A stretch of 64,000 nt of DNA from Catenulispora sp. GP43 (GTDB lineage Bacteria; Actinomycetota; Actinomycetes; Streptomycetales; Catenulisporaceae), in contig NZ_JBGCCT010000019.1 of the NCBI RefSeq assembly GCF_041260665.1, positions 59,492 through 123,491 of the forward strand. Direction: 5' to 3'. Within the stretch, counting starts at the first letter, position 1, and every line of letters starts with the position of its first letter. The translations under genes and the position numbers were made by a program. Below the pieces are notes generated by a model, which did no database searches, was not told where the DNA came from, and saw only the letters and a list, made by a program, of their open reading frames with translations. Shown one piece after another: positions 1 through 64,000 of the stretch.

Positions 1-558
1 TTGACACTCCCACAACAGGTCTGGATACGTCTCCCCGATTGTTACCAGCGCGCGCCTTCGCAGTGACTTCTCGGCGGCGGCTCGCCCGATTTGGCCGAAC
101 ATGCCCTCGATCGTCGCGTCGAAGCGCGTCAGCTCCTGCCGGAGGTAGTTCACTTTCCAGCGATTCAGGGTGTTGCGGTCGGCCCGCTGGGCGTGGAGCG
201 CGTCGCGGGGGTCGCTGTGCCGGACTGCGCGGTCGGTCAGGACGTCGGCGGACAGTCTGGGGATCGGCACTTCGTCGGCTACCAGGCGGAGCATCTCCTC
301 ACGGCGCCGGTCCCACGCCTCCCGGGCGGCCGTGGATCTGCGAGCCGCGAGTTTCAGGCGCTCCACGAACTTCGCGGTGCGCTCGGCGGCGACGACGCGC
401 CCGAGCGCGAATTGCAGCATCGGTGCGGCGTTGCGAAAGCGCGGGATGTACTCGGTGTGGTCCGGGCTTCCCAGGAAGTCGCGGATCATCGCCGGAGTCC
501 AGCCGCGGGCGGCGAGCTGCATGCCGTTGAGGTAGTCGTTGTCGGTGCGCGGAGCCAT
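1..558 (-). CDS. hypothetical protein (5' part; gene runs off window start)
   Basis: Minus-strand ORF not in the track because it has no stop inside the window. ATG at 556-558 is preceded by RBS AGGAGAAAGGGGG. Translation MAPRTDNDYLNGMQLAARGWTPAMIRDFLG... has coding-like GC3. Overlapping plus ORFs 39-624 are rejected. Confidence 0.5.
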   Translation of the reverse strand, partial: MAPRTDNDYLNGMQLAARGWTPAMIRDFLGSPDHTEYIPRFRNAAPMLQFALGRVVAAERTAKFVERLKLAARRSTAAREAWDRRREEMLRLVADEVPIPRLSADVLTDRAVRHSDPRDALHAQRADRNTLNRWKVNYLRQELTRFDATIEGMFGQIGRAAAEKSLRRRALVTIGETYPDLLWECQ

Positions 559-885
559 GGTGGCGCCCCCTTTCTCCTGTCCCCTCAGGAATCTGAAGGC
601 ACCAGGATGATTTGGGGCGAATAGTGCAGGCAAGTCAGAATGCGAATGATTCACCCGGTCGGCCGCATGATCCGGCGTGTCGCGGCGTGGAACGACTCGG
701 GCGCGCCGTGCGTTAACCGATCATGAGCGTTTTCTTCGACATGTTCGTCCCGAGCCGGCGCCACGTCGAGGACGAACGGAACCGGCTGGAATGGACCCGC
801 GACGAGGAGGGTGAGGGCGACCCGCACCGCGGTCCGATCGACCTGGACAGCGGCGTGGTCAGCATCAAACCCACTGGTCAGTCGG

Positions 886-1410
886 TCACCAGGCCAGCAC
901 CGCAGCGAACCCGCCACAGTGAGCCATAGCCTCCAGCTCGTCCAGCGAGGCCTCGGCCTGCCCGGCGGTCTCCGGCTCCCGCTCGCGCAGCCCGCTGTCC
1001 TCGAACTCGTCCTCGTCCAGGCGCAGGATCTGCGTGTGGTCGCAGGACAACCACAGGTCCAGGTCGAGGTCGGCAACCTCCAGGCGCGGACTGTCGGCGG
1101 AGTCGGCGAACACCACGGTGGGGCGGGTGACGTCGCAGTACCAGCCCTTGATCTTGCCGGTCCCGGTACGGACCTCCTTGATCGAGTACCAGCGGGAACG
1201 CCAGTAGTGCTCGGTCCAGATGTCACCCGGTTCGAACACGGCGAAGCCCATGTCGCGCGGGGCGTCGCCGAACCAGGGCGCGACGACCACGACGTGCTCG
1301 CCGTCGTCGTACCGGACCTCGGCCGGGTACTCGACGTCCGGCCGCGGCGCCTTCAGCAGGCGGACGTTGATGGTCGTTCCGGGCTTCAGCGTTGCGTTTC
1401 CGTCGCTCAC
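886..1410 (-). CDS. DUF402-like protein
   Basis: 174 aa. WYSIKEV...KGWYCDV...LDLDLW pattern typical of DUF402 nucleotide-binding proteins. GTG start with a GGGGAAAC RBS. Overlapping ORFs 651-1226(-) and 811-1491(+) look like GC-rich frame artefacts. Confidence 0.55.
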   Translation of the reverse strand: MSDGNATLKPGTTINVRLLKAPRPDVEYPAEVRYDDGEHVVVVAPWFGDAPRDMGFAVFEPGDIWTEHYWRSRWYSIKEVRTGTGKIKGWYCDVTRPTVVFADSADSPRLEVADLDLDLWLSCDHTQILRLDEDEFEDSGLREREPETAGQAEASLDELEAMAHCGGFAAVLAW

Positions 1411-1510
1411 GTTTCCCCATCATTCCAAAAACCGGTTCCCGCGGGTCGCGGTAAGTCCCGCTCCTCAGCGGGGATCGGTAACTTACGGTGAAGTAGGTTA
1501 GGGTCCTCCT

Positions 1511-2560
1511 GTGGCCGAACGCGAATACGTTTATCCCCCGGTGATCCGGGCTATGAAGGGTGCTTTCCGGGCGCTCGACCTGAAGGTCGACGTGCACGGG
1601 GCCGACCGGATCCCGCGCAGCGGCGGGGCGGTGTTGGCCAGCAACCACATCAGCTACCTGGACTTCATCTTCGCCGGGGCGGCTGCCTTGCCGGCCAAGC
1701 GCAAGGTGCGGTTCATGGCCAAGAAGGAGGTCTTCGACAACAAGATCTCCGGGCCGCTGATGCGGGGCATGCGCCACATCCCGGTGGACCGCGAGGCCGG
1801 ACTGTCGTCCTACCGCCAGGCTCTGGACTTCCTGAAGTCCGGAGAAATCGTCGGCGTGTTCGGCGAGGCCACGATCAGCCGGTCGTTCATGATCAAGGAC
1901 CTGAAGAACGGCGCCGTGCGCATGGCGCAGGCCGCCGACGTGCCGCTGATCCCGGTGGTGCTGTGGGGCACGCAGCGGATGTGGACCAAGGGCCGGCCCA
2001 AGCGGCTCTGGCAGCGGCACCTGCCGATCACGGTGCTGGTCGGCGAGCCGATGTACCCCAAGAAGGGGCAGAACTCGAACGAGCTGACCGCCGAGCTGCA
2101 CGCGCGGCTGAGCGCCCTGCTCGACGAGGCGCAGGCGAACTACCCGGACAAGCCCTCGGGCCCCGAGGACTCGTGGTGGCTGCCGGCGCACCTCGGCGGC
2201 ACCGCGCCAACGCTGGAGCAGGCGGCGGAGATGGACGCGCGCGGCCGCGGCGAGAACCCGGCCGAGGAAGCGGCTGCCGAGCCGGCGAAGGCCCAGGCTG
2301 CGGAACCCGCGAAGGACAAGGTCGCCGAGCCGGCGAAGGTCGAGGCTGAGGAACCGACGAAGGCCGAGGCGCCGAAGGAGGCCGAGGCCGTCGAGACCGA
2401 GGCGCCGACGAAGGTCGAGACCGCCGAGGAATCCGCGAAGACCGAGATTGTCGAGGCCGAGCAGCCGGCGGACGAATCAGGCGCGGAATCGGCTGCGGAG
2501 CCGGCTGGCGAACCCGCGAAGGAAACGGTCGCGGCCAAGGACACCGCCGAAGACGTCTGA
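1511..2560 (+). CDS. 1-acyl-sn-glycerol-3-phosphate acyltransferase-like (PlsC family) with acidic repetitive C-terminal tail
   Basis: NHxxxxD motif (NHISYLD) and the downstream GVFGEAT(R) block of lysophospholipid acyltransferases. C-terminal ~110 aa is AEPAK/EAE-rich low complexity. Confidence 0.8.
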
Positions 2561-2580
2561 GGACGCGCGACCCACTGCGG

Positions 2581-3030
2581 GTGCCGGGCGGAACCGCTGA
2601 TTCCAGCTACCGTCGGCACCCGCCCGATCACCCAGTAAAGTCCCCTTTGACGTGCGATGAACTGGCACTTTACCGTCAACGCATGGATTTCCCGCCGTAC
2701 GATGACGCGCCCCCGCTGGCCTCCCCGTTGGCCGGCGTGGTGGCCGCGTTCATGCCGCGCCTGGCCGAGTTCGCATTCGATCCCGGCCTGCTCGCGGCGA
2801 TCGACCAGCACGCGGCGGCGGTCTGCGACACCCTCAGCATGGACACGTCCGAAGTCCTCGTCCCCAAGCAGCGCACCGTCGCCCGCGAGGACCTGAGCGA
2901 CTACGTGCTCGGTTTCAAGGACGTGCTGACCGAGACCGGCTGGGAAGAGCCGGTCGGCTACGACTTCGCCACCCTGCGCCTGACCGCCATCTGCTGGTTG
3001 GTGCGTGAGCAGGACCTGCTGGCGTTCTGA
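2581..3030 (+). CDS. hypothetical protein
   Basis: 149-aa ORF with coding-like composition and no recognisable motif. Start uncertain (alternative ATG at 2684). Confidence 0.35.
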
Positions 3031-3086
3031 GACCGGCCGGGCGGCCCACGGATAGCCAAGCACGAGCCCATCGGACAGGATCGAGT

Positions 3087-3473
3087 ATGCGATCCCGACG
3101 TGCGGGCATGTGGTGGGGCACCGCGATCGAGGCACCCGACCCCGCCGCCCTGGCCCGTTTCTACTCCGCGCTGCTGGACTGGCCCATCGGCCATGAGGAA
3201 CCCGGCACCGCTATCGTCGCGGCCTCGCCCGAGGGCCCGTACTTCGTCTTCCAGCAGGCCGACGGATTCCGTCCGCCGGTGTGGCCGCCGGTCGAGGGCG
3301 AGCAGCGGCCGATGATGCATCTCGACTTCCAAGTGGGTGACCTGGACGAGGCCGTGGCCGAAGCGGTCGCGTTGGGCGCTACGCTCGCCGCGCATCAGCC
3401 ACAGGAGAACGTGCGGGTGCTCTTCGACCCGGCCGGGCACCCGTTCTGCCTGTGCCGCGACGGCGACGGCTAG
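3087..3473 (+). CDS. VOC/glyoxalase-bleomycin resistance family protein
   Basis: ~125 aa. Residues (H..E..H..E pattern, FVFQQADGF, MHLDFQV) fit the vicinal oxygen chelate fold. Alternative start at 3108. Confidence 0.65.
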   Translation: MRSRRAGMWWGTAIEAPDPAALARFYSALLDWPIGHEEPGTAIVAASPEGPYFVFQQADGFRPPVWPPVEGEQRPMMHLDFQVGDLDEAVAEAVALGATLAAHQPQENVRVLFDPAGHPFCLCRDGDG

Positions 3474-4141
3474 CCCTTCGACCCGGTTCCAGAGCCGGAG
3501 TCGGACACGGACCCAGGCCCGGACCCGGACCCGCTGATCGAACCAATCCCGCCGATCCCGCCCCACCCCTTCTCCAGCACGGCGAACGCCACCTCGACCG
3601 TGCCCTTCGGGTCCTTACTGGCGCGGGCCAATGACGCGGTTTCCAGCGCGAAGTGCGCGAGGACCGCACACGCGGTGTCGTCCGGCGCCGCCCCGACCTC
3701 GACGGCGATCGCCGCCGCGAGCGCCCCCTCGTGGCGCATCCACATCCGGTGCCAGTACTCGCGCAGCACCGGCGTGTCCTCAACCAGGCGGCTATACGCC
3801 GCGAAGGCCTCGTCCTCGATGGGGAACTTCAGCCGCTCCAGGGTCAGCGCACGCAACGCCTCCAGGATGGACGTTCCCGGAGTCCGCTCGCGCACCGCCG
3901 CGACCAACTGGGCCTCGATCTGCGCGTCCTCGTCGAAGACCAGCGCTTCCTTGCCGGTGAAGTGCTTGAACAACGTCGTCGTGGAGACGTCGGCGGCGTC
4001 GGCGATCTCCCGGATCGACACCTGGTCGTAGCCGCGTTCCAAGAACAGGGCCAGCGCGGCGTCGGCGATGGCCTGGCGGGTGGCCGCCTTCTTCCGCTCG
4101 CGCCGTCCGGGTTGCTGGGATTCTGCTTCGCTGCCGGTCAC
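3470..4141 (-). CDS. TetR/AcrR family transcriptional regulator (Gly/Ser-rich C-terminal tail)
   Basis: N-terminal HTH signature KKAATRQAIADAALALFLERGYDQVSIREIADAADVSTTTLFKHF. C-terminus GIGGIGSISGSGSGPGSVSDSGSG is low complexity. Divergent to the MFS gene at 4223. Confidence 0.85.
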   Translation of the reverse strand: MTGSEAESQQPGRRERKKAATRQAIADAALALFLERGYDQVSIREIADAADVSTTTLFKHFTGKEALVFDEDAQIEAQLVAAVRERTPGTSILEALRALTLERLKFPIEDEAFAAYSRLVEDTPVLREYWHRMWMRHEGALAAAIAVEVGAAPDDTACAVLAHFALETASLARASKDPKGTVEVAFAVLEKGWGGIGGIGSISGSGSGPGSVSDSGSGTGSKG

Positions 4142-4222
4142 GGCTCCATCCTAAAGCCACGGTGAACTCGATGGCAAAGTTGACTCGTTGCACTTTTGAA
4201 ATGAGTGTGCTTTTCTGAGGCC

Positions 4223-5698
4223 ATGTCCACCACACCTGCTCCGCCCCACCCCGACGCCGCCCCGCGCCACGTGCGCTGGGCCCTGCTCGGCGTCATGCTC
4301 GCGATGCTGCTCTCCATGCTCGACAACACGGTCGTGGGCACCTCGATGCCGACGATCGTCCGCGAGCTGGGAGGGTTCGACCACCTGTCGTGGGTCGTCG
4401 TCGCCTACACCCTGGCCACCGCCGCCTCGACCCCGGTCTGGGGCAAACTCGGCGACTTGTACGGCCGCAAGCACGTCTACCTGGCCTCGATCGTCCTGTT
4501 CCTGGCCGGCTCCGCGCTGTCCGGCGCCGCACAGTCGATGAGCTGGCTGATCGCGGCGCGCGCCTTCCAGGGCATCGGCGCCGGTGGGATCGGCGCGGGC
4601 GCGTTCGCGCTCATCGCTGCCCTGGTGCCACCACGGGAGCGTGGCCGCTACCAGGGCATGACCGCCTCGGTCATGGCGATCGGGACCATCGGCGGGCCGC
4701 TGCTCGGCGGGTTCGTCACCGGGCACTTCGGCTGGCGGTGGGCGTTCTACCTGAACCTGCCGCTGGGCCTGCTGGCGCTGGTCTGGTGCCAGGTCATGCT
4801 CGACCTGCCGGTGGTACGCCGACGGGCCCGGATCGACTGGGCCGGCATCAGCCTGCTGACCCTGGTGATCACGTCCGTCACGCTCGCCGCCAACTGGGCC
4901 GGGACCACCTACTCGTGGGCGTCCTGGCAGGTGATCGGGCTGTTCGCGCTCGCGGCGGCCGGCGTCGGCGCCTTCATCGCGATTGAGCGCCGCTGTCCGG
5001 AGCCGGTCCTGCCGCCGCGGGTGTTCACCGGCCAGCGCAACTTCCCGCTCGCCATCGCCCTGATCACCGCCTCGGGCGTGGTCATGTTCGGTGCCTCGCT
5101 CTACCTCCCGTTGTTCCAACAGAGCGTGCAGCACGCCACGGCGACCAGTTCCGGGCTGCTCCTGCTGCCGATGATGATCCCGATCGTCATCGTCTCCCAG
5201 CTCGGCGGGCGCTACATGTCGGCCACCGGCCGCTACAAGATCTTCCCGGTCCTCGGCGCGGCACTGATGGCCGTGGGGCTGATCCTGCTGTCGACCATGG
5301 ACCCGTCCACCTCCCGTACGGCTACGAGTCTGTACATGGCGATCGTCGGGGTCGGGCTCGGCGCGCAGATGCAGATGGTCACGACCATCGCGCAGAACAG
5401 CGTCGAGATGCGCGACATGGGTGCCGCCTCGGCGAGCCTGAACCTGTTCCGCACGGTGGGAGGGTCGATCGGGGTGGCGGTGTTCGGCTCGTTGTACAAC
5501 CGGCAGGTGAGCCATGAGGCTTCGGCCGTGCAAGGCGTTGCGAACGGCTCGCACCTGATCTTCCTGATCACGGGCCTGGTCTGCGCGGTCGCGTTCACGG
5601 CCGCGCTGGCAATCAAGGAAGTGCCGCTGCGCAAGGCGACGGGTCCCGGCGTCACACCGGCCGGCTCGCCGGCGCTGGCCGACCGGGGCGCACGCTGA
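4223..5698 (+). CDS. MFS transporter, DHA2 (EmrB/QacA, 14-TMS) family
   Basis: Repeated hydrophobic helices. MFS motif A (GKLGDLYGRKHV) after TM2. ~490 aa, typical of 14-TMS drug:H+ antiporters. Divergently paired with the TetR gene. Confidence 0.85.
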   Translation: MSTTPAPPHPDAAPRHVRWALLGVMLAMLLSMLDNTVVGTSMPTIVRELGGFDHLSWVVVAYTLATAASTPVWGKLGDLYGRKHVYLASIVLFLAGSALSGAAQSMSWLIAARAFQGIGAGGIGAGAFALIAALVPPRERGRYQGMTASVMAIGTIGGPLLGGFVTGHFGWRWAFYLNLPLGLLALVWCQVMLDLPVVRRRARIDWAGISLLTLVITSVTLAANWAGTTYSWASWQVIGLFALAAAGVGAFIAIERRCPEPVLPPRVFTGQRNFPLAIALITASGVVMFGASLYLPLFQQSVQHATATSSGLLLLPMMIPIVIVSQLGGRYMSATGRYKIFPVLGAALMAVGLILLSTMDPSTSRTATSLYMAIVGVGLGAQMQMVTTIAQNSVEMRDMGAASASLNLFRTVGGSIGVAVFGSLYNRQVSHEASAVQGVANGSHLIFLITGLVCAVAFTAALAIKEVPLRKATGPGVTPAGSPALADRGAR

Positions 5699-5839
5699 CC
5701 GCACGGCTACAGCTACAGCTAGAACTAGAACCTGGGACTAGAACCAGAGCTACAACGACGAACTCCAGGGCGCGGGCCCGATCTCGCCGGACCCGCACCC
5801 TGGCGTTCCCTGTGCCGGCTCCTCGCCGACCTCAGCGCG

Positions 5840-6658
5840 TCATGCCGTCGTACCGGGCTCCCGGCCGTATGGCATGTTCGTCTGGGTGGACCCCTGCGTG
5901 TCGGAGGGCTGCCCGGCGCGGGCGTCGGCGCGGCCCTTCTGGTACGCCAGCGCGTTCTGCTGCACCGAGGCCTGCACCCGGGTCGTCTCGGCCTCGGCCT
6001 TGGTCAGCATGCGCTCCCAGCGGGACCGCATCGGTTGGATCAGGCCGCCGCCGATGCCGACGATCGCGATGCCGGCCATGGTGAACAGCACCGCGTTCAG
6101 GATCGGGCCCAGGACGAAGGTGGCGACGCCGATCTGCGACAGCGCCGCGATGGCACCGATGAAGGCGATGAACGACCAGGCCACCCAGCCCAGCAGCCGT
6201 CCGTAGGAGGCCGCGGACAGGACGTTGGTGATGAACTCGCGGGCCACGTTCGCCAGCCACATGGCCACGACGACGATGACCAGCGCGACGATCGCCTTGG
6301 GGATCCAGGCCACCACGCTGTGGATCATGGTGCTGATCGGGTTGGGCCCGAACACGCCCAGCGCCAACTGCAAGAACACCAGCAGCAGGCCGTAGTAGAC
6401 GACCTTGACCAGGATGGTGGTGGTGTCCCACTTGGAGTTCGCCAGGACCCGGCCCGCGCCGGCCTTCTCGGCCATCCGCTCCACGCCGATCCGGCGCAGC
6501 AGCGCGTCCAGCAGCTTGGCGATCACCCGGCAGATCAGCCAGCCGATGAGCATGATCACGGCGAACGCGATCAGCTTCGGGATGATGCGCGTGACCGAGG
6601 TCCAGGCGTCCGTGATGCCCGAGCCCCAGTCGACCGATAGTGCGAGTCTCGGTCCCAT
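5840..6658 (-). CDS. conserved membrane protein with TM-helix repeats (PF05552-like, CmpX-type)
   Basis: Four hydrophobic helices arranged as repeats, then a polar C-terminal tail. ATG preceded by GGAGGAA. The overlapping 455-aa antisense ORF 5832-7199 is rejected. Confidence 0.65.
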   Translation of the reverse strand: MGPRLALSVDWGSGITDAWTSVTRIIPKLIAFAVIMLIGWLICRVIAKLLDALLRRIGVERMAEKAGAGRVLANSKWDTTTILVKVVYYGLLLVFLQLALGVFGPNPISTMIHSVVAWIPKAIVALVIVVVAMWLANVAREFITNVLSAASYGRLLGWVAWSFIAFIGAIAALSQIGVATFVLGPILNAVLFTMAGIAIVGIGGGLIQPMRSRWERMLTKAEAETTRVQASVQQNALAYQKGRADARAGQPSDTQGSTQTNMPYGREPGTTA

Positions 6659-6938
6659 GTAGGTTCCTCCATCGATGCGGTGACGGGGCAGATCCCCACA
6701 ACGTTGGTAACACCCGTATTTTGACGCCGCACTTCAGAAGCCGGGTCACAGTACTCCGGTCAGGTGTCAGGAGTGACGGCCACCCGAGTGTGTGTTCGAA
6801 TTCGACGGCCCTGCGGTAGCACAGTGACGTGATTCGGGGGCAGCACCAGCCACGTTGCCAATATCGCGCCGCGTGCCGGCGGCCCAGACTTGACTGTGGC
6901 TTCTGTCCGGCCGCGCAGTACGTACTCCTGGAGGACCG

Positions 6939-8603
6939 GTGACCCGATCGTCGTTCGCAGATCTCGTCTTCACCGGCGGCCCGTGCTACACCGTGGACCC
7001 GGCGCGCTCGTGGGCCGGGGCGGTGGCCGTCGCCGGCGGGCGGATCGCCGCGGTCGGACGGCCCGCCGACGTCGAAGACCTGATCGGGCCGGACACCGAG
7101 GTCGTCGACCTGACCGGCAAGCTGCTGCTGCCCGGCTTCCAGGACGCCCACGTCCACCCCGTCCTCGGCGGTACCACCTTGCGGCTGTGCGACCTGCACG
7201 AACTACACACCGCCAAGGAGTACCTCGACGCCGTCGCCGACTATGCGCGCCGCAACCCACAGGCTCCGTGGATCCGCGGGGGCGGATGGAGCCTGGAGGC
7301 CTTCCCCGGCGGTATGCCGACCAGGCAGATGCTGGACGCGGTCGTCCCGGACCGGCCGGTTGCACTGCCGAACCGCGACGCCCACGGCATGTGGGTCAAC
7401 AGCAAGGCGCTGGAGATGTGCGGGATCACCCGCGACACCCCGGACCCGTTCGACGGCCGGATCGAGCGCGACCCAGACGGCGAGCCCACCGGGTGCCTTC
7501 AGGAAGGGGCGATGGCACTGGTCGACCGGCACCTGCCGGTCCCCACGCGGCAGGAGTTGGCCGACGGCCTGCTGGCCGGCCAGGCGTACCTGCACTCGTT
7601 CGGGATCACCGCCTGGCAGGACGCGTGGGTCGGCACCGGCCTGGGCATCGGCGACGTCTTCGAGACCTACCGCGACGCCGAGGCCCGCGGCGTCCTGACG
7701 GCACGGGTCGCCGGGGCACTGTGGTGGGAGCGCGATGGCGGCCTGGAGCAGCTGGAGCTGTTCCGGAAGCGCCGCGCGGCGGCGGGGACGGGACGTTTCA
7801 GGGCCCGCACGGTGAAGATGATGCTCGACGGCGTCGCCGAGAACCACACCGCCGCGCTCCTGGACCCCTACCTGGACCGCTGCGGGTGCACCACCGACAA
7901 CGCCGGCCTGGACTTCATCGACCCGGACGCGCTCAAGACCTACGTCACCGCCCTGGACGCCGCCGGCTTCCAGGTCCACTTCCATGCACTAGGCGACCGC
8001 GCTGTCCGCAACACCCTGGACGCGCTGGAGGCGGCGCGCGCCGCGAACGGCGCCGGTGGCCGTCACCACCTGGCGCACCCGCAGGTCGTGCACCCGGACG
8101 ACGTCGCGCGGTTCCGCCGGCTCGGTGCGACGGCGAACATCCAGCCGCTGTGGGCTGCGCATGAGCCGGCGATGGATGAGCTGACCATCCCGTTCTTGGG
8201 CGAGGAGCGTGCCGCGTGGCAGTACCCGTTCGGCTCGCTCAGCCGTGCGGGGGCGACCCTGGCGGCCGGCTCGGACTGGTCGGTGAGTTCGCCGAACCCG
8301 CTGTGGGGCATCCACACGGCGGTGAACCGGGTGGAACCGGGCTTGTCGGAGCAGGAGTTCGTGGCGCGCAAGGTGTTCTATCCGGAGGAGCGGCTGGAGT
8401 TGGGCCAGGCGGTCGCGGCGTACACTGCCGGGTCGGCGTACCTGAACCAGCTGGACACGCTGGCCGGCTCGATCGAGGTCGGCAAGTTCGCCGACCTGGT
8501 GGTGCTGGACCGGGATCCGTTCGACGGGCCCGTGCACGGGATCGGCGAGGCGCGGGTGCTTCGGACGTTCGTGGAGGGCGCACGGGTGTTCGCCTCCGAA
8601 TAA
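6939..8603 (+). CDS. amidohydrolase family protein (Amidohydro_3 / YtcJ-like metal-dependent hydrolase)
   Basis: N-terminal beta-sandwich (ADLVFTGG...VDP...IAAVG), HVHPV metal-binding His pair, ~550 aa TIM-barrel hydrolase architecture. Confidence 0.85.
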   Translation: MTRSSFADLVFTGGPCYTVDPARSWAGAVAVAGGRIAAVGRPADVEDLIGPDTEVVDLTGKLLLPGFQDAHVHPVLGGTTLRLCDLHELHTAKEYLDAVADYARRNPQAPWIRGGGWSLEAFPGGMPTRQMLDAVVPDRPVALPNRDAHGMWVNSKALEMCGITRDTPDPFDGRIERDPDGEPTGCLQEGAMALVDRHLPVPTRQELADGLLAGQAYLHSFGITAWQDAWVGTGLGIGDVFETYRDAEARGVLTARVAGALWWERDGGLEQLELFRKRRAAAGTGRFRARTVKMMLDGVAENHTAALLDPYLDRCGCTTDNAGLDFIDPDALKTYVTALDAAGFQVHFHALGDRAVRNTLDALEAARAANGAGGRHHLAHPQVVHPDDVARFRRLGATANIQPLWAAHEPAMDELTIPFLGEERAAWQYPFGSLSRAGATLAAGSDWSVSSPNPLWGIHTAVNRVEPGLSEQEFVARKVFYPEERLELGQAVAAYTAGSAYLNQLDTLAGSIEVGKFADLVVLDRDPFDGPVHGIGEARVLRTFVEGARVFASE

Positions 8604-8643
8604 GGGGGAAGGCACGTCGATCACGCAGTCGTATGCTCCGGAC

Positions 8644-8994
8644 ATGCACAGCACCTTGACCGAGCACGCCCGGTGCCTCTACGGAGACGAGTACCGGCCG
8701 ACTCCAGAGTGCAGCCAGCAGAACAAGCATTCCGACGCCTATTTCGTCGAGGAGCTGACCTTCGCCGGCGCCGACGCGATCCTGGCCATGCTGCACGAGT
8801 TGTCCCCGCGGCTGTTCGACGGCTATTTGCCGATCTGGATCCGGAACCTGTCGTATCGGCTGTTACTGCTTCAGCGGCCCGACGATCCGGCGCTGATGCG
8901 GGAAGCCGCCGCGAGTCTGCTGCTGCACGGTCCGGACTGGGACGACATCGCCACCGATCTTCAGCGGCGGGCCGACGCGTTGGACGCCGACTGA
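8644..8994 (+). CDS. hypothetical protein
   Basis: 116-aa ORF with coding-like periodicity and no motif. Convergent with 9065-9535. Confidence 0.4.
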   Translation: MHSTLTEHARCLYGDEYRPTPECSQQNKHSDAYFVEELTFAGADAILAMLHELSPRLFDGYLPIWIRNLSYRLLLLQRPDDPALMREAAASLLLHGPDWDDIATDLQRRADALDAD

Positions 8995-9064
8995 TCTTCG
9001 GGCCGGGCCTGGATGTCGCTTGCTAGTGCTCCAGCTCCGGCTTCGGTCCTTGGTCCAGTCGTTG

Positions 9065-9535
9065 CTACGGTCGTTGCTCGGGGCAGTCGGCCGGAACCCA
9101 CCGTGCATCCAGGTCCTCACACACGATGGTCACGGTGCCGGTGTGACACGCGATCTCGTGGCTGCACCCGAGGTCATGGGGCAGGATCTCGTCCAGGACG
9201 ACGGTCTGCCCGCCCCACTTGTCCGCGGGATCGTTGACCATCTTCAGTGTGCTGAGGCCGCGGTAGGTGATCCGCAGGTCCTCCTCGTGCTTCCAGCAGT
9301 TGTGGCGCAAGAGGACCTCGAGGGTGGCGCCGTTGTCGTCGGTGCCGAAGCGGAGCGTGTCGATCGTCAGGTCCTTGACGCAGCGCTCGCCGACGAAGTC
9401 GTAGTGGTCCGGGTCGGTAGCGAAGGCGCGGGCGCCAGGTGGTAGCTCCGGGGCAAGCTCGGACAGCTGATCCAGGTAGACCAAGGGGTTGATCAGGTTC
9501 CCCTGGTCGGTCACCTGGATGTCGACGAATCTCAC
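9065..9535 (-). CDS. hypothetical protein
   Basis: 156-aa ORF starting MRFVDIQV. No recognisable catalytic motif. Start context acceptable. Confidence 0.45.
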   Translation of the reverse strand: MRFVDIQVTDQGNLINPLVYLDQLSELAPELPPGARAFATDPDHYDFVGERCVKDLTIDTLRFGTDDNGATLEVLLRHNCWKHEEDLRITYRGLSTLKMVNDPADKWGGQTVVLDEILPHDLGCSHEIACHTGTVTIVCEDLDARWVPADCPEQRP

Positions 9536-9566
9536 TGGCTGCTCCCTGTCGTCCTGCCGGCCATTT

Positions 9567-10640
9567 TCAGAAGGCTTTCTGCAGGAACTTCTTCAAGTCG
9601 GGTCCGACCTGCGCTGCGAGCGGCAGCGAGGTGTTGACGTAGTCGGTCGCCGGGTTCGGGGTTCCGCTGATCTGCTGGTAGAGGTGGTTGGCGTTCGGGA
9701 CCTCGTCATGGACGACGGCGCTGTCCCCCTTCAGCGCGGCCAGCAGCGGAGCCGTATCCGCGTCGCTGACCTGCGAGTCCTTGGTCCCGTGTAGTACGAG
9801 CACCGGCATGTGGGAGCCGAGGCTCCTGGCCAGCGCGGCCGGGTCCTGCTTGTCTTCCTGCTCCAGGATCGGCACGTTGGTCGGCGACAGGAGCGCCGCG
9901 ATGCCCTTGTCGTCCAGCGGCGTGGTCACCCCCTGGCCGGCGCGGATGCTCGCGAAGGCGGTGTGAAGCTGCTGGATGAGCAGGTTCGCGGCGGCCGGGG
10001 TGATCGTCCCGGCTGCGGCTGCGGCCTGGTAGCCGGCGGTGTACTGGCGGTCCAGCAGGTCGATGAATCGGATGCCCACGGTGGAGGCGAGGATCAGTGC
10101 GTGTGGGGCGTCGGGGGTGTCGGCCAGCTTGTGTGCGAGCCAGAGCGCGTAGAGGCCGCCTTCGCTGTGGCCGAGGATGATCATCTTGTGCGGGTCCACG
10201 CCGGGTTGGGCGGCGAGCGTGCGGTAGGCATCCAGTGCTTCATCGGCATAGAGGCCGAACGTGATGCCCTGGCCGTTGGTGTGGGTGGCCAGGCCCGTCT
10301 GGCCGCTGCCGAGCTTGTCGTACCGCAGGGAGCTCACACCATCGAAGGCGAGGCTCTGCGCGAAGCGCTGGTAGGTGTTGCCCTCGGCCAGTTGTGCGTC
10401 GTTGCCGTCGCGGTCGGTGGCACCGCTGCCGGCGATGATCAGGACGGCCACGCCCGCGCGCTGCTTGCCGGTACCGGGTTGGAAGGTGCCGTAGATCGTG
10501 TCGCCGCTGCTGATGAAGGTGAGGTCGTGGCCCGCAGCGGCCGGGCGCTGCGTCACCGTTCCGGCCGAACTACACGCTGCCAGGACCAGCGCGGCTGCCG
10601 CGACGACTACTACGGCCTGGATGGCGCGGATGGTACGCAT
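9567..10640 (-). CDS. secreted alpha/beta hydrolase (lipoprotein)
   Basis: Signal peptide plus lipobox (LVLAACSS). Nucleophile elbow GHSEGG, Asp and His downstream. GGGGGA RBS before ATG at 10640. Confidence 0.75.
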   Translation of the reverse strand: MRTIRAIQAVVVVAAAALVLAACSSAGTVTQRPAAAGHDLTFISSGDTIYGTFQPGTGKQRAGVAVLIIAGSGATDRDGNDAQLAEGNTYQRFAQSLAFDGVSSLRYDKLGSGQTGLATHTNGQGITFGLYADEALDAYRTLAAQPGVDPHKMIILGHSEGGLYALWLAHKLADTPDAPHALILASTVGIRFIDLLDRQYTAGYQAAAAAGTITPAAANLLIQQLHTAFASIRAGQGVTTPLDDKGIAALLSPTNVPILEQEDKQDPAALARSLGSHMPVLVLHGTKDSQVSDADTAPLLAALKGDSAVVHDEVPNANHLYQQISGTPNPATDYVNTSLPLAAQVGPDLKKFLQKAF

Positions 10641-10743
10641 GGTGTCCCCCTGATCCCTGCGTGTTCGACATCGGATCCGTGACTCCAGCATGCGCCTGGA
10701 ACATATGAACGCGGCCGGCTACCGCACAACAATCGTGCGACTA

Positions 10744-11265
10744 CTAGTGCACGATCGGGCTTCGCCGTTCCAGCAGCAGTACGTCGCGCCACACACCGGC
10801 GACCGTCTTACCGATGCGTTCCTGGCGTCCCAGTACGCGGAACCCGTGCCGTTCGTGCAACGCCAGGCTCGCGGTGTTCTCGGGGAAGATCCCGGCGTTG
10901 ATGGTCCAGACACCGGCCGCCTCGGTCGAGGCGATGAGCGCGCTGAGCAGCCGGTTGCCGATGCCGCGGCCGCGGGCTGCCGGGTCGACGTAGACCGAGA
11001 GTTCGACGACACCGGCGTAGCACGCACGCTTCGAGATGCCCGAGACGACGACGTACCCCAGGACTGCGGGCTTCGCCGCGTCTCCGGCCTCCGTGTCCAG
11101 GGCCACGAACCGGTGTTCGGCCAGTTTCCCGGCGTCGAACACCTCCCAGCTCGGCGCCGCGGTCTCGAAGGTGGCGTTCCCCTCGTCGATGCCGTCCTGG
11201 TAGATGCGCAGGACATCGTCGGCGTGGGCGGCCGTCATCGGGGCGATCACGATGGACGCAGTCAT
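10744..11265 (-). CDS. GNAT N-acetyltransferase, phosphinothricin/methionine-sulfoximine acetyltransferase-like
   Basis: 173 aa. GNAT acetyl-CoA motif A (RGRGIGNRLLSAL). Overall layout of PAT/Bar-type enzymes. Confidence 0.75.
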   Translation of the reverse strand: MTASIVIAPMTAAHADDVLRIYQDGIDEGNATFETAAPSWEVFDAGKLAEHRFVALDTEAGDAAKPAVLGYVVVSGISKRACYAGVVELSVYVDPAARGRGIGNRLLSALIASTEAAGVWTINAGIFPENTASLALHERHGFRVLGRQERIGKTVAGVWRDVLLLERRSPIVH

Positions 11266-11330
11266 GACCGGAGGGTAGAACGGAGCGGTTTCCCCGGTGT
11301 TTCATCGGAAAATCGGCAGGCGGCCGCGGC

Positions 11331-11945
11331 ATGTGCGCCTCTACCCTGCCGACCATGGAAACGCACGGACGCTATCTGAACGTGGTCGATATCGAGGCCA
11401 CCTGCTGGACCGGCAAACAGCCGCCGGACCAGGTGTCCGAGATCATCGAGATCGGGCTGACGGTTGTGGACCTGCACGAGCTCGTACGGGTCGGGAAGCA
11501 CCAGATCATCGTACGGCCGCAGCGCTCGACCGTGAGCGCGTTCTGCACCGAGCTCACCGGATGGACCCAGGAGCAGGTCGACACCGGTGTGACCTTCGGG
11601 CATGCCTGCGACCAGCTGCGGCGGGAGCACTACGCCGACTCGCGCGCGTGGGCGAGCTGGGGCGACTACGACCGTAAGCAGTTCCAGCGCCAATGCGGCG
11701 CCGCCGACGTGCGGTACCCCTTCTCCTCGGTGCACACCAACGCTAAGCAGCAGTTCGCCGTGGCCAACGGCTGGCCGAAGGGCGTCGGCATGCACCGTGC
11801 GCTGGACGTGGCGAACCTGCCGTTGGAAGGCCGCCACCACTGCGGCGCCGATGACGCGTGGAACATCGCGGCCCTGATATTGCAGCTGATGGCGCGCGAC
11901 GCCTGGACCGGCACCGGTACGAACACGGGGGCGGATACACCATGA
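11331..11945 (+). CDS. 3'-5' exonuclease (DEDDh, KapD/ERI-1-like)
   Basis: Exo motif I (VVDIEATCW), motif II and motif III with H...D (GRHHCGADDAWN). Stop overlaps the start of the next gene (ATGA). Confidence 0.75.
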   Translation: MCASTLPTMETHGRYLNVVDIEATCWTGKQPPDQVSEIIEIGLTVVDLHELVRVGKHQIIVRPQRSTVSAFCTELTGWTQEQVDTGVTFGHACDQLRREHYADSRAWASWGDYDRKQFQRQCGAADVRYPFSSVHTNAKQQFAVANGWPKGVGMHRALDVANLPLEGRHHCGADDAWNIAALILQLMARDAWTGTGTNTGADTP

Positions 11946-12748
11946 GTGACGAGCAGATCCTAGGCGGCGGATTGGCGAACCTCGGCCAGGTACTCAAACG
12001 GGGCGACACGGTGGAACGTCCCGCTCCCCCGCACGCCGCCGCGCTGCACGCCTACCTGCGTGCGCTGCACGACGCCGGGTTCGACGGCGTGCCGGAGCCG
12101 AAGGAGCTGAACGGGGATCGCGAGGTGCTGAGCTTCGTGCACGGCGACGTCGCGATTCCGCCGTACCCGCAGTGGTCACGCGATGAGGACGCACTCGCCT
12201 CGGTGGGGCGGCTGCTGCGCCGGATGCACGACGTGGCCGCCGACATCCCGATCCCGGACGCGAAATGGCCGACGGAGTTCAGCGACCCCGGAGCCGGCGC
12301 AGCCGACCGGCTCGTGCTGTGCCACAACGACGCCTGCCTGGAGAACATCGTCTTCCGCGACGGCCGGGCGGTGGCCCTGATCGACTTCGACTTCGCCGCG
12401 CCGGGGCGGGCTCTGTGGGACCTGGCCATGTGTGCGTGGTACTGGGTGCCGATGGTTCCGCAGGCCATCGCGGCCGTCGAAGGGTTCGACGGGATGGACA
12501 GCCCGGCCCGGTTGCGGATCCTGGTCGACGCCTACGGGCTCGACGACGCGGAACGCCGAGCGCTCCTGGAGTTGTTCGCGCCGGCCGTCATCACGATGCA
12601 GACGTTCATGAAGGCCCGCGTGGCCGCCGGCGACCCGGTGTTCACCGAGGTCGACACGATGCGCGATCCGCTGCGGTACGACAAGATTCTGACCTGGCTC
12701 GAGGACCAGCACGAGACGTTCCTGGCGGCACTTAGCACCGACCGCTAG
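11942..12748 (+). CDS. aminoglycoside/antibiotic phosphotransferase (APH) family kinase
   Basis: Brenner motif HNDACLENIVF and DFDFA Mg-binding motif. Translationally coupled to the exonuclease. Confidence 0.75.
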   Translation: MSDEQILGGGLANLGQVLKRGDTVERPAPPHAAALHAYLRALHDAGFDGVPEPKELNGDREVLSFVHGDVAIPPYPQWSRDEDALASVGRLLRRMHDVAADIPIPDAKWPTEFSDPGAGAADRLVLCHNDACLENIVFRDGRAVALIDFDFAAPGRALWDLAMCAWYWVPMVPQAIAAVEGFDGMDSPARLRILVDAYGLDDAERRALLELFAPAVITMQTFMKARVAAGDPVFTEVDTMRDPLRYDKILTWLEDQHETFLAALSTDR

Positions 12749-12886
12749 CGGCGGCTGGCAGCGGATCAGACGTCGGAGGAACAGCCCTCGAAGGACGGCC
12801 TCCAAGTACTAACTCCGGTAGCTCGTCCGGGATCCGCCACCGCCTGTCCGGCAGCCAGCGCCGCGAACCGCCTCTACGACCCCGTC

Positions 12887-14059
12887 CTACGAACGCAGCG
12901 CGCGCTCCAGGTCCGCGTACAGGTCCTCCGGGTCCTCCAGACCCACCGAGACCCGCAGCACCGAGGCGTGCGGCTTGGCGTCGGCGGCGACCGGCCGGTG
13001 GGTCAGCGAGGCCGGGTGCTGGATCAGGGTGTCGACACCGCCGAGGGACACCGCGTGGGTGATCAGCCGGACCGAGTCCGCCGCGCGCGCCGCCGCGTCG
13101 TAGCCGCCGCGCACGGACATCGCGAACACCGCGCCGGGGCCGGCCATCTGGCGTCCGACGAGCTGCTGCGGGTCGCATTCGGCCAGGCCCGGGTAGTAGA
13201 CGCGCTCCACCGCCGGGTTCGCCAGCAGGCGGTCGACGAGCTTCTCGGCGTTCTGGGACTGGTGCCGGATGCGCAGCGGCAGCGTCTGCAGGCCGCGGTG
13301 CAGCAGGTAGGACGACAGGGGGTGCAGCACCGAGCCGGTGATGGCGCGGATCGGGCGCAGGCGTTCGGCCCAGGCCTCGGTGGTGGCGACGACGCCGGCC
13401 AGGACGTCGCCGTGGCCGCCGAGGTACTTCGTGGCGCTGTGCACGACCAGGGTGGCGCCGAAGTCGGCGGGCTTCTGCAGGATCGGCGTGGCGAACGTGT
13501 TGTCGACCAGCAGCGGGACGTCGCCGCACTGCTCGGCGACGCGCGCCAGGTCCAGCAGTTCCAGGGTCGGGTTGGCCGGGGTCTCCAGGATCACCAGGCC
13601 GGTGTCGGGGCGGCGGGCGGCGGCGATGCCGTCGGCGGCCGCCCAGGTCACCTCGGTGCCGAGCAGGCCGCTGGCCAGCAGGTGGTCGCTGCCGCCGTAC
13701 AGCGGGCGGACGGCGACGACGTGCCGCTTGCCCTCGGCGGCCGCGGCCAGCAGGCACGCGGTGATCGCGGCCATGCCGGAGGCGAACGCGACGGCGGCCT
13801 GGGTGTTCTCCATGCGCGCCAGTGCTTCCTCGAAGCGCGCGGTCGTCGGGTTCCACAGCCGCTGGTAGACGTGGCTGCCGCCGTTGATCGGCGTGCCGCC
13901 GCCGGCGAGGGCCTCGTAGCTGTCGCCGCCCAGGCCCACGTTCGGCAGCGGGTTGGTGGTCGACAGGTCGATCGGGGGGACGTGGACGCCCAGGGCGGCC
14001 AGGTCGTCACGGCCGGCGTGGACGGCGATGGTGTCGGGCAGTGCGGAGGCGGGCAGCAT
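12887..14059 (-). CDS. Cys/Met-metabolism PLP enzyme (methionine gamma-lyase / cystathionine gamma-synthase family)
   Basis: PLP-lysine motif SATKYLGGHGD. Conserved fold signatures over ~390 aa. Confidence 0.85.
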   Translation of the reverse strand: MLPASALPDTIAVHAGRDDLAALGVHVPPIDLSTTNPLPNVGLGGDSYEALAGGGTPINGGSHVYQRLWNPTTARFEEALARMENTQAAVAFASGMAAITACLLAAAAEGKRHVVAVRPLYGGSDHLLASGLLGTEVTWAAADGIAAARRPDTGLVILETPANPTLELLDLARVAEQCGDVPLLVDNTFATPILQKPADFGATLVVHSATKYLGGHGDVLAGVVATTEAWAERLRPIRAITGSVLHPLSSYLLHRGLQTLPLRIRHQSQNAEKLVDRLLANPAVERVYYPGLAECDPQQLVGRQMAGPGAVFAMSVRGGYDAAARAADSVRLITHAVSLGGVDTLIQHPASLTHRPVAADAKPHASVLRVSVGLEDPEDLYADLERALRS

Positions 14060-14133
14060 GCGGTCATTGTTGAAGATACGTCGGCAGGATGGGAAGTGTC
14101 GCGAATAAGATTCTGTTCAGGTCATAGCATTCA

Positions 14134-14751
14134 TTGAAAGATTCAGCGGCATCGGTGACACTGACCGGTATGCCGAATGATCTGCGAGCTGCCCGGCCGG
14201 TCCTGGACGACACCGACCGCGCGATCCTGGCGGTGCTGGCGGCCGACGCGCGCACCCCGAACAACGCGATCGCCGAGGCGGTGGGGATCGCGCCGTCGAC
14301 GTGTCTGGCGCGGATCCGAACGCTGCGCGAGCGCGGCGTGATCCGCGGGTTCCACGCCGACATCGATCCGGCGGCGCTCGGGCGCGGGCTGCAGGCGATG
14401 ATCGCGGTGCGACTGCGGGCGCACACGCGCGAGCGCGTGCAGGAGTTCATCCGGGACGTGCCGGGTCTGCCGGACGTCGTCGGCGTGTGGCACGTGGCCG
14501 GCGCCGACGACTACCTGCTGCACATCGCGGTCGCCGACTCCGACGCGCTGCGGGACTTCGTCCTGGAGCACCTGACGACACACCCGGCGGTCGGGCACAC
14601 CGAGACCAGCTTGATCTTCGGGCATCTGCGTGGCGCGGTCGGGGCCACGGCGCCGGCCACTGCCTCGGCCACAGCCACTGTCTCGGCCACGGCGGCGGCA
14701 GCGGCCCCTGCATCCACGACGTCGTCCGTCGGCCGAGTGGTAACCGACTAA
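14134..14751 (+). CDS. Lrp/AsnC family transcriptional regulator
   Basis: N-terminal HTH (LDDTDRAILAVLAADARTPNNAIAEAVGIAPSTCLARIRTLRERGVI) plus RAM domain. Ala/Thr-rich tail. Divergent to the gamma-lyase gene. Alternative start at 14170. Confidence 0.8.
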   Translation: MKDSAASVTLTGMPNDLRAARPVLDDTDRAILAVLAADARTPNNAIAEAVGIAPSTCLARIRTLRERGVIRGFHADIDPAALGRGLQAMIAVRLRAHTRERVQEFIRDVPGLPDVVGVWHVAGADDYLLHIAVADSDALRDFVLEHLTTHPAVGHTETSLIFGHLRGAVGATAPATASATATVSATAAAAAPASTTSSVGRVVTD

Positions 14752-14793
14752 ACCGGTGTACGCCCGCTACCGGCCGAGGGCTAGAGTCGGGGC

Positions 14794-16827
14794 GTGACCA
14801 CTGAGAATCCGTTTTACCGCCGCAGCACGCTGCCCTATGAGCTGCCGCCGTTCGCCGACATCCGCGAGGAGCACTACATGCCGGCCTTCGACGCCGGCTT
14901 CTCCGAGCACCTGGCCGAGATCGCGGCGATCGCCCAGAACCCCGAACCGGCGACGTTCGAGAACACGATCGTGGCCATGGAGCGCGCCGGGGCCCTTCTG
15001 GGCCGGGTCGCCTCGGTGTTCTTCCCGCAGACCTCCTCCGACACCAACGACGCCGTGCAGGCGATCGAGCAGGAGATCAGCCCGCGCTGGGCCGCGCACA
15101 TGGACGCGATCAACCTGGACCCGGCGCTGTTCGCTCGTATCGACGACCTTTACGAGCGCCGCGCGGACCTCGGACTGAGCGAGGTCGGACTACGACTGCT
15201 GGAGAAGCACCACCTGAACTTCGTACGGGGCGGCGCGAAGCTCTCGGCGGCCGACAAGGACCGCTTGCGGGAGCTCAACGAGCAGCTGGCCGCGCTGTCC
15301 ACGGACTTCGACCGGAACCTGCTGGCCGCGAACAAGGCCGGACAGCAGGTGTTCGATTCCGCCGATCAGCTGGCGGGCCTGTCCGCGGACGCGGTCGCGG
15401 CGGCGAAGGAGAACGGCGAGGCGGTCGGGCTGCCGGGCAAGTACGTCATCTCCCTGAAGAACTTCTCGAACCAGACGCAGCTGGCCTCGTTGGACGACCG
15501 GGAGACACGCCGGGCGCTGCTGACGGCGTCCCTGGAGCGGGCCTGGGACACCAACGGCCCGATCGCGGTGCGGATGGCCGGGCTGCGGGCCGAGCGCGCG
15601 GCGCTGCTGGGCCACCGTTCGTACGCCGAGTACGCACTCCAGGACCGGACGGCGCGAACCACCGAGGCGGTGGAGGACCTGATGGCGCGGCTGATCCCGG
15701 CCGCGGTGGCGAACGCCGGCAAGGAGGCCGAGGCACTGCGCGCGCATCTGCCGGCCGGTGAGAGCCTTTCGGCCTGGGACTGGACGTACTACTCGGAGAA
15801 GGTGCGCCTGGCCGAGTACGACGTCGACTCCGAGGCGCTGCGGCCCTACCTGGAGTTGGACGCCGTGCTGGTCGACGGGGTGTTCCACGCCGCGGAGATG
15901 GTGTACGGGATCACCTTCACGGCCCGCCCCGACCTGGTCGCTTACCACCCTGACGTGCGGATCTGGGAGGTCTTCGACGCCGACGGCTCCGGGATCGGGC
16001 TGTTCCTCGGCGACTTCTACGCGCGCGGCTCCAAGCGTGGCGGTGCGTGGATGACGAACTACGTGCACCAGTCGCATCTGCTCGGCCAGTCGCCGGTGAT
16101 CGTGAACAACCTGAACGTGGCCAAGCCGCCGGCCGGCGAGCCGACGCTGCTGACCTGGGACGAGGTCCGCACGTTGTTCCACGAGTTCGGGCACGCGCTG
16201 CACGGCCTGTTCTCGGACGTGGAGCACCCGACGTTCTCCGGTACGAGTACGCCGCGGGACTTCGTGGAGTACCCGTCGCAGGTGAACGAGATGTGGGCGG
16301 AGTGGCCGGACGTCTTGGCGAACTACGCCAAGCACTACCTCACCGGTGAGCCCGTTCCGGCGGACCTGCTGGAGCGGATGGCCGAGGCGGAGAAGTTCGG
16401 CCAGGGCTTCGCGACCGTGGAGATCCTCGGCGCGGTGATGCTGGACTGGGCCTGGCACACGATTTCGGCCGGCGAGGACCCGGGCGAGGCCAGGGAGTTC
16501 GAGGCGGCGGCGCTCACGCGCTACGGGCTGGCGGTGCCGGAGATCCCGTCGCGGTACCGCACGAGCTACTTCGCGCACATCTGGGGCAACGACTACTGCG
16601 CCGGCTACTACTCGTACTTGTGGAGCGAGGTCCTGGACAAGGACACGGTCGACTGGTTCAAGGAGGGCGTGCAGCAGGGGCGGTCGATCCGTGAGAGCGG
16701 CGAGGCGTTCCGGCGTGCGGTGCTCTCACGGGGCGGGAGTGTGGACCTGATGGCGGCGTTCGCGCATTTCCGGGGGCGCGCGCCGGAGGTAGAACCGATG
16801 CTGAAGGCCCGGGGGCTGGCGGTCTGA
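14794..16827 (+). CDS. dcp: M3 family peptidyl-dipeptidase Dcp
   Basis: Zinc motif HEFGHALH with downstream E. 677 aa. Colinear signatures of M3A peptidases. Confidence 0.9.
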   Translation: MTTENPFYRRSTLPYELPPFADIREEHYMPAFDAGFSEHLAEIAAIAQNPEPATFENTIVAMERAGALLGRVASVFFPQTSSDTNDAVQAIEQEISPRWAAHMDAINLDPALFARIDDLYERRADLGLSEVGLRLLEKHHLNFVRGGAKLSAADKDRLRELNEQLAALSTDFDRNLLAANKAGQQVFDSADQLAGLSADAVAAAKENGEAVGLPGKYVISLKNFSNQTQLASLDDRETRRALLTASLERAWDTNGPIAVRMAGLRAERAALLGHRSYAEYALQDRTARTTEAVEDLMARLIPAAVANAGKEAEALRAHLPAGESLSAWDWTYYSEKVRLAEYDVDSEALRPYLELDAVLVDGVFHAAEMVYGITFTARPDLVAYHPDVRIWEVFDADGSGIGLFLGDFYARGSKRGGAWMTNYVHQSHLLGQSPVIVNNLNVAKPPAGEPTLLTWDEVRTLFHEFGHALHGLFSDVEHPTFSGTSTPRDFVEYPSQVNEMWAEWPDVLANYAKHYLTGEPVPADLLERMAEAEKFGQGFATVEILGAVMLDWAWHTISAGEDPGEAREFEAAALTRYGLAVPEIPSRYRTSYFAHIWGNDYCAGYYSYLWSEVLDKDTVDWFKEGVQQGRSIRESGEAFRRAVLSRGGSVDLMAAFAHFRGRAPEVEPMLKARGLAV

Positions 16828-16902
16828 GATGGTTCGGTTGGGGCGGTCGCGCCGGGTGGAGCACGCCCGGCGCGGTCGGCCGGATCAGCCGGATCAGCCG
16901 GA

Positions 16903-17361
16903 TCAGCCGAGCTTCAGCTTGAAGCCCACGTGCGAGGGCACGAATCCGAGCCGCTCGTAGAACCGGTGCGCGTCGGGACGCTGGGCGTTCGAGGTGAGCT
17001 GCACCTGCTTGCACCCGGCGTTCTTCGACTGCTCGATGGCCCACTGCATCATCTGCGTGCCCAGGCCGCTGCCGCGCTCGCTGGTGGCGACGCGCACGCT
17101 CTCGATCATCGCGCGCTTGAGTCCCTGCTGGGCCACGCCGGGGATGAACGTGAGCTGGAACGTACCGACGGCGACGCCGGCGCGTTCGGCGACGATCAGG
17201 CGCTGGTTCGGGTCGGCGTCGAGCTCTGCGAAGGCCGCGAGGTAGGGCGCCATGTCCTCGGGGTCCTCGCGGGTGGAGCCGAGCTTGTCGTCGGCGAGCA
17301 TGGCGACGATGGCGGGCAGATCGGCGGCGGTGGCGTCACGAAGGATCAAGGACTCGGTCAT
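16903..17361 (-). CDS. GNAT family N-acetyltransferase
   Basis: 152 aa from MTESLILRDATAADLPAIVAML. CoA-binding motif (RGSGLGTQMMQWAIE). Confidence 0.75.
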   Translation of the reverse strand: MTESLILRDATAADLPAIVAMLADDKLGSTREDPEDMAPYLAAFAELDADPNQRLIVAERAGVAVGTFQLTFIPGVAQQGLKRAMIESVRVATSERGSGLGTQMMQWAIEQSKNAGCKQVQLTSNAQRPDAHRFYERLGFVPSHVGFKLKLG

Positions 17362-17416
17362 AGATCGGCACTGTAGCTGGCACACTGGCGGGATCGCGGC
17401 AGCGGGAGGGGATCAT

Positions 17417-18424
17417 ATGACAGCGACCGGTTCGATGTTCGGGCTCGCGTTCGGGGACTGTATGGGCAAGCCCACGGAGTTCCAACGGTTCGAGGAGATC
17501 GTGCGGCTGTACGGCCCGCAGGGTCCTTCCGACCTTCCGGCCGGCGGCCTGGTCACGGACGACACGCAGATGGCGCTGGCTGTCGCCGATGCCCTGCTGG
17601 AGCAGCCCGGCGGCGCCGATCTGGCGGTGGAGCCGTTCACCGCCTCGTTGATCGAGCACTTCCTGGCGTGGGCGAAGTCGCCGGACAACAACCGGGCGCC
17701 GGGTATGACCTGTCTGCGTGCCATCGGCAACCTCGGCAACGGCCTGCCGTGGCCGCAAGCCACGCAGCGCGGCTCGAAGGGGTGTGGCGCGAACATGCGC
17801 GTGACCCCGATCGGCCTGCTGCCGGATGTGCCGGAGACGACCATCGCCGGCGCCGCGCAGTTGCAGGCGGCCCTGACCCACGGCCACGCGACCGGCCTGG
17901 CCGCCTCGGATCTGACCGCTTGCGCGACACGCTGGCTGGCGCAGGGGATGGCGCCGTCGGATCTGGTTCCGGCGCTGCGGGAACGCTGTCAGGAACAGCG
18001 GCGTATCTACCACGGGGACTGGCTCGGCGATGAGTTGTGGCGGGTGCCGATGCGGAACTCGCCGGAGGACTTCATCGAGGCCGGCTGGGTCGAGTGCGGC
18101 ATGATCCTCGGCGTGCTGGCCAAGGCGGCGCAGAACCCGGATCCGGCGCTGGACCCGTGTGACTACACCGGTGAGGGATGGATCGCCGAGGAGGCGCTGG
18201 CGACCGCGCTGCTGTGCTTCCTCATGTACTCCGACGAGCCGGTGCGTGCACTGGGCCGGGCTGCGGCCACCGGCGGCGACTCGGACTCGATCGCGGCGCT
18301 GGCCGGGGCTTTCCTGGGGGCGCGGCACGGGATCGAGGCGTTCCCGGCGGCCTGGCCGGAGCGGATCGAGTACCGGGAGCGGCTGGCCCGGTCCGGCGCC
18401 GCATGGGATGTGGGGCGAGCGTGA
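17417..18424 (+). CDS. ADP-ribosylglycohydrolase family protein (DraG/ARH-like)
   Basis: GGGREP RBS before ATG 17417. N-terminal (GLAFGDCMGKPTEF) and C-terminal (GGDSDSIAALAGAFLGARHG) di-metal Asp/Thr clusters of the ARH fold. Confidence 0.8.
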   Translation: MTATGSMFGLAFGDCMGKPTEFQRFEEIVRLYGPQGPSDLPAGGLVTDDTQMALAVADALLEQPGGADLAVEPFTASLIEHFLAWAKSPDNNRAPGMTCLRAIGNLGNGLPWPQATQRGSKGCGANMRVTPIGLLPDVPETTIAGAAQLQAALTHGHATGLAASDLTACATRWLAQGMAPSDLVPALRERCQEQRRIYHGDWLGDELWRVPMRNSPEDFIEAGWVECGMILGVLAKAAQNPDPALDPCDYTGEGWIAEEALATALLCFLMYSDEPVRALGRAAATGGDSDSIAALAGAFLGARHGIEAFPAAWPERIEYRERLARSGAAWDVGRA

Positions 18425-18597
18425 GCGGTACGGCGTTCGAGGTCTGGCGTCAGGACGACAACGGGAACCGGTACCTGATGACCACCCATACGGACCGGGC
18501 CTCGGCCGAGGCTGCCGTCGCCGAGATCGAGGCCGGGGTGCCGCACAAGCAGCTGTACTACGTAGTAGAACGGCCAACTTCGCCACGGCAGGGCTGA
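18421..18597 (+). CDS. small hypothetical protein (58 aa), translationally coupled to the ARH gene
   Basis: GTG overlaps the ARH stop (GTGA). Peptide VSGTAFEVWRQDDNGNRYLMTTHTDRASAEAAVAEIEAGVPHKQLYYVVERPTSPRQG. Followed by an inverted repeat. Confidence 0.4.
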   Translation: MSGTAFEVWRQDDNGNRYLMTTHTDRASAEAAVAEIEAGVPHKQLYYVVERPTSPRQG

Positions 18598-18662
18598 TCG
18601 AGGCCTGGTATTAACTCCGATCAGCCCGCGTGGAACGAACGCTGCGTGGATCCCTCTGTGGT

Positions 18663-19529
18663 TCAGGCGCCCTTACGTGCGTTGGCGACGATCGCCTCGA
18701 CGTAGGTCGGCCACAGTTCCTCGGGCAGATCGTGGCCGGCGCCGGGGATGATCAGCGGCTCGATCCCGAGCGCGGCGGCGGTGGCACGGCCGCCGCTGAC
18801 GTCGACGAGCTTGTCGGAGTCGCCGTGGACGACGGCGCTGGGCACGCTGACTGCGGCCAGCCCCGCGGTGCGGTCGGGCGAGGCGACGATGCAGGCGAGT
18901 TGGCGCGCGGAGCCGGCGGGCGTGAAGGAACGATCGTACGCCTCGCCAATGCGGGCCTGCAGCTCGACGGTCGGCGTCGGGTAGGCCGGGGAGCCGACGG
19001 TCTCGAACATCTTCTGCCCGCGGTCGATCGCCTCCTCGCGGTTGGTCGCGGCCGGGCTCAGCAGCAGCGTGATCACCTCGGCCGAGGGCTGCCCGACGTC
19101 GTGGGCGCCGGTGGTGGACATGATCGAGCACAGGGTGCGCAGCCGGCCCGGGTGGTCGATGGCGAACTGCTGCGCGATCATGCCGCCCATCGACAGGCCG
19201 ACGATGTGCGCGGATTCGTACCCGAGCGCGTCGAGCAGGCCGGCGACGTCGCCAGACAGGTCGGACATCTGGTAGGGGACGCCGGAGGTGTCGCCGCCGA
19301 GCAGGTCACCGAAGCTGGGCGGGGGCACGTCCAGGATCGTGGACAGGCCGCAGTCGCGGTTGTCGAAGCGGACGACGTGGAAGCCCTCGTCGGCGATGGC
19401 CTGGCAGAACGGCTCCGGCCACGCGATCATCTGCGTGCCCAGCCCCATGATCAGCACCAGCGGCGGGGCGCTCGGATCGCCGAACGTGTCGTACTCGAGC
19501 TCGACGCCGTTCGCTGGGGCCTTGGGCAT
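18663..19529 (-). CDS. alpha/beta hydrolase
   Basis: HGDSD motif. Nucleophile elbow GLSMGG. 288 aa. Confidence 0.8.
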   Translation of the reverse strand: MPKAPANGVELEYDTFGDPSAPPLVLIMGLGTQMIAWPEPFCQAIADEGFHVVRFDNRDCGLSTILDVPPPSFGDLLGGDTSGVPYQMSDLSGDVAGLLDALGYESAHIVGLSMGGMIAQQFAIDHPGRLRTLCSIMSTTGAHDVGQPSAEVITLLLSPAATNREEAIDRGQKMFETVGSPAYPTPTVELQARIGEAYDRSFTPAGSARQLACIVASPDRTAGLAAVSVPSAVVHGDSDKLVDVSGGRATAAALGIEPLIIPGAGHDLPEELWPTYVEAIVANARKGA

Positions 19530-19643
19530 GCCGTCCTCCTAGATCTCGCCGCCGGAGCCTTGGTGGAAGTCAGACGGATCCGGCTGATTCGGCAACCCTA
19601 GCTCGCACAGCGGGCTGTCGGCCCCGCTTGGCACAATGGAGGC

Positions 19644-20162
19644 ATGCTGACCGCTTTGCTGGACACCCCGATCGGCACGCTCAACATCGGGGCGAGCGCC
19701 CGCGGCCTGCGCCTGGTGCAGTTCCCGCGCGACCGCGAGCGGGACCAGCCCTTCGCCACCGGCGAGCAGGGCGCCAAGCCCGACCGCATCGCGCAGGCCC
19801 AACTCGACGAGGCGGTCCTGCAGCTGACGGAGTACTTCGACGGCGACCGCACCGAGTTCGACATCGCCCTGGACTGGTACGGCGTGAACGGCCTGCGCCT
19901 GACGGTCCTCAAGCTCCTGGCCGAGGTCCCCTTCGGCGAGACGGTGACCTACGGCGACTTGGCGAAGGGTTCGGGGGCCGGTGTGACGGCCTCGCAGGCG
20001 GTCGGCGGGATCATGGGCAGCAATCCGCTGCCGATCGTCGTGCCCTGCCACCGGGTGCTGGCCGCCGACGGTCTGGGCGGATTCGGCGGCGGGCTGCGGA
20101 CGAAGGAGTGGCTGCTGGCGTGGGAGGGCGTGATGCCGCCGGCGCTGGATTGGGGTGTCTGA
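19644..20162 (+). CDS. ogt: methylated-DNA--protein-cysteine methyltransferase
   Basis: Active-site PCHRV motif and helix-turn-helix DNA-binding segment. 172 aa. Confidence 0.85.
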   Translation: MLTALLDTPIGTLNIGASARGLRLVQFPRDRERDQPFATGEQGAKPDRIAQAQLDEAVLQLTEYFDGDRTEFDIALDWYGVNGLRLTVLKLLAEVPFGETVTYGDLAKGSGAGVTASQAVGGIMGSNPLPIVVPCHRVLAADGLGGFGGGLRTKEWLLAWEGVMPPALDWGV

Positions 20163-20265
20163 GGGGGCCCTGCGGCGGGGTGGCTGTCGTTCAGGTGACG
20201 GACGTTCAGGCGGCCGTCGTTCGGGTGGCTGTCGTTCAACCAAGGCTTTGGTACCACCACCGGCC

Positions 20266-20997
20266 TCAGCCGAGCCTGGCCCTGATCTGTACTCCGACCT
20301 CGGCGAACCCCAGCGCCTCCGCGACCCGCAACGAGGCCGGCACCCGCGCCCGCCACTGCGGCACCATGCCGGCTGTGAGAGCGTGTTCGATCGCGCTGGA
20401 CGCCGCCACCTTCGCCAGCCCGCGCCCGCGAGCTCGGGGTGCGGTCAGGATCGCCATGTGTGCCGTTCGGCGCGGCCATGCCACATAGCCGGCGGCGGCG
20501 ATGATCTCGCCGCAGTCGCGGATCCCGAACGCCGGTGACGTGAGCTGGCCGATGCTCACCTCGGCGCGTTCCTCCGGGGTGCACCGCTGTTCAAGCGCCC
20601 GCAGGTCGGGGTGGTCGACGGGGAGTTGCTCGACGGTCGGCCCCGGGAACGGCCGGAACCGGTCCGCCGCGAGATATGCCAGGGTCACCGGCCCGATCAT
20701 CTCGGCGGCCGGTAGGGCCTGCGCCGCGTTCGCCGGGTCGTAGAGACTCTGCGGTGTGTGATCGGCGAGGCGTGCGCCGATTTCGTCGGCGCTCACCTGG
20801 TCGGGGGCAGTGCCGATCCCGCTGTCCCCTAGTAATACCAGGCCGATCCAGCCCGCAGGGCATATCCCGGATCGGGGCGAGGCGACAACGCTGACCCCCC
20901 GATCCGGGAAGGCGACCGGGGCCGCGGCGATGTCCGTCCACAGCTGCCGGGCAGCCGTGAGCAGCTGTTCGTCGGCCATGGGCTGAGCCGCGCTCAC
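20266..20997 (-). CDS. GNAT-like acetyltransferase domain protein
   Basis: C-terminal GNAT motif (RARGRGLAKVAASSAIEHAL). N-terminal half unassigned. Start overlaps the stop of the upstream GNAT (20994-20997). Confidence 0.55.
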   Translation of the reverse strand: MSAAQPMADEQLLTAARQLWTDIAAAPVAFPDRGVSVVASPRSGICPAGWIGLVLLGDSGIGTAPDQVSADEIGARLADHTPQSLYDPANAAQALPAAEMIGPVTLAYLAADRFRPFPGPTVEQLPVDHPDLRALEQRCTPEERAEVSIGQLTSPAFGIRDCGEIIAAAGYVAWPRRTAHMAILTAPRARGRGLAKVAASSAIEHALTAGMVPQWRARVPASLRVAEALGFAEVGVQIRARLG

Positions 20998-21563
20998 CGC
21001 CCCGGCGCCGGGTCGGTGGCGAGGCGCGCGTGGATGTGCTCGTCGTGCAACTTGTCGTCCCCGTACTTGAACGAGCTGCGGGTCGTCCCCTCATGCAGGA
21101 AGCCGCACTTCTCCGCGACGCGGCATGAGGCCAGGTTCTCCACCCCGTGGATCAGCTGCACCCGCGTGAGCTCCAGGGCTCCGAACGCCCACTGCGTGAC
21201 CGTCCCGACGGCCGTCGTGGCGATGCCGCGTCCGCGGGCCCACGGCGCGACGCGGTAGCCGAGCTCGCCGGCCGACAGGCCGAGGTCGATCTTGTGTAGC
21301 GAGATCATGCCCAGCATCCGTCCCTCGACGGCCTCGTACACCCCGAACATCGCGGACTGCCCGCCGTCCCAGTCCGACCAGCGCTCGACCCAGGCTCGGG
21401 CGCGCTCCTCGTCGACGCCGCTGGACAGCGGGTTCCACAAGACGATGTCGGGGTCGCGGGACAGCTCCATCATGTCGGGGACGTCGCGCAGCGACGGCGG
21501 ACGCAGCTGGAAGCGGCCGGCGACGATCTCGGTCGGCTCCACGACACGATCAAGTGTTTCCAT
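20994..21563 (-). CDS. GNAT N-acetyltransferase (RimJ/RimL-like)
   Basis: LGYRVAPWARGRGIATTAV motif A, typical of RimL-type enzymes. 189 aa. Confidence 0.8.
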   Translation of the reverse strand: METLDRVVEPTEIVAGRFQLRPPSLRDVPDMMELSRDPDIVLWNPLSSGVDEERARAWVERWSDWDGGQSAMFGVYEAVEGRMLGMISLHKIDLGLSAGELGYRVAPWARGRGIATTAVGTVTQWAFGALELTRVQLIHGVENLASCRVAEKCGFLHEGTTRSSFKYGDDKLHDEHIHARLATDPAPGR

Positions 21564-21613
21564 GCCGCGTATTGTGCCGGACTTCCCGCCGGGCCCCGGA
21601 TTAATATCCCGTC

Positions 21614-22093
21614 ATGGAACGCATCGCTGACCATCCGGCCGTGCAGGCCGTCGAGAAGGAACTCCGGGCGAAGGGCTTCGAGCCGAAGGTCGTCGTCCTG
21701 CCGGAGTCGGCCCCGAACGCCCAGGCCGCCGCGGACCAGGTCGGCTGCGAGGTCGGCGCGATCGCCAACAGCCTGGTGTTCGAGGCCGACGGCGCGCCGC
21801 TGCTGGTGCTGACCAGCGGCGCGCACCGGGTGGACACGGCGAAGGTGGCGGCAGAGCTCGGTGTGGGGAAGGTGGGTCGCGCCTCGAAGGAGTTCGTGTA
21901 CGAGCACACCGGGCAGCGCATCGGCGGTGTGGCCCCGCTCGGGCATCCGGCGCCGGTCCGGACGTTGATCGACCAGGCCCTGGCGGCGTATCCGGAGGTG
22001 TGGGCAGCTGCGGGGCATGCGCACACGGTGTTCGCGATCACGTTCGCGGACCTGGTGCGGGTGACCGGCGGCGACGTTGTCGAGGTGAACTGA
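21614..22093 (+). CDS. YbaK/ProX-type aminoacyl-tRNA deacylase domain protein
   Basis: Size (159 aa) and conserved GxxxxK...SGG/AHR pattern of YbaK/EbsC editing domains. Confidence 0.75.
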   Translation: MERIADHPAVQAVEKELRAKGFEPKVVVLPESAPNAQAAADQVGCEVGAIANSLVFEADGAPLLVLTSGAHRVDTAKVAAELGVGKVGRASKEFVYEHTGQRIGGVAPLGHPAPVRTLIDQALAAYPEVWAAAGHAHTVFAITFADLVRVTGGDVVEVN

Positions 22094-22157
22094 GGACCGC
22101 GGGGCTCATCGCCCTCGGCGCGTAGCCCGGGCTGCCCTCAGCGCGAGGTCGCTGGCC

Positions 22158-23252
22158 TCAGCGCAGCCCTTCGTAGGCAGCCGCGATGATCTTCAAGCCG
22201 CGGCTGTCCTCCTGCTCACGCGGATCGAGCATCTGGTTCATGGCGTAGGCGACGCTCATGCGAGACGCGTGGGCGTTCATCACCAGCGACCCGCCCCAGC
22301 CGCCCCACCCGAACGTGCCGCCGTAGACCCCGAAGCCCATCGCGTAGGTCGTCGGCTGCCCCAGGATGCGGTCCGGGCCGGAGTACTCCGGCTGCCACGC
22401 CGGCTCGCACCCCTGCTCGGACAGCAACCGCACTCCCGATGCCACACCCCGGTTGCTCAAGGCGGACTGGATGAGCGCGATGCCGCGCGCGTTGCCGAAA
22501 CCGTTCGCCGCCGGGATCTCGGCACGCCGCCACGCCTCGGTGTTGGCGTCCTTGACCCGGATGCCGCCGGTCGAGGCGTAGTCGGGACCTGCGGAGTTGA
22601 AGTCGTCCCCGTGTGAGGACGGTGGGTAGAGCCGCGCGATGCGGGCGTCGTGTTCGGCGGCGAGCCCGATGTGGAAGTCGGCGCCGAGGGGCCCGGCGAC
22701 CTCCTCGGCCAGGAATGCGCCGATGCTGCGTCCGCTGACCCGTCGTACTACCTCGCCGATGAGGAACCCGAACGTGACCGAGTGGTAGCCGGCCTCCGTC
22801 CCGGGCTCCCACTGCGTCGGCATCGCCGCCAGGCGCTCGGTGACCGCGCTCCAGTCGTACAAGTCCTCGGCGACCATCCGGCCCGGCCAGTCCGGGAGCC
22901 CGGCGGTGTGCGAGAGCAGATGCCGTACCAGGACGTGTTCCTTGCCGGCCGCCGCGAACTCCGGCCAGTAGGTAGAAACGGGAGCGGAAAGGTCGAGCAG
23001 GCCTCGATCTGCGAGGATCAGCGCGCACAACGCCGTCATCGGTTTGGTCGTGGACATGACGTTGACGATCGTGTCGTGCTCCCACGGGAGCGACCGCTCG
23101 GCGTCGACGTAGCCGCCCCAGATGTCGACCACCGGGTCGCCGTCGACGAACACCGCCGCCGAGGCGCCGAGGTCCTGCGTGTCGAGCAGTTCGGACAGCG
23201 CGTCGGCGACCGCGGAGAACTCTTTCGTGTACGTGCCCTGTACGTCAGCCAT
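22158..23252 (-). CDS. serine hydrolase, beta-lactamase/esterase (class C-like) family
   Basis: SxxK motif (STTKPMTA). YxN-like and downstream motifs. 364 aa. Confidence 0.85.
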   Translation of the reverse strand: MADVQGTYTKEFSAVADALSELLDTQDLGASAAVFVDGDPVVDIWGGYVDAERSLPWEHDTIVNVMSTTKPMTALCALILADRGLLDLSAPVSTYWPEFAAAGKEHVLVRHLLSHTAGLPDWPGRMVAEDLYDWSAVTERLAAMPTQWEPGTEAGYHSVTFGFLIGEVVRRVSGRSIGAFLAEEVAGPLGADFHIGLAAEHDARIARLYPPSSHGDDFNSAGPDYASTGGIRVKDANTEAWRRAEIPAANGFGNARGIALIQSALSNRGVASGVRLLSEQGCEPAWQPEYSGPDRILGQPTTYAMGFGVYGGTFGWGGWGGSLVMNAHASRMSVAYAMNQMLDPREQEDSRGLKIIAAAYEGLR

Positions 23253-23261
23253 AGCCGGACG

Positions 23262-24527
23262 CTACCGCCCTAGATGGTCCGAGACGTTAGGATTTTCGAC
23301 CGCGCGCGCCCCGAGGTGCCGGATGGCCGGCACACACAGCATCGTGATCAGCACCACGACCAGGATCGCGGCGGAAGCGTAGAGGGCTCGGCTGGTCCCG
23401 ACCGCGTCGCTGACCGGGCCGGCCAGTGCCTGACCGATCGGGAAAGCGATCAGCGAGCCGGCGATCTCGTAGGCGGAGATGCGGTTCAGCACGGCGGCCG
23501 GCACGTGGGTCTGCACGCTGGTGGACCACATCACGCCCCAGAACGCGCTGGTCGCCCCTCCGAGGGCGGCACCGACACAGACCTGCGGCAGAGGCAGCCC
23601 GGCGGCCAACGCCAGCGGCCACGCCGACCAGGCGAGCAGCCCGGCGGCGCCGGCGCGCAGCGGATGCCGGGGCCGGAAACGCACCCCCGCCAGCCCGCCG
23701 AGCACGCCGCCGGCGCCGAAGGCCGTCCACATCAGGCCCAGCCCCGAGGCGCCGTGGCGGTCGGTGACCAAGATGGTGGCCAGCGGCCGGATCGGGCCCC
23801 ACACGGTGATGCCCAGCACGATCCACGCCAGGATGACCGAGGGCATCCAAGTACGAACACGGAACTCGTGCCAGCCCTCGACCAGGTTGCGCCACGTCGA
23901 CTCCTGGCTCGCGGCCCGGGCCACCGGCGCCAGGCGCAGCATCAGCAGGCAGACACCGCTGACCGCGAACGTCGCGGAGTCCGCGGCCAGCACCACCGGT
24001 ACCCCGGAGACCGCGATCAGCAGCCCGGCGATCGCCGGCCCGCCGAGCGTGGCCATGGCTTCGGCAACGCGGGTGACGGCATTGGCCCGTTGTAGATCGT
24101 CGGAGACCTGCGTGATGACGCTGGCCAGCCCCGGCTGGAACGCCGCGGTCGCCACCCCGGACAGCCCTGACAATCCCATCAGCAGCCACAGCGCCGGATG
24201 GCCGGTGGCAAAAGCGGTCGCGGCGATCGCCTGGAGTACGAACCGGGCGGCGTCGGCGCCGACCATCATCCGCTGCGGGGTGAACCGGTCGGCGAGCACT
24301 CCCCCGAACAGTACGAACGCTGCGAACGGCAGCACCTGCGCGGCCAGTACCAACCCGACGCCGGTGGTGCCGTAGCCGAGGCTCACGACGCCGTACAGCA
24401 GCGCGACCGGGAGCATGGAGTCGCCCAGGAGCGAGACCAGGCGCGCGGTGAAGTACAGCCGGAAGTCCCGGTTCCACAAGCGGGGCCGCGCGGGCGGCAG
24501 CCGGACGTCACAGGTCGCCGTCGTCAA
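23262..24527 (-). CDS. MFS transporter (EntS/enterobactin-exporter-like)
   Basis: Hallmark N-terminus RLWNRDFRLYFTARLVSLLGDSM. 12 hydrophobic helices. TTG start with GGAGGGGTGGGG RBS; the ATG at 24593 is an alternative. Confidence 0.75.
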   Translation of the reverse strand: MTTATCDVRLPPARPRLWNRDFRLYFTARLVSLLGDSMLPVALLYGVVSLGYGTTGVGLVLAAQVLPFAAFVLFGGVLADRFTPQRMMVGADAARFVLQAIAATAFATGHPALWLLMGLSGLSGVATAAFQPGLASVITQVSDDLQRANAVTRVAEAMATLGGPAIAGLLIAVSGVPVVLAADSATFAVSGVCLLMLRLAPVARAASQESTWRNLVEGWHEFRVRTWMPSVILAWIVLGITVWGPIRPLATILVTDRHGASGLGLMWTAFGAGGVLGGLAGVRFRPRHPLRAGAAGLLAWSAWPLALAAGLPLPQVCVGAALGGATSAFWGVMWSTSVQTHVPAAVLNRISAYEIAGSLIAFPIGQALAGPVSDAVGTSRALYASAAILVVVLITMLCVPAIRHLGARAVENPNVSDHLGR

Positions 24528-24714
24528 GGCGCCCCACCCCTCTAGGTCTAGACCAATGGCGCAAACGTAGGGAGAACGCGATCGGCTCCGCAAGGTATTT
24601 CAGGGAATGGCCGCGAACTGCGGTGACCAGTCGGAATCCGATGATCATCTCGCAGACGTCGACGGCGGGTGACAATGGGCTGCCCCGCCCCGCCTCTGTC
24701 TGGAAGGCCATCGC

Positions 24715-25863
24715 ATGCCAGTGCCCCTGCCCGACGCCGACACCGTCCTGCTGCTGCCGCCGGACGCCTCCGAGGTCGCCTGCGTGGCGCGCGGCGTCAT
24801 ATCCGCCGTCGCGCCGGAGGGCGGGCTGACCGGGCTGCAGCAGACGCTGCTGGCCGCCATGTTCCATTCGCTGACCGGGTTCGACATCGACCCGCTGGCG
24901 GTGCAGGCCGAGCTGGCCGGAAAGCCTTACAGCGCGACGGAGTTCGCCGAGGCCCTGCACCGGCGCAACGCGGCGTTCCGGGGCCGTGTCGTGCAGACGA
25001 TGGTCACCGCCGAGCTGGTGCTCTCGCCGCTGCCGGCGCAGGTGGCCGCCCGGGTGGCGGAGTTCGCCGCGGAACTGTCCGTCCACGACGACCTGGAGGA
25101 CGTGCTGATCGGCCACGCCGACTCCGGACGCCGCCTGGCCTCGATCGACTTCGACCGCAACGGGTACCTGCACGACTTCGACGTCCAGCACGCCGCGCAG
25201 CTGCACGTCGGCGACGGCGCGCTGACCGGCCCCTGGACGCCGGTGGAGAACGATCCGGCGCTGGCCGCGCGCTGGGCCTCGCTCGGCGACCTGCCGACCG
25301 GGACCCTCGGCCGGGGCGTGTACGACTTCTACCGCACCCGGGGCTTCTCCTTCCCCGGCTCCCCCGGCTCGGCCCCGCCGCTGCTGGCCCAGCACGACTG
25401 GGTGCACATCCTGGCCGACTACGGCACCCGGGTCGAATCAGAGATCGAGGTCTTCGCCTTCATCGCCCGGGCCAACGACGACCTGCACGCGTTCTCGTTG
25501 CTGGCCATGGTGGTGAGCCTGTTCGAGACCGGCGCGCTGGCCTCGGGCGCCGGGCTGTTCGAGGCCGACCGCGGCCACCTGTCGCAGCCGGGGATGGCGG
25601 TGCGCTTCGGCGACGCGCTGCGGCGCGCGGCCCTGTGCACCGGCAGCAACGACTTCATGGCCACCGACTGGTTCGCGGTCGCCGACAAGCCGGTGGCGGT
25701 GCTGCGCAAGGAGTTGCTGCTGGCGCCCAAGAGCCCCGAAGCGGTCCAGGCCGGCAGCGTCGGGCCGTGGGATGCCGCAGGCATCAGCCCGTTCCAGCTC
25801 AACGCCGGGCGCAAGCTGGCCGAGGCCGAAGGGCGGGAGTACACAGGCCCCACCTTGGACTGA
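24715..25863 (+). CDS. hypothetical protein
   Basis: 382 aa. Good RBS (GGAAGG). Strong third-position GC. No recognisable motif. Confidence 0.55.
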   Translation: MPVPLPDADTVLLLPPDASEVACVARGVISAVAPEGGLTGLQQTLLAAMFHSLTGFDIDPLAVQAELAGKPYSATEFAEALHRRNAAFRGRVVQTMVTAELVLSPLPAQVAARVAEFAAELSVHDDLEDVLIGHADSGRRLASIDFDRNGYLHDFDVQHAAQLHVGDGALTGPWTPVENDPALAARWASLGDLPTGTLGRGVYDFYRTRGFSFPGSPGSAPPLLAQHDWVHILADYGTRVESEIEVFAFIARANDDLHAFSLLAMVVSLFETGALASGAGLFEADRGHLSQPGMAVRFGDALRRAALCTGSNDFMATDWFAVADKPVAVLRKELLLAPKSPEAVQAGSVGPWDAAGISPFQLNAGRKLAEAEGREYTGPTLD

Positions 25864-25894
25864 AGACTGAGAACTAAGAACTGATTGGGGAGCC

Positions 25895-25937
25895 GGAAAA
25901 AGGGGCGAGGCCCAGGGTTTTGCCCGCCCTGGGCCTC
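25895..25937 (-). terminator. rho-independent terminator on minus strand
   Basis: Perfect 11-bp stem GAGGCCCAGGG/CCCTGGGCCTC with 9-nt loop. On the minus strand it is followed by CGCCCCTTTTTCC. Sits downstream of the tRNA-like region and gene 26289-27024. Confidence 0.6.
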
Positions 25938-26008
25938 TCCACACGGTAGGTGTGGTGCCGTCGTGGTGCGCACGCCGATGGCGTTTAAGAAAGCAGGTAA
26001 GCCTGAGG

Positions 26009-26081
26009 CACCGCGCTCTTCCTATTGAGCTATCCCCGCATGAGAGAGCGGGGAACGGGGCTCGAACCCGCAACCTCGGTG
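26009..26081 (-). ncRNA. circularly permuted tRNA-like cloverleaf element (not a canonical tRNA gene)
   Basis: Minus-strand reading 5'-CACCG AGGTT GCGGG-TTCGAGC-CCCGT TCCCCGC T CTCTCAT GCGGGGA TA GCTC-AATAGGAA-GAGC G CGGTG-3'. Perfect T-arm, 7-bp acceptor stem closed by an 8-nt loop, U8, 4-bp D-arm with GG, and a 5-bp stem CACCG/CGGTG at anticodon-stem positions. Exactly 73 nt. The two halves are in swapped order and there is no anticodon loop. Confidence 0.45.
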
Positions 26082-26162
26082 TATGACCCGCTTCCGGTCG
26101 ATCCGGCGATGGACGGCGAGGACTGAGCTTGGAGCGAGAGTCTGAAACTGCTCACTGCTGCC

Positions 26163-26230
26163 TCTGCCTACTTGGGCTACCTCCGCACGCTATGCGGAGG
26201 GAGGGATTCGAACCCCCACTGTCACAGTGT
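26163..26230 (-). ncRNA. second, partial tRNA-like element (T-arm GGGGG-TTCGAAT-CCCTC plus acceptor-type hairpin)
   Basis: Minus strand: CACTG-TGA-CAGTG hairpin, then canonical T-arm, then CCTCCGCA-TAGCG-TGCGGAGG hairpin followed by TA GCC-CAAGTA-GGC (D-arm-like). Same permuted layout as 26009-26081 but the outer stem is not convincing. Confidence 0.3.
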
Positions 26231-26288
26231 TCGTGAAATTCAGGCGTCACATTAAGCTTGGTCGCTCGCCGCCGATCCTAGCGAAACC

Positions 26289-27024
26289 TCACGCGAAGAG
26301 GTAACCGAATACCGCCTCGCCCACGCGCTGGTCGGTGACCTCGAAGGTGTTCGCCTCCTCGCGGGCGAACTTCACCGCCTGGCTCAGCTTCTCCACCCGC
26401 TCCACGAGTTCGTTGACCCGCTGCGCCGGAAGTGCGCCGGAGAACTTGGTCTGCGTCCAGTAGCCGACGGCGATGTCCTCGTAGTACACCTCGACCTGCG
26501 CCGGGTGCTTCTCCGTGGCCTCGGCCTTGACGTGGTTGCGCGGCACCTTCTTGGTCCGCAGCGTGCGCACCGGCTCGGTCCGGTACCAGTCTGTGGACGG
26601 GTCGGCTGACCAGGACTCGGCGGCGTCGAGGATCGGCAGCTTCTTGACGAACGTGTTCAGGTCGGCGAGCTGCTTCTCCAGGAAGAGCAGGTAGGACACC
26701 GGCACGTCGCGCAGCAGGGTGGTGCCCTCCACGACGACGTCGGCGCGCGCCACGCAGTTCGCCCAGTCCTTGGTGGCGGTGACGTCGAACAGGCGGGTCA
26801 GGCCGGTGGCGATCTGGCGCAGCACGTCCTCGGCCTTGACCTGGACGCGGGTGGACTCCGGCGGGAGCTGCTCGCCGTCCTCGTCCTTGGGCTGGTAGGT
26901 GCGGCTCAGTCCGGTGAGCAGCGGCTGCTTCTGGACGTCGTGGTGGGCCTGGGTGAGTTCGGCGTAGGACTTGCTCTTGACGCCTTTCTCGATGGCGATG
27001 ATCTGGCTGAGTTTGGTGGCCATG
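26289..27024 (-). CDS. hypothetical K/E-rich protein
   Basis: ~245 aa from MATKLSQIIAIEKGVKSK... GGGGGGAA RBS 4 nt before ATG. Charged composition. No known motif. Same strand as, and immediately upstream of, the tRNA-like elements and the terminator. Confidence 0.6.
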
Positions 27025-27208
27025 ATGGTTCCCCCCATGCGCTAGGGCATGTCGTGAGTCTGATGTGTGCTGAGGCAGAGCCTATGGACGGGTGCCGACA
27101 GTCCGTACGGCGGGTCGGCCGGGTCGGCCGGGTCCATGGCGTGGACATGATGATGACAGACCGGGCGGGAGCGGATGTAGGTAATTTCGCCGTCGAACTT
27201 TGATTGAC

Positions 27209-27223
27209 TGACTGAGTCAGTCA
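27209..27223. promoter_or_regulatory. perfect 7-1-7 palindrome TGACTGA-G-TCAGTCA (candidate operator)
   Basis: Palindrome 52 nt upstream of the GT39 gene start, in the divergent intergenic region 27025-27274. Confidence 0.3.
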
Positions 27224-27274
27224 CCTTATGCTGCCGAGCGATGGAGTGTTCGATGACAGGGGGGATGCGTCGCT

Positions 27275-28903
27275 GTGAACGGGAGCACGGAAGAGACTCA
27301 GAAGCCTGTGCCGGTCGGGGCCGGCGGCTATGCCGGCGTTGGCGGCGCTACCAGCTACGGGGGCGGGGACGGCGGCGCTACCGTCCTTCGTCCCGGCCGC
27401 GTCGCCTGGCGGCCGATCGCACTGGTGGCGGCGGTCGCCGGAGCGGTCCACCTGGCGGTGGCGACCCGCTACGGCTGGCACCACGACGAGTTCTACTACG
27501 TCATCTGCGGCCGGCACCCGGCGTTCGGCTACGTCGACCAGCCGCCGGCGGCGCCGTTGCTGGCCCGGTTCGCGGACGCGGACGGCGGCCTGTTCGGCGT
27601 GCGGCTGCTGGCGATCCTGGCGCAGCTCGGCTGCATCGTGTTGACCGGGGAGCTGGCGGCGCAGTTCGGGGCACGGCGCGCGGCGCAGACGCTGGCGGCC
27701 GCGGCGGTGGCGGCGTGTCCGGTGTTCGTGGCGGCGTCGATGTTGTTCGGGACGACGGTGCTGGACCAGGTGGCGTGGGCGGCGTTGTTCGTGGTGGTGA
27801 CGCGGGCGCTGCGGGAGAACCGGGTGCGCTGGTGGGCGGCGTCTGGCGCGGTCGCAGGGCTCGGGTTCGAGGGCAAGAACACGATCGCGGTTCTGGTGCT
27901 CGGTATCGCGGTGGGTCTGGTGGTACATCGACGGGAGGTACTACGGACGGCGGGTCCGTGGGTCGCACTGGCGCTGGCGGTACTGCTCGCGGCGCCGAAC
28001 GTGGTGTGGGACGCGCTGCACGGCTGGCCGAACCTGACGATGGACCGCGCGCTGTCGCAGCAGCAGGGCGGGCCGTTGGGCTCGCTGGCCCGGATCCCGG
28101 AACTGCCGCTACTGCTGTCCGGACCGCCGTTGATCGGCCTGTGGTGGCTGGGCCTGCGCTGGCTGCGTTCGCCGGCCGGGCGGGAGCACCGCTGGCTGGT
28201 CCCGACGGCGGCGGTGGTGACGGCGGTGTTCGTCTGCGGCGGCGGCAAGGTCTACTACCCGGCGCCGCTGCTGGTGCCGCTGTTCGCGGCCGGGGCGGTC
28301 GCTGCTCCGATCCAGTGGTATCCGCGGCGGGGCCTTCGTTCGGCGGTTGACGGTGCGGGACAATCGACGCGAGGGTGGTTGTCCCCCGGATTGGGGCGGG
28401 GTGGGAGGGGGGTCGCGATATCAGCCCTCGTCGCCGCCGTCATCGGCCTGCCGGTCCTGCCCCCGGCCGCGGCCACCGCGCTGACTCCGGTGAACCCCGA
28501 GCTGATGGAGACCTACGGGTGGCCGCAGTTCACGCGTGAGGTCGCCGTCGCGGCCGCGTCGCAGCCGGCGAGCGTGCCGATCTTCACCAGCGACTTCGGG
28601 GAGGCCGGGGCGCTGACCATCCTGGGCCCCGGCGCCGGTCTGCGGCGTCCCGTCTACAGCGGCCACGACAGCTACGTGTACTGGGGCCCGCCGGCCGGCA
28701 CGCCGGACGTGGTGCTGTGCGTCGGCAAGTTCCCGGCGGGGTACCTGAGCCGGTTCTGGGAGCAGGTCACCGAAATCGCGCCGATCACCTTCCCCGCCGG
28801 TCTGAAGAACGCCGAGACCGACCGGCACGCCGCGATCTACCTGTGCCGCCGGCCGCGCGGGACGTGGGCGCAGTTGTGGCCGGAGTTGCATCACGTGGAC
28901 TAG
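27275..28903 (+). CDS. glycosyltransferase family 39/83-type (PMT/ArnT-like) membrane protein
   Basis: DExxY-type motif in the first loop (HHDEFYYV). Multiple TM helices with a C-terminal soluble domain. Gly-rich N-terminal extension. 542 aa. Confidence 0.75.
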   Translation: MNGSTEETQKPVPVGAGGYAGVGGATSYGGGDGGATVLRPGRVAWRPIALVAAVAGAVHLAVATRYGWHHDEFYYVICGRHPAFGYVDQPPAAPLLARFADADGGLFGVRLLAILAQLGCIVLTGELAAQFGARRAAQTLAAAAVAACPVFVAASMLFGTTVLDQVAWAALFVVVTRALRENRVRWWAASGAVAGLGFEGKNTIAVLVLGIAVGLVVHRREVLRTAGPWVALALAVLLAAPNVVWDALHGWPNLTMDRALSQQQGGPLGSLARIPELPLLLSGPPLIGLWWLGLRWLRSPAGREHRWLVPTAAVVTAVFVCGGGKVYYPAPLLVPLFAAGAVAAPIQWYPRRGLRSAVDGAGQSTRGWLSPGLGRGGRGVAISALVAAVIGLPVLPPAAATALTPVNPELMETYGWPQFTREVAVAAASQPASVPIFTSDFGEAGALTILGPGAGLRRPVYSGHDSYVYWGPPAGTPDVVLCVGKFPAGYLSRFWEQVTEIAPITFPAGLKNAETDRHAAIYLCRRPRGTWAQLWPELHHVD

Positions 28904-28985
28904 TGGAAGACGCATGCAACCTGGATCCCACGGCCGGCGTCGTGGTGGGTTGACGAGCAGGTGACGGCGGCAGTGAGGGGAACCG

Positions 28986-29537
28986 GTGGGAGCGGAGAGG
29001 GATTTCGACGACTTCTATCTCGGCACGGTGCGCAAAGTGACGGCGCAGATCATCGCATTGCTGGGGGACGCCGCGGAGGCCGAGGACGCCGTCCAGGAAG
29101 CCTATGCGCGTGCCTGGCAGCGTTGGGACTCCGTGTCGAAGATGGACGACCCCGTCGCGTGGGTGCGGGTCGTCGCGTATCGGATCAAGGTGTCGGCGTG
29201 GCGGTCGGCCGTCCGGCGGGTCGCCGCGCACCGGCGGCACGGGCCGCCCGGGAACGTGCCCGACCACAGCCCTGATTCGGTGGCGTTGATCGCGGCGCTG
29301 CGGCAGATCCCGGAGGCGCAGCGGCGGGCGATCGTGTTGTTCCACATCGCGGGGCTGACGATCGAGCAGGTCGCCGCCGAGGTCGGGGCCCCGACCGGGA
29401 CGATCAAGGCGCGGCTTTCCCGGGGGCGCGCCGCGCTGGCGGTGCTTCTGGCCGAACCGGCTGCCGACAGTCCGGCGGCGGCCTCGCCCCTGAAGGCAGT
29501 ACTCGACAACGGAAGCGGGGAGTACAGCTATGTCTGA
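28986..29537 (+). CDS. ECF-type RNA polymerase sigma-70 factor
   Basis: Region 2 (DAVQEAYARAWQRW) and region 4 HTH (QRRAIVLFHIAGLTIEQVAAEVGAPTGTIKARLSRGR). Stop overlaps the downstream start. Confidence 0.8.
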   Translation: MGAERDFDDFYLGTVRKVTAQIIALLGDAAEAEDAVQEAYARAWQRWDSVSKMDDPVAWVRVVAYRIKVSAWRSAVRRVAAHRRHGPPGNVPDHSPDSVALIAALRQIPEAQRRAIVLFHIAGLTIEQVAAEVGAPTGTIKARLSRGRAALAVLLAEPAADSPAAASPLKAVLDNGSGEYSYV

Positions 29538-30228
29538 GAACCTCGACGAGCGCCTGGCCGCGGGCGCGGCGCGGCTGGAGCAGGAAGCCGCGGTCCGGTC
29601 GCCGGCCGATGTGCGGGCCCGGGGAGACCAGCGGCGCAGGCGGCACACCGCGACGATGGCGGTGGTGCCGGTGGCCGTTCTGGCTATCGCCGGGACCGCC
29701 GGGCTGACGTTGCGGCCCTCGGGCGGGGCGTCCCGGCCGAACATGGGGGGCTCGCCTACGGTGTCCGACGTTCGGACCTCGGCTGCCGGCGCGACGCCGA
29801 CCAAAACGTCGGCGCCCGTGCCCGCGCCAACGCAGGCGCCGACGCGGGCGCTGGCAGCCAGCGTGGACCTGGCCCGGCACACGCTGACCGTCCTCGATGC
29901 GCAGGGCAAGAAGATCAAGACCCTGGGGATCTCGGCCGGCTCGCCTCAGCATCCGACTCCGACCGGGACCTTCACCGTCGTGGACAAGAAGCCGTCGGAG
30001 AAGGTCACCGCCCCGATCGGCCCGGACAACTACAGCCTGATCGTCTACTCCTACATCGACCTCGGTCCGAACGCGCCGGGCATCTACGCCTCGCCCTGGG
30101 ATCAACCGCACTTCGGCAAGGACAACGCCACCCGCGGCGAGATCGCGCTCAGCCCCGACGACGCGACCTGGCTCTACGGCCGGCTGGCCGTCGGTGACAC
30201 GATCCAGGTCGGCGACGCCGCAGGCTAA
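29530..30228 (+). CDS. putative anti-sigma factor with C-terminal L,D-transpeptidase-like (YkuD) domain lacking the catalytic Cys
   Basis: Coupled to the ECF sigma gene. One TM segment. The C-terminal YkuD-like fold keeps the His (HFG) but reads TRGEIAL where SHGCIRL is expected. Confidence 0.55.
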   Translation: MSENLDERLAAGAARLEQEAAVRSPADVRARGDQRRRRHTATMAVVPVAVLAIAGTAGLTLRPSGGASRPNMGGSPTVSDVRTSAAGATPTKTSAPVPAPTQAPTRALAASVDLARHTLTVLDAQGKKIKTLGISAGSPQHPTPTGTFTVVDKKPSEKVTAPIGPDNYSLIVYSYIDLGPNAPGIYASPWDQPHFGKDNATRGEIALSPDDATWLYGRLAVGDTIQVGDAAG

Positions 30229-30237
30229 GTCCGTCGG

Positions 30238-31128
30238 CTATGCCCGCCGGGCCGTGTACACCACCGTCAGCCGCGGATCCTCAACGCTCCCGCCGAGGTC
30301 GTCGATGATCCCGCCGAGCCGGTCCAGGAACTCGGTGTGGGCCGCCGGTGCGAGTTCGATGATGTTCGGGAACGTCGACCACAGGTCGCGCGCCGTCTGC
30401 GGGGTCAGCCTCTGCTGCCATTCGATGATCTCGACCTGGACGTCCTCGAAGAAGCCGCCGGCGGTCAGCTGCGCACGCCACCGGTCGGTGTCCAGCACGT
30501 GGGAGCGGCTGGCGCGGTAGCCGGGTTCGGCGGGCAGCAGGTCGTGGTAGACCTCGTCGAGGCGGTCGCGGAAGACGGTGGGGCGGTTGACGTCGCCGAA
30601 CTCGTTCCACCAGGCGGCCAGATGGCCGCCGGGGCGGACCTGTCGGCCGATCTTCCCGGTCGAGGTGTCGGGGTCGAGCCAGTGCAGGGCGGTCGCGGCG
30701 ACGGCGAGGTCGAATCCGCCGGGAAGGTCGGCGGATTCGAAGTCGGAGACGATGACCTCGAGGTGGTCGCCGGCGTGTTCGGCGAACAGGATCGCGGCCA
30801 GGTCGGCGCCGGGTTCGACGGCGACCACGTGCGCTCCGGCGGCGAGCAGGGTTCCGGTGGCCAGGCCGCTGCCGGCGCCGATCTCCAGTACGCGGGCGCC
30901 CGGGCGTAGTCCGCAGCGGTCGGTCAGGAGGTCGAAGACGGCGTCGGGGTAGGGCGGCCGACCGCGGCGGTAGGTGGTGGCGTCGGTGTTGAAGGACATC
31001 CGGCGGGCCTCGCGCGTTCGCGCCGTGTCAGCGCTCGGCGACGCTTCAATGCTCGGCGGTGCTTCAGGGCTCGGTGATGCTTCAGTGCTCGGCGATGATT
31101 CAGATGGCTGATGTGCATGCTCGTTCAC
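30238..31128 (-). CDS. class I SAM-dependent methyltransferase
   Basis: Motif I VLEIGAGSGLATGTL and acidic motif II. The first ~43 codons are encoded by an 18-bp tandem repeat; an alternative start at 30999 (MSFNTD) would exclude them. Confidence 0.7.
   Translation of the reverse strand: MNEHAHQPSESSPSTEASPSPEAPPSIEASPSADTARTREARRMSFNTDATTYRRGRPPYPDAVFDLLTDRCGLRPGARVLEIGAGSGLATGTLLAAGAHVVAVEPGADLAAILFAEHAGDHLEVIVSDFESADLPGGFDLAVAATALHWLDPDTSTGKIGRQVRPGGHLAAWWNEFGDVNRPTVFRDRLDEVYHDLLPAEPGYRASRSHVLDTDRWRAQLTAGGFFEDVQVEIIEWQQRLTPQTARDLWSTFPNIIELAPAAHTEFLDRLGGIIDDLGGSVEDPRLTVVYTARRA
31032..31105. repeat. imperfect tandem repeat, ~18-bp unit x4 (GCTCGGCGNNGCTTCANN)
   Basis: Direct inspection. 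Lies in the N-terminal region / 5' leader of the methyltransferase gene. Confidence 0.6.
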
Positions 31129-31225
31129 CCCGGCACTGTGCCAGCCCGAGGCTGTCGGGCAGAAATGGATTTGGCGGACGCCGGCAGGCCCGGGACAACG
31201 GCGTCCGCCATCGGTGAGCGAAGGC

Positions 31226-32776
31226 CTACTCCTCGTTCTTCATCGCACCGAGCACCGCCGATACCTGCGCGACGATGCCCGCGAGTGTTCCGGCGTCGGT
31301 TCCGCCGACCGTCACCGCCTTGTACTCCGAGGGCGTCGGCAGGTTCTCCACGATCTGCGGCAGCCGCCCGATCAGCTCGGCCTGCAACGCGGCGGCCGAG
31401 CGCGCGTTGGCGATCTCCGCCCGTACCCGCTCTCGTTCCAGTTCCATCAGCAGCCGGTCGTGGTCGGCGGCGTGCCGGGCTCGGGTGGCGGCGAGTTCGG
31501 CCTCCAGCCGCATCCGGCTCAGTTCTTGTTCCTCCTCCAGTCGCAGGCGTGCCATCACGCTTTCCTGTTCGTGGCGGTCGCGTTCCAGGGCGAGGGTGTG
31601 CAGGCGGGTGCGGTGTGCCTCGTCGGCGGCTTTGCGGGCGTTCGTCTGCGACTGTTCGTCGCGGCGTGCTTGTTCGCTGCTGTCGCGGTCGAACTCGCGT
31701 GCGGCGTTCAGGGCCCGCAGCTCGGACAGTTCGCGCTCGTCGGACAGGCGGCGGGTCTCCTGCTTGCGGCTCTCGGCCATGCGGCTGTCGGTGATGACGC
31801 TGTCGGCGGCCAGTTCCGCCAGCGCGGCCAGGCGCCCCTGCTCGGAGCGGAACGGCTTTTGCAGGTTCTCCCACAGCGTCTTGGAGCTGACCACCGCCTC
31901 CTTGATCTGGACGGTGACGATCCGCAGGCCCAGGCCGTCCTCGGCCTGGCCGGCGCCCTCGGCGACGCCGCGCAGCCGGGCCGTGAGCTCCTCGATGATG
32001 GGCTGCCGGTCGGAGAGCACCTCGTGCACGCTCATGGTGGCGACCTTGTCCTTGATCGCCGCCTCGGCCTGCTCGCACAGTTGCAGGTTCACCAGCCGCA
32101 TCGGGTCCTCCGGGTCGGAGAAGTCCAGTTTGCGGTAGGCGGTGCCGAAGTCCTCGATGATCCACTGCACGTAGGCCTGGACCAGGATGCCCTGCAGCTC
32201 GCTGCAGATGCAGAACGCGTTCATCAAGATGGTCTGCATGGCGCCGGGCACGACCAGGAACGAGTCGGTGGCCGGCCGGTAGCGGAAGGAGACGCCCAGG
32301 CCGATGTGCCGGGGCTTGCTCTCGCCGCGGCGGGTGTGGACCACGAACGCGTTCGGCGGCACCAGCACGGTCTTGAAACGGCCGATGCCGGTGACGCGGA
32401 CCTCGACGCTGTTGGCCGGCGCCGGTCCGATGCCGCGTCCGGCGTCGGCCTCGGCGGCGAAACGTTCCAGGCGTGCGGCGCGGGGGCGGCCCGGGCCGCC
32501 CCCGCCCGGGGCCGGGGCCAGAGCCGGGGCGGGCATCGAAGCGGCCGGGGGCATCGGTTCGGGCATCCCCGCGGGGGCCTGCGGCGGCGGGTACGGCCCC
32601 GACGACACCGACGGCGGCGTCGGCTTGGCCGCCGCTCGCTCCCGCTTGTCCATCTTCTCCGAGCGCTGAACGCCGGTGTTCGAACCGGCGTAGCCCTTGG
32701 AGCGCAGATCGGATTCCAGACGTTCTTGATTGGCCAAGACATCGTCGAGATAGGTGTTGCGGCCTTGGTCCGCCAC
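31226..32776 (-). CDS. SPFH/band-7 (flotillin-like) domain protein with Pro-rich N-terminal linker and C-terminal coiled coil
   Basis: GTG at 32776 with RBS CAGGGGGTGA. Central SPFH-like block (IGLGVSFRYRPATDSFLVVPGAMQTILMNAF...LRIVTVQIKE). Long heptad E/R/A-rich region (flotillin-like). Confidence 0.7.
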   Translation of the reverse strand: MADQGRNTYLDDVLANQERLESDLRSKGYAGSNTGVQRSEKMDKRERAAAKPTPPSVSSGPYPPPQAPAGMPEPMPPAASMPAPALAPAPGGGGPGRPRAARLERFAAEADAGRGIGPAPANSVEVRVTGIGRFKTVLVPPNAFVVHTRRGESKPRHIGLGVSFRYRPATDSFLVVPGAMQTILMNAFCICSELQGILVQAYVQWIIEDFGTAYRKLDFSDPEDPMRLVNLQLCEQAEAAIKDKVATMSVHEVLSDRQPIIEELTARLRGVAEGAGQAEDGLGLRIVTVQIKEAVVSSKTLWENLQKPFRSEQGRLAALAELAADSVITDSRMAESRKQETRRLSDERELSELRALNAAREFDRDSSEQARRDEQSQTNARKAADEAHRTRLHTLALERDRHEQESVMARLRLEEEQELSRMRLEAELAATRARHAADHDRLLMELERERVRAEIANARSAAALQAELIGRLPQIVENLPTPSEYKAVTVGGTDAGTLAGIVAQVSAVLGAMKNEE

Positions 32777-32915
32777 GATGTCACCCCCTGGATAGTCGCA
32801 ATGGTGACGGAACCGTAGCAGGGCTCGACGACAGTCGGAGGGGGAATCGGGCAGGGCCAAAGCCCCGGAAGTGGCCCTTGGGCCGGGTCCGGGCCGACAG
32901 TTATGATCATCAGGC

Positions 32916-34082
32916 ATGGAAACCCCCGACAACCCCCTGTGGGGCGACGACTGGACCGAGGTCCATGCCCTGTTCGACACCCTCCAGGCCGGCCACGCCT
33001 ACCTGAACCACGGCGGCTTCGGCAACCCCCCGCGCACCGTGATGCTCGCCCAGCGACAGTGGCGGGCGCGGATGGACGCGAACGCGACCCGGTTCTTCCG
33101 CCGGGAGCTGGCCCCGGGGATGGCCACGGCCGGCCGTGCCGTCGCGGAGTTCCTCGGCGCCCCGGCCGGCGACACGGTCGCGCTGGTCACGAACGTCACC
33201 ACGGCCACCACCATCGCCGTGGACTCGGTCCCGCTGGCCGCCGGGGACGAGTTCCTGGTCACCGACCACGGCTACCCGACCGCCACCTGGGCGGTCGAGC
33301 GCCGGGCCCGGGAGGCCGGGGCGAGCGTGGTGACCGCGCGGATACCGCTGGCCGCCGACGCCGCCGAGATCGCGCAGGCCGTGCTGGCGGCGGTGACACC
33401 GCGCACGAAGGTGGCGCTGATCGACCACATCACCTCCTCCACGGCGCGCCGGTTCCCGGTCGAGGAACTGGTGCCTGCCCTACAGGAACGCGGCGTGATC
33501 GTCATCGTCGACGCCGCGCACGCCCCCGGCATGGTGCCGATCGACCTGGCCGCGCTGAACCCGGACTTCTGGGGCGGGAACCTGCACAAGTGGGGTTACG
33601 CGCCGCGTTCGGCCGGGGCGTTCTGGGCGGCGCCGAAGTGGCGGCCGGCGCTGCGCAACCCGATCGTGTCGTGGGGGCAGGACGAGGAGTTCCCGCTGAA
33701 CCTGCAGGAGATCGGCACCCACGACGCCACCTCGCGGCTGTGCGCGCCGAACGGCATAGCGTTCCTGCGTGCGCTGGGCCCGCAGCGGGTGCGGGAGCAC
33801 AACGTGAAGCTCGCCGAGTACGGGCAAACGGCGCTGGCCTCGGCGCTGGATGTCGATCCGGCGACGCTGCCGGGGGATGCGGGGGTGTCGATGCGGCTGG
33901 TGCCGCTGCCGGTGCCGTACGACGATCCGCGCGACCTGCAGGCGGAGATCTCCGATCGGCTCGGTGTGGAGGTGTCGGTGCCGAAGTGGAACGGGATGAC
34001 GCTGCTGCGGGTGAGCGCGAACGTTTACAACGCCCCGTCGGAGTACGACAGGCTGGCCGCGGGGATCAGGTCCGTGTTGTAA
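32916..34082 (+). CDS. aminotransferase class V (cysteine desulfurase/isopenicillin-N-epimerase-like) PLP enzyme
   Basis: PLP-lysine context NLHKWGYAPRS. Fold-type I arrangement. 388 aa. Confidence 0.8.
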   Translation: METPDNPLWGDDWTEVHALFDTLQAGHAYLNHGGFGNPPRTVMLAQRQWRARMDANATRFFRRELAPGMATAGRAVAEFLGAPAGDTVALVTNVTTATTIAVDSVPLAAGDEFLVTDHGYPTATWAVERRAREAGASVVTARIPLAADAAEIAQAVLAAVTPRTKVALIDHITSSTARRFPVEELVPALQERGVIVIVDAAHAPGMVPIDLAALNPDFWGGNLHKWGYAPRSAGAFWAAPKWRPALRNPIVSWGQDEEFPLNLQEIGTHDATSRLCAPNGIAFLRALGPQRVREHNVKLAEYGQTALASALDVDPATLPGDAGVSMRLVPLPVPYDDPRDLQAEISDRLGVEVSVPKWNGMTLLRVSANVYNAPSEYDRLAAGIRSVL

Positions 34083-34836
34083 GAACGACGGGTTGGTCGG
34101 GGCCGACCGGACCGCCGAACCACGTCGGCAGGGCGCGCGCCCCGATCGCCACGTCCAGGGCGGCGCGCGCCTGCAGCCGGGTGGAGTCCAGGGTGGGCAG
34201 CGGCGAGGTCTCGGGGGTGATCAGCAGCGGGATCTCGGTGCAGACCAGGGCGACGGCGTCGCAGCCTTCGGCCGCGAGATGGTCGATGACGCGCTGGTAG
34301 GCGGTGCGGGCGCGGTCGGTGAAGATGCCGTTGACGAGTTCGTCGAAGATGATCGTGTCGACGGTCGCGCGGTCGGCGGCGTCGGGGGCGGCTGCGGTGA
34401 TGCCGCGGGCGGCCATGGCTCGGGGGTATACGGGCCCTTCCATGGTGAAGCGGGTGCCGAGGATGCCGACTTTGCGGTGGCCGCGGGCGGCGGCCTCGTC
34501 GGCGACGACCTCGGCGATGTGCAGGCCGGGGATCGGGTAGGGGTCGCCGTCGAGTTCGAAGGCCAGGTGGGCGGTGTTGTCGGGGCAGATGAAGAAGTCG
34601 GCTCCGGCGGCGGCCAGGCGTTGGGCGCTTTCGCGCAGGATGGCGCGCACGGCGTGGTAGTCCCCGGCTTCCCAGTACGGCATGGAGCGGGACAGCGGAA
34701 TCAGGTCGAGGGTGACGTCCGGGTGCGCGTGGGGGCCGAGGCGGGCGAAGCCTTCGCGGCAGAATGTCTGGAACGACAGCGCGGCGCCTTCGGCGGAGTG
34801 CGCGAGGATGCCGAGGTGGCGGTGGTTCGTCTGCAT
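34066..34836 (-). CDS. Asp/Glu/hydantoin racemase family protein
   Basis: 256 aa from MQTNHRHLGIL. Two Cys-containing half-site motifs (FFICPDNTAH; ALVCTEIPLL) typical of this family. The track ORF extends to 35376 but the upstream part is non-coding-like. Confidence 0.7.
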   Translation of the reverse strand: MQTNHRHLGILAHSAEGAALSFQTFCREGFARLGPHAHPDVTLDLIPLSRSMPYWEAGDYHAVRAILRESAQRLAAAGADFFICPDNTAHLAFELDGDPYPIPGLHIAEVVADEAAARGHRKVGILGTRFTMEGPVYPRAMAARGITAAAPDAADRATVDTIIFDELVNGIFTDRARTAYQRVIDHLAAEGCDAVALVCTEIPLLITPETSPLPTLDSTRLQARAALDVAIGARALPTWFGGPVGPDQPVVLTTRT

Positions 34837-34957
34837 CGCAGCATTGTCCCCCGCGCGAGGCGTTCCGCTCTGGTGCGTCCTCGGCGATGCTAGAGGGGTG
34901 CGGCTGCGACGGGAGAGGGGCGCCGGCTGGCGGATCGCTGTGGGCGACCGGCAGACG

Positions 34958-35506
34958 ATGACGATGGCTTTGTGGCTGCGCGACGCGTCGGGCATGTCAC
35001 CGGATCTGGATCCGGAGATCCCGCCGTTGGATCCGCCGGTGGAGGTGGACAAGAGGTTGGCTGCGCTGGCCGGGCCTCGTGCCACGGCGCAGTGGACCGG
35101 GTTGTGGCTGGGGTTGTGGGAGGGCCGGTTGGAGGATTGGTTCGCCTTGAAGACGTTCGGCCCGCCCGGCTTCGAGCTGTTGGTCCGTTCCCCGGAGCTG
35201 AAGAAGCTGGTCGAGGCGGGGTTCCTGGAGGCGGCTCGGTGGTCGGCCGATTTCCGTCTGATGGCCTCGCGCGGCAGCGGGGCGCCGACGTCGGCGTCCC
35301 GGGAGCCGGCCGCGGTGGTGCGGCAGTTGGAGAGCGAGTTGGGGCGCCAGGCGCGGGAGTTCGAACTCGATATCACGGTGCTGCCGGTGGCCGGGCGGAT
35401 GTTCTGGCCGTTGGCCGACGGCGGGCTGGCGGTGAGCGGGAACCTGCTGCGTGATGCGTCGGCGTTCCGGGCGCTGCTTTATGACGTGCTGGCACCGGTG
35501 GTGTAG
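34958..35506 (+). CDS. hypothetical protein
   Basis: ~182 aa from MTMALWLRD... Divergent from the racemase. The upstream part of the track ORF is antisense to the racemase. Confidence 0.4.
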   Translation: MTMALWLRDASGMSPDLDPEIPPLDPPVEVDKRLAALAGPRATAQWTGLWLGLWEGRLEDWFALKTFGPPGFELLVRSPELKKLVEAGFLEAARWSADFRLMASRGSGAPTSASREPAAVVRQLESELGRQAREFELDITVLPVAGRMFWPLADGGLAVSGNLLRDASAFRALLYDVLAPVV

Positions 35507-35632
35507 GGCTGCGGTCTGGGGCGTGGCCGACGTCGGGTGGGAGGCGCCTCGGGGGACCTCGGAGCTGCCCGACATCCGGTGGTGGGATGCGGTGTGACCG
35601 TCGGCCGGCCGCCGGCGGCTACTGTGAGAATC

Positions 35633-36217
35633 ATGACCGCCCCCGCCAAGCGCCCGGGTCGCCGGCCCGGGTCGGCCGACACCCGCGGCCAGATCCTGGA
35701 CGCGGCGCGCGCCGAGTTCGCTTCGCGGGGCTATGAGAAGGCGACGGTGCGGGGGATCGCGCGGGCCGCCGGGGTGGATTCGGCGCTGGTGCACCACTAC
35801 TTCGGGTCGAAGGAGCGGGTGTTCGTCGCGGCGTTGGAGTTCCCGGTGGATCCGGCGGTGGTGCTGGAGCAGGTGGCTGGGGATCCGGCGGGGATCGGTG
35901 AGCGGCTGGCGCGGTTCGTGGTGGGGTTGTGGGAGGTGCCGCAGGCGCGGGAGCGGTTGTTGGCGGTGTTGCGGACGATCGCTTCGAACGAGGACATGGC
36001 GGCCCTGGTGCGCGGGTTCGCCCGGCCGCGGCTGGTGGTGCCGTTGGCGGCGCGGGTCGGTGGGCCCGATGCCGAGGCGCGGGTGGAGATGGCGTTGGCG
36101 CAGATCATCGGGCTGGCGGTGGCGCGGTATGTGATCGGGGTGGAGCCGGTGGCTTCGCTGGGTTCTGAGGAGTTGGTGGCGTTGTTGGCGCCGGCTTTGC
36201 AGCGGTTCTTGGGCTGA
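35633..36217 (+). CDS. TetR/AcrR family transcriptional regulator
   Basis: HTH signature RGQILDAARAEFASRGYEKATVRGIARAAGVDSALVHHYFGSKE. Confidence 0.8.
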   Translation: MTAPAKRPGRRPGSADTRGQILDAARAEFASRGYEKATVRGIARAAGVDSALVHHYFGSKERVFVAALEFPVDPAVVLEQVAGDPAGIGERLARFVVGLWEVPQARERLLAVLRTIASNEDMAALVRGFARPRLVVPLAARVGGPDAEARVEMALAQIIGLAVARYVIGVEPVASLGSEELVALLAPALQRFLG

Positions 36218-36250
36218 GGTGTGCCAGGTCGTAGAACGAGGTGCGGCCGC

Positions 36251-36775
36251 TTACCAGGCGTTGGAACCTGATCTCAGGAGCTTTACGTATTGTCGGATGC
36301 GTAGCACGTCGTCGGGGAAGCAGCTGTCCCAGTTCTGGTCGAGCCGCATCCAGATCGCGGGCTGTCCGGGCTCTGGGATCAGCGGTTGTTCCGGGTCGCC
36401 GATGGCGGCGTAGGACAGGGACAGCGTCACCGGCAAATCGGGGTGGAACGATCGCACCGCCACGGCGGCGGGGGTCTCCAGCAACTGCGGCCGCAGCCCG
36501 GTCTCCTCGGCGAGTTCCCGGGCCGCGCCGTCGCGCGGGCACTCTCCGGGTTCGACCTTGCCACCGGGTGGGACCAGCCCGCGTACTGGGTTCCTGACCA
36601 GCACGATCTGTTCCAGGGCCGGGTCCAGGACCCACACCTCGGCGCCCAGCGGTTCTACGGTGCCGACCAGTGCGGCGCCGAACCAGGCCCTGGCGTGGTC
36701 GAACTCCAGCGTCGCGTTCTCGGCGTCGGCGACGGCGGCGTCGAGCGGACGTTGTTCGAACGGGCTACGGATCAT
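36251..36775 (-). CDS. NUDIX hydrolase
   Basis: Nudix box GGKVEPGECPRDGAARELAEETG. Confidence 0.8.
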   Translation of the reverse strand: MIRSPFEQRPLDAAVADAENATLEFDHARAWFGAALVGTVEPLGAEVWVLDPALEQIVLVRNPVRGLVPPGGKVEPGECPRDGAARELAEETGLRPQLLETPAAVAVRSFHPDLPVTLSLSYAAIGDPEQPLIPEPGQPAIWMRLDQNWDSCFPDDVLRIRQYVKLLRSGSNAW

Positions 36776-36975
36776 CGCGACAGGCTATAGACCGCTACTG
36801 ACACCGGGGCGGGTTGTAGCGGACGCACCGATCGGTACTCCGCCGGGAGTTAATACCGTGGCCTGAAACCGTTACGGCGCAATGCGAACCGTTTTTCAGG
36901 TCCGCATCGCGCCGTTGTCCGGGTCGGGTCGGGGCGGGTCTCCTCGCCTCGTGTCGTGCCGTGGTCGGCTTCCGC

Positions 36976-38454
36976 CTACGCCTTGGCCGGCGCGCTCCCC
37001 CGCCGCGGCAGCAGCGCTGCCACCGCGCCGGCGGCGGCCAGCGAGATCGCCGCGCCGATCATCGCGCCGCCGAAGCCGGCGGCCAGCGCGGCCTTGGGGC
37101 TGCCGCCGTGGCCGGCGGCGACGTGCGCGGAGATCGTCGACAGGGCGGCCAGGCCGATGGCGCCGCCGACCTGGCGGGAGGTGTTGATCAGGCCGGAGGC
37201 CAGGCCCGCCTCGTGCCGGGGCATGCCGGCGGTGCCGGCGACCGCCAGCGGTGTCATGGCCAGGCCCATGCCGAAGGTGAGCAGCATCAGCGGGCCCAGG
37301 ACGTCGGCGGTGTAGGAGCCGTCGGCCGGGAAGCGTGAGAGCCAGGCCAGGCCGATCGCGGCGACCAGCGGGCCGACCAGCAGCAGCGGACGGGTGCCGA
37401 TCTTCGGCAGTGCCCGGGTGGCCAGCATGGTCCCCAGCACGATCATCGCCGAGCCGGGCACGAAGGCGAACCCGGCCTGCAGCGCGTCGAACCCGAGCAC
37501 CTGCTGCAGGTAGAGGCTGACGTAGAACCACATGGCGAACATGCCGGCGCCGATCAGCAGCGCGGCGACGTCGGCCACGGCCAGCGAGCGGTTCCGGAAC
37601 ACCCGCAGCGGCACCAGCGCGTGCTTACTGCGGGCCTCCAGCAGGACGAACAGCGCCAGCAACACCGCGCCGGCGACCATCGGGGCGAGCACCGCGGCCG
37701 AGCCCCAGCTGTGCGTGTCAGTGGTGACCACGCCGTAGACGATCCCGGTCAGACCGAGGGTGACGGTGATCGCGCCGGGCAGGTCCAGGGTGCGCAGCGT
37801 GGCGCCGCGGCCCCGGGTCCGGGCGATCAGCGGCACGGCGGCCAGGATCAGCACCGCGCCGATCGGCACGTTCACGAACAGCACCCAGCGCCAGCTCACC
37901 CACTGCGTGAGCATGCCGCCGACGACGGCGCCCATCGCGCCGCCGGCCGCCATGGTCGCGCTCCACGCGCCCAGGGCCTTGGTCCGCTCGCGCGGGTCGG
38001 TGAAGGTGGTCATGATCAGCGTCATGGTCGCCGGGGCGAGCACGGCGCCGGCCAGGCCCTGCACCGAGCGGGCCGCGATGAGCAGGCTGCCGGTGTCGGC
38101 CATGCCGCCGGCCAGGCTCGCGGCGGTGAAGCCGATCAGGCCGGTGAGGAACACCGGCTTGGCGCCGAACAGGTCGGCGGCGCGCCCGCCGAACAACAGC
38201 AGCCCGGCGAAGCCGAGCGCGTAGGCGTTGACGACCCACTGCACGCCGGTGGGCGACAGGTCCAGCGCGCCGCGCATGGCCGGCAGCGCGACGTTCACGA
38301 TGCTGACGTCCAGCACCACCATGAACTGGGCGACACAGGCGATGACCAGCAGCGCCGTCTTGTTGCCGACGCGCCGGCCGATCAGGCGCGGGCCCGGCAC
38401 GACGTCGGCCGCTGAGGACGGCGGCGCGTCGGCTATCTGGTCGGTCGAAGACAA
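36976..38454 (-). CDS. MFS transporter, DHA2 (14-TMS) family
   Basis: 14 predicted helices. Motif A-like GRAADLFGAKPV. Divergent TetR gene. Confidence 0.85.
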   Translation of the reverse strand: MSSTDQIADAPPSSAADVVPGPRLIGRRVGNKTALLVIACVAQFMVVLDVSIVNVALPAMRGALDLSPTGVQWVVNAYALGFAGLLLFGGRAADLFGAKPVFLTGLIGFTAASLAGGMADTGSLLIAARSVQGLAGAVLAPATMTLIMTTFTDPRERTKALGAWSATMAAGGAMGAVVGGMLTQWVSWRWVLFVNVPIGAVLILAAVPLIARTRGRGATLRTLDLPGAITVTLGLTGIVYGVVTTDTHSWGSAAVLAPMVAGAVLLALFVLLEARSKHALVPLRVFRNRSLAVADVAALLIGAGMFAMWFYVSLYLQQVLGFDALQAGFAFVPGSAMIVLGTMLATRALPKIGTRPLLLVGPLVAAIGLAWLSRFPADGSYTADVLGPLMLLTFGMGLAMTPLAVAGTAGMPRHEAGLASGLINTSRQVGGAIGLAALSTISAHVAAGHGGSPKAALAAGFGGAMIGAAISLAAAGAVAALLPRRGSAPAKA

Positions 38455-38527
38455 GGGACCCTCCCCGGAGTGTGTTTAATCTTAGAGTGACTCTAATGAT
38501 AGACGAAGTCCAGCTATTATTTGTTCC

Positions 38528-39211
38528 ATGGAGACCGGAGCAGGAGCACGCGAGCACAGCGCGCCCGACACGCCGCAAAGCGACCCCCCGCAGCTGGGCC
38601 TGCGCGAGCGCAAGAAGCAGCGCACCCGCATGGCGATCCACGAGGCGGCGATGACCCTGTTCGCCGAGCGCGGCTACGACCACGTCACGATGGCCGAGAT
38701 CGCCCGCGCCGCCGACGTCGCCCCGGCCACGGTGTTCACGCACTACGCCTCGAAGGAGGACCTGGTCTACGAGCTGCGGCACGTGGCCAACGACCGGCTG
38801 AGCACCGCGTTGCGCTCGCGGGCCCCGCAGGTCGGCGTGCTGGCCGCGGTGAAGGAATGGCAGCAGGAGATGTACGAGTACTACGTCCAGTCGCCCAAGC
38901 AGGTGGAGCGGTCTCGGACGTTCTCAAGGCTGCTGCGGGAGAACCCGACGCTGTGGACGCGCTCGGTGGGGTTCATGTACGAACGGCAGAACCTGCTCGT
39001 CGAGCTGATGGTCGAGCGCTACCCGCAGACCGACCCCTTTGTGCTGGAGGTCGCGGCGGCGCAGATCGCCGGCGCCGTGCAGGCGGCGCAGGTGCAGTAC
39101 CAGGGGGACCTGGCGGCGGGGATGGGCAAGGACGAGCTGCTGGCGCGCGCCGCCGCGCGGTCGGAGCAGGTGTACGAGCAGTTGGCGCGGGGGCTGGCGG
39201 ACGTGTTGTAG
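38528..39211 (+). CDS. TetR/AcrR family transcriptional regulator
   Basis: HTH RTRMAIHEAAMTLFAERGYDHVTMAEIARAADVAPATVFTHYASKE. Confidence 0.85.
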   Translation: METGAGAREHSAPDTPQSDPPQLGLRERKKQRTRMAIHEAAMTLFAERGYDHVTMAEIARAADVAPATVFTHYASKEDLVYELRHVANDRLSTALRSRAPQVGVLAAVKEWQQEMYEYYVQSPKQVERSRTFSRLLRENPTLWTRSVGFMYERQNLLVELMVERYPQTDPFVLEVAAAQIAGAVQAAQVQYQGDLAAGMGKDELLARAAARSEQVYEQLARGLADVL

Positions 39212-39552
39212 GGCTTGCGGGGATTGCGGGGCTTGGGCTTGCAGGGCTTTGAGCCGGGCTTGGCGCCGGTCAGCGCGCTCGTCGGTATCGCAGCTCGATG
39301 CTCCCGTCTGCGGAGGCCGTGTGCGAGATGAGTTCCAGCTGGTAAGACTTCGGGACCCCGTCGAAGATCCGGGTCCCCTCGCCGGCGATGTAGGGAGCTC
39401 CTCGGTGGTGTCGCCGGCCGGAACTCCGTCAGTATCGCGAGCGCGGCACTGGTTCCGAAGCAATTCGGCTACGCACAGAACGTTGCGCGCCTGTGCCGTG
39501 TCACCTATACGTGAGCATCCCCAGCATCAGCACGGCCGGCAGGAAGGCGCAT

Positions 39553-40062
39553 GTGGATCGGTCAGACGCGGGCTTCTCCGAGTTCGTGGCAGGCAGCGTC
39601 AATCGTCTGACACGCTTCGCGGAGCTCCTCACCGGCGACCCGCACCGGGCCGCGGACCTGGTGCAGGAGTCCCTGGAGCGGGCTTACATCCGCTGGCCCA
39701 AGGCCCAGGTCGAGGATCCGCATGCCTACGTCCGGCAGATCATCGTCAATCAGTACCGGAACTGGTGGCGGCGACGCCGGGACCGGGAGGTGCTCAGCGA
39801 GCGGCCCCCGGACACCGGGGTCAGCGACGACCACGCCGTGCGGCTGGCGCAGAGCGACCTGCTGCGCCGGGCGCTGGCGACGTTGACGGCGCGCGAGCGC
39901 GCGGTCGTGGTCCTGCGCTTCTACTCCGATCTGGACGTCGCGGCGATCGCGGCCGAGACCGGCATCGCGTCGGGCACCGTGAAGAGCACCCTGTCCCGGG
40001 CCATGACGCGGCTGCGCGCGTTCCCGGGCTTTGATGAGTCCCTCACCGGGCGGGAAAGGTAG
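39553..40062 (+). CDS. ECF-type RNA polymerase sigma factor
   Basis: GTG with AGGAAGG RBS. Region 2 (LVQESLERAYIRW) and region 4 (RERAVVVLRFYSDLDVAAIAAETGIASGTVKSTLSRA). Confidence 0.8.
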   Translation: MDRSDAGFSEFVAGSVNRLTRFAELLTGDPHRAADLVQESLERAYIRWPKAQVEDPHAYVRQIIVNQYRNWWRRRRDREVLSERPPDTGVSDDHAVRLAQSDLLRRALATLTARERAVVVLRFYSDLDVAAIAAETGIASGTVKSTLSRAMTRLRAFPGFDESLTGRER

Positions 40063-40069
40063 GCCGGCT

Positions 40070-41098
40070 GTGAACTTCGACGATTCGCTGCGCGAAGCCA
40101 TGCACGGCTACGCCTACACTCCGTCCCGGATCAACGCCGAGAAGGTCGTCGTCGGCGCGCGGCGGCGCAGGGTCCGGAGCCGGGCCAGGACTGCGGTCGG
40201 CGGCCTGGGCATCGCAGCGCTCGTGGGGGCCTCGGCGCTCGTGCTGTTGAGCACGCCGTCGGGCTCGGGCGGCGAGACAGTGGTCGATCCGGGGGTCTCC
40301 CCCAGTACGACGGGCAGTGCGCCGGACCCGCTCGCGCCCGGTACTCACTCCCCGGTGAAGCAGGTACGGGCTGGTCAGGAGATCACGGTTCCCGGGGACA
40401 TCGACGGGGCGTTCTACTGGATGACCACCGACTCGGTCTGCCGGTACGCGCCCCACGCCATCACGCCTTTCGGCAAGCCGGACATGTCGACGTCGGCGTT
40501 CGTCGAGTGCGACAGCCCGCTGGGCAATGGTGACAAGGGCGGTAAGGCCGTGTTCTGCCGGATGACGGTCTCCGCGCCGCCGACGCCGACGACTGCGTCG
40601 ACGACAACATCGACCAGCGGCGAGCAGGTGCCGTGCGCCGGACACACCCCCACGGACAAGTACTTCACGTCGTTGTTCGCCGTGCAGACCATCGGCGGCG
40701 GCAACCTCATGGTGCCCACCGCCGGCGTCATGGCCGGCTCCGACCTCCCGGTGCGGGTCGAGGACCGAGTGACGGACATGTACGTCGGTCCCGATCTGTC
40801 GAAGGGCGGCAGCGAGGTCGTCCGCGAGTACAGGCTCGAAACCTTCTATACGGTGCCCGGCATGAAGCCCGGCTGGGTCTTCTGGCTGCCGAGCACGCCG
40901 CTGGTGTATCCGAGCTCGAACCCGCCGGCCGCGCCACCGACGTATCCCGGCGCCCCGGAGCAGACCAAGCCGGTCCTCACCAGCAGCTTCGACGAGATCT
41001 GGCTCTACGACGGTGCCGACCGGCGGATGACGGCGAACCCGGGGAACCGACCTGCTCCCAGCGCCACGGGTTCGATTCCGACGGACGCCTCCCGATGA
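40070..41098 (+). CDS. putative membrane anti-sigma factor / secreted Thr-Pro-rich protein
   Basis: GTG 8 nt after the sigma stop with GGAAAGGTAGG RBS. One TM helix after a short cytoplasmic N-terminus. Extracytoplasmic domain with T/P-rich linker. Confidence 0.55.
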   Translation: MNFDDSLREAMHGYAYTPSRINAEKVVVGARRRRVRSRARTAVGGLGIAALVGASALVLLSTPSGSGGETVVDPGVSPSTTGSAPDPLAPGTHSPVKQVRAGQEITVPGDIDGAFYWMTTDSVCRYAPHAITPFGKPDMSTSAFVECDSPLGNGDKGGKAVFCRMTVSAPPTPTTASTTTSTSGEQVPCAGHTPTDKYFTSLFAVQTIGGGNLMVPTAGVMAGSDLPVRVEDRVTDMYVGPDLSKGGSEVVREYRLETFYTVPGMKPGWVFWLPSTPLVYPSSNPPAAPPTYPGAPEQTKPVLTSSFDEIWLYDGADRRMTANPGNRPAPSATGSIPTDASR

Positions 41099-41134
41099 GT
41101 GGTCTGATAATCCGTCGCGCCCTACCGTGGTCGA

Positions 41135-41842
41135 ATGCGATGGCGGAGGTCCAAAGACGATGGCGGTAAGGGCGGCAACAGCCTGTTCGGCGATGTGCTG
41201 ACGGATGTGGCCAAACACCCTGGCCGTCCATCGACGGTGAGCAGCTTGCAGGCGGAGCGGGACCTGTACTCCCCGCGCTTCGCCTTCGTCCAGTACTCAT
41301 ACGACGGAGGTACTGCGACCAGCAGGACTGCCTACGTTCCGGCGACCGAACCGCACCCCCGTAACAGCAAGATCGCCAGTCGCAGAGGCATCGGGTGGAA
41401 CGGCGAGTTGCTGACCGTGATGTCCTCGAGCGGCCACGTGGATTCGTGGACGCCGCGGGCCGGCGGCGTGCTGCCGGAGTTCCGCGGCGATCCCGAGCGC
41501 CGCCCCGGCTTCGGCTTCGTTCGAGGACGGGGCGGATCCAGGCAGGTCGCGCAGATCGCGGCGGTCGCGAGTCCGGAGTACGCGTTCTGGTTGTTGTTCC
41601 TCAACGAACGGGCCGAGCAGGTCGCCGACATCCCGGTGGACGGGTTCGACGAGCCGCGCCTCATCGGGCTCGCGGACGCCGCCGGGCTCCACTACCGGCG
41701 CTACCTCCTCGAGGTCGACGCGCCCACCATCCCCCTGCTGCGGAGCTCGGAGTACTTTCCGGGCACGCCCACGCCGATCGACGGGTCGAGGACCATGGTC
41801 GAGCTCGGACGGTGGTTCGGTGGGCGGTCGTCCTCGTACTAG
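41135..41842 (+). CDS. hypothetical protein
   Basis: 235-aa ORF following the anti-sigma gene. No motif. Confidence 0.45.
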   Translation: MRWRRSKDDGGKGGNSLFGDVLTDVAKHPGRPSTVSSLQAERDLYSPRFAFVQYSYDGGTATSRTAYVPATEPHPRNSKIASRRGIGWNGELLTVMSSSGHVDSWTPRAGGVLPEFRGDPERRPGFGFVRGRGGSRQVAQIAAVASPEYAFWLLFLNERAEQVADIPVDGFDEPRLIGLADAAGLHYRRYLLEVDAPTIPLLRSSEYFPGTPTPIDGSRTMVELGRWFGGRSSSY

Positions 41843-41849
41843 GACCAGA

Positions 41850-42857
41850 TCAGTGCTGCCACACCTTGACGTAGTCGACCTTCATGGTCGACGGGGCCAG
41901 GGTGGTGCCGCCGTAGCCGCCGACGGCGTTGTTGAGGATCAGGTACTGCGGCACGGAGGTGATACCGGTGGTGATCTGGCCGACCTTGACGCCGTCGTAG
42001 TAGTACGTCACCGAACCCGGCTCCCAGTCGGCGCCGTAGGTGTGCCAGCCGGTGTAGTTGCCGCTGGCGCAGCCGCCGGGGCCGCCGGCGGTCGAGTGGA
42101 AGTGGTAGCAGGCGTCGCCGGTCAGGCCTTCCATCACGTCGGTCTCGCCGTCGGTCGGCCAGTTCTGGCCGTCGGCCCAGAACGCCGGCCAGTTCGCGAT
42201 CTTGCCGTCGGACCCGGCCGGGAGGTAGATCCGGGCCTCCATGGCGCCGTAGGTGAAGTTGAACTTGCCGTTGGTGTTGACCAGGCCCGAGGTGTAGTCC
42301 TTGGCCTGCCCGCAGTTCACGGCCTTCTGGATCGCCGTGAGGTTGAGCGTGCCGCCGGTCACCGAGACCTGCGCCGGGTCGTAGCAGTCGTCCTCGGACC
42401 AGTTCGGCGGCCGCGTGATGCCCGAGGCGTTCCAGCCGGTGGACCACTTGGTGGTGTCCAGGGCCGAGTCGTTGGCGAAGGAGTCGCTGAAGACGTTGCG
42501 CCAGCTGCCGGAGATGCCCAGGGGCCCGGCGGACGCCGGCGCGCTGGTCGTGCTCGAGGAGCTGGGAGCCGGAGCGGAGGTCGTGCTCGTCGTGCTCGTC
42601 GTGCTCGTCGACGGGGCCGCGGGCGTCGACGGCACGGAGGAGGACGCGGACGACGAGGGCTGTGCGGGTTGTGTGGGCGGCGCGGTCGGGGTGGAGCTTG
42701 GCGACGACGAAGGTGCCGGCGGGTGGTGCCGCGCGCTCCCGGCGGCCTCGTACCGCGAGTGGTGCCACGGCGAGGCCGAGGCGGTCGTGGCGGCCAGGCC
42801 CACGAGGGCCACGGCGGTGGTGGTCACGAGTATCGGATGGCGGCGGACAGCCCGCAT
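41850..42857 (-). CDS. secreted glycoside hydrolase family 16 (beta-1,3(4)-glucanase/laminarinase-like)
   Basis: Signal peptide. S/T/P-rich linker. Catalytic ExDxxE motif (DGETDVME) in a beta-jelly-roll sized domain. Confidence 0.75.
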   Translation of the reverse strand: MRAVRRHPILVTTTAVALVGLAATTASASPWHHSRYEAAGSARHHPPAPSSSPSSTPTAPPTQPAQPSSSASSSVPSTPAAPSTSTTSTTSTTSAPAPSSSSTTSAPASAGPLGISGSWRNVFSDSFANDSALDTTKWSTGWNASGITRPPNWSEDDCYDPAQVSVTGGTLNLTAIQKAVNCGQAKDYTSGLVNTNGKFNFTYGAMEARIYLPAGSDGKIANWPAFWADGQNWPTDGETDVMEGLTGDACYHFHSTAGGPGGCASGNYTGWHTYGADWEPGSVTYYYDGVKVGQITTGITSVPQYLILNNAVGGYGGTTLAPSTMKVDYVKVWQH

Positions 42858-43310
42858 GGACTAGCCCCTCTCGGGCGAATCAACATTTTTATACAAAAAG
42901 GACGCTCGACCGCTGCGGTCGGCGTCCCCGGAAAGCCTCGTCGCCATGGGGCGACCGGCCCTGCCTCGGTGATGCGGCGACGAAAAGTCGCCGAGCTGAA
43001 GGGCCCCGATCGCGATCGGCGGCCCGGTATTTCCCGGACATTCCCAGGAGAGGCATCGAAACCATAACATGGTTGATATCGCTGTCAAGGCGGCGTCCGG
43101 ATGCGCGATGACGATGCCTTATTCGCGCGACGGCGTGCCTACGGAAAGCGATGACTCGGCGGTGCGAGCATCGCAAAAAGAATGATTCGGGCAATTCGGC
43201 GCGGCGGGGCGCGACGGAGTGCGACTAAGCACGGCAGCGGCAGCGGCCAAGCCCTCAGATCCCTGACGCCCCTCCTTGACACCCCCCGCTCCCCGACGGA
43301 AACTCACCAC

Positions 43311-44030
43311 ATGATGAATTACGCCGTCGACGTCCGCGACCTGCGCGTTGTCCGGGGCGGGCAGGTGGTGCTCCACGACGTGAGCGCCCAGGTGGAAACC
43401 GGGTCGGTCACCGGGCTGCTGGGGCCGTCCGGGTGCGGCAAGACGACGCTGCTGCGTTCCGTGGTCGGCGTGCAGAAGGTGGCCGGCGGCACCGTGCAGG
43501 TGCTGGGCTCCCCCGCCGGCAGCCCGGTGCTGCGCGACCGCATCGGCTACGTGACTCAGGCCCCGTCGGTGTACGGGGATCTGTCGGTGATGGAGAACCT
43601 GCGGTACTTCGCGGCGGTGCTCGGGGCGCCGCGTGAGGATCCCGAACGGGTGATCGCGGCGGTGGGGCTGGCGGGCAAGGAGAAGGCGCGCGCCGATCGC
43701 CTGTCCGGCGGGCAGCGGGCGCGGGTGTCGCTGGCGGCCGCGTTGTTGGGGACGCCGAAGGTGCTGGTGCTCGATGAGCCGACGGTGGGGCTGGATCCGG
43801 TGTTGCGGGCCGAGTTGTGGGGGTTGTTCCATCGGCTGGCGGCCGGTGATGATCCGGTGACGTTCCTGATCTCCAGTCATGTCATGGACGAGGCGTCGCG
43901 GTGTACCCGGTTGTTGCTCATGCGCGAGGGGCGCATCCTGGCCTCCGACACGCCGGAGGGGTTGCTGGCCCGGACCGGGGCCGGCGATGTCGAGGGTGCG
44001 TTCCTGCGGTTGGTGGGGGCGGCGTCATGA
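43311..44030 (+). CDS. ABC transporter ATP-binding protein
   Basis: Walker A GPSGCGKTT. Signature LSGGQRARV. Walker B LVLDEPTVGLD. H-loop. Confidence 0.85.
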   Translation: MMNYAVDVRDLRVVRGGQVVLHDVSAQVETGSVTGLLGPSGCGKTTLLRSVVGVQKVAGGTVQVLGSPAGSPVLRDRIGYVTQAPSVYGDLSVMENLRYFAAVLGAPREDPERVIAAVGLAGKEKARADRLSGGQRARVSLAAALLGTPKVLVLDEPTVGLDPVLRAELWGLFHRLAAGDDPVTFLISSHVMDEASRCTRLLLMREGRILASDTPEGLLARTGAGDVEGAFLRLVGAAS

Positions 44031-44764
44031 GCGTGCGACGTACTACCGCGACGGCGCGGCGGGTTCTGGAGCAGTTGCTGCACGATCCGCGGACGATCGC
44101 GTTGATGCTGGTCGTGCCGTGCGTTCTGATCACGTTGCTGAAGTGGGTGTTCGATTCCTCGCCGCATGTCTTCCAGTCGATCGGCGCCGCGTTGCTGGGC
44201 ATCTTCCCGTTCATCGTCATGTTCCTGGTGACCTCCGTGGGGATGCTGCGGGAGCGGACCGGCGGGACGCTGGAGCGGCTGTTGACGATGCCGCTGGCCA
44301 AGGGCGACCTGCTGGGCGGCTACGCGTTGGCGTTCGGGGCGGTGGCACTGGTGCAGGCGCTGCTGGTGTCGGCGCTGACCATCGGGCCGCTGGGGCTGTC
44401 GGTGGCCGGGCCCGCGTGGGCGGTGGTGCTGGTGGCGGTGTTCGACGCGCTGCTGGGGACGGCGTTGGGGCTGTTCACGAGCGCGTTCGCGCGGACCGAG
44501 TTCCAGGCGGTGCAGTTCCTGCCGGCGTTCGTGCTGCCGCAGTTGCTGCTGTGCGGGCTGTTCACGCCGCGCGATCAGATGCAGCCGGTGCTGCGGTGGG
44601 TGTCGGACGTGATGCCGTTGTCGTACGCGGTGGACGCCATGGACAAGATCACGAAGCAGTCGGCGGTGTCCGGCGCGGTGATCGCCGACATGGCTATCAT
44701 CGCCGGTGCCGGGGTGCTCGCGCTGGCGCTGGGTGCCGTGACGCTTCGTCGACGGACGGAGTGA
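44027..44764 (+). CDS. ABC-2 type transporter permease
   Basis: ATG overlaps the ATPase stop (ATGA). Six hydrophobic helices. ~245 aa. Confidence 0.8.
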   Translation: MSVRRTTATARRVLEQLLHDPRTIALMLVVPCVLITLLKWVFDSSPHVFQSIGAALLGIFPFIVMFLVTSVGMLRERTGGTLERLLTMPLAKGDLLGGYALAFGAVALVQALLVSALTIGPLGLSVAGPAWAVVLVAVFDALLGTALGLFTSAFARTEFQAVQFLPAFVLPQLLLCGLFTPRDQMQPVLRWVSDVMPLSYAVDAMDKITKQSAVSGAVIADMAIIAGAGVLALALGAVTLRRRTE

Positions 44765-44834
44765 GCTGGGCGGCGGACACTGTGGGTGGCGCCGCGCGCG
44801 ACACCGCGACAGACACGATGCGAAGGAGCCGGGC

Positions 44835-45557
44835 GTGGGCGGGGCACTGCTGGTGCTGTGGGATATCGACCAGACGCTGATCAAGACCGACGGTGTGGGC
44901 ACCGAGGCGTACTCCGAGGCGGTGCTGGAGACCATCGGCAGCCCGTGGCGCGGCGACATGACGTTCAACGGTCTCACCGAGCGTGCCATGGCCGCGCGCG
45001 TCCTGCGCATGCACGACATCGAGCCGGACCCGGCGCTGCTCACGTTGTTCCTGGCGAACCTCGAGCGGTCGCTGCTCGCGCGCGCCGAGGCCATCAAGGC
45101 CCGCGGCTACGCCCTGACCGGGGCCCGGGCCGCGTTGGAGGCGCTCGGCGGTGAGCCCGGCGCCCGGCAGTCGGTGCTGACGGGGAACTTCCGCACGGTC
45201 GCGGAGATGAAGCTGCGGGCCTTCGATCTGCACTCATGGATCGACTTCGCAATCGGTGCCTACGGCGATGACGAAGTCGAACGCAACGCTCTGATCCCGC
45301 ATGCCTGGCGGCGGGCCGAGGCCCGGTACGGGCGGGTCTACGATGCGGCGCAGACGGTGATCCTGGGAGACACCGTGCGCGATGTCGAAGCCGCTCTGGC
45401 GCACGGTGCCGCGGTGGTCGCCGTCGCCAGTGGGACCACGGCGGCCGCGGATCTGCGCGACGCCGGCGCCGAGGTGGTGATCGCCGACCTCGGCGATACC
45501 GCGGGGGTGCTGACGGCGATCGGGCGGGCGACGGAGGCAGCCGGCCGCAGCGCGTGA
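44835..45557 (+). CDS. HAD-superfamily hydrolase
   Basis: Motif I WDIDQTL (DxD). Downstream motifs II-IV (LGDTVRDVEAA). Confidence 0.75.
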   Translation: MGGALLVLWDIDQTLIKTDGVGTEAYSEAVLETIGSPWRGDMTFNGLTERAMAARVLRMHDIEPDPALLTLFLANLERSLLARAEAIKARGYALTGARAALEALGGEPGARQSVLTGNFRTVAEMKLRAFDLHSWIDFAIGAYGDDEVERNALIPHAWRRAEARYGRVYDAAQTVILGDTVRDVEAALAHGAAVVAVASGTTAAADLRDAGAEVVIADLGDTAGVLTAIGRATEAAGRSA

Positions 45558-45887
45558 CCCCGAGTTAGCACTAGAGGTAACACCGGAACTAAGACCGGAG
45601 CTAACACGAGAGCTGACGTTCCGGGCCGTGGATGCGGAGTATTCGGGCTGTCAGAACCGGCAGGCAGACTCGCGCCAGGGATCGAAGATGGATCGATCGC
45701 ATCGTCGCGACGACCGGCTGGACGCAGACCGAGCAACACCCGTTCGACTGAGCATGTCTACCGCGAACTGGCCGACGTTCTTGATCGATACAGTGCGCAC
45801 AACTTTCAAGGATTCGTCACCCTGGATGAGCTGATAGCCCGCGACGGGCCACCAAGGCCCTGACCGGGAAGTCTGACCGCTACCGTC

Positions 45888-46328
45888 GTGCCCATGAGAA
45901 CCGAGGGAACGTTCAGTGTGACGTCGTTCGCGCCGGCCGCCGTCGAGCCGTCGCTGGACATCGTGACGGGCACCCCGACGGGGGTCGCGACCATGGAGAA
46001 GGCGTTCGAGGGTGGGATCGCGGGGCGTTCGGCCACGTTGTTCACCTCGGCGTATGACCAGGAGCGGGGTACGGGCACCTACCTGGCGTTGGAGTCGTTC
46101 GCCGGGACGTTCGACGGGCGTGGCGGCACCTTCAACTTCGTGCACTCCGCGACGACGGCCGGGGCGGACCGCTCGGACGAGTACTTCCTGATCGTGCCCG
46201 GCAGCGGTACCGGTGAGCTGGCGGGCATCACCGGTACCGGCAGCATCGAGATCGACGCGGATGGTACGCACCGCATCTGGTTCGACTACGCCATCAGCCC
46301 CGGACAGGTCGGCGCCGCCGAAGGCTGA
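45888..46328 (+). CDS. DUF3224-like protein
   Basis: 146 aa. G/T-rich beta-sandwich-like composition resembling the DUF3224 family. Confidence 0.5.
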   Translation: MPMRTEGTFSVTSFAPAAVEPSLDIVTGTPTGVATMEKAFEGGIAGRSATLFTSAYDQERGTGTYLALESFAGTFDGRGGTFNFVHSATTAGADRSDEYFLIVPGSGTGELAGITGTGSIEIDADGTHRIWFDYAISPGQVGAAEG

Positions 46329-46378
46329 TCAACACCACCGAGGGCTGATCGGCGTCATCGAGGGCTGATCCGTGCCGC

Positions 46379-48201
46379 TCACAGCTGCTCCGGCGCGGCG
46401 ATCCCCAGCAGCGCCAGCCCCAGCTTCAGCGTCTCGCCGGTCAGCCGCACCAGCGCGGCGCGGTTCTCCCGCACCGCGTCGGTCGGTGCCTTGAGGACCG
46501 GGCAGTTCTCGTAGAAGTCCGAGAACGTCTGCGCCAGCGCGTACAGGTACGACGCCAGGCGGTGCGGCTCGAAGTTCTCCGTGACCGTGGCCAGCGTCGC
46601 CCCGAGGTCGTCCAGGTGCAGTGCCAGCTTGCGCTCGGCCGGCTCCAGTTCCAGGTCCGGGTGCACGCGGGCGGCGGTGCCCGCGGGCAGCTTGCGCAGG
46701 ATCGAGTGGATCCGGGCGTGCGCGTATTGCAGGTAGACGCTGGTGTTCCCGTGCAGGGAGACCATACGGTCCAGGTCGAAGACGTAGTCCTTGGTGCGGG
46801 AGGTCGACAGGTCCGCGTACTTCACCGCGCCGATGCCGACGATCTTCGCCTCGGTGCGCGCGGCGTCGGCGTCCAGGTCCGGATTCTTCTCCTGGACGGT
46901 GGCCACGGCGTGGTCGACGGCGCTGTCGAGCAGTTCGATGAGGCGGATGGTCTTGCCGGCGCGGGTCTTGAACGGCTTGCCGTCGGTCCCCAGGACCGAG
47001 CCGAACTGCACGTGGACCGCCTCGACGCCTTCGGGCAGGTAGCCGGCGCGGCGTGCGGTCTCGAACACCATGCGGAAGTGCAGTGCCTGGCGGCTGTCGA
47101 CGACGTAGAGGATCTGGTCGGCCTTCAGGGTGTCGACGCGGTAGCGGATCGCGGCCAGGTCGGTGGCGGCGTAGCCGAAGCCGCCGTCGCTCTTGCGCAC
47201 GATCAGCGGGACCGGGTCGCCGTCGGGGCCCTTGATGTCGTCGAAGAACACGCACAGCGCGCCCTCGCTCCACACCGCCACGCCCCGCTGTTCCAGGTCG
47301 GCGGCGACCTCGGCGAGGTAGGGGTTGTAGAAGCTCTCGCCGACCGCGTCGGCGTCGACCAGGCGCACGTCCAGGCGGGAGTAGACGTCCTCGAAGTAGC
47401 GCTTGGACTCCGCGACCATCTCGCGCCAGGCCGCCAGCGACTCCTCGTCGCCGCCCTGCAGGGTCACCACGCGCTTGCGGGCCCGGTCGGCGAACTGGGC
47501 GTCGGCCTCGAAGTGCGCCCGGGCGTCGCGGTACAGGGCGGTCAGCCAGGAGATGGCGGCCTGACCGGAGTGCTCGGCCTCGGCCGGGCGGGCCTCGGGG
47601 TGCTCGACCAGGTACTGGATGAGCATGCCGAACTGGGTGCCCCAGTCGCCGAGGTGGTTCTGGCGCACCACGGTGCGGCCGTCGAACTCCAGCATGCGGA
47701 CCAGCGCGTCGCCGATGACGGTCGAGCGCAGGTGGCCGACGTGCATCTCCTTGGCGATGTTCGGCTGGGAGTAGTCGATGACGGTGGTCTGCCCGACCGC
47801 GGTGGGCGCCACGCCCAGGCGCGGGTCGCCGAGGCGCTCGGCGGCCTGGCCGGCCAGGGCGGCGTCGGTGAGGGTGAGGTTGAGGAAGCCGGGGCCGGCG
47901 ACCTCGACGGCGGCGATCACGCCGGAGGTCGGGACGTGCGGGGCGGCCGCGGGCTGGCCGGAGGCATCCGCGCTGTCCACGCCAGCCGCGCCGGCCGGGG
48001 CCAGTGCGGCGGCGACCTTCGTGGCGAGTTCGCGCGGGTTGCCCTTCACGGCCTTGGCCAGCGGCAGCACCCCGTTGGCCTGGAAGTCGGCGTGGTCGGA
48101 GGGGCGGATCAGCGGGTCGGCGTCGCGCGCCGCGTCCCCCAGCACCGCGGTCAGCGCGGCGCGGACGTCGTCCGCCAGGATCTCCGACAGTGCCTTGGCC
48201 A
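46379..48201 (-). CDS. argS: arginine--tRNA ligase
   Basis: HIGH-type motif (HVGH) and KMSK-region equivalents. C-terminal anticodon-binding (DALR) domain. ATG 48201 with GAGGAAACCC RBS. The track ORF extends 18 codons further upstream. Confidence 0.9.
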
Positions 48202-48376
48202 TGGGTTTCCTCGCTGCTCGGACCGATTCTCCGGCCGTTTTGATGGGGTCTGTCAAGCCTAGCGCCCAGGCCGAATCGATTTATAACTCAAACACGTGCG
48301 TTTGACTTAGTCGGGGCGGCGCGTCATCGTGGAATTCGAACACCACTGTTTGATTTCCACGACGGAGGGGATTCCG

Positions 48377-49867
48377 ATGGACGACGGCCACGTCCAAGAT
48401 CACGGTCACAGCCAAGATCACGACCACGGCGAAAGCCACGACCACTCCCGCTGGGCCGCCCTGGTCCTGCTCTGCCTGGCGCAGTTCATGCTGATCGTCG
48501 ACATCACGGCGGTGAATCTGGCGCTGCCGTCGATGGCCCACGATCTGTCCCTCGGCCGCCAGGCACTGACCTGGGTGCCGGCCGCCTACACGCTGTGCTT
48601 CGGCGGGCTGCTGCTGCTCGGCGGCCGGCTCGCCGACGGCCTGGGACGACAACGCGCGTTCCTGCTCGGCCTGGCCGCGTTCACCGCCGCCTCGCTGGTG
48701 TCCGGGCTCGCGCACTCGTCCGGGGAGCTGATCGCCGGGCGCGCCGCGCAGGGGGTCGCCGCCGCGCTGCTGTCGCCGGCCGCGCTGTCGATCGTCACTA
48801 CGACGTTCCACGGTCCGCAGCGCACCAAGGCGCTCGGGGTCTGGGGCGCGGTCGGCGGGGCCGGGGCCGCGGTCGGGGTGCTGGTCGGCGGCGCGCTGAC
48901 CTCGGGGCCGGGCTGGCGCTGGGTGTTCTTCGTGAACCTGCCGATCGGCCTGGCGGTGCTGGTGCTGCTGCCCCGGCTGGTCGCGGCCTCGGCGCCGGCG
49001 CGGTCGCTGCGCGGTCTGGACGTGCCCGGCGCGCTGGCCGCGACCGCCACCGCCGCGCTGCTGGTCTACGGCCTGATCCAGGCCGGCGGCTCCGGCTGGG
49101 GCAGCGCGGGCACGCTGCTGCCGTCGGCCGGCGCGGCGCTGGCGGCTGTCGTGCTGGTTCTGGTGGAACGTTCGGCGGCGCATCCGTTGCTACGACGGGA
49201 ACTAGTACGAGACCGTGCGGTGGTCGCCGGGACCGCGGTGATGTTCGCGGCGACGATCCTGTTGATCACCGGGTTCTTCCTCATCTCGTGGTACCTCCAG
49301 CACCGCGCGGGCTACTCGGCGCTCAAAACCGGCGTGGTGTACCTGCCGGTGGCGGTGGCCACGGGCCTGGGCGCGCATCTGGCCTCGCACGGCGTCGGGC
49401 ACCTGGGCTTCCGCCGGACCGCCGTCTCCGGCTTCGCCGTGGCCGCCGCCGGGGCGCTGCTGCTGACCAGGCTCCCGGCGAGCGGCAACGCGGCGCTGGC
49501 GGTGCTGCCCGGGTTCATGCTGCTCAGCGTGGGCGTCGGCATGGCGCTGGTGACGGCCACCACCGCGGCCCTGCACCAGGCCGACCACAGCGCGGCGGGC
49601 CTGATCTCCGGCCTGGTCAACACCGGGCACGAACTCGGCTCGGCACTCGGCGTGGCGCTGGCCTCGGTGCTGGCTGCCGGGAGCCTCGGGGCGACGGCTA
49701 CGGCGACTGCTACGGCAACTGCTACGACGACGGCGACCGGGGTCGACGGGTTCCACACCGCGTTCGCGGCCGCCGCCGGCATCGCTGCGGTGGCGGCGCT
49801 CGCGGCGCTGCGGGCGCTGCCGGCGGGGCGTCCGGATCCGACGGCACGGCCGGTGTTCGGGCACTGA
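48377..49867 (+). CDS. MFS transporter, DHA2 family, with His/Asp-rich N-terminal extension
   Basis: GGAGGGG RBS. N-terminus MDDGHVQDHGHSQDHDHGESHDHS followed by 14 TMS. C-terminal (AT)n low complexity. Confidence 0.8.
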   Translation: MDDGHVQDHGHSQDHDHGESHDHSRWAALVLLCLAQFMLIVDITAVNLALPSMAHDLSLGRQALTWVPAAYTLCFGGLLLLGGRLADGLGRQRAFLLGLAAFTAASLVSGLAHSSGELIAGRAAQGVAAALLSPAALSIVTTTFHGPQRTKALGVWGAVGGAGAAVGVLVGGALTSGPGWRWVFFVNLPIGLAVLVLLPRLVAASAPARSLRGLDVPGALAATATAALLVYGLIQAGGSGWGSAGTLLPSAGAALAAVVLVLVERSAAHPLLRRELVRDRAVVAGTAVMFAATILLITGFFLISWYLQHRAGYSALKTGVVYLPVAVATGLGAHLASHGVGHLGFRRTAVSGFAVAAAGALLLTRLPASGNAALAVLPGFMLLSVGVGMALVTATTAALHQADHSAAGLISGLVNTGHELGSALGVALASVLAAGSLGATATATATATATTTATGVDGFHTAFAAAAGIAAVAALAALRALPAGRPDPTARPVFGH

Positions 49868-49933
49868 GGCCCGCGCGCGCCGGCGCCTAGGCAAAGCAGC
49901 ACCACCACCGCACTACCTACCACCCCATACGCT

Positions 49934-50536
49934 GTGACCATGGCCGACAAGACCGACAAGCCCAAGCGCGCCGACGCCGAGCGGACCATCACCGCCGTCC
50001 TCGACGCGGCCCTGCGGTGCTTCGCCGGCAGCCCCGACGCGACGGTGACCGAGATCGCCAAGGCGGCGGGCGTCGGCCGGGTCACGGTGTACGGGCATTT
50101 CGACTCCCTGGAGTCGATCGTCGATGCCCTGCTGGTCCGCTCGCTGGCCGAGGCCGACGCGACGTTCTCGGCGCTGGACCTGGAATCGGGCACCGCCGCC
50201 GAGGCCGTGGACCGGCTCCTGCACGCGCCCTGGCTCCTGGGCCGCTACCAGGGCCTGCTTGGCGCGGCCACCCGGCATCTGGGCCCGGAGAAGGTACGAC
50301 GGCTGCACGACCAGGTCTTCGCCCGCATCGAGGCGGTCGTCGTCCGCGGCCGCGAATCCGGCGAGTTCCGCACCGACCTGCCGCTGCCGTGGGTGATGGC
50401 CTCGGTGTACGCCCTGGCCCACGCCGCCGCCGGCGAGGCCGACGCCGGGCGGCTGGGGCGCGAGCAGGCCGCGGACCTGTTGAGCACGACGATGCTCGGG
50501 CTGCTGCGCGGGCCCGGTGGGACCGGCGCGAGCTAG
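49934..50536 (+). CDS. TetR/AcrR family transcriptional regulator
   Basis: HTH AERTITAVLDAALRCFAGSPDATVTEIAKAAGVGRVTVYGHFDS. Confidence 0.8.
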   Translation: MTMADKTDKPKRADAERTITAVLDAALRCFAGSPDATVTEIAKAAGVGRVTVYGHFDSLESIVDALLVRSLAEADATFSALDLESGTAAEAVDRLLHAPWLLGRYQGLLGAATRHLGPEKVRRLHDQVFARIEAVVVRGRESGEFRTDLPLPWVMASVYALAHAAAGEADAGRLGREQAADLLSTTMLGLLRGPGGTGAS

Positions 50537-50578
50537 ACTCACAGCACCTTTCGCAGGTCTCTGAAACGGAGCCGAACC

Positions 50579-51223
50579 ATGTCCAACCCGAACCTGCGCC
50601 ACATAGTGATCGTCCTGGACCGGTCCGGCTCCATGAACGCGGTCAAGGACGACACCGAAGGCGGCCTCGCGGCGTTCCTGGAAGCCCAGCAGGAGAACAC
50701 CGGCGACACGCGGGTGTCGCTGTACCAGTTCGACACCAAGTACGAGCCCGTGTACGAGAACCTGGCGCTCGCCGACGTCCCCGCCTACACGCTCGAACCC
50801 CGGGGACGCACCGCGCTGCTGGACGCCATCGGACGCACCATCACCACCGTCAAGGCACAGGTCAAGGTCCTGGACGCGGATGAGCGGCCGGGTGAGGTCG
50901 TGCTGGTCGTGCTCACCGACGGCGCGGAGAACGCCTCGCGGGAGTACACGCTGGAGGCCGTGAAGCAGCTGATCGAGAAGCGGCGGGCGAAGGGCTGGCA
51001 GGTGGTGTTCCTCGGCGCCGACCAGGACGCGATCACCGTGGCGGCGACCATGGGCATCGACCGCGGCTCCAGCCTGTCCTACAGCAGCCGCTCGACCCGC
51101 AGGTCGATGAGCTCGGCGGGGCGGATGGTCTCGCGCGGTTCGGCCTCGGGCCGGTACGAGTTCACCGACGAGGAACGTGAGGCGGCGGTGGCCGAGGAGC
51201 CGCAGGGCGGCACTGGGGCGTAG
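50579..51223 (+). CDS. von Willebrand factor type A (vWA) domain protein with MIDAS motif
   Basis: DxSxS MIDAS (DRSGSM) plus downstream T and D residues. 214 aa with S/R-rich tail. Confidence 0.75.
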   Translation: MSNPNLRHIVIVLDRSGSMNAVKDDTEGGLAAFLEAQQENTGDTRVSLYQFDTKYEPVYENLALADVPAYTLEPRGRTALLDAIGRTITTVKAQVKVLDADERPGEVVLVVLTDGAENASREYTLEAVKQLIEKRRAKGWQVVFLGADQDAITVAATMGIDRGSSLSYSSRSTRRSMSSAGRMVSRGSASGRYEFTDEEREAAVAEEPQGGTGA

Positions 51224-51302
51224 GCAGCCCCGCCGCACCACCGCCCGCCGCCCCGTACCACCCCGCGCCGTCCTGTCACAGAGAACCTGTACAAATGACG
51301 CC

Positions 51303-53453
51303 ATGAGCAACACCAGCGCATCCGTCCCGGCCCCCTCCTCCCCCGCCCTGCGTGAGGAGGCCGAGTCCCTGCTGCGCCGCCTCGCCGGGGAGTCGGCGCG
51401 GCTGCGCGAGGACCAGTGGACGGCGATCCACGCGCTGGTGGAAGACCACCGGCGGGCGCTGGTCGTGCAGCGGACCGGGTGGGGCAAGTCCGCGGTGTAC
51501 TTCGTCGCCACCGCGCTGCTGCGGGCGCGCGGGGCCGGGCCGACGGTGATCGTCTCGCCGCTGCTGGCGCTGATGCGCAACCAGATCGAGGCCGCCGAGC
51601 GGGCCGGGATCCGGGCCCGGACCATCAACTCGGCGAACCTGCACGAGTGGGAGGACATCCAGGCCGAGGTCGCGGCCGGTGAGGTGGACGTGCTGCTGAT
51701 CTCCCCGGAGCGGCTGAACAACCCCGACTTCCGCGACGAAGTGCTGCCCAAGCTGGCCTCGGAGGTGGGGCTGCTGGTTGTGGACGAAGCTCACACGGTC
51801 AGCGATTGGGGCCACGACTTCCGCCCGGACTACCGCCGTATCCGGACGTTCCTGCCCGACCTGCCGCCCGGCGTCCCGGTGCTGGCCACGACCGCCACGG
51901 CGAACGCCCGCGTGGTCGCCGACGTCGCCGAACAGCTCGGTACGCACAGCGACGGCGACACCCTGGTGCTGCGCGGGACGCTGGATCGGGAAAGCCTGTC
52001 GCTGCACGTGGTGCGCCTGGGCAGTCCGGAGGAACGGTTCGCGTTCCTGGCCGAGCAGCTGCCGAACCTGCCCGGCTCGGGCATCATCTACACCCTCACC
52101 GTCGCGGCCACCGACGAGGTCGCGGCGTTCCTGCGCTCGCGCGGGTTCGAGGTGGCCTCCTACTCCGGCCGCACCGAGGACGCCGAGCGCCGCCAGGCCG
52201 AGGCGGACCTGCTCGGCAACCGCATCAAGGCCCTGGTCGCCACCTCGGCCCTCGGCATGGGCTTCGACAAGCCCGACCTGGGCTTCGTGGTCCACCTCGG
52301 CGCCCCGAACTCGCCGATCGCCTACTACCAGCAGGTCGGCCGTGCCGGCCGCGGCGTGGACCACGCCGACGTGCTGCTGCTGCCCGGCGCCGAGGACCGC
52401 GCGATCTGGCAGTACTTCGCCTCCCTGGCCTTCCCGCCCGAGCAGCAGGTCCGCGCGACCCTGGACGCCCTGGCCGCCGCCGGCCGCCCGCTGTCCACCG
52501 CCGCCCTGGAGCCGCGGGTGGACCTGCGGCGCTCGCGGCTGGAGACGATGCTGAAGGTTCTGGATGTCGACGGTGCGGTGCGCCGGGTGAAGGGCGGCTG
52601 GGTCTCGACCGGCGAGCCGTGGGAGTACGACGGCGAGCGCTACGCCCGTGTCGCCGCCGCCCGCGAGGCCGAGCAGCGCTCGATGATCGAGTACGAGACC
52701 ACCACCGAGTGCCGCATGACCTTCCTGCGCCGCCAGCTCGACGACCCGGCCGTCGAAGGGCCCTGCGGCCGCTGCGACAACTGCGCCGGGCCGAAGTTCG
52801 TGGCCGCGGTCTCCGGCGAAGGAGCCGAGGCGGCGCGCGCCGCGCTGGCCAAGCCCGGGGTGGAGATCGCGCCGCGCAAGCTGTGGCCGACCGGCATGTC
52901 GGCGCTCGGGGTGGCGTTGACCGGCAAGATCCCGCCGGCCGAGGCCGCCGAGGCCGGCCGTGCTCTGGGGCGTCTGACGGACCTGGGCTGGGGTGCGCGG
53001 CTGCGTGAGCTGCTCGCCGACGGCAGCGCCGACCGGCCGTTGCCGGAGCCGATGGTGGACGGGATCGTGAAGGTGTTGGCGGCCTGGGGTTGGAAGCAGC
53101 GTCCGACGGCGGTGGTGTCGATCGGTTCGCACAGCCGTCCGGGTCTGATCGCCGACACCGCGCGCCGCATCGCGGCCATCGGCCGTCTGGAGTATCTCGG
53201 TGCGGTGGACGTGGTCGCGCCCGGGGCGGCCGGGCAGGTGCGCCGTGGCAACAGCGCGCAGCGGCTGATGCAGGTCCACGACGCGTTCGTGCTCGGTCCG
53301 GCGCTGGCCGAGGCGGTGGCGGCGCATCAGGGGCCGATCTTGTTGGTGGACGATCGGGTCGACACCGGCTGGACGATGACTGTGGCGGCGCGGATGCTGC
53401 GGCGGGCCGGGGCCGATGAGGTGCTGCCGTTCGCGTTGGCGTTGGAGGCGTAG
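51303..53453 (+). CDS. RecQ-family ATP-dependent DNA helicase with tetracysteine Zn-module and C-terminal phosphoribosyltransferase-like domain (RqlH-like)
   Basis: Walker A TGWGKS. DEAH box (VVDEAH). Helicase C motifs (ATSALGMGFDKPD; QQVGRAGR). CxxxxxxxxCxxCxxC cluster. C-terminal PRPP-binding-like loop ILLVDDRVDTGWTMT. Confidence 0.85.
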   Translation: MSNTSASVPAPSSPALREEAESLLRRLAGESARLREDQWTAIHALVEDHRRALVVQRTGWGKSAVYFVATALLRARGAGPTVIVSPLLALMRNQIEAAERAGIRARTINSANLHEWEDIQAEVAAGEVDVLLISPERLNNPDFRDEVLPKLASEVGLLVVDEAHTVSDWGHDFRPDYRRIRTFLPDLPPGVPVLATTATANARVVADVAEQLGTHSDGDTLVLRGTLDRESLSLHVVRLGSPEERFAFLAEQLPNLPGSGIIYTLTVAATDEVAAFLRSRGFEVASYSGRTEDAERRQAEADLLGNRIKALVATSALGMGFDKPDLGFVVHLGAPNSPIAYYQQVGRAGRGVDHADVLLLPGAEDRAIWQYFASLAFPPEQQVRATLDALAAAGRPLSTAALEPRVDLRRSRLETMLKVLDVDGAVRRVKGGWVSTGEPWEYDGERYARVAAAREAEQRSMIEYETTTECRMTFLRRQLDDPAVEGPCGRCDNCAGPKFVAAVSGEGAEAARAALAKPGVEIAPRKLWPTGMSALGVALTGKIPPAEAAEAGRALGRLTDLGWGARLRELLADGSADRPLPEPMVDGIVKVLAAWGWKQRPTAVVSIGSHSRPGLIADTARRIAAIGRLEYLGAVDVVAPGAAGQVRRGNSAQRLMQVHDAFVLGPALAEAVAAHQGPILLVDDRVDTGWTMTVAARMLRRAGADEVLPFALALEA

Positions 53454-53476
53454 CCAGCGACGATTCAATTCCCCTG

Positions 53477-53509
53477 AGCCACCCCGCGCCGGATGCGGGG
53501 TGGCTTTGC
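53477..53509 (+). terminator. stem-loop terminator after the helicase gene
   Basis: AGCCACCCCGC / GCGGGGTGGCT 11-bp stem with 7-nt loop, followed by TTTGCT. Confidence 0.45.
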
Positions 53510-53662
53510 TGTGGTGGCGGAAACCCTTGCGGTGCAAAGGATTCACGACACCGTAAAGCAGAACGTTGACGAGTATCCGAGCTCTGACTAGTCTCCGACC
53601 GACCGAAGCGAATGAATCGTTTCAACACCGGCTGAGACGCCTTCCCAGAGCCCGGAGTCCCT

Positions 53663-56600
53663 ATGCGCATACGTTCTGGCACTTCCTTGCGCCTTCTGAT
53701 GAGCCTCGCGCTGACGACCTTGTCGTTGAGCGCGCTGGCCGAACCCGATGTGGCGTCCGCCGCCACCGCCGGTCCCGCCGTGTGGATCCTCGACGCCGCC
53801 GACCGGCCCTTCACCTCCACCACCGAGCCGAGTACCGCGCCGACCTCAATCCAGTTGTACACGGCCGGCGACGACACCGAGGCCGCGCAGATCCTCGTCC
53901 GGTCGGCCTCGGCGCAGACCGGGGTGTCGGTCACGGCCGGGGCGCTGACCGGGCCGGGTGGCGCGACCATACCGGCCGCCGACATCAGCGCCCGGTATGA
54001 GTACGACCACCCGTCCATCTCCAAGGTCGGCAACATCCAGAACCCGCCCGATGGTGGCACCGCTTACTACGACGCGTTGATCGACGACAGCCCGCAGTCG
54101 GTGGCGGCGAACACGACCTTCGCCAGCTACTACGAGGTGGCCGTGCCCTCGGGGCAGGCACCGGGTGTTTACACCGGTACTACGACGGTGAACAGCAGCC
54201 TGGGCGCGGTGGCGGTGCCGGTGTCGGTGACCGTGTATCCGGTGACGATCCCGCCGACCAGCCAGTCCACGTTCAAGATGAACAACTGGTTCACCTCGGC
54301 GGGCTGGGACTACACCGGTACGGTCACGTCCATCCCCGGCGAGTACGGGGTGCAGATGTTCGACCCGAACTGGTGGACCGTCGAGACCAACATCGCCGCC
54401 GACATGGCCAGGCACCGCAACAACGTGATCTACGCCGACGCCGAGGCGCTGGCGATCCCGGACACCACCGTCGACGCCTCCGGGAACTTCACGTTCGGCT
54501 GGAGCACCTTCGACCGGTTCGTGAACCTGTTCGTGAACTCCGGCGCGATGCAGTACATCTACACCCCGACGCTGCTGGAGCCCAGCCCCACCAACGGCGG
54601 GACCGACCCGCAGGTGGACACGCTGGTCGCGGCCAACGGCGTGAGCGGCGCGGTCAAGCACGTGCTGTGTCCGGTCAACGCCGGCCCGGCAGCAGGCTGC
54701 CCGAACACGACGACGTGGCTCAACCAGTTCTTCCCGGCGCTCAAGGCCCACCTGGACGCCATGGGCTGGACGAACCGCTTCTACATGAGCGGCCTGGACG
54801 AGCCGACGACCTCGCAGCAGGCCGCGGCGGCCAACTGGTTCTACGCCGTCTACGACAAGTACTTCCCGAACCCGCTCACCAACGAGGCCCAGGACAACGC
54901 CTTCACCGGCGACGCCTCCTACCTGACGACCTCGACCCCGCAGAGCATCGTCTACGACCAGAACACGGCGCTGTACCAGAACTACCGGATCAGCGGGAAG
55001 GACCTGTGGCTCTACACGTGCATATCGCCGCAGGGCAAGTACATGAACAGGTTCACCAGCAACTACTTGGACGAGACCCGGTTGATCCCGTGGTTGGACT
55101 GGAAGATCGGCGGCGACGGCTACCTGCACTGGGGCTGGAACTACTGGATCGACACCTCCAAGCCGCAGTGGACGCCGGCCGACACGTTCAACGGCCCGCA
55201 GACCGGCGACCAGTGGCTGGTGTATCCGGACAAGTCGGCTTACACGATCTACGACAGCCTGCGCAGCGAGGCGCAGACCGCCGGGTTGCAGGACTACGAA
55301 CTGCTGCACCAGCTCGCGGCGGTGAAGCCGGATGCGGCGCGTACCCTGTCCGAGACCCTGGTCACCAACCCGACGTCGTACGACACGTCCGGGTGGGACG
55401 TCGAGGCCGTGCACAAGCAGCTGCTGGACGAACTCGCCGGCACCAGCGCCGACCTGGCACTGCCGTTCACCGACGACTTCAGCGGCGGCGACCACTTCTG
55501 GACCCACACCAAGGGCACCTGGTCCACGAACGGGGCCGAGTACACGCAGTCTGACTCCTCGGCGAACTGGGGCTACGTCTCCTACCTCCGCGGCCGCGGC
55601 TACCAGGACGTCTCGGCCAGCGTGGACCTGCAGATCACCGGGGTGAACGCCAGCGGCGGGAGCCAGAACTGGGCCGGGCTGATGGTGCGCTCGGCGAACG
55701 GCACGGACATGGACTCCGGGTATCTCATAGCCCAGCGCGACGACGGCGAGGTGTTCGTCTACCGCAGTGGCACCACGCTCGCGCACGCGACCGTCCCGGG
55801 CTACGTCTCCGGAGCGCGGACCCACCTGCGGGTGGTCGCTCAGGGCAGCACCCTGACGGTGTACTCCGGGACCGGCCAGGCGCCGGTGCTGACCGTCACC
55901 GACTCGGCGTTCAGCGCCGGCGACGTCGGGGTGGTCACCGGCGGGGCCAGCGCGAACTTCTGGAACGCGCGGGTGATGCCGACGTCCGTCGACCCGGTGG
56001 AGACCGCGGCGATCACGGCCTCGAGTTCGTACGAGGGCGAGGGCTGGGGCATCCGGTCGGCCGTCGACGGGCAGCGCTCCTCGGCGGCTGACGCCATGGG
56101 CTGGAGCAGCCTGGGGACGTACACCGTCAACCACACCGAGTGGGTGCAGCTGGATCTGGGGTCGGCCCGTTCGTTGGACCGCGTCGACCTCTACCCGCGT
56201 GACGACGGGGCCAACACCGGTTTGGGCTTCCCGATCGACTTCACGATCCAGGTCTCGGCCGACGGCACGAACTGGACCACCGTGAGCACCCGGACCGGCT
56301 ATCCGAAGCCCGGCGCCGGAGCCCAGACGTTCCCCTTCGCCGCGACCACGGCCCGGTATGTGAAGGTCACCGGCACGAACCTGGGCACCGACCCGCTGGG
56401 CCACTACCACATGCAGTTCGCCGAGATCGAGGCGCACGGCGGCGACCTGGCGCTGGGCCGCCCGGCCAGCGCGTCGAGCTCGGCGAACCTGCCGAACGAG
56501 GGCTGGCTCACCGCGAACCTGACCGACGGTGCGCACCACACCGACCTGTGGAGCTCCTCGGGCTGGAGCAGCGCCGGATCGAGCTCGCCGGACACCACGC

Positions 56601-56902
56601 AGTGGGCCCAGGTGGACCTCGGCGGGCCGTCGCTGATCAGCCAGGTCACGCTCTACCCGCGCGATGATGCCCCGAACACCGGCCTGGGCTTCCCGACCGC
56701 GTTCACGATCCAGATCTCCCCTGATGGCACGAACTGGACCACGGTGACGACGCAGAGTTCGTACCCGCGGCCGACAGCCGGCGGGCAGGCCTTCGGCTTC
56801 GGTGCGAGCACGGCCCGGTATGTACGGGTCACGGGCACTCAGCTCACTGCCGATCCGTTTGGTACGTACTACATGCAGCTGGCCGGGATCTCGGTCACGT
56901 AG
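53663..56902 (+). CDS. large secreted carbohydrate-binding/glycoside-hydrolase-like protein (N-terminal DUF4091-like domain, LamG/ConA-like domain, two F5/8 type C discoidin domains)
   Basis: Signal peptide. 1079 aa. Two near-identical ~150-aa C-terminal repeats with discoidin signatures (WVQLDLG...VDLYPRDD...TARYVKVTG). Central ConA-like segment. Confidence 0.75.
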   Translation: MRIRSGTSLRLLMSLALTTLSLSALAEPDVASAATAGPAVWILDAADRPFTSTTEPSTAPTSIQLYTAGDDTEAAQILVRSASAQTGVSVTAGALTGPGGATIPAADISARYEYDHPSISKVGNIQNPPDGGTAYYDALIDDSPQSVAANTTFASYYEVAVPSGQAPGVYTGTTTVNSSLGAVAVPVSVTVYPVTIPPTSQSTFKMNNWFTSAGWDYTGTVTSIPGEYGVQMFDPNWWTVETNIAADMARHRNNVIYADAEALAIPDTTVDASGNFTFGWSTFDRFVNLFVNSGAMQYIYTPTLLEPSPTNGGTDPQVDTLVAANGVSGAVKHVLCPVNAGPAAGCPNTTTWLNQFFPALKAHLDAMGWTNRFYMSGLDEPTTSQQAAAANWFYAVYDKYFPNPLTNEAQDNAFTGDASYLTTSTPQSIVYDQNTALYQNYRISGKDLWLYTCISPQGKYMNRFTSNYLDETRLIPWLDWKIGGDGYLHWGWNYWIDTSKPQWTPADTFNGPQTGDQWLVYPDKSAYTIYDSLRSEAQTAGLQDYELLHQLAAVKPDAARTLSETLVTNPTSYDTSGWDVEAVHKQLLDELAGTSADLALPFTDDFSGGDHFWTHTKGTWSTNGAEYTQSDSSANWGYVSYLRGRGYQDVSASVDLQITGVNASGGSQNWAGLMVRSANGTDMDSGYLIAQRDDGEVFVYRSGTTLAHATVPGYVSGARTHLRVVAQGSTLTVYSGTGQAPVLTVTDSAFSAGDVGVVTGGASANFWNARVMPTSVDPVETAAITASSSYEGEGWGIRSAVDGQRSSAADAMGWSSLGTYTVNHTEWVQLDLGSARSLDRVDLYPRDDGANTGLGFPIDFTIQVSADGTNWTTVSTRTGYPKPGAGAQTFPFAATTARYVKVTGTNLGTDPLGHYHMQFAEIEAHGGDLALGRPASASSSANLPNEGWLTANLTDGAHHTDLWSSSGWSSAGSSSPDTTQWAQVDLGGPSLISQVTLYPRDDAPNTGLGFPTAFTIQISPDGTNWTTVTTQSSYPRPTAGGQAFGFGASTARYVRVTGTQLTADPFGTYYMQLAGISVT

Positions 56903-56916
56903 GGGGGCAGCACAGC

Positions 56917-57804
56917 ATGCAGCGCGTCTGTTTCCTGTTGAAGGTGAAGGCCGAACTGGCTGAGGAATACCGGGCACGCCACGAGACGGTGTGGCCGGAC
57001 ATGCTGGCGACGCTGAGCGCGTCCGGTTGGAGGAACTACTCGCTGTTCCTGCGGCCGGACGGGCTGCTGGTCGGCTACCTGGAGACCGAGGACTTCGGCG
57101 CCGCGCTCGCCGCGATGGCCGGCTCCGAGGTCAACGCCCGGTGGCAGGAGGAGATGGCGCGCTACTTCGAGGGGATCGACGGCGGTGCGCCGGATGGGGC
57201 GATGGTGCCGCTCGATGAGGTGTTCTATTTGGAAGGTCAGTGTGTGCAGGGCCCGCAGGACCGGGACGTCCTCGGGATGGCCTACCAGGAAGTCCTCGTT
57301 GAACAGCAGTACCGAGCCTTCGACGCCGGTGGCGTCCTGCCAGTGGTGCACCTGTCCCGGCACGATGACCCCGAAGTGCGGCGGGGTGATCGGCCAGGGC
57401 TGGGAGTCCACGACGTGCAGGCCGCGGCCGGCGGTCACCAGCACGATCTCGTAGAAGGTGTGCCGGTGCGGGAAGTCGGCCAGCGACAGGGGCCCGATGC
57501 GCTGGAAGGAGCCGGCCGCGAACGGCAGGAGGGCGACCTCGGGCACCTCCAGCTCGTGCAGGTCCAGACGGCCGCGGCCGGCGCCGGGTGCGCGCTCGGT
57601 GTGGGGGGACGGCGCCGAAACGTCCATATCGGCATCCTGCGATGTCCGCACGCCGCGCGTCCAGCCCGGGTCAGGACCCTGAGGTGGCCTGGTAGATCTT
57701 CGCGATCCGCTTCGAGAAGTAGATGCTGTAGGAGATGTCCGGGGAGTTGCCGCCCTGTTCGTACCCGCCGAGCACGCCGACCAGCCGGTTCCCCGAGGCG
57801 ATGA
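56917..57804 (+). CDS. rhaM: L-rhamnose mutarotase-like (first ~105 codons) reading without a stop into antisense sequence
   Basis: N-terminal 105 aa match the RhaM pattern (...MVPLDEVFYLE). No stop codon for 560 more nt. That remainder is antisense of the cupin ORF. Confidence 0.5.
   Translation: MQRVCFLLKVKAELAEEYRARHETVWPDMLATLSASGWRNYSLFLRPDGLLVGYLETEDFGAALAAMAGSEVNARWQEEMARYFEGIDGGAPDGAMVPLDEVFYLEGQCVQGPQDRDVLGMAYQEVLVEQQYRAFDAGGVLPVVHLSRHDDPEVRRGDRPGLGVHDVQAAAGGHQHDLVEGVPVREVGQRQGPDALEGAGRERQEGDLGHLQLVQVQTAAAGAGCALGVGGRRRNVHIGILRCPHAARPARVRTLRWPGRSSRSASRSRCCRRCPGSCRPVRTRRARRPAGSPRR
57250..57627 (-). pseudogene. AraC-family regulator N-terminal cupin domain without HTH domain (likely truncated)
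   Basis: Cupin ligand-binding signature FPHRHTFYEIVLVTAGRGLHVV...HFGVIVPGQVHHW. The rest of the 260-aa ORF is antisense of rhaM and has no AraC HTH. Confidence 0.4.
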
Positions 57805-58567
57805 ACGGGCTGCCGCTGGCCCCTTCGGGCAGGCCCGAGCAGTCCAGCTCCAGCTGGGTGTCGGTGTACTTCTTCGTCGGCGCGGTGCAGCCGACGGGCC
57901 GGGACGCCAGCAGCGGATACGACGCGATGCTGATCGAGTTCGCGTACCCCGGCTCGGCGGAGAACGTGTCGGCGCCGGTGAGGCTCTCCAGGGTCTGCGT
58001 TCCGCCGCCGACCTTGCGCACCTTCAGGAAGGCTATGTCGGCGTCCGGGTCCTCTTGGGCCACCCAGTTCGAGTCCAGGTAGGCGGTGGTGGCGACCCAC
58101 TCCCCGTAGGGCGCGGTGTTGTCGTGGTACCCCGGTACGAACACGATGTGGTTGTTCCAGCCGGTGTAGAGCTTGTCGTACACGCAGTGCCCGGCAGTGA
58201 CGATCAGGTCCCCGGATCCGCTGTGTACGACACTGCCGGTGCAGTAGTGCGCCGACACCACGCCCCCGACGCTGAAGAACACCGCGCCGACCTTGGGGAT
58301 CCCGTCGAAGGCGACAGCGCTGACCTTGCCGTTGGCCGTGGTGCCGGCCGGGATCGATCCGGTCAGCGGCGGCCCCGAACGCAGCACGGTGTGCGGGTCT
58401 TCCGGGGTGGACTCCATGACGTGCGTGACGACCTTCGTGGCGGCCGCCTCGCTGCTGGCGGAGCTGGCAGCGGCATCAGCGGCGGAAGAGCCGCCGTGGC
58501 AGGCCGTCGCCAGCACCGACACGGCGAGGGCTGTGGACGCGAGCAGACCGTGGCGGCGGTTCTTCAT
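57671..58567 (-). CDS. secreted trypsin-like (S1) serine protease lipoprotein
   Basis: Lipobox LATAC. Catalytic triad contexts TAGHC, DIAFL, GASGSPF. Confidence 0.8.
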   Translation of the reverse strand: MKNRRHGLLASTALAVSVLATACHGGSSAADAAASSASSEAAATKVVTHVMESTPEDPHTVLRSGPPLTGSIPAGTTANGKVSAVAFDGIPKVGAVFFSVGGVVSAHYCTGSVVHSGSGDLIVTAGHCVYDKLYTGWNNHIVFVPGYHDNTAPYGEWVATTAYLDSNWVAQEDPDADIAFLKVRKVGGGTQTLESLTGADTFSAEPGYANSISIASYPLLASRPVGCTAPTKKYTDTQLELDCSGLPEGASGSPFIASGNRLVGVLGGYEQGGNSPDISYSIYFSKRIAKIYQATSGS

Positions 58568-58635
58568 AACAGTGAGGATGCCTCCGGATTCGGAACGTTG
58601 TCAGTCGCGCAGCATACCGGTCGCGGTTGTCGGGA

Positions 58636-59625
58636 TTACCAATGCGCTGATAGCGAGCGCAGCACCGCGCCGCGCACGGAAACCGGCTCCCCCTCGGCGC
58701 CCGGCAGGCCGCCGACGAGTCCGGGCAGGGACGCGCCGAACGGGTCCACGTCGAAGACGTATTCGGATTTCTCGTTGTCCAGGATGAGATCCACTCCCAG
58801 GGAGCGGATCCCGGCGAAGAGCGTGGCGGTGCGCTCGGCCAGCGCGATCAGCCGCTCCCAGCGCTCGGTCGCGAACCGGGTGAGGAAGGCGTCGATCTCG
58901 CGGCGCCTGCCGCCGTACCACTCGCGCAGCGCGTCCCCTTCGCGCTTCACGCCGACGGCGTGGGTGACTTTGCCGTCCAGCACCGCGAACCGGAAGTCGT
59001 AGAAGTTGTTGAGCAGGTGCACGCGGTGAAGCGAGGCGACCGCGTGGATCCCGTCGGGGGCCAGCAGTTCGGCGACTTCGGCCAACTCCCGTCGGTCGCC
59101 GGCGCCCTGGCCGGGAGCGCGCCAGACCTCGAAGCCGGTGCGGGTGCGGTGCCGGAACAGCTGCGTGCGCCAACCGTCGATCATCCACTCGTCGGAGCCG
59201 GCGAACCGGGGTCGCAGGGTGTTGCCGCCGACGGCGGACACGTCGGAGAGTTCCAGCAGCGGAAGGCCGCTGTCGCGCAGGAACGCGTCACACTTCGTAC
59301 GGTCCAGTGCCAGCAGCGTCTGCTCGACAGAGGCCGCGAGGCTCGCGCCGGCCTTGGTGGCCGCCGCGTCCAGGCGTTCCAGGGCTGCTTGAAGGTGCGC
59401 GTACCGCGCACGCTGGCCGCCGACCGGATCGGCCGCGGTGTCAGGGTACAGACGTTCGGCGAAGACCACCTCGCCTGAGCCGAACTCGGCCTCGGAGTCC
59501 ACCACGGCGGACCACGGCACGAAACGCGGCTGTGCGAGGCCGGCCTGCTGTGCCGCACGCGACCATTCGGCGCGCGCCGCCTCGTCCTCCTGGCCGGTCA
59601 CGACCGCCCAGCTCGGCGTGCTCAT
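58636..59625 (-). CDS. STM4014-like uncharacterised protein
   Basis: 329 aa. Overlaps the upstream LRR gene by 4 bp. I recall the adjacent STM4014/STM4015 family pairing; function unknown. Confidence 0.5.
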   Translation of the reverse strand: MSTPSWAVVTGQEDEAARAEWSRAAQQAGLAQPRFVPWSAVVDSEAEFGSGEVVFAERLYPDTAADPVGGQRARYAHLQAALERLDAAATKAGASLAASVEQTLLALDRTKCDAFLRDSGLPLLELSDVSAVGGNTLRPRFAGSDEWMIDGWRTQLFRHRTRTGFEVWRAPGQGAGDRRELAEVAELLAPDGIHAVASLHRVHLLNNFYDFRFAVLDGKVTHAVGVKREGDALREWYGGRRREIDAFLTRFATERWERLIALAERTATLFAGIRSLGVDLILDNEKSEYVFDVDPFGASLPGLVGGLPGAEGEPVSVRGAVLRSLSAHW

Positions 59626-60578
59626 TCGGCGACCGCTATGAATCGGTCGTTGTCGCGGCCCAGCAGTGCTTCGTCCACGTTGATGTCCGCTTCCGGGAGG
59701 GCTTGCCAGAGCCGTTCGATCATCTCGTCGCTGATCCAGTGGTGGTGCAGGTCTAGGCGGTGCAGGTGGGTCAGGGGCTGGCCGGCGAGCAGTGCGGCCG
59801 CGCCGTCGTCGCCGAGGGTTCCGAGGGCGAGGTCCAAGGATTGCAGGCGGGCCACGACGGGGGCGTGGGCGAGGACGGCGGCCAGGGCGTCGGTGTCCTC
59901 GGCGTTGCGCAGGCCCAGGTGTCGCAGGGCTGGGAAGGCGGTGCCGGACAGGATGGCGGCGAGGTCTGCGGCCTCGGCGCCGCCTTCGTAGATCGAGGTG
60001 CCGAGGTAGAGGTCCAGGCCGGTGAGGGCGGGCAGGGTGGAGGCGCCGATGGCGCGGACGACGTGCGGGGGCAGGCCGCCGGTCTGCAGTGTCAGTTCTC
60101 GTAGTCGGTCGTGGGCCAGGGGTTCCATCGACATCTCGGCGGTGCCGCGCAGGCCGAATTCGACCAGGTTCGGGAAGGCGGCGAGCAGCGGGCCGGGGTC
60201 GGGTTGTCCGATCCAGGAGACTTCGGACATCTCCGAGGGGACGTCTCCGACGAACAGTGCTTCCAGGTTGGGGAAGCGGTCGGCGGCGGCCAGGAGTGCG
60301 GCGTGGTATTCGTCCCAGCCGGTGCCGGACTCGCAGGAGTCCCAGGCGGCCAGGGTCAGGGCTTTGACGCGGGTGGTGTCGACGGTCTGGAGGAAGGCCG
60401 GCCAGATCTGTTCGCCGTCGGCCTCGTCGTATTCGTCGGCGCCGACGCGCCAGGCCCAGGCTTCGATGTCGTCGGGGACGCCGCCGGGTTCCAGCTCGGC
60501 CGGGTCGCCGTGGGCGAAGGGGAACACCGGCAGACCGTGGAAGGTGGTCAGGGCGTCGCGTCGGAAATCCTGGATCAC
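59622..60578 (-). CDS. leucine-rich-repeat protein (STM4015-like)
   Basis: Repeated LxxLxLxxN/L segments (LPALTGLDLYLG...LRHLGLRNA...LQSLDLALGTLGDDG...LHRLDLHHHWISD). 318 aa. Confidence 0.6.
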   Translation of the reverse strand: MIQDFRRDALTTFHGLPVFPFAHGDPAELEPGGVPDDIEAWAWRVGADEYDEADGEQIWPAFLQTVDTTRVKALTLAAWDSCESGTGWDEYHAALLAAADRFPNLEALFVGDVPSEMSEVSWIGQPDPGPLLAAFPNLVEFGLRGTAEMSMEPLAHDRLRELTLQTGGLPPHVVRAIGASTLPALTGLDLYLGTSIYEGGAEAADLAAILSGTAFPALRHLGLRNAEDTDALAAVLAHAPVVARLQSLDLALGTLGDDGAAALLAGQPLTHLHRLDLHHHWISDEMIERLWQALPEADINVDEALLGRDNDRFIAVAE

Positions 60579-60624
60579 CCGGGCACGGTATCGGTTGCCG
60601 GGGACACTGTGACGGCCGGCCGTG

Positions 60625-60639
60625 TTGTATACAATCGTG
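60625..60639. promoter_or_regulatory. GntR-type operator TTGTATACAATCGTG (copy 1)
   Basis: Perfect palindrome TTGTATACAA fits the FadR/GntR consensus. Identical 15-mer at 61631-61645. Lies ~50 nt upstream of the LRR/STM4014 operon start. Confidence 0.5.
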
Positions 60640-60700
60640 TTCTCAGAGCTTTGATTCTCAGCGATTGCTGCTTGACGGTGGCAGCATCGGAAGAGAGGGC

Positions 60701-60976
60701 ATGCTCAATACGCCGGGGGGTGCAGTGCTCGGGGTCGTGGTCGTCCCGTTCTTCTGTGCCATGATCCTGACGTTCGTCGCGGCGTTGCTGGTGCTGCTGG
60801 TTCTGCTGGCCGCGCGGATCGTGCTGCTGCCGGTCGCGCTGGCCCGGCGCGTCAGGCTGCGCGCCTGGCTCAAGCCGCCGTTCGACCGCTTCCGCCGGAT
60901 CTGTTCGGCGATCGCAGTGATCGCCGACAGCCTCGAAGACCTCCTGGACAAGATGCCGCCGACTCGCCCTCACTGA
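60701..60976 (+). CDS. small hydrophobic membrane protein
   Basis: ~91 aa with two predicted TM helices. Weak evidence. Confidence 0.3.
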   Translation: MLNTPGGAVLGVVVVPFFCAMILTFVAALLVLLVLLAARIVLLPVALARRVRLRAWLKPPFDRFRRICSAIAVIADSLEDLLDKMPPTRPH

Positions 60977-61617
60977 TCCCGGTGGGCGTCCCGTCCCCGG
61001 GCGATGTGCCGGACCACGATGCGGGCCGCCTTGTCCGGGTCGCCGGATTCCAGGACCTCGACGATCTCGCGGTGCTCGCGCCAGGAATCCTGGGCACGGC
61101 GCGGCAGCTTGGCCGTGTAGACCCACTCCATCTTCCATCTGAGCTGGGTGATCAGCTCGGTGAGGGTCCGGCTGCCGGAGGCCTGGGCCAGGACCTCGTG
61201 GAAGCGGCTGTTCAGCCGGGCCAGCTCCTCCAGGCGGCCGGCGGCCAGCGCGTCGTCGGCCAGTGCCACCAGTTCCTTGAGCCGGCCGAGCTGCTCGGGG
61301 GTGTGGCGGACGGCGGCCCGTGCGGCGCCCAGCGGCTCCAACAGCGAGCGGATCTCGATCAGGTCCTCGGCCTCGGCGTCGTCGAGCTCGGCGACGACCA
61401 CGCCGGCGTAGGGGCGCCGGGCGACGAAGCCCTCGGCCTCCAGCGTGCGCAGGGCTTCGCGGACCGGGACGCGGGAGACGCCGTAGCGCGCCGACAGCGC
61501 CTCCTCGGCCAGCCGGGCGCCTGGGGCGTGGACGCCGCGGATGATGTCGTCACGGATGGCGCGGGTGACGCCGCCGGCTCCGGCGGTCCCGCGGTCCTTG
61601 CCAACCCTGCCGTCCAT
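60970..61617 (-). CDS. GntR family transcriptional regulator (FadR-type C-terminal domain)
   Basis: wHTH (ARLAEEALSARYGVSRVPVREALRTLEAEGFV) plus all-helical FCD domain. Confidence 0.85.
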   Translation of the reverse strand: MDGRVGKDRGTAGAGGVTRAIRDDIIRGVHAPGARLAEEALSARYGVSRVPVREALRTLEAEGFVARRPYAGVVVAELDDAEAEDLIEIRSLLEPLGAARAAVRHTPEQLGRLKELVALADDALAAGRLEELARLNSRFHEVLAQASGSRTLTELITQLRWKMEWVYTAKLPRRAQDSWREHREIVEVLESGDPDKAARIVVRHIARGRDAHRDQ

Positions 61618-61630
61618 CCGTCACCCTTGA

Positions 61631-61645
61631 TTGTATACAATCGTG
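61631..61645. promoter_or_regulatory. GntR-type operator TTGTATACAATCGTG (copy 2)
   Basis: Identical 15-mer to 60625-60639. Lies between the divergent gntR and BASS transporter genes. Confidence 0.5.
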
Positions 61646-61668
61646 CCCGACCGGGAGGTGGAAGGGCT

Positions 61669-62754
61669 GTGGCGAACGTACTACAGGGCGGCGGGCAGGC
61701 CGTGCGTGGCGCTCTGGGCTCGATCAACCGCCTGGGCAGGATCGGCGTCGACCCCTATCTGCTGACCATCCTCGGCACGGTCGCGCTGGCCACGCTGCTG
61801 CCGGCCCGGGGCCCGGCGGCGACCGGCCTGAGCCATGTCACCGTGGTCGCGATCGGCCTGCTGTTCTTCCTGTACGGGGCACGGCTCTCGCCGAAGGCCG
61901 CGTGGGACGGTATGAAGCAGTGGCGGCTGCACGCGGTGATCCTGGCCGCGACGTTCGTGCTGTTCCCGCTGCTGGGGCTGGCCGCCGAGGCCGCGTCCCG
62001 GCCGGTGCTGGGGCCGGAGTTGGCCAAAGGCGTGCTGTTCCTGACGCTGCTGCCCTCGACGGTGCAGTCCTCGATAGCGTTCACGTCCCTGGCCCGGGGC
62101 AACGTCGCGGCGGCGGTGTGCGCGGCGTCGTTCTCCTCGCTGGCCGGGATCGTGGTGACGCCGGCGCTGGCCTCGGTCGTGCTCGGCGGCGCGGTCCGCG
62201 TGAACGGCGGCGCGGTGCTGGCGCTGACCGCGCAGCTGCTGCTGCCCTTCGCCGCCGGCCAGATCGCGCGCCGCTGGATCGCCGGGTGGATCGGCGCGCA
62301 CAAGCCGCTGCTGACGCTCGTCGACCGCGGCTCGATCCTGCTGGTGGTGTACAGCGCGTTCAGCGAGGGCATGGTCGCCGGGGTCTGGCACTCGGTGTCG
62401 GCGGCGCGGCTGGGGGCGCTGGTGGTGTGCTGCGCGGCGCTGCTGGCGGCGGTGCTGACGCTGACCGGGCTGGCCTCGGCGCGGCTGCGGTTCGCGCGGG
62501 CCGAGCGGGTGGCGCTGGTGTTCTGCGGGTCGAAGAAGAGCCTGGCCTCGGGGCTGCCGATGGCGGCGGTGTTGTTCCCGGGGCACGAGCTGAGCTTGAT
62601 GGTGTTGCCGCTGATGGTGTTCCACCAGGTTCAGCTGATGGCGTGCACGGTCCTGGCGCGGCGGTGGGGACAGCGGGACGCCGGCTCCGGCGCGCAGGCC
62701 GGCGGTCCAGCCAGCGATCCGGCCGGGACGCGGTTGGCCGCCGTGCGGGCCTGA
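61669..62754 (+). CDS. bile acid:sodium symporter (BASS/YfeH-like) family transporter
   Basis: GTG with GGGAGGTGGAAGGG RBS. ~10 TM helices. Conserved LPSTVQSS and GSKKSLASG segments typical of BASS. The track ORF start at 60982 is antisense of gntR. Confidence 0.75.
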   Translation: MANVLQGGGQAVRGALGSINRLGRIGVDPYLLTILGTVALATLLPARGPAATGLSHVTVVAIGLLFFLYGARLSPKAAWDGMKQWRLHAVILAATFVLFPLLGLAAEAASRPVLGPELAKGVLFLTLLPSTVQSSIAFTSLARGNVAAAVCAASFSSLAGIVVTPALASVVLGGAVRVNGGAVLALTAQLLLPFAAGQIARRWIAGWIGAHKPLLTLVDRGSILLVVYSAFSEGMVAGVWHSVSAARLGALVVCCAALLAAVLTLTGLASARLRFARAERVALVFCGSKKSLASGLPMAAVLFPGHELSLMVLPLMVFHQVQLMACTVLARRWGQRDAGSGAQAGGPASDPAGTRLAAVRA

Positions 62755-62797
62755 CGCGAGATTCTCAGCGTCCGCGCCGCGTGCGAGTCTTGATCGT

Positions 62798-63622
62798 GTG
62801 AACCCACCTAAAGTCATCGCCACCGACCTGGACCGCACCCTGCTGCAAAGCGGCGGCACCACGTCGGAGCGCACCCGCGCCGCCCTCGACATGGCCATGG
62901 AGCGCGGGGCGCACGTGATAGCCGTGACCGCGCGGCCGATCCGGTGGCTGGACCGGCTCAAGCCGTGCTTCTCGCGGCTGCCGCACGTCATCGCCTCCAA
63001 CGGGGCGGTGTGCTACGACCTGGGGGCCGGCCGGGCCTACGACACCCGGCCGTTCGAGACCGCAACGCTGCCGAAACTGCTGTCCGGGCTGCGCGCGGCG
63101 CTGCCGGACGCCCGGATCGCGATGGAGACGGCATACGGCCTGGTGCGCGAGGACGGTTACGAGCTGTCGACGTTCGACCGGGACGGCGACGATGCCGGAC
63201 GGCTGGTAGTGCCGTTCGAGGACCTGGCCGGGGCGGTGGCGGACCAGCCGGTGCTGAAGCTGCTGACCACGGACCGGACGCGCGACAGCGCCGAGATGTT
63301 CGCCGAGGCGAGCCCGGCGGTCGGGACGCTGGGCCACCTGACCTACTCCACCCGGTACGGCGTGCTGGAGTTGGGGCCGCCCGGGGTCACCAAGGCCACG
63401 ACGCTGGCCGCGTGGTGTGCCGCCCGGGACATCGACGCCGCGGACGTGGTGACCTTCGGGGACATGCCGAACGACATCCCGATGCTGGGCTGGGCCGGCC
63501 GGTCCTACGCGGTGGCCAACGCGCTGCCGGAGGTGAAGGACGCCGCGAAGGGCGTCACGGCGAGCAACGACGACGACGGCGTGGCGCTGATCGTGGAAGA
63601 GCTCTTCGATACCCGGGGCTGA
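62798..63622 (+). CDS. Cof-type HAD-IIB family hydrolase
   Basis: Motif I IATDLDRTL. Cap domain. Motif IV FGDMPNDIPML. Confidence 0.8.
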   Translation: MNPPKVIATDLDRTLLQSGGTTSERTRAALDMAMERGAHVIAVTARPIRWLDRLKPCFSRLPHVIASNGAVCYDLGAGRAYDTRPFETATLPKLLSGLRAALPDARIAMETAYGLVREDGYELSTFDRDGDDAGRLVVPFEDLAGAVADQPVLKLLTTDRTRDSAEMFAEASPAVGTLGHLTYSTRYGVLELGPPGVTKATTLAAWCAARDIDAADVVTFGDMPNDIPMLGWAGRSYAVANALPEVKDAAKGVTASNDDDGVALIVEELFDTRG

Positions 63623-63715
63623 ACTCGAGCTCGTACTCGCACTCGCACTCGGATGCGTCTCAGATGGCGAGACATATCTTCTCGAATATCGAACACTTCA
63701 CTAGAGTCTCCGGCA

Positions 63716-64000
63716 TGACGACGAGGCCGGAGACTTTGGATATGCCGACTCCACAGAACACGTACACCCACGGCCACCACGAGTCAGTCCTCCGCTCGCA
63801 CCGCTGGCGCACCGCGGAGAACTCGGCCGGGTACCTGCTGCCGCACCTGTCCGCAGGTCAGGCCGTGCTCGACGTGGGCTGCGGGCCCGGCACCATCACC
63901 GCCGACCTCGCCGATCGCGTCGCCCCGGGCACCGTCACGGCCGTGGAGATCACCGACGAGGCGCTGTCTCTGGCACGGGAGGAGATCGCCAAGCGCGGCA
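63716..64000 (+). CDS. class I SAM-dependent methyltransferase (5' part; runs off window end)
   Basis: VLDVGCGPGTITADL motif I. No stop within the window. Confidence 0.6.

Follow-up and report, generated by a model that had tools for sequence, protein, structure and literature searches.

An exact 15-mer occurs twice in the window (the whole 64-kb stretch of Catenulispora DNA analysed), once between a gntR gene and a divergent BASS transporter gene and once upstream of a gene pair of the STM4015 and STM4014 type. A sequence-only reading of this DNA had predicted one GntR regulon from these two copies, made up of an autoregulated regulator, a transporter and a conserved two-gene module, and the question raised by the locus is whether the pair belongs to such a regulon. 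Comparison with related loci makes it probable that one FadR-subfamily (FCD) GntR has the palindromes as its 5' and 3' operators, that gntR and BASS form a small accessory cassette beside a reduced STM4015/STM4014-like pair, and that a shared regulon is a local accident.

Two candidate operators around gntR

The 15-mer TTGTATACAATCGTG is present as exact copies at 60625-60639 and 61631-61645, both on the + strand, and occurs exactly twice in the window, as had been claimed; with three mismatches allowed, about 0.11 matches are expected by chance, and 0/100 shuffles reached three. The same two sites hold the only occurrences in the window of the 10-bp palindrome TTGTATACAA, and allowing one mismatch adds a single match, at 42887, which lacks the GT box. 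Site 2, the candidate 5' operator (61629-61642, unstranded), is a perfect 14-bp palindrome, GATTGTATACAATC, placed centrally in the 51 bp that separate the ATG of gntR (61617, - strand) from the GTG of BASS (61669, + strand), with a TACAAT hexamer on each strand. Site 1, the candidate 3' operator (60624-60639, unstranded), reads GTTGTATACAATCGTG, with the 10-bp palindrome at 60625-60634; the distance to STM4015, which is downstream, is 46 nt, or 51.5 nt when measured from the centre of the site to the GTG. Beyond the palindrome, the two sites have five bases in common (TCGTG), which are strain-specific and unconserved at site 1 in relatives. The genes gntR, STM4015 and STM4014-like are all on the - strand, and what the sites flank is gntR, together with a strain-specific small ORF, rather than the pair itself, around which they had earlier been placed.

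Both sites read TTGT-AT-ACAA and match the TKGT/ACMA boxes of FadR-subfamily operators, which have a GT-AC spacing of 2 nt, for example in the GntR, HpxS and UxuR groups (PMC4494728). This agrees with the earlier description of a FadR/GntR-type palindrome. The window resembles the FadR-subfamily divergons of that study (GntR, HpxS, HypR, MdcY, PrpR and UxuR groups) in its combination of a wHTH and an FCD domain with TTGT-AT-ACAA, and in the one site placed midway in the divergon to which the regulator gene belongs. It differs from them by a further site at the 3' end of that gene, a feature that recurs across genera. The 12-mer ATTGTATACAAT of these sites recurs in B. subtilis as the core of an operator of the MarR-family protein OhrR, so the binding protein is not identifiable from the palindrome alone.

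Between the gntR stop and site 1 is a strain-specific insertion of about 295 bp (60655-60986, + strand), carrying a 91-aa ORF for a predicted membrane protein (60701-60976, + strand) that is convergent with gntR. The insertion is absent from L001-L004 and from L097, the 90%-identical sister strain that is the closest relative. The ORF has a coding-like GC1/2/3 of 0.71/0.45/0.88, no Pfam or NCBIfam match, and no similar DNA or protein in any locus compared. Both this ORF and the HAD gene at 62798-63622, described below, had been left out of the earlier description, whose other gene calls (an LRR STM4015, an STM4014-like gene in an overlapping frame, gntR and a divergent BASS) were right.

The regulator and its sites in five genera

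The gntR gene (60970-61617, - strand) encodes a 215-aa FadR-subfamily protein with a winged HTH at residues 17-75 (PF00392, 65.1 bits; cutoff 27) and an all-helical C-terminal FCD effector domain at residues 85-206 (PF07729, 101.4 bits; cutoff 24.3). Its best NCBIfam match, phnR_burk, reaches 127 bits, far under the cutoff of 271. The gene has a dN/dS of 0.05-0.15, and orthologs that are 65-76% identical are found in Kitasatospora, Streptacidiphilus, Nocardia and Actinomadura. PADLOC anti-phage profiles gave no match to the pair, the regulator or the transporter, except for a chance 14-bit match of Csa3 to GntR.

Sites were compared in 11 loci from five actinomycete genera. All intact gntR loci compared (the window, L001-L004, L098, L010, L011, L099 and L100; five genera) have a T[TC]GTAT[AT]CAA site just 5' of gntR and a second site 3' of it, 0.7-1.0 kb apart, while 584,910 bases of loci without this gntR contain only two matches with at most one mismatch. 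Site 2 is fully conserved in L001-L004 and L098, is found at the same position as the one-mismatch version GATTGTATTCAATC in Kitasatospora L010 and Streptacidiphilus L099, and has gone from L097 through deletion. Site 1 is kept as GATTGTATAC[A/G]A in six Catenulispora (L001-L004, L097 and L098), where it forms an island in an otherwise diverged spacer, and L010, L011, L099 and L100 have 3' sites equivalent to it. It was not found where gntR is missing (L007-L009, L017 and L018). In all relatives the 3' site is about 0-85 nt from the gntR stop irrespective of the next gene, which may be STM4015 or a gene for a PemK toxin, amidase, amidohydrolase or TauE. On this comparison, the regulator regularly comes with a second, predicted operator at the 3' end of its gene. 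Since it follows gntR whatever comes next, site 1 would be the regulator's own 3' operator and would not have evolved for STM4015.

That the palindromes belong to some other regulator, for example of the MarR type, as the OhrR string would allow, or are repeats without a regulatory role, for example at the ends of a mobile cassette, appears very improbable. The segment between the two sites is indeed present in some species and missing from others, and L097 has kept site 1 despite the destruction of the gntR next to it; this persistence could reflect recent decay or another binder. However, the motif fits the FadR-subfamily consensus and tracks the gntR orthogroup into unrelated contexts in five genera, at constant positions relative to gntR, and no transposase or integrase gene was found in the window. 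Nor do the repeats mark the ends of the indel, because BASS lies outside the bracketed segment yet is part of the variable cassette.

Returning to the favoured assignment to GntR, a further issue is whether site 1 affects the pair at all. It might serve autoregulation only, by looping with site 2 or as a roadblock where gntR ends, and leave STM4015 and STM4014-like to a proximal promoter of their own with no meaningful effect on them, a reading that we regard as rather unlikely. In its favour, every Catenulispora genome, with or without the cassette, has a TAnnnT hexamer (TACCGT, TAGCGT, TAACGT or TACCTT) 6 nt before the STM4015 GTG, and this conservation suggests an independent promoter and a leaderless mRNA. 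The position of site 1 in the window, centred at about -51 from the STM4015 start, is upstream of the -35 position, and the anchoring of the 3' site to gntR and not to the downstream gene points the same way. A promoter scan found no sigma-70-like promoters, so all promoter placements given here are putative. Three observations argue against a purely autoregulatory role. In L002, L004 and L098, site 1 is about 30 nt from the STM4015 start and would overlap the likely -35 region of a proximal promoter; in Nocardia and Actinomadura, the 3' site is just upstream of plausible catabolic target genes, which indicates that it can act as a true operator of the downstream gene; and the - strand has no predicted terminator between gntR and STM4015, so that read-through from gntR is possible.

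A probable accessory cassette between HAD and STM4015

The BASS/SBF_like (DUF4137) transporter gene (61669-62754, + strand) is divergent from gntR and is preceded by a GGAGG Shine-Dalgarno sequence at 61654-61658. Its product matches PF13593 over profile positions 2-311 of 313 (302.5 bits; cutoff 25), and scores only 34 bits against the PanS equivalog (cutoff 400). Downstream by 43 nt is the gene for a Cof-type HAD-IIB hydrolase (62798-63622, + strand; PF08282, 144 bits), which turns out to belong with the STM4015/STM4014-like pair: it is 35% identical to the HAD adjoining the Deinococcus STM4011-4015 cluster, the Salmonella cluster operon includes a Cof-HAD, P0354 is a natural STM4014-HAD fusion, and in L007-L009 and L018, which are cassette-less, the gene is directly divergent from STM4015.

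The divergent gntR/BASS pairing is kept in L001-L004, L098, L010 (Kitasatospora) and L099 (Streptacidiphilus), but the cassette adjoins STM4015 in some Catenulispora species only. Neither gntR, BASS nor the palindrome is present between HAD and STM4015 in C. acidiphila L009, C. yoronensis L007/L008 or the metagenomic L018, and site 1 lies inside the segment that cassette-less genomes are missing, with homology returning about 14 nt beyond the site on its STM4015 side. The STM4015 of cassette-less C. acidiphila is 80% identical to that of the window, compared with 75-77% for some cassette-bearing species, so the cassette may have been either gained or lost at this position.

These data bear on the idea that transporter, regulator and STM4015/STM4014 form a dedicated GntR regulon serving one pathway (for example, a BASS-imported compound used by the ATP-grasp), with site 1 having evolved for the STM4015 promoter. 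Its proximity to STM4015 in the window, its conservation in six Catenulispora genomes and its overlap with the likely -35 region in three of them would be expected under such an arrangement, and the cassette falls precisely between HAD and STM4015, which puts HAD downstream of BASS, so that all five genes could be co-controlled. Against this, neither gntR nor BASS was found beside STM4015 in any of the 80 metagenomic loci, gntR-BASS is absent beside STM4015/4014 in all the plasmid-borne clusters examined as well as in C. acidiphila and C. yoronensis, and in Kitasatospora and Streptacidiphilus the BASS/gntR divergon occurs with the same operator and without STM4015. L097 has only cassette remnants after a 1,245-bp deletion, and its STM4015/4014 pair is intact. 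The spacing of site 1 from the STM4015 start is also unconserved, at about 30-78 nt in different Catenulispora species, but that from the gntR stop is roughly constant, and a 3' site is there whichever gene comes after gntR. A dedicated regulon is therefore improbable. From the regulon first proposed, the divergent gntR/BASS unit, predicted to be autoregulated, stands, as it is conserved in Catenulispora, Kitasatospora and Streptacidiphilus; the inclusion of STM4015/4014 as a coherent member does not.

Under the favoured explanation of an accessory cassette, the layout would be BASS <- O5' -> gntR - O3', and in one Catenulispora lineage this unit occupies what in other genomes is the short divergent promoter region between HAD and STM4015 -> STM4014-like. 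Binding of a GntR dimer to the 14-bp palindrome would occlude both divergent core promoters, for which the TACAAT hexamer on each strand may provide -10-like elements, and a small-molecule effector, most simply the transporter substrate, would release the repressor. O3' may strengthen repression by looping with O5', or may gate whichever gene comes downstream. With O3' so close to STM4015 and HAD so close to BASS, GntR may well influence HAD, STM4015 and STM4014-like in this strain, but any such response would be a by-product of cassette position and no sign of a conserved functional regulon.

The STM4015/STM4014-like pair as a reduced cluster

The STM4015-family gene (59622-60578, - strand) encodes a 318-aa alpha/beta leucine-rich-repeat solenoid that matches NF038076 with 323.6 bits (curated cutoff 275). 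The AF2 model (pLDDT 89.8, pTM 0.90) has as its closest solved structure PDB 2RA8 (Foldseek E 1.5e-17, TM 0.73, 28% identity), a structural-genomics target from Bacteroides fragilis (Q64V53) that gives no mechanistic clue, since it is uncharacterised and without assigned function. The solenoid is followed by an acidic linker and then a tail of the form ...[YF][IVT]x[VI]xE, a feature defined in the present analysis, and the window protein, which ends in RFIAVAE-COOH (codons at 59625-59645, - strand), fits this layout. Residues 309-318 have pLDDT below 50, and the tail is predicted to be disordered. The terminal Glu is present in 120/120 close homologs, at 96/101 metagenomic STM4015 ORF ends, and in seven cross-phylum members, from Salmonella, Streptomyces (two), Deinococcus (two), Bacteroides and Paenibacillus; altogether, the C-terminal R-[YF]-[IV]-x-[VI]-x-Glu-COOH is shared by about 220 STM4015 proteins, which come from five phyla.

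The STM4014-like gene (58636-59625, - strand; 329 aa) starts within the STM4015 stop, with a 4-bp overlap (ATGA) that is found in the window, L001, L002, L004, L007 and L009, and across the wider family STM4014 is immediately downstream of STM4015 in 47/57 evaluable loci. The product has a three-domain ATP-grasp fold closest to ArgX/LysX/RimK, so that an earlier guess of an ATP-grasp was correct at the level of fold. It has no Pfam match and reaches only 76.5 bits against NF038074 (cutoff 175), in the C-terminal third only, compared with 309-422 bits for canonical STM4014 members. In the alignment with these, DK has become DR, VKxxHGSSASGV has become LRPRFAGSDEW, ERWLPKA is lost, TNLHLGG has become REWYGG and EVN has become DVD. 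None of the canonical ATP/Mg2+ motifs (two Lys, Gly-rich loop, ExN) is kept: the Catenulispora proteins have Arg for both ATP-binding Lys, no glycine-rich loop, and DxD for ExN. The substituted residues do not vary within the Catenulispora clade, which leaves an altered activity just as possible as its loss. The gene is a pseudogene in the sister species L003, and the pair is under weaker purifying selection than gntR (STM4015 dN/dS 0.22-0.60).

Across phyla, the cluster has the form STM4015(x1-4)-4014-4013-4012-4011(+HAD), and the canonical five-gene version is found in Salmonella, Streptomyces, Deinococcus, Paenibacillus, Bacteroides (partial) and most metagenomic loci. The closest known system is the uncharacterised Salmonella STM4010-STM4015 cluster with its homologs (NF038074, NF038076 and the sister models that NCBI uses to name STM4011-4013). 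The window shares with it the 4015 -> 4014 order with start/stop overlap, the Cof/HAD neighbour and the ...xE tail, but has no homologs of STM4013 (sulfatase-fold hydrolase), STM4012 (HemN-like rSAM) or STM4011 (rSAM) anywhere in its 64 kb; it also differs in its sub-cutoff 4014-like protein without the canonical ATP-grasp motifs, and in having HAD split from 4015 by the foreign gntR-BASS cassette. The pair is a reduced, partly decayed derivative of this widespread cluster and not a self-contained module, in contrast to the conserved two-gene unit that had been proposed.

The relatives of STM4014 offer a lead on function. RimK, which acts on ribosomal protein S6, and LysX/ArgX, which act on the carrier LysW (PDB 4iwx, 3vpb, 5k2m), are ATP-grasp ligases on a terminal glutamate, and the next-best NCBIfam matches of canonical STM4014 are the RimK-family, CofF and MptN alpha-L-glutamate ligases. 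STM4015 resembles such substrates in its invariant C-terminal Glu, on a flexible tail after an acidic linker, but it is a 300-aa LRR protein, unlike a ribosomal protein or a small zinc-ribbon carrier such as LysW. By analogy, this suggests that the STM4014 ATP-grasp may act on the C-terminal glutamate of STM4015. We tentatively propose, as a possibility short of a probable one, that STM4015 is a dedicated substrate or carrier whose R[YF][IV]x[VI]xE-COOH end is the acceptor for the adjacent RimK/LysX-like STM4014, that other cluster genes elaborate or release the product, and that the Catenulispora pair is a stripped-down version.

If this is true, the HemN-like rSAM, the rSAM with a weak SPASM match, the sulfatase-fold hydrolase and the HAD phosphatase would elaborate or release a C-terminal product, and the ATP-grasp of Catenulispora would now be either an enzyme of non-canonical type or no more than a binding partner of the tail. 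The cluster, which reaches from Salmonella to Streptomyces, Deinococcus, Bacteroides, Paenibacillus and many soil bacteria, would then carry out a protein-templated modification or biosynthesis analogous to the LysW pathways, using an LRR protein that is often present in two to four tandem copies.

Paired palindromes around the regulator gene

The palindrome repeat seen in the window is real and non-random. The 15-mer TTGTATACAATCGTG occurs exactly twice, at 60625 and 61631, where chance would give 0.11 matches even with three mismatches allowed, and the 10-bp palindrome TTGTATACAA has no further copy in the 64 kb beyond these two sites. The second copy (site 2) forms part of a perfect 14-bp palindrome, GATTGTATACAATC (61629-61642), at the centre of a 51-bp spacer bounded by the ATG of gntR (61617, minus strand) and the GTG of the divergent BASS transporter gene (61669, plus strand, preceded by GGAGG). 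Between the first copy (site 1) and the downstream GTG of STM4015 there are 46 nt. The sequence-only reading had reported the repeat and placed it correctly, with one copy upstream of the LRR-STM4014 operon and the other between gntR and BASS, but its statement that the sites flank this gene pair was wrong, as they bracket gntR. Its gene identities hold (GntR with an FCD domain, an SBF_like transporter, an STM4015-family protein and a weak STM4014 match), as do the overlapping reading frames of the pair, where the ATG of the STM4014-like gene overlaps the STM4015 stop codon (ATGA). These two genes and gntR are all on the minus strand. The STM4015 and STM4014-like proteins are 100% identical to annotated proteins of Catenulispora sp. 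GP43, the source of the window.

Another reading took the two 15-mers for the terminal repeats of a mobile element; it was rejected because BASS lies outside them, a recombinase is absent and the five extra bases they share are strain-specific. The only one-mismatch match to the palindrome in the window, TTTTATACAA at 42887, was rejected as a GntR site since it lacks the GT box. The stretch at 42880-42925 consists of AT-rich intergenic sequence, ACATTTTTATACAAAAAGG, followed by a GGACGC...GCGTCC hairpin, and is unusual in sequence of about 70% GC. Scans of 58400-62000 predicted no sigma-70 promoter and no minus-strand terminator, and neither an Rfam search of the whole window nor the PADLOC defence models gave a match.

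Four other Catenulispora genomes (L001-L004) share the gene order of the window: a Cof-type HAD hydrolase gene, BASS, gntR, STM4015, the 4014-like gene and a trypsin-like protease gene. Site 2 and the rest of the gntR/BASS spacer hardly vary among them. The spacer around site 1 has diverged and differs in length, but site 1 itself is kept as GATTGTATAC[A/G]A. GntR orthologs of 67-71% identity were compared in four further genera. In Kitasatospora and Streptacidiphilus, BASS is again divergent from gntR, with GATTGTATTCAATC at the position of site 2, and in Nocardia and Actinomadura TCGTATACAA-type sites are found just 5' of gntR, in a neighborhood of amidase, formamidase, amidohydrolase, TauE and transport genes. 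A second site is present at the 3' end of gntR in every locus examined: within the final 17 nt of the gene in Streptacidiphilus (L099), 3 nt past the stop codon in Actinomadura (L100), and 45-85 nt past it in L001-L004, Catenulispora strain MAP12-49 (L097), Kitasatospora (L010) and Nocardia (L011). Control loci without this gntR gave only two matches at ≤1 mismatch in 584,910 bases.

The motif fits the FadR-subfamily consensus of TKGT/ACMA boxes, as a member of the class whose GT and AC are 2 nt apart (PMC4494728), and it accompanies the gntR orthogroup, which upholds the earlier description of a FadR/GntR-type palindrome. Literature matches to the raw palindrome string were mostly cloning-vector noise, but a literature search also found an identical 12-mer as the operator of OhrR, a MarR-family regulator, in B. 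subtilis, so the sequence alone cannot name the binding protein. Because the motif fits the FadR consensus, follows the gntR orthogroup and is rare in the control loci, GntR very probably binds both sites, and the operator assignment is well supported by the comparative evidence.

A variably present cassette and its neighbors

The conserved unit appears to be BASS <- O5' -> gntR - O3', where O5' and O3' correspond to sites 2 and 1, because the downstream genes differ and gntR-BASS is itself variably present. As a putatively autoregulated GntR/transporter unit it would be ordinary and belong to known kinds of regulator. In C. acidiphila (L009), C. yoronensis (L007 and L008) and a metagenomic locus (L018), the HAD and STM4015 genes diverge with only 115-125 bp between them, a stretch that contains no palindrome, and comparison of the spacers places site 1 inside the segment missing from them. 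The genomic position of the C. yoronensis GntR ortholog (P0178) was not found by look-up. Among 80 metagenomic loci, none has gntR or BASS near STM4015. In MAP12-49, a 90% identical strain, a 1,245-bp deletion has joined the 3' ends of BASS and gntR, leaving a 98-aa BASS fragment fused to a 99-aa, FCD-only gntR fragment (L097, 4380-4904); site 2 is lost and site 1 kept, and the cassette is decaying in this closest relative. A metagenomic Catenulispora-like contig of 79% identity (L017) carries a different insert of about 2.4 kb at the HAD/STM4015 spacer (3535-6000). The two small ORFs in this insert encode 165 and 206 aa, gntR and BASS are absent, and the spacer looks like a recurrent insertion point.

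Site 1 is predicted to be the regulator's own 3' operator. The gene 3' of this site varies by genus (STM4015, PemK toxin, Amidase_2, amidohydrolase or TauE), and the Amidase_2 gene is 330 nt away. Across Catenulispora, site 1 stands ~30, 51, 61 or ~78 nt from the start of STM4015. It keeps near 50-60 nt from the gntR stop codon except in the window, where a strain-specific insertion of ~295 bp (60655-60986) splits the two. A TAnnnT hexamer, resembling the known actinobacterial -10 consensus, stands 6 nt 5' of the STM4015 GTG, and its conservation in all Catenulispora genomes, with the cassette or without it, suggests that STM4015 has its own promoter, giving a leaderless mRNA. An operator immediately 5' of STM4015, which would overlap the -35 region in three species, and the lack of a predicted terminator between gntR and STM4015 favor a response of STM4015/4014 and HAD to GntR in this lineage; set against the variable spacing and the apparently independent promoter of STM4015, such a response is judged possible, if somewhat short of probable. 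STM4015/4014 on one side and HAD on the other are neighbors that may have been drawn under the influence of the cassette in this lineage. Extension of the regulon to the pair would be a possible regulatory capture and not evidence for shared function, because it rests on a lineage-specific juxtaposition. Of the single GntR regulon proposed from the sequence, the gntR/transporter unit with its operators is retained on comparative grounds, and the pair as a functional member is not.

The insertion is absent from all relatives compared, even MAP12-49. It contains a plus-strand ORF for a 91-aa hydrophobic protein (60701-60976), convergent with gntR and overlapping its stop codon by 7 bp, which the sequence-only reading had missed along with the HAD gene 43 nt 3' of BASS. 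The ORF has coding-like GC values at the three codon positions (0.71/0.45/0.88), no family match and no similar sequence among the fetched loci. Since the plus strand of site 1 carries TACAAT 66 nt 5' of its ATG, the ORF could be a newly captured GntR target.

The STM4010-4015 cluster and its reduction in Catenulispora

The cluster was surveyed by tblastn against annotated plasmids and chromids and by a metagenome scan. In its canonical form, one to four tandem STM4015 copies are followed by STM4014, STM4013, STM4012 and STM4011, in that order. Salmonella, Streptomyces, Deinococcus and Paenibacillus have this cluster, as do many contigs from soil, and Bacteroides has part of it; the distribution covers Salmonella LT2 and at least five phyla. 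Of 57 loci that could be evaluated, 47 have STM4014 directly behind the final copy of STM4015. Pfam matches are to ATP-grasp (STM4014), the sulfatase/alkaline-phosphatase fold (STM4013), HemN-like radical SAM (STM4012), radical SAM with a weak SPASM match (STM4011) and Cof-type HAD (STM4010). The HAD gene is inside the operon in Salmonella and nearby in Deinococcus. A natural fusion protein, P0354 (586 aa), joins an ATP-grasp of the canonical STM4014 type (residues 4-370, 309 bits) to a HAD-IA hydrolase (379-578), a Rosetta-stone link between ATP-grasp and HAD phosphatase that fits the HAD neighbors in Salmonella, Deinococcus and Catenulispora. A DUF6745 protein and a small hypothetical ORF beside the cluster in Streptomyces fungicidicus (L013, 4327-5791) and Deinococcus taeanensis (L014, 11993-13290) may be further members.

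Sulfatases carry C/S-x-P-x-R at the nucleophile motif. Salmonella STM4013 (L012, 9871-10746) reads ...FTWPSHHAMFSGF there, with Thr at the nucleophile position, which argues for a phosphodiesterase/phosphatase-type enzyme and not a formylglycine sulfatase; STM4011 and STM4013 were accordingly rejected as an anaerobic sulfatase maturase and its sulfatase. The literature searched gave no function for the STM4010-4015 cluster, and for STM4011-4015 and SEN3800 held table mentions only (sigma-54 ChIP, a positive-selection list and an RNA-seq list).

Unlike the canonical cluster, the window has no homologs of STM4011-4013, and Catenulispora retains only HAD, STM4015 and a diverged 4014-like gene. 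In the window, STM4015 scores 323.6 bits against a family cutoff of 275, whereas the 4014-like protein scores 76.5 bits, below its cutoff of 175. The canonical ATP-grasp motifs DK, VKxxHGSSASGV, TNLHLGG and ExN are replaced by DR, LRPRFAGSDEW, REWYGG and DxD, respectively, and ERWLPKA is lost; the replacement residues are invariant across the Catenulispora clade. The dN/dS of the 4014-like gene is 0.29-0.59, versus 0.05-0.15 for gntR, so the gene is maintained, with constraint relaxed. In C. pinisilvae (L003, 7954-8243) it is an internally deleted, frame-shifted pseudogene in which about 28 N-terminal codons are joined to the last ~60, with STM4015 and its tail intact. Given this motif loss, relaxed constraint and pseudogene, and the absence of STM4011-4013, the supposed conserved two-gene module is better described as a decaying remnant. 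The earlier guess of an ATP-grasp-like protein applies to the fold only; PDB sequences searched with a profile of the 4014-like alignment gave nothing but a chance match to a ribosomal protein. The window also encodes a trypsin-like serine protease (57671-58567, minus strand) whose signal is of lipoprotein type (…LATAC); in every Catenulispora locus examined, with the cassette or without it, this gene lies 3' of the 4014-like one.

The C-terminal glutamate tail of STM4015

The C terminus of STM4015 proteins is a tail, R-[YF]-[IVT]-x-[VI]-x-E-COOH, conserved to the stop codon. The terminal Glu is present in 120/120 close homologs. In metagenomic loci 96 of 101 ORF ends have it, and the other five are three instances of one recurrent degenerate paralog from four-copy arrays plus two truncated matches. 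It is also found in Salmonella (MYTE), Streptomyces (VAVGE, twice), Deinococcus (VALGE, twice), Bacteroides (MITE) and Paenibacillus (SLTE), and in distant members an acidic linker precedes the tail. The four-copy arrays lie 5' of STM4014 (L033, 1470-5241; L034, 6001-9772; L067, 5-3212), and in them the second paralog, a shorter one, lacks the terminal Glu and has the ending ...YVGIGA. Such multiple 'substrate-like' copies recall multi-precursor RiPP clusters.

An AF2 model of the STM4015 protein of the window is a confident LRR solenoid (pLDDT 89.8) with its last ten residues predicted to be disordered; among solved structures the uncharacterised 2RA8 is closest to it. A tail conserved yet disordered, translational coupling of STM4015 to the ATP-grasp gene, structural matches of the ATP-grasp that include LysW- and S6-modifying enzymes among the best, and the alpha-L-glutamate ligases RimK, CofF and MptN as next-best sequence matches of canonical STM4014 together point to the terminal Glu as the predicted target of the STM4014 ATP-grasp. 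However, orphan STM4015 genes without an adjacent STM4014 (Actinospica robiniae, L005, 5001-7987; L019, L022 and L025) keep a full RYIAVSE-type tail, and the radical SAM enzymes could equally be what reads it. The divergent neighbors in A. robiniae are a 505-aa B12-binding radical SAM protein and a 79-aa ORF.

The regulatory finding is of modest value: a new operator, T[TC]GTAT[AT]CAA, well footprinted by comparison, for an uncharacterised actinobacterial orthogroup of FadR-type GntR proteins, with two operators recurrently placed on either side of the regulator gene. It also cautions that adjacency does not make a regulon, as an accessory regulator/transporter cassette has apparently landed in the promoter region of another cluster, where it may have captured neighboring genes. 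The larger value is in the by-product on the STM4010-4015 cluster, and the most valuable lead is the invariant Glu tail of STM4015 beside a RimK/LysX-like ATP-grasp. This bears on the wider cluster more than on the window, where the system is degenerate, and would give the cluster a concrete handle: a Glu tail and, beside it, an ATP-grasp most closely related to enzymes that extend terminal glutamates.
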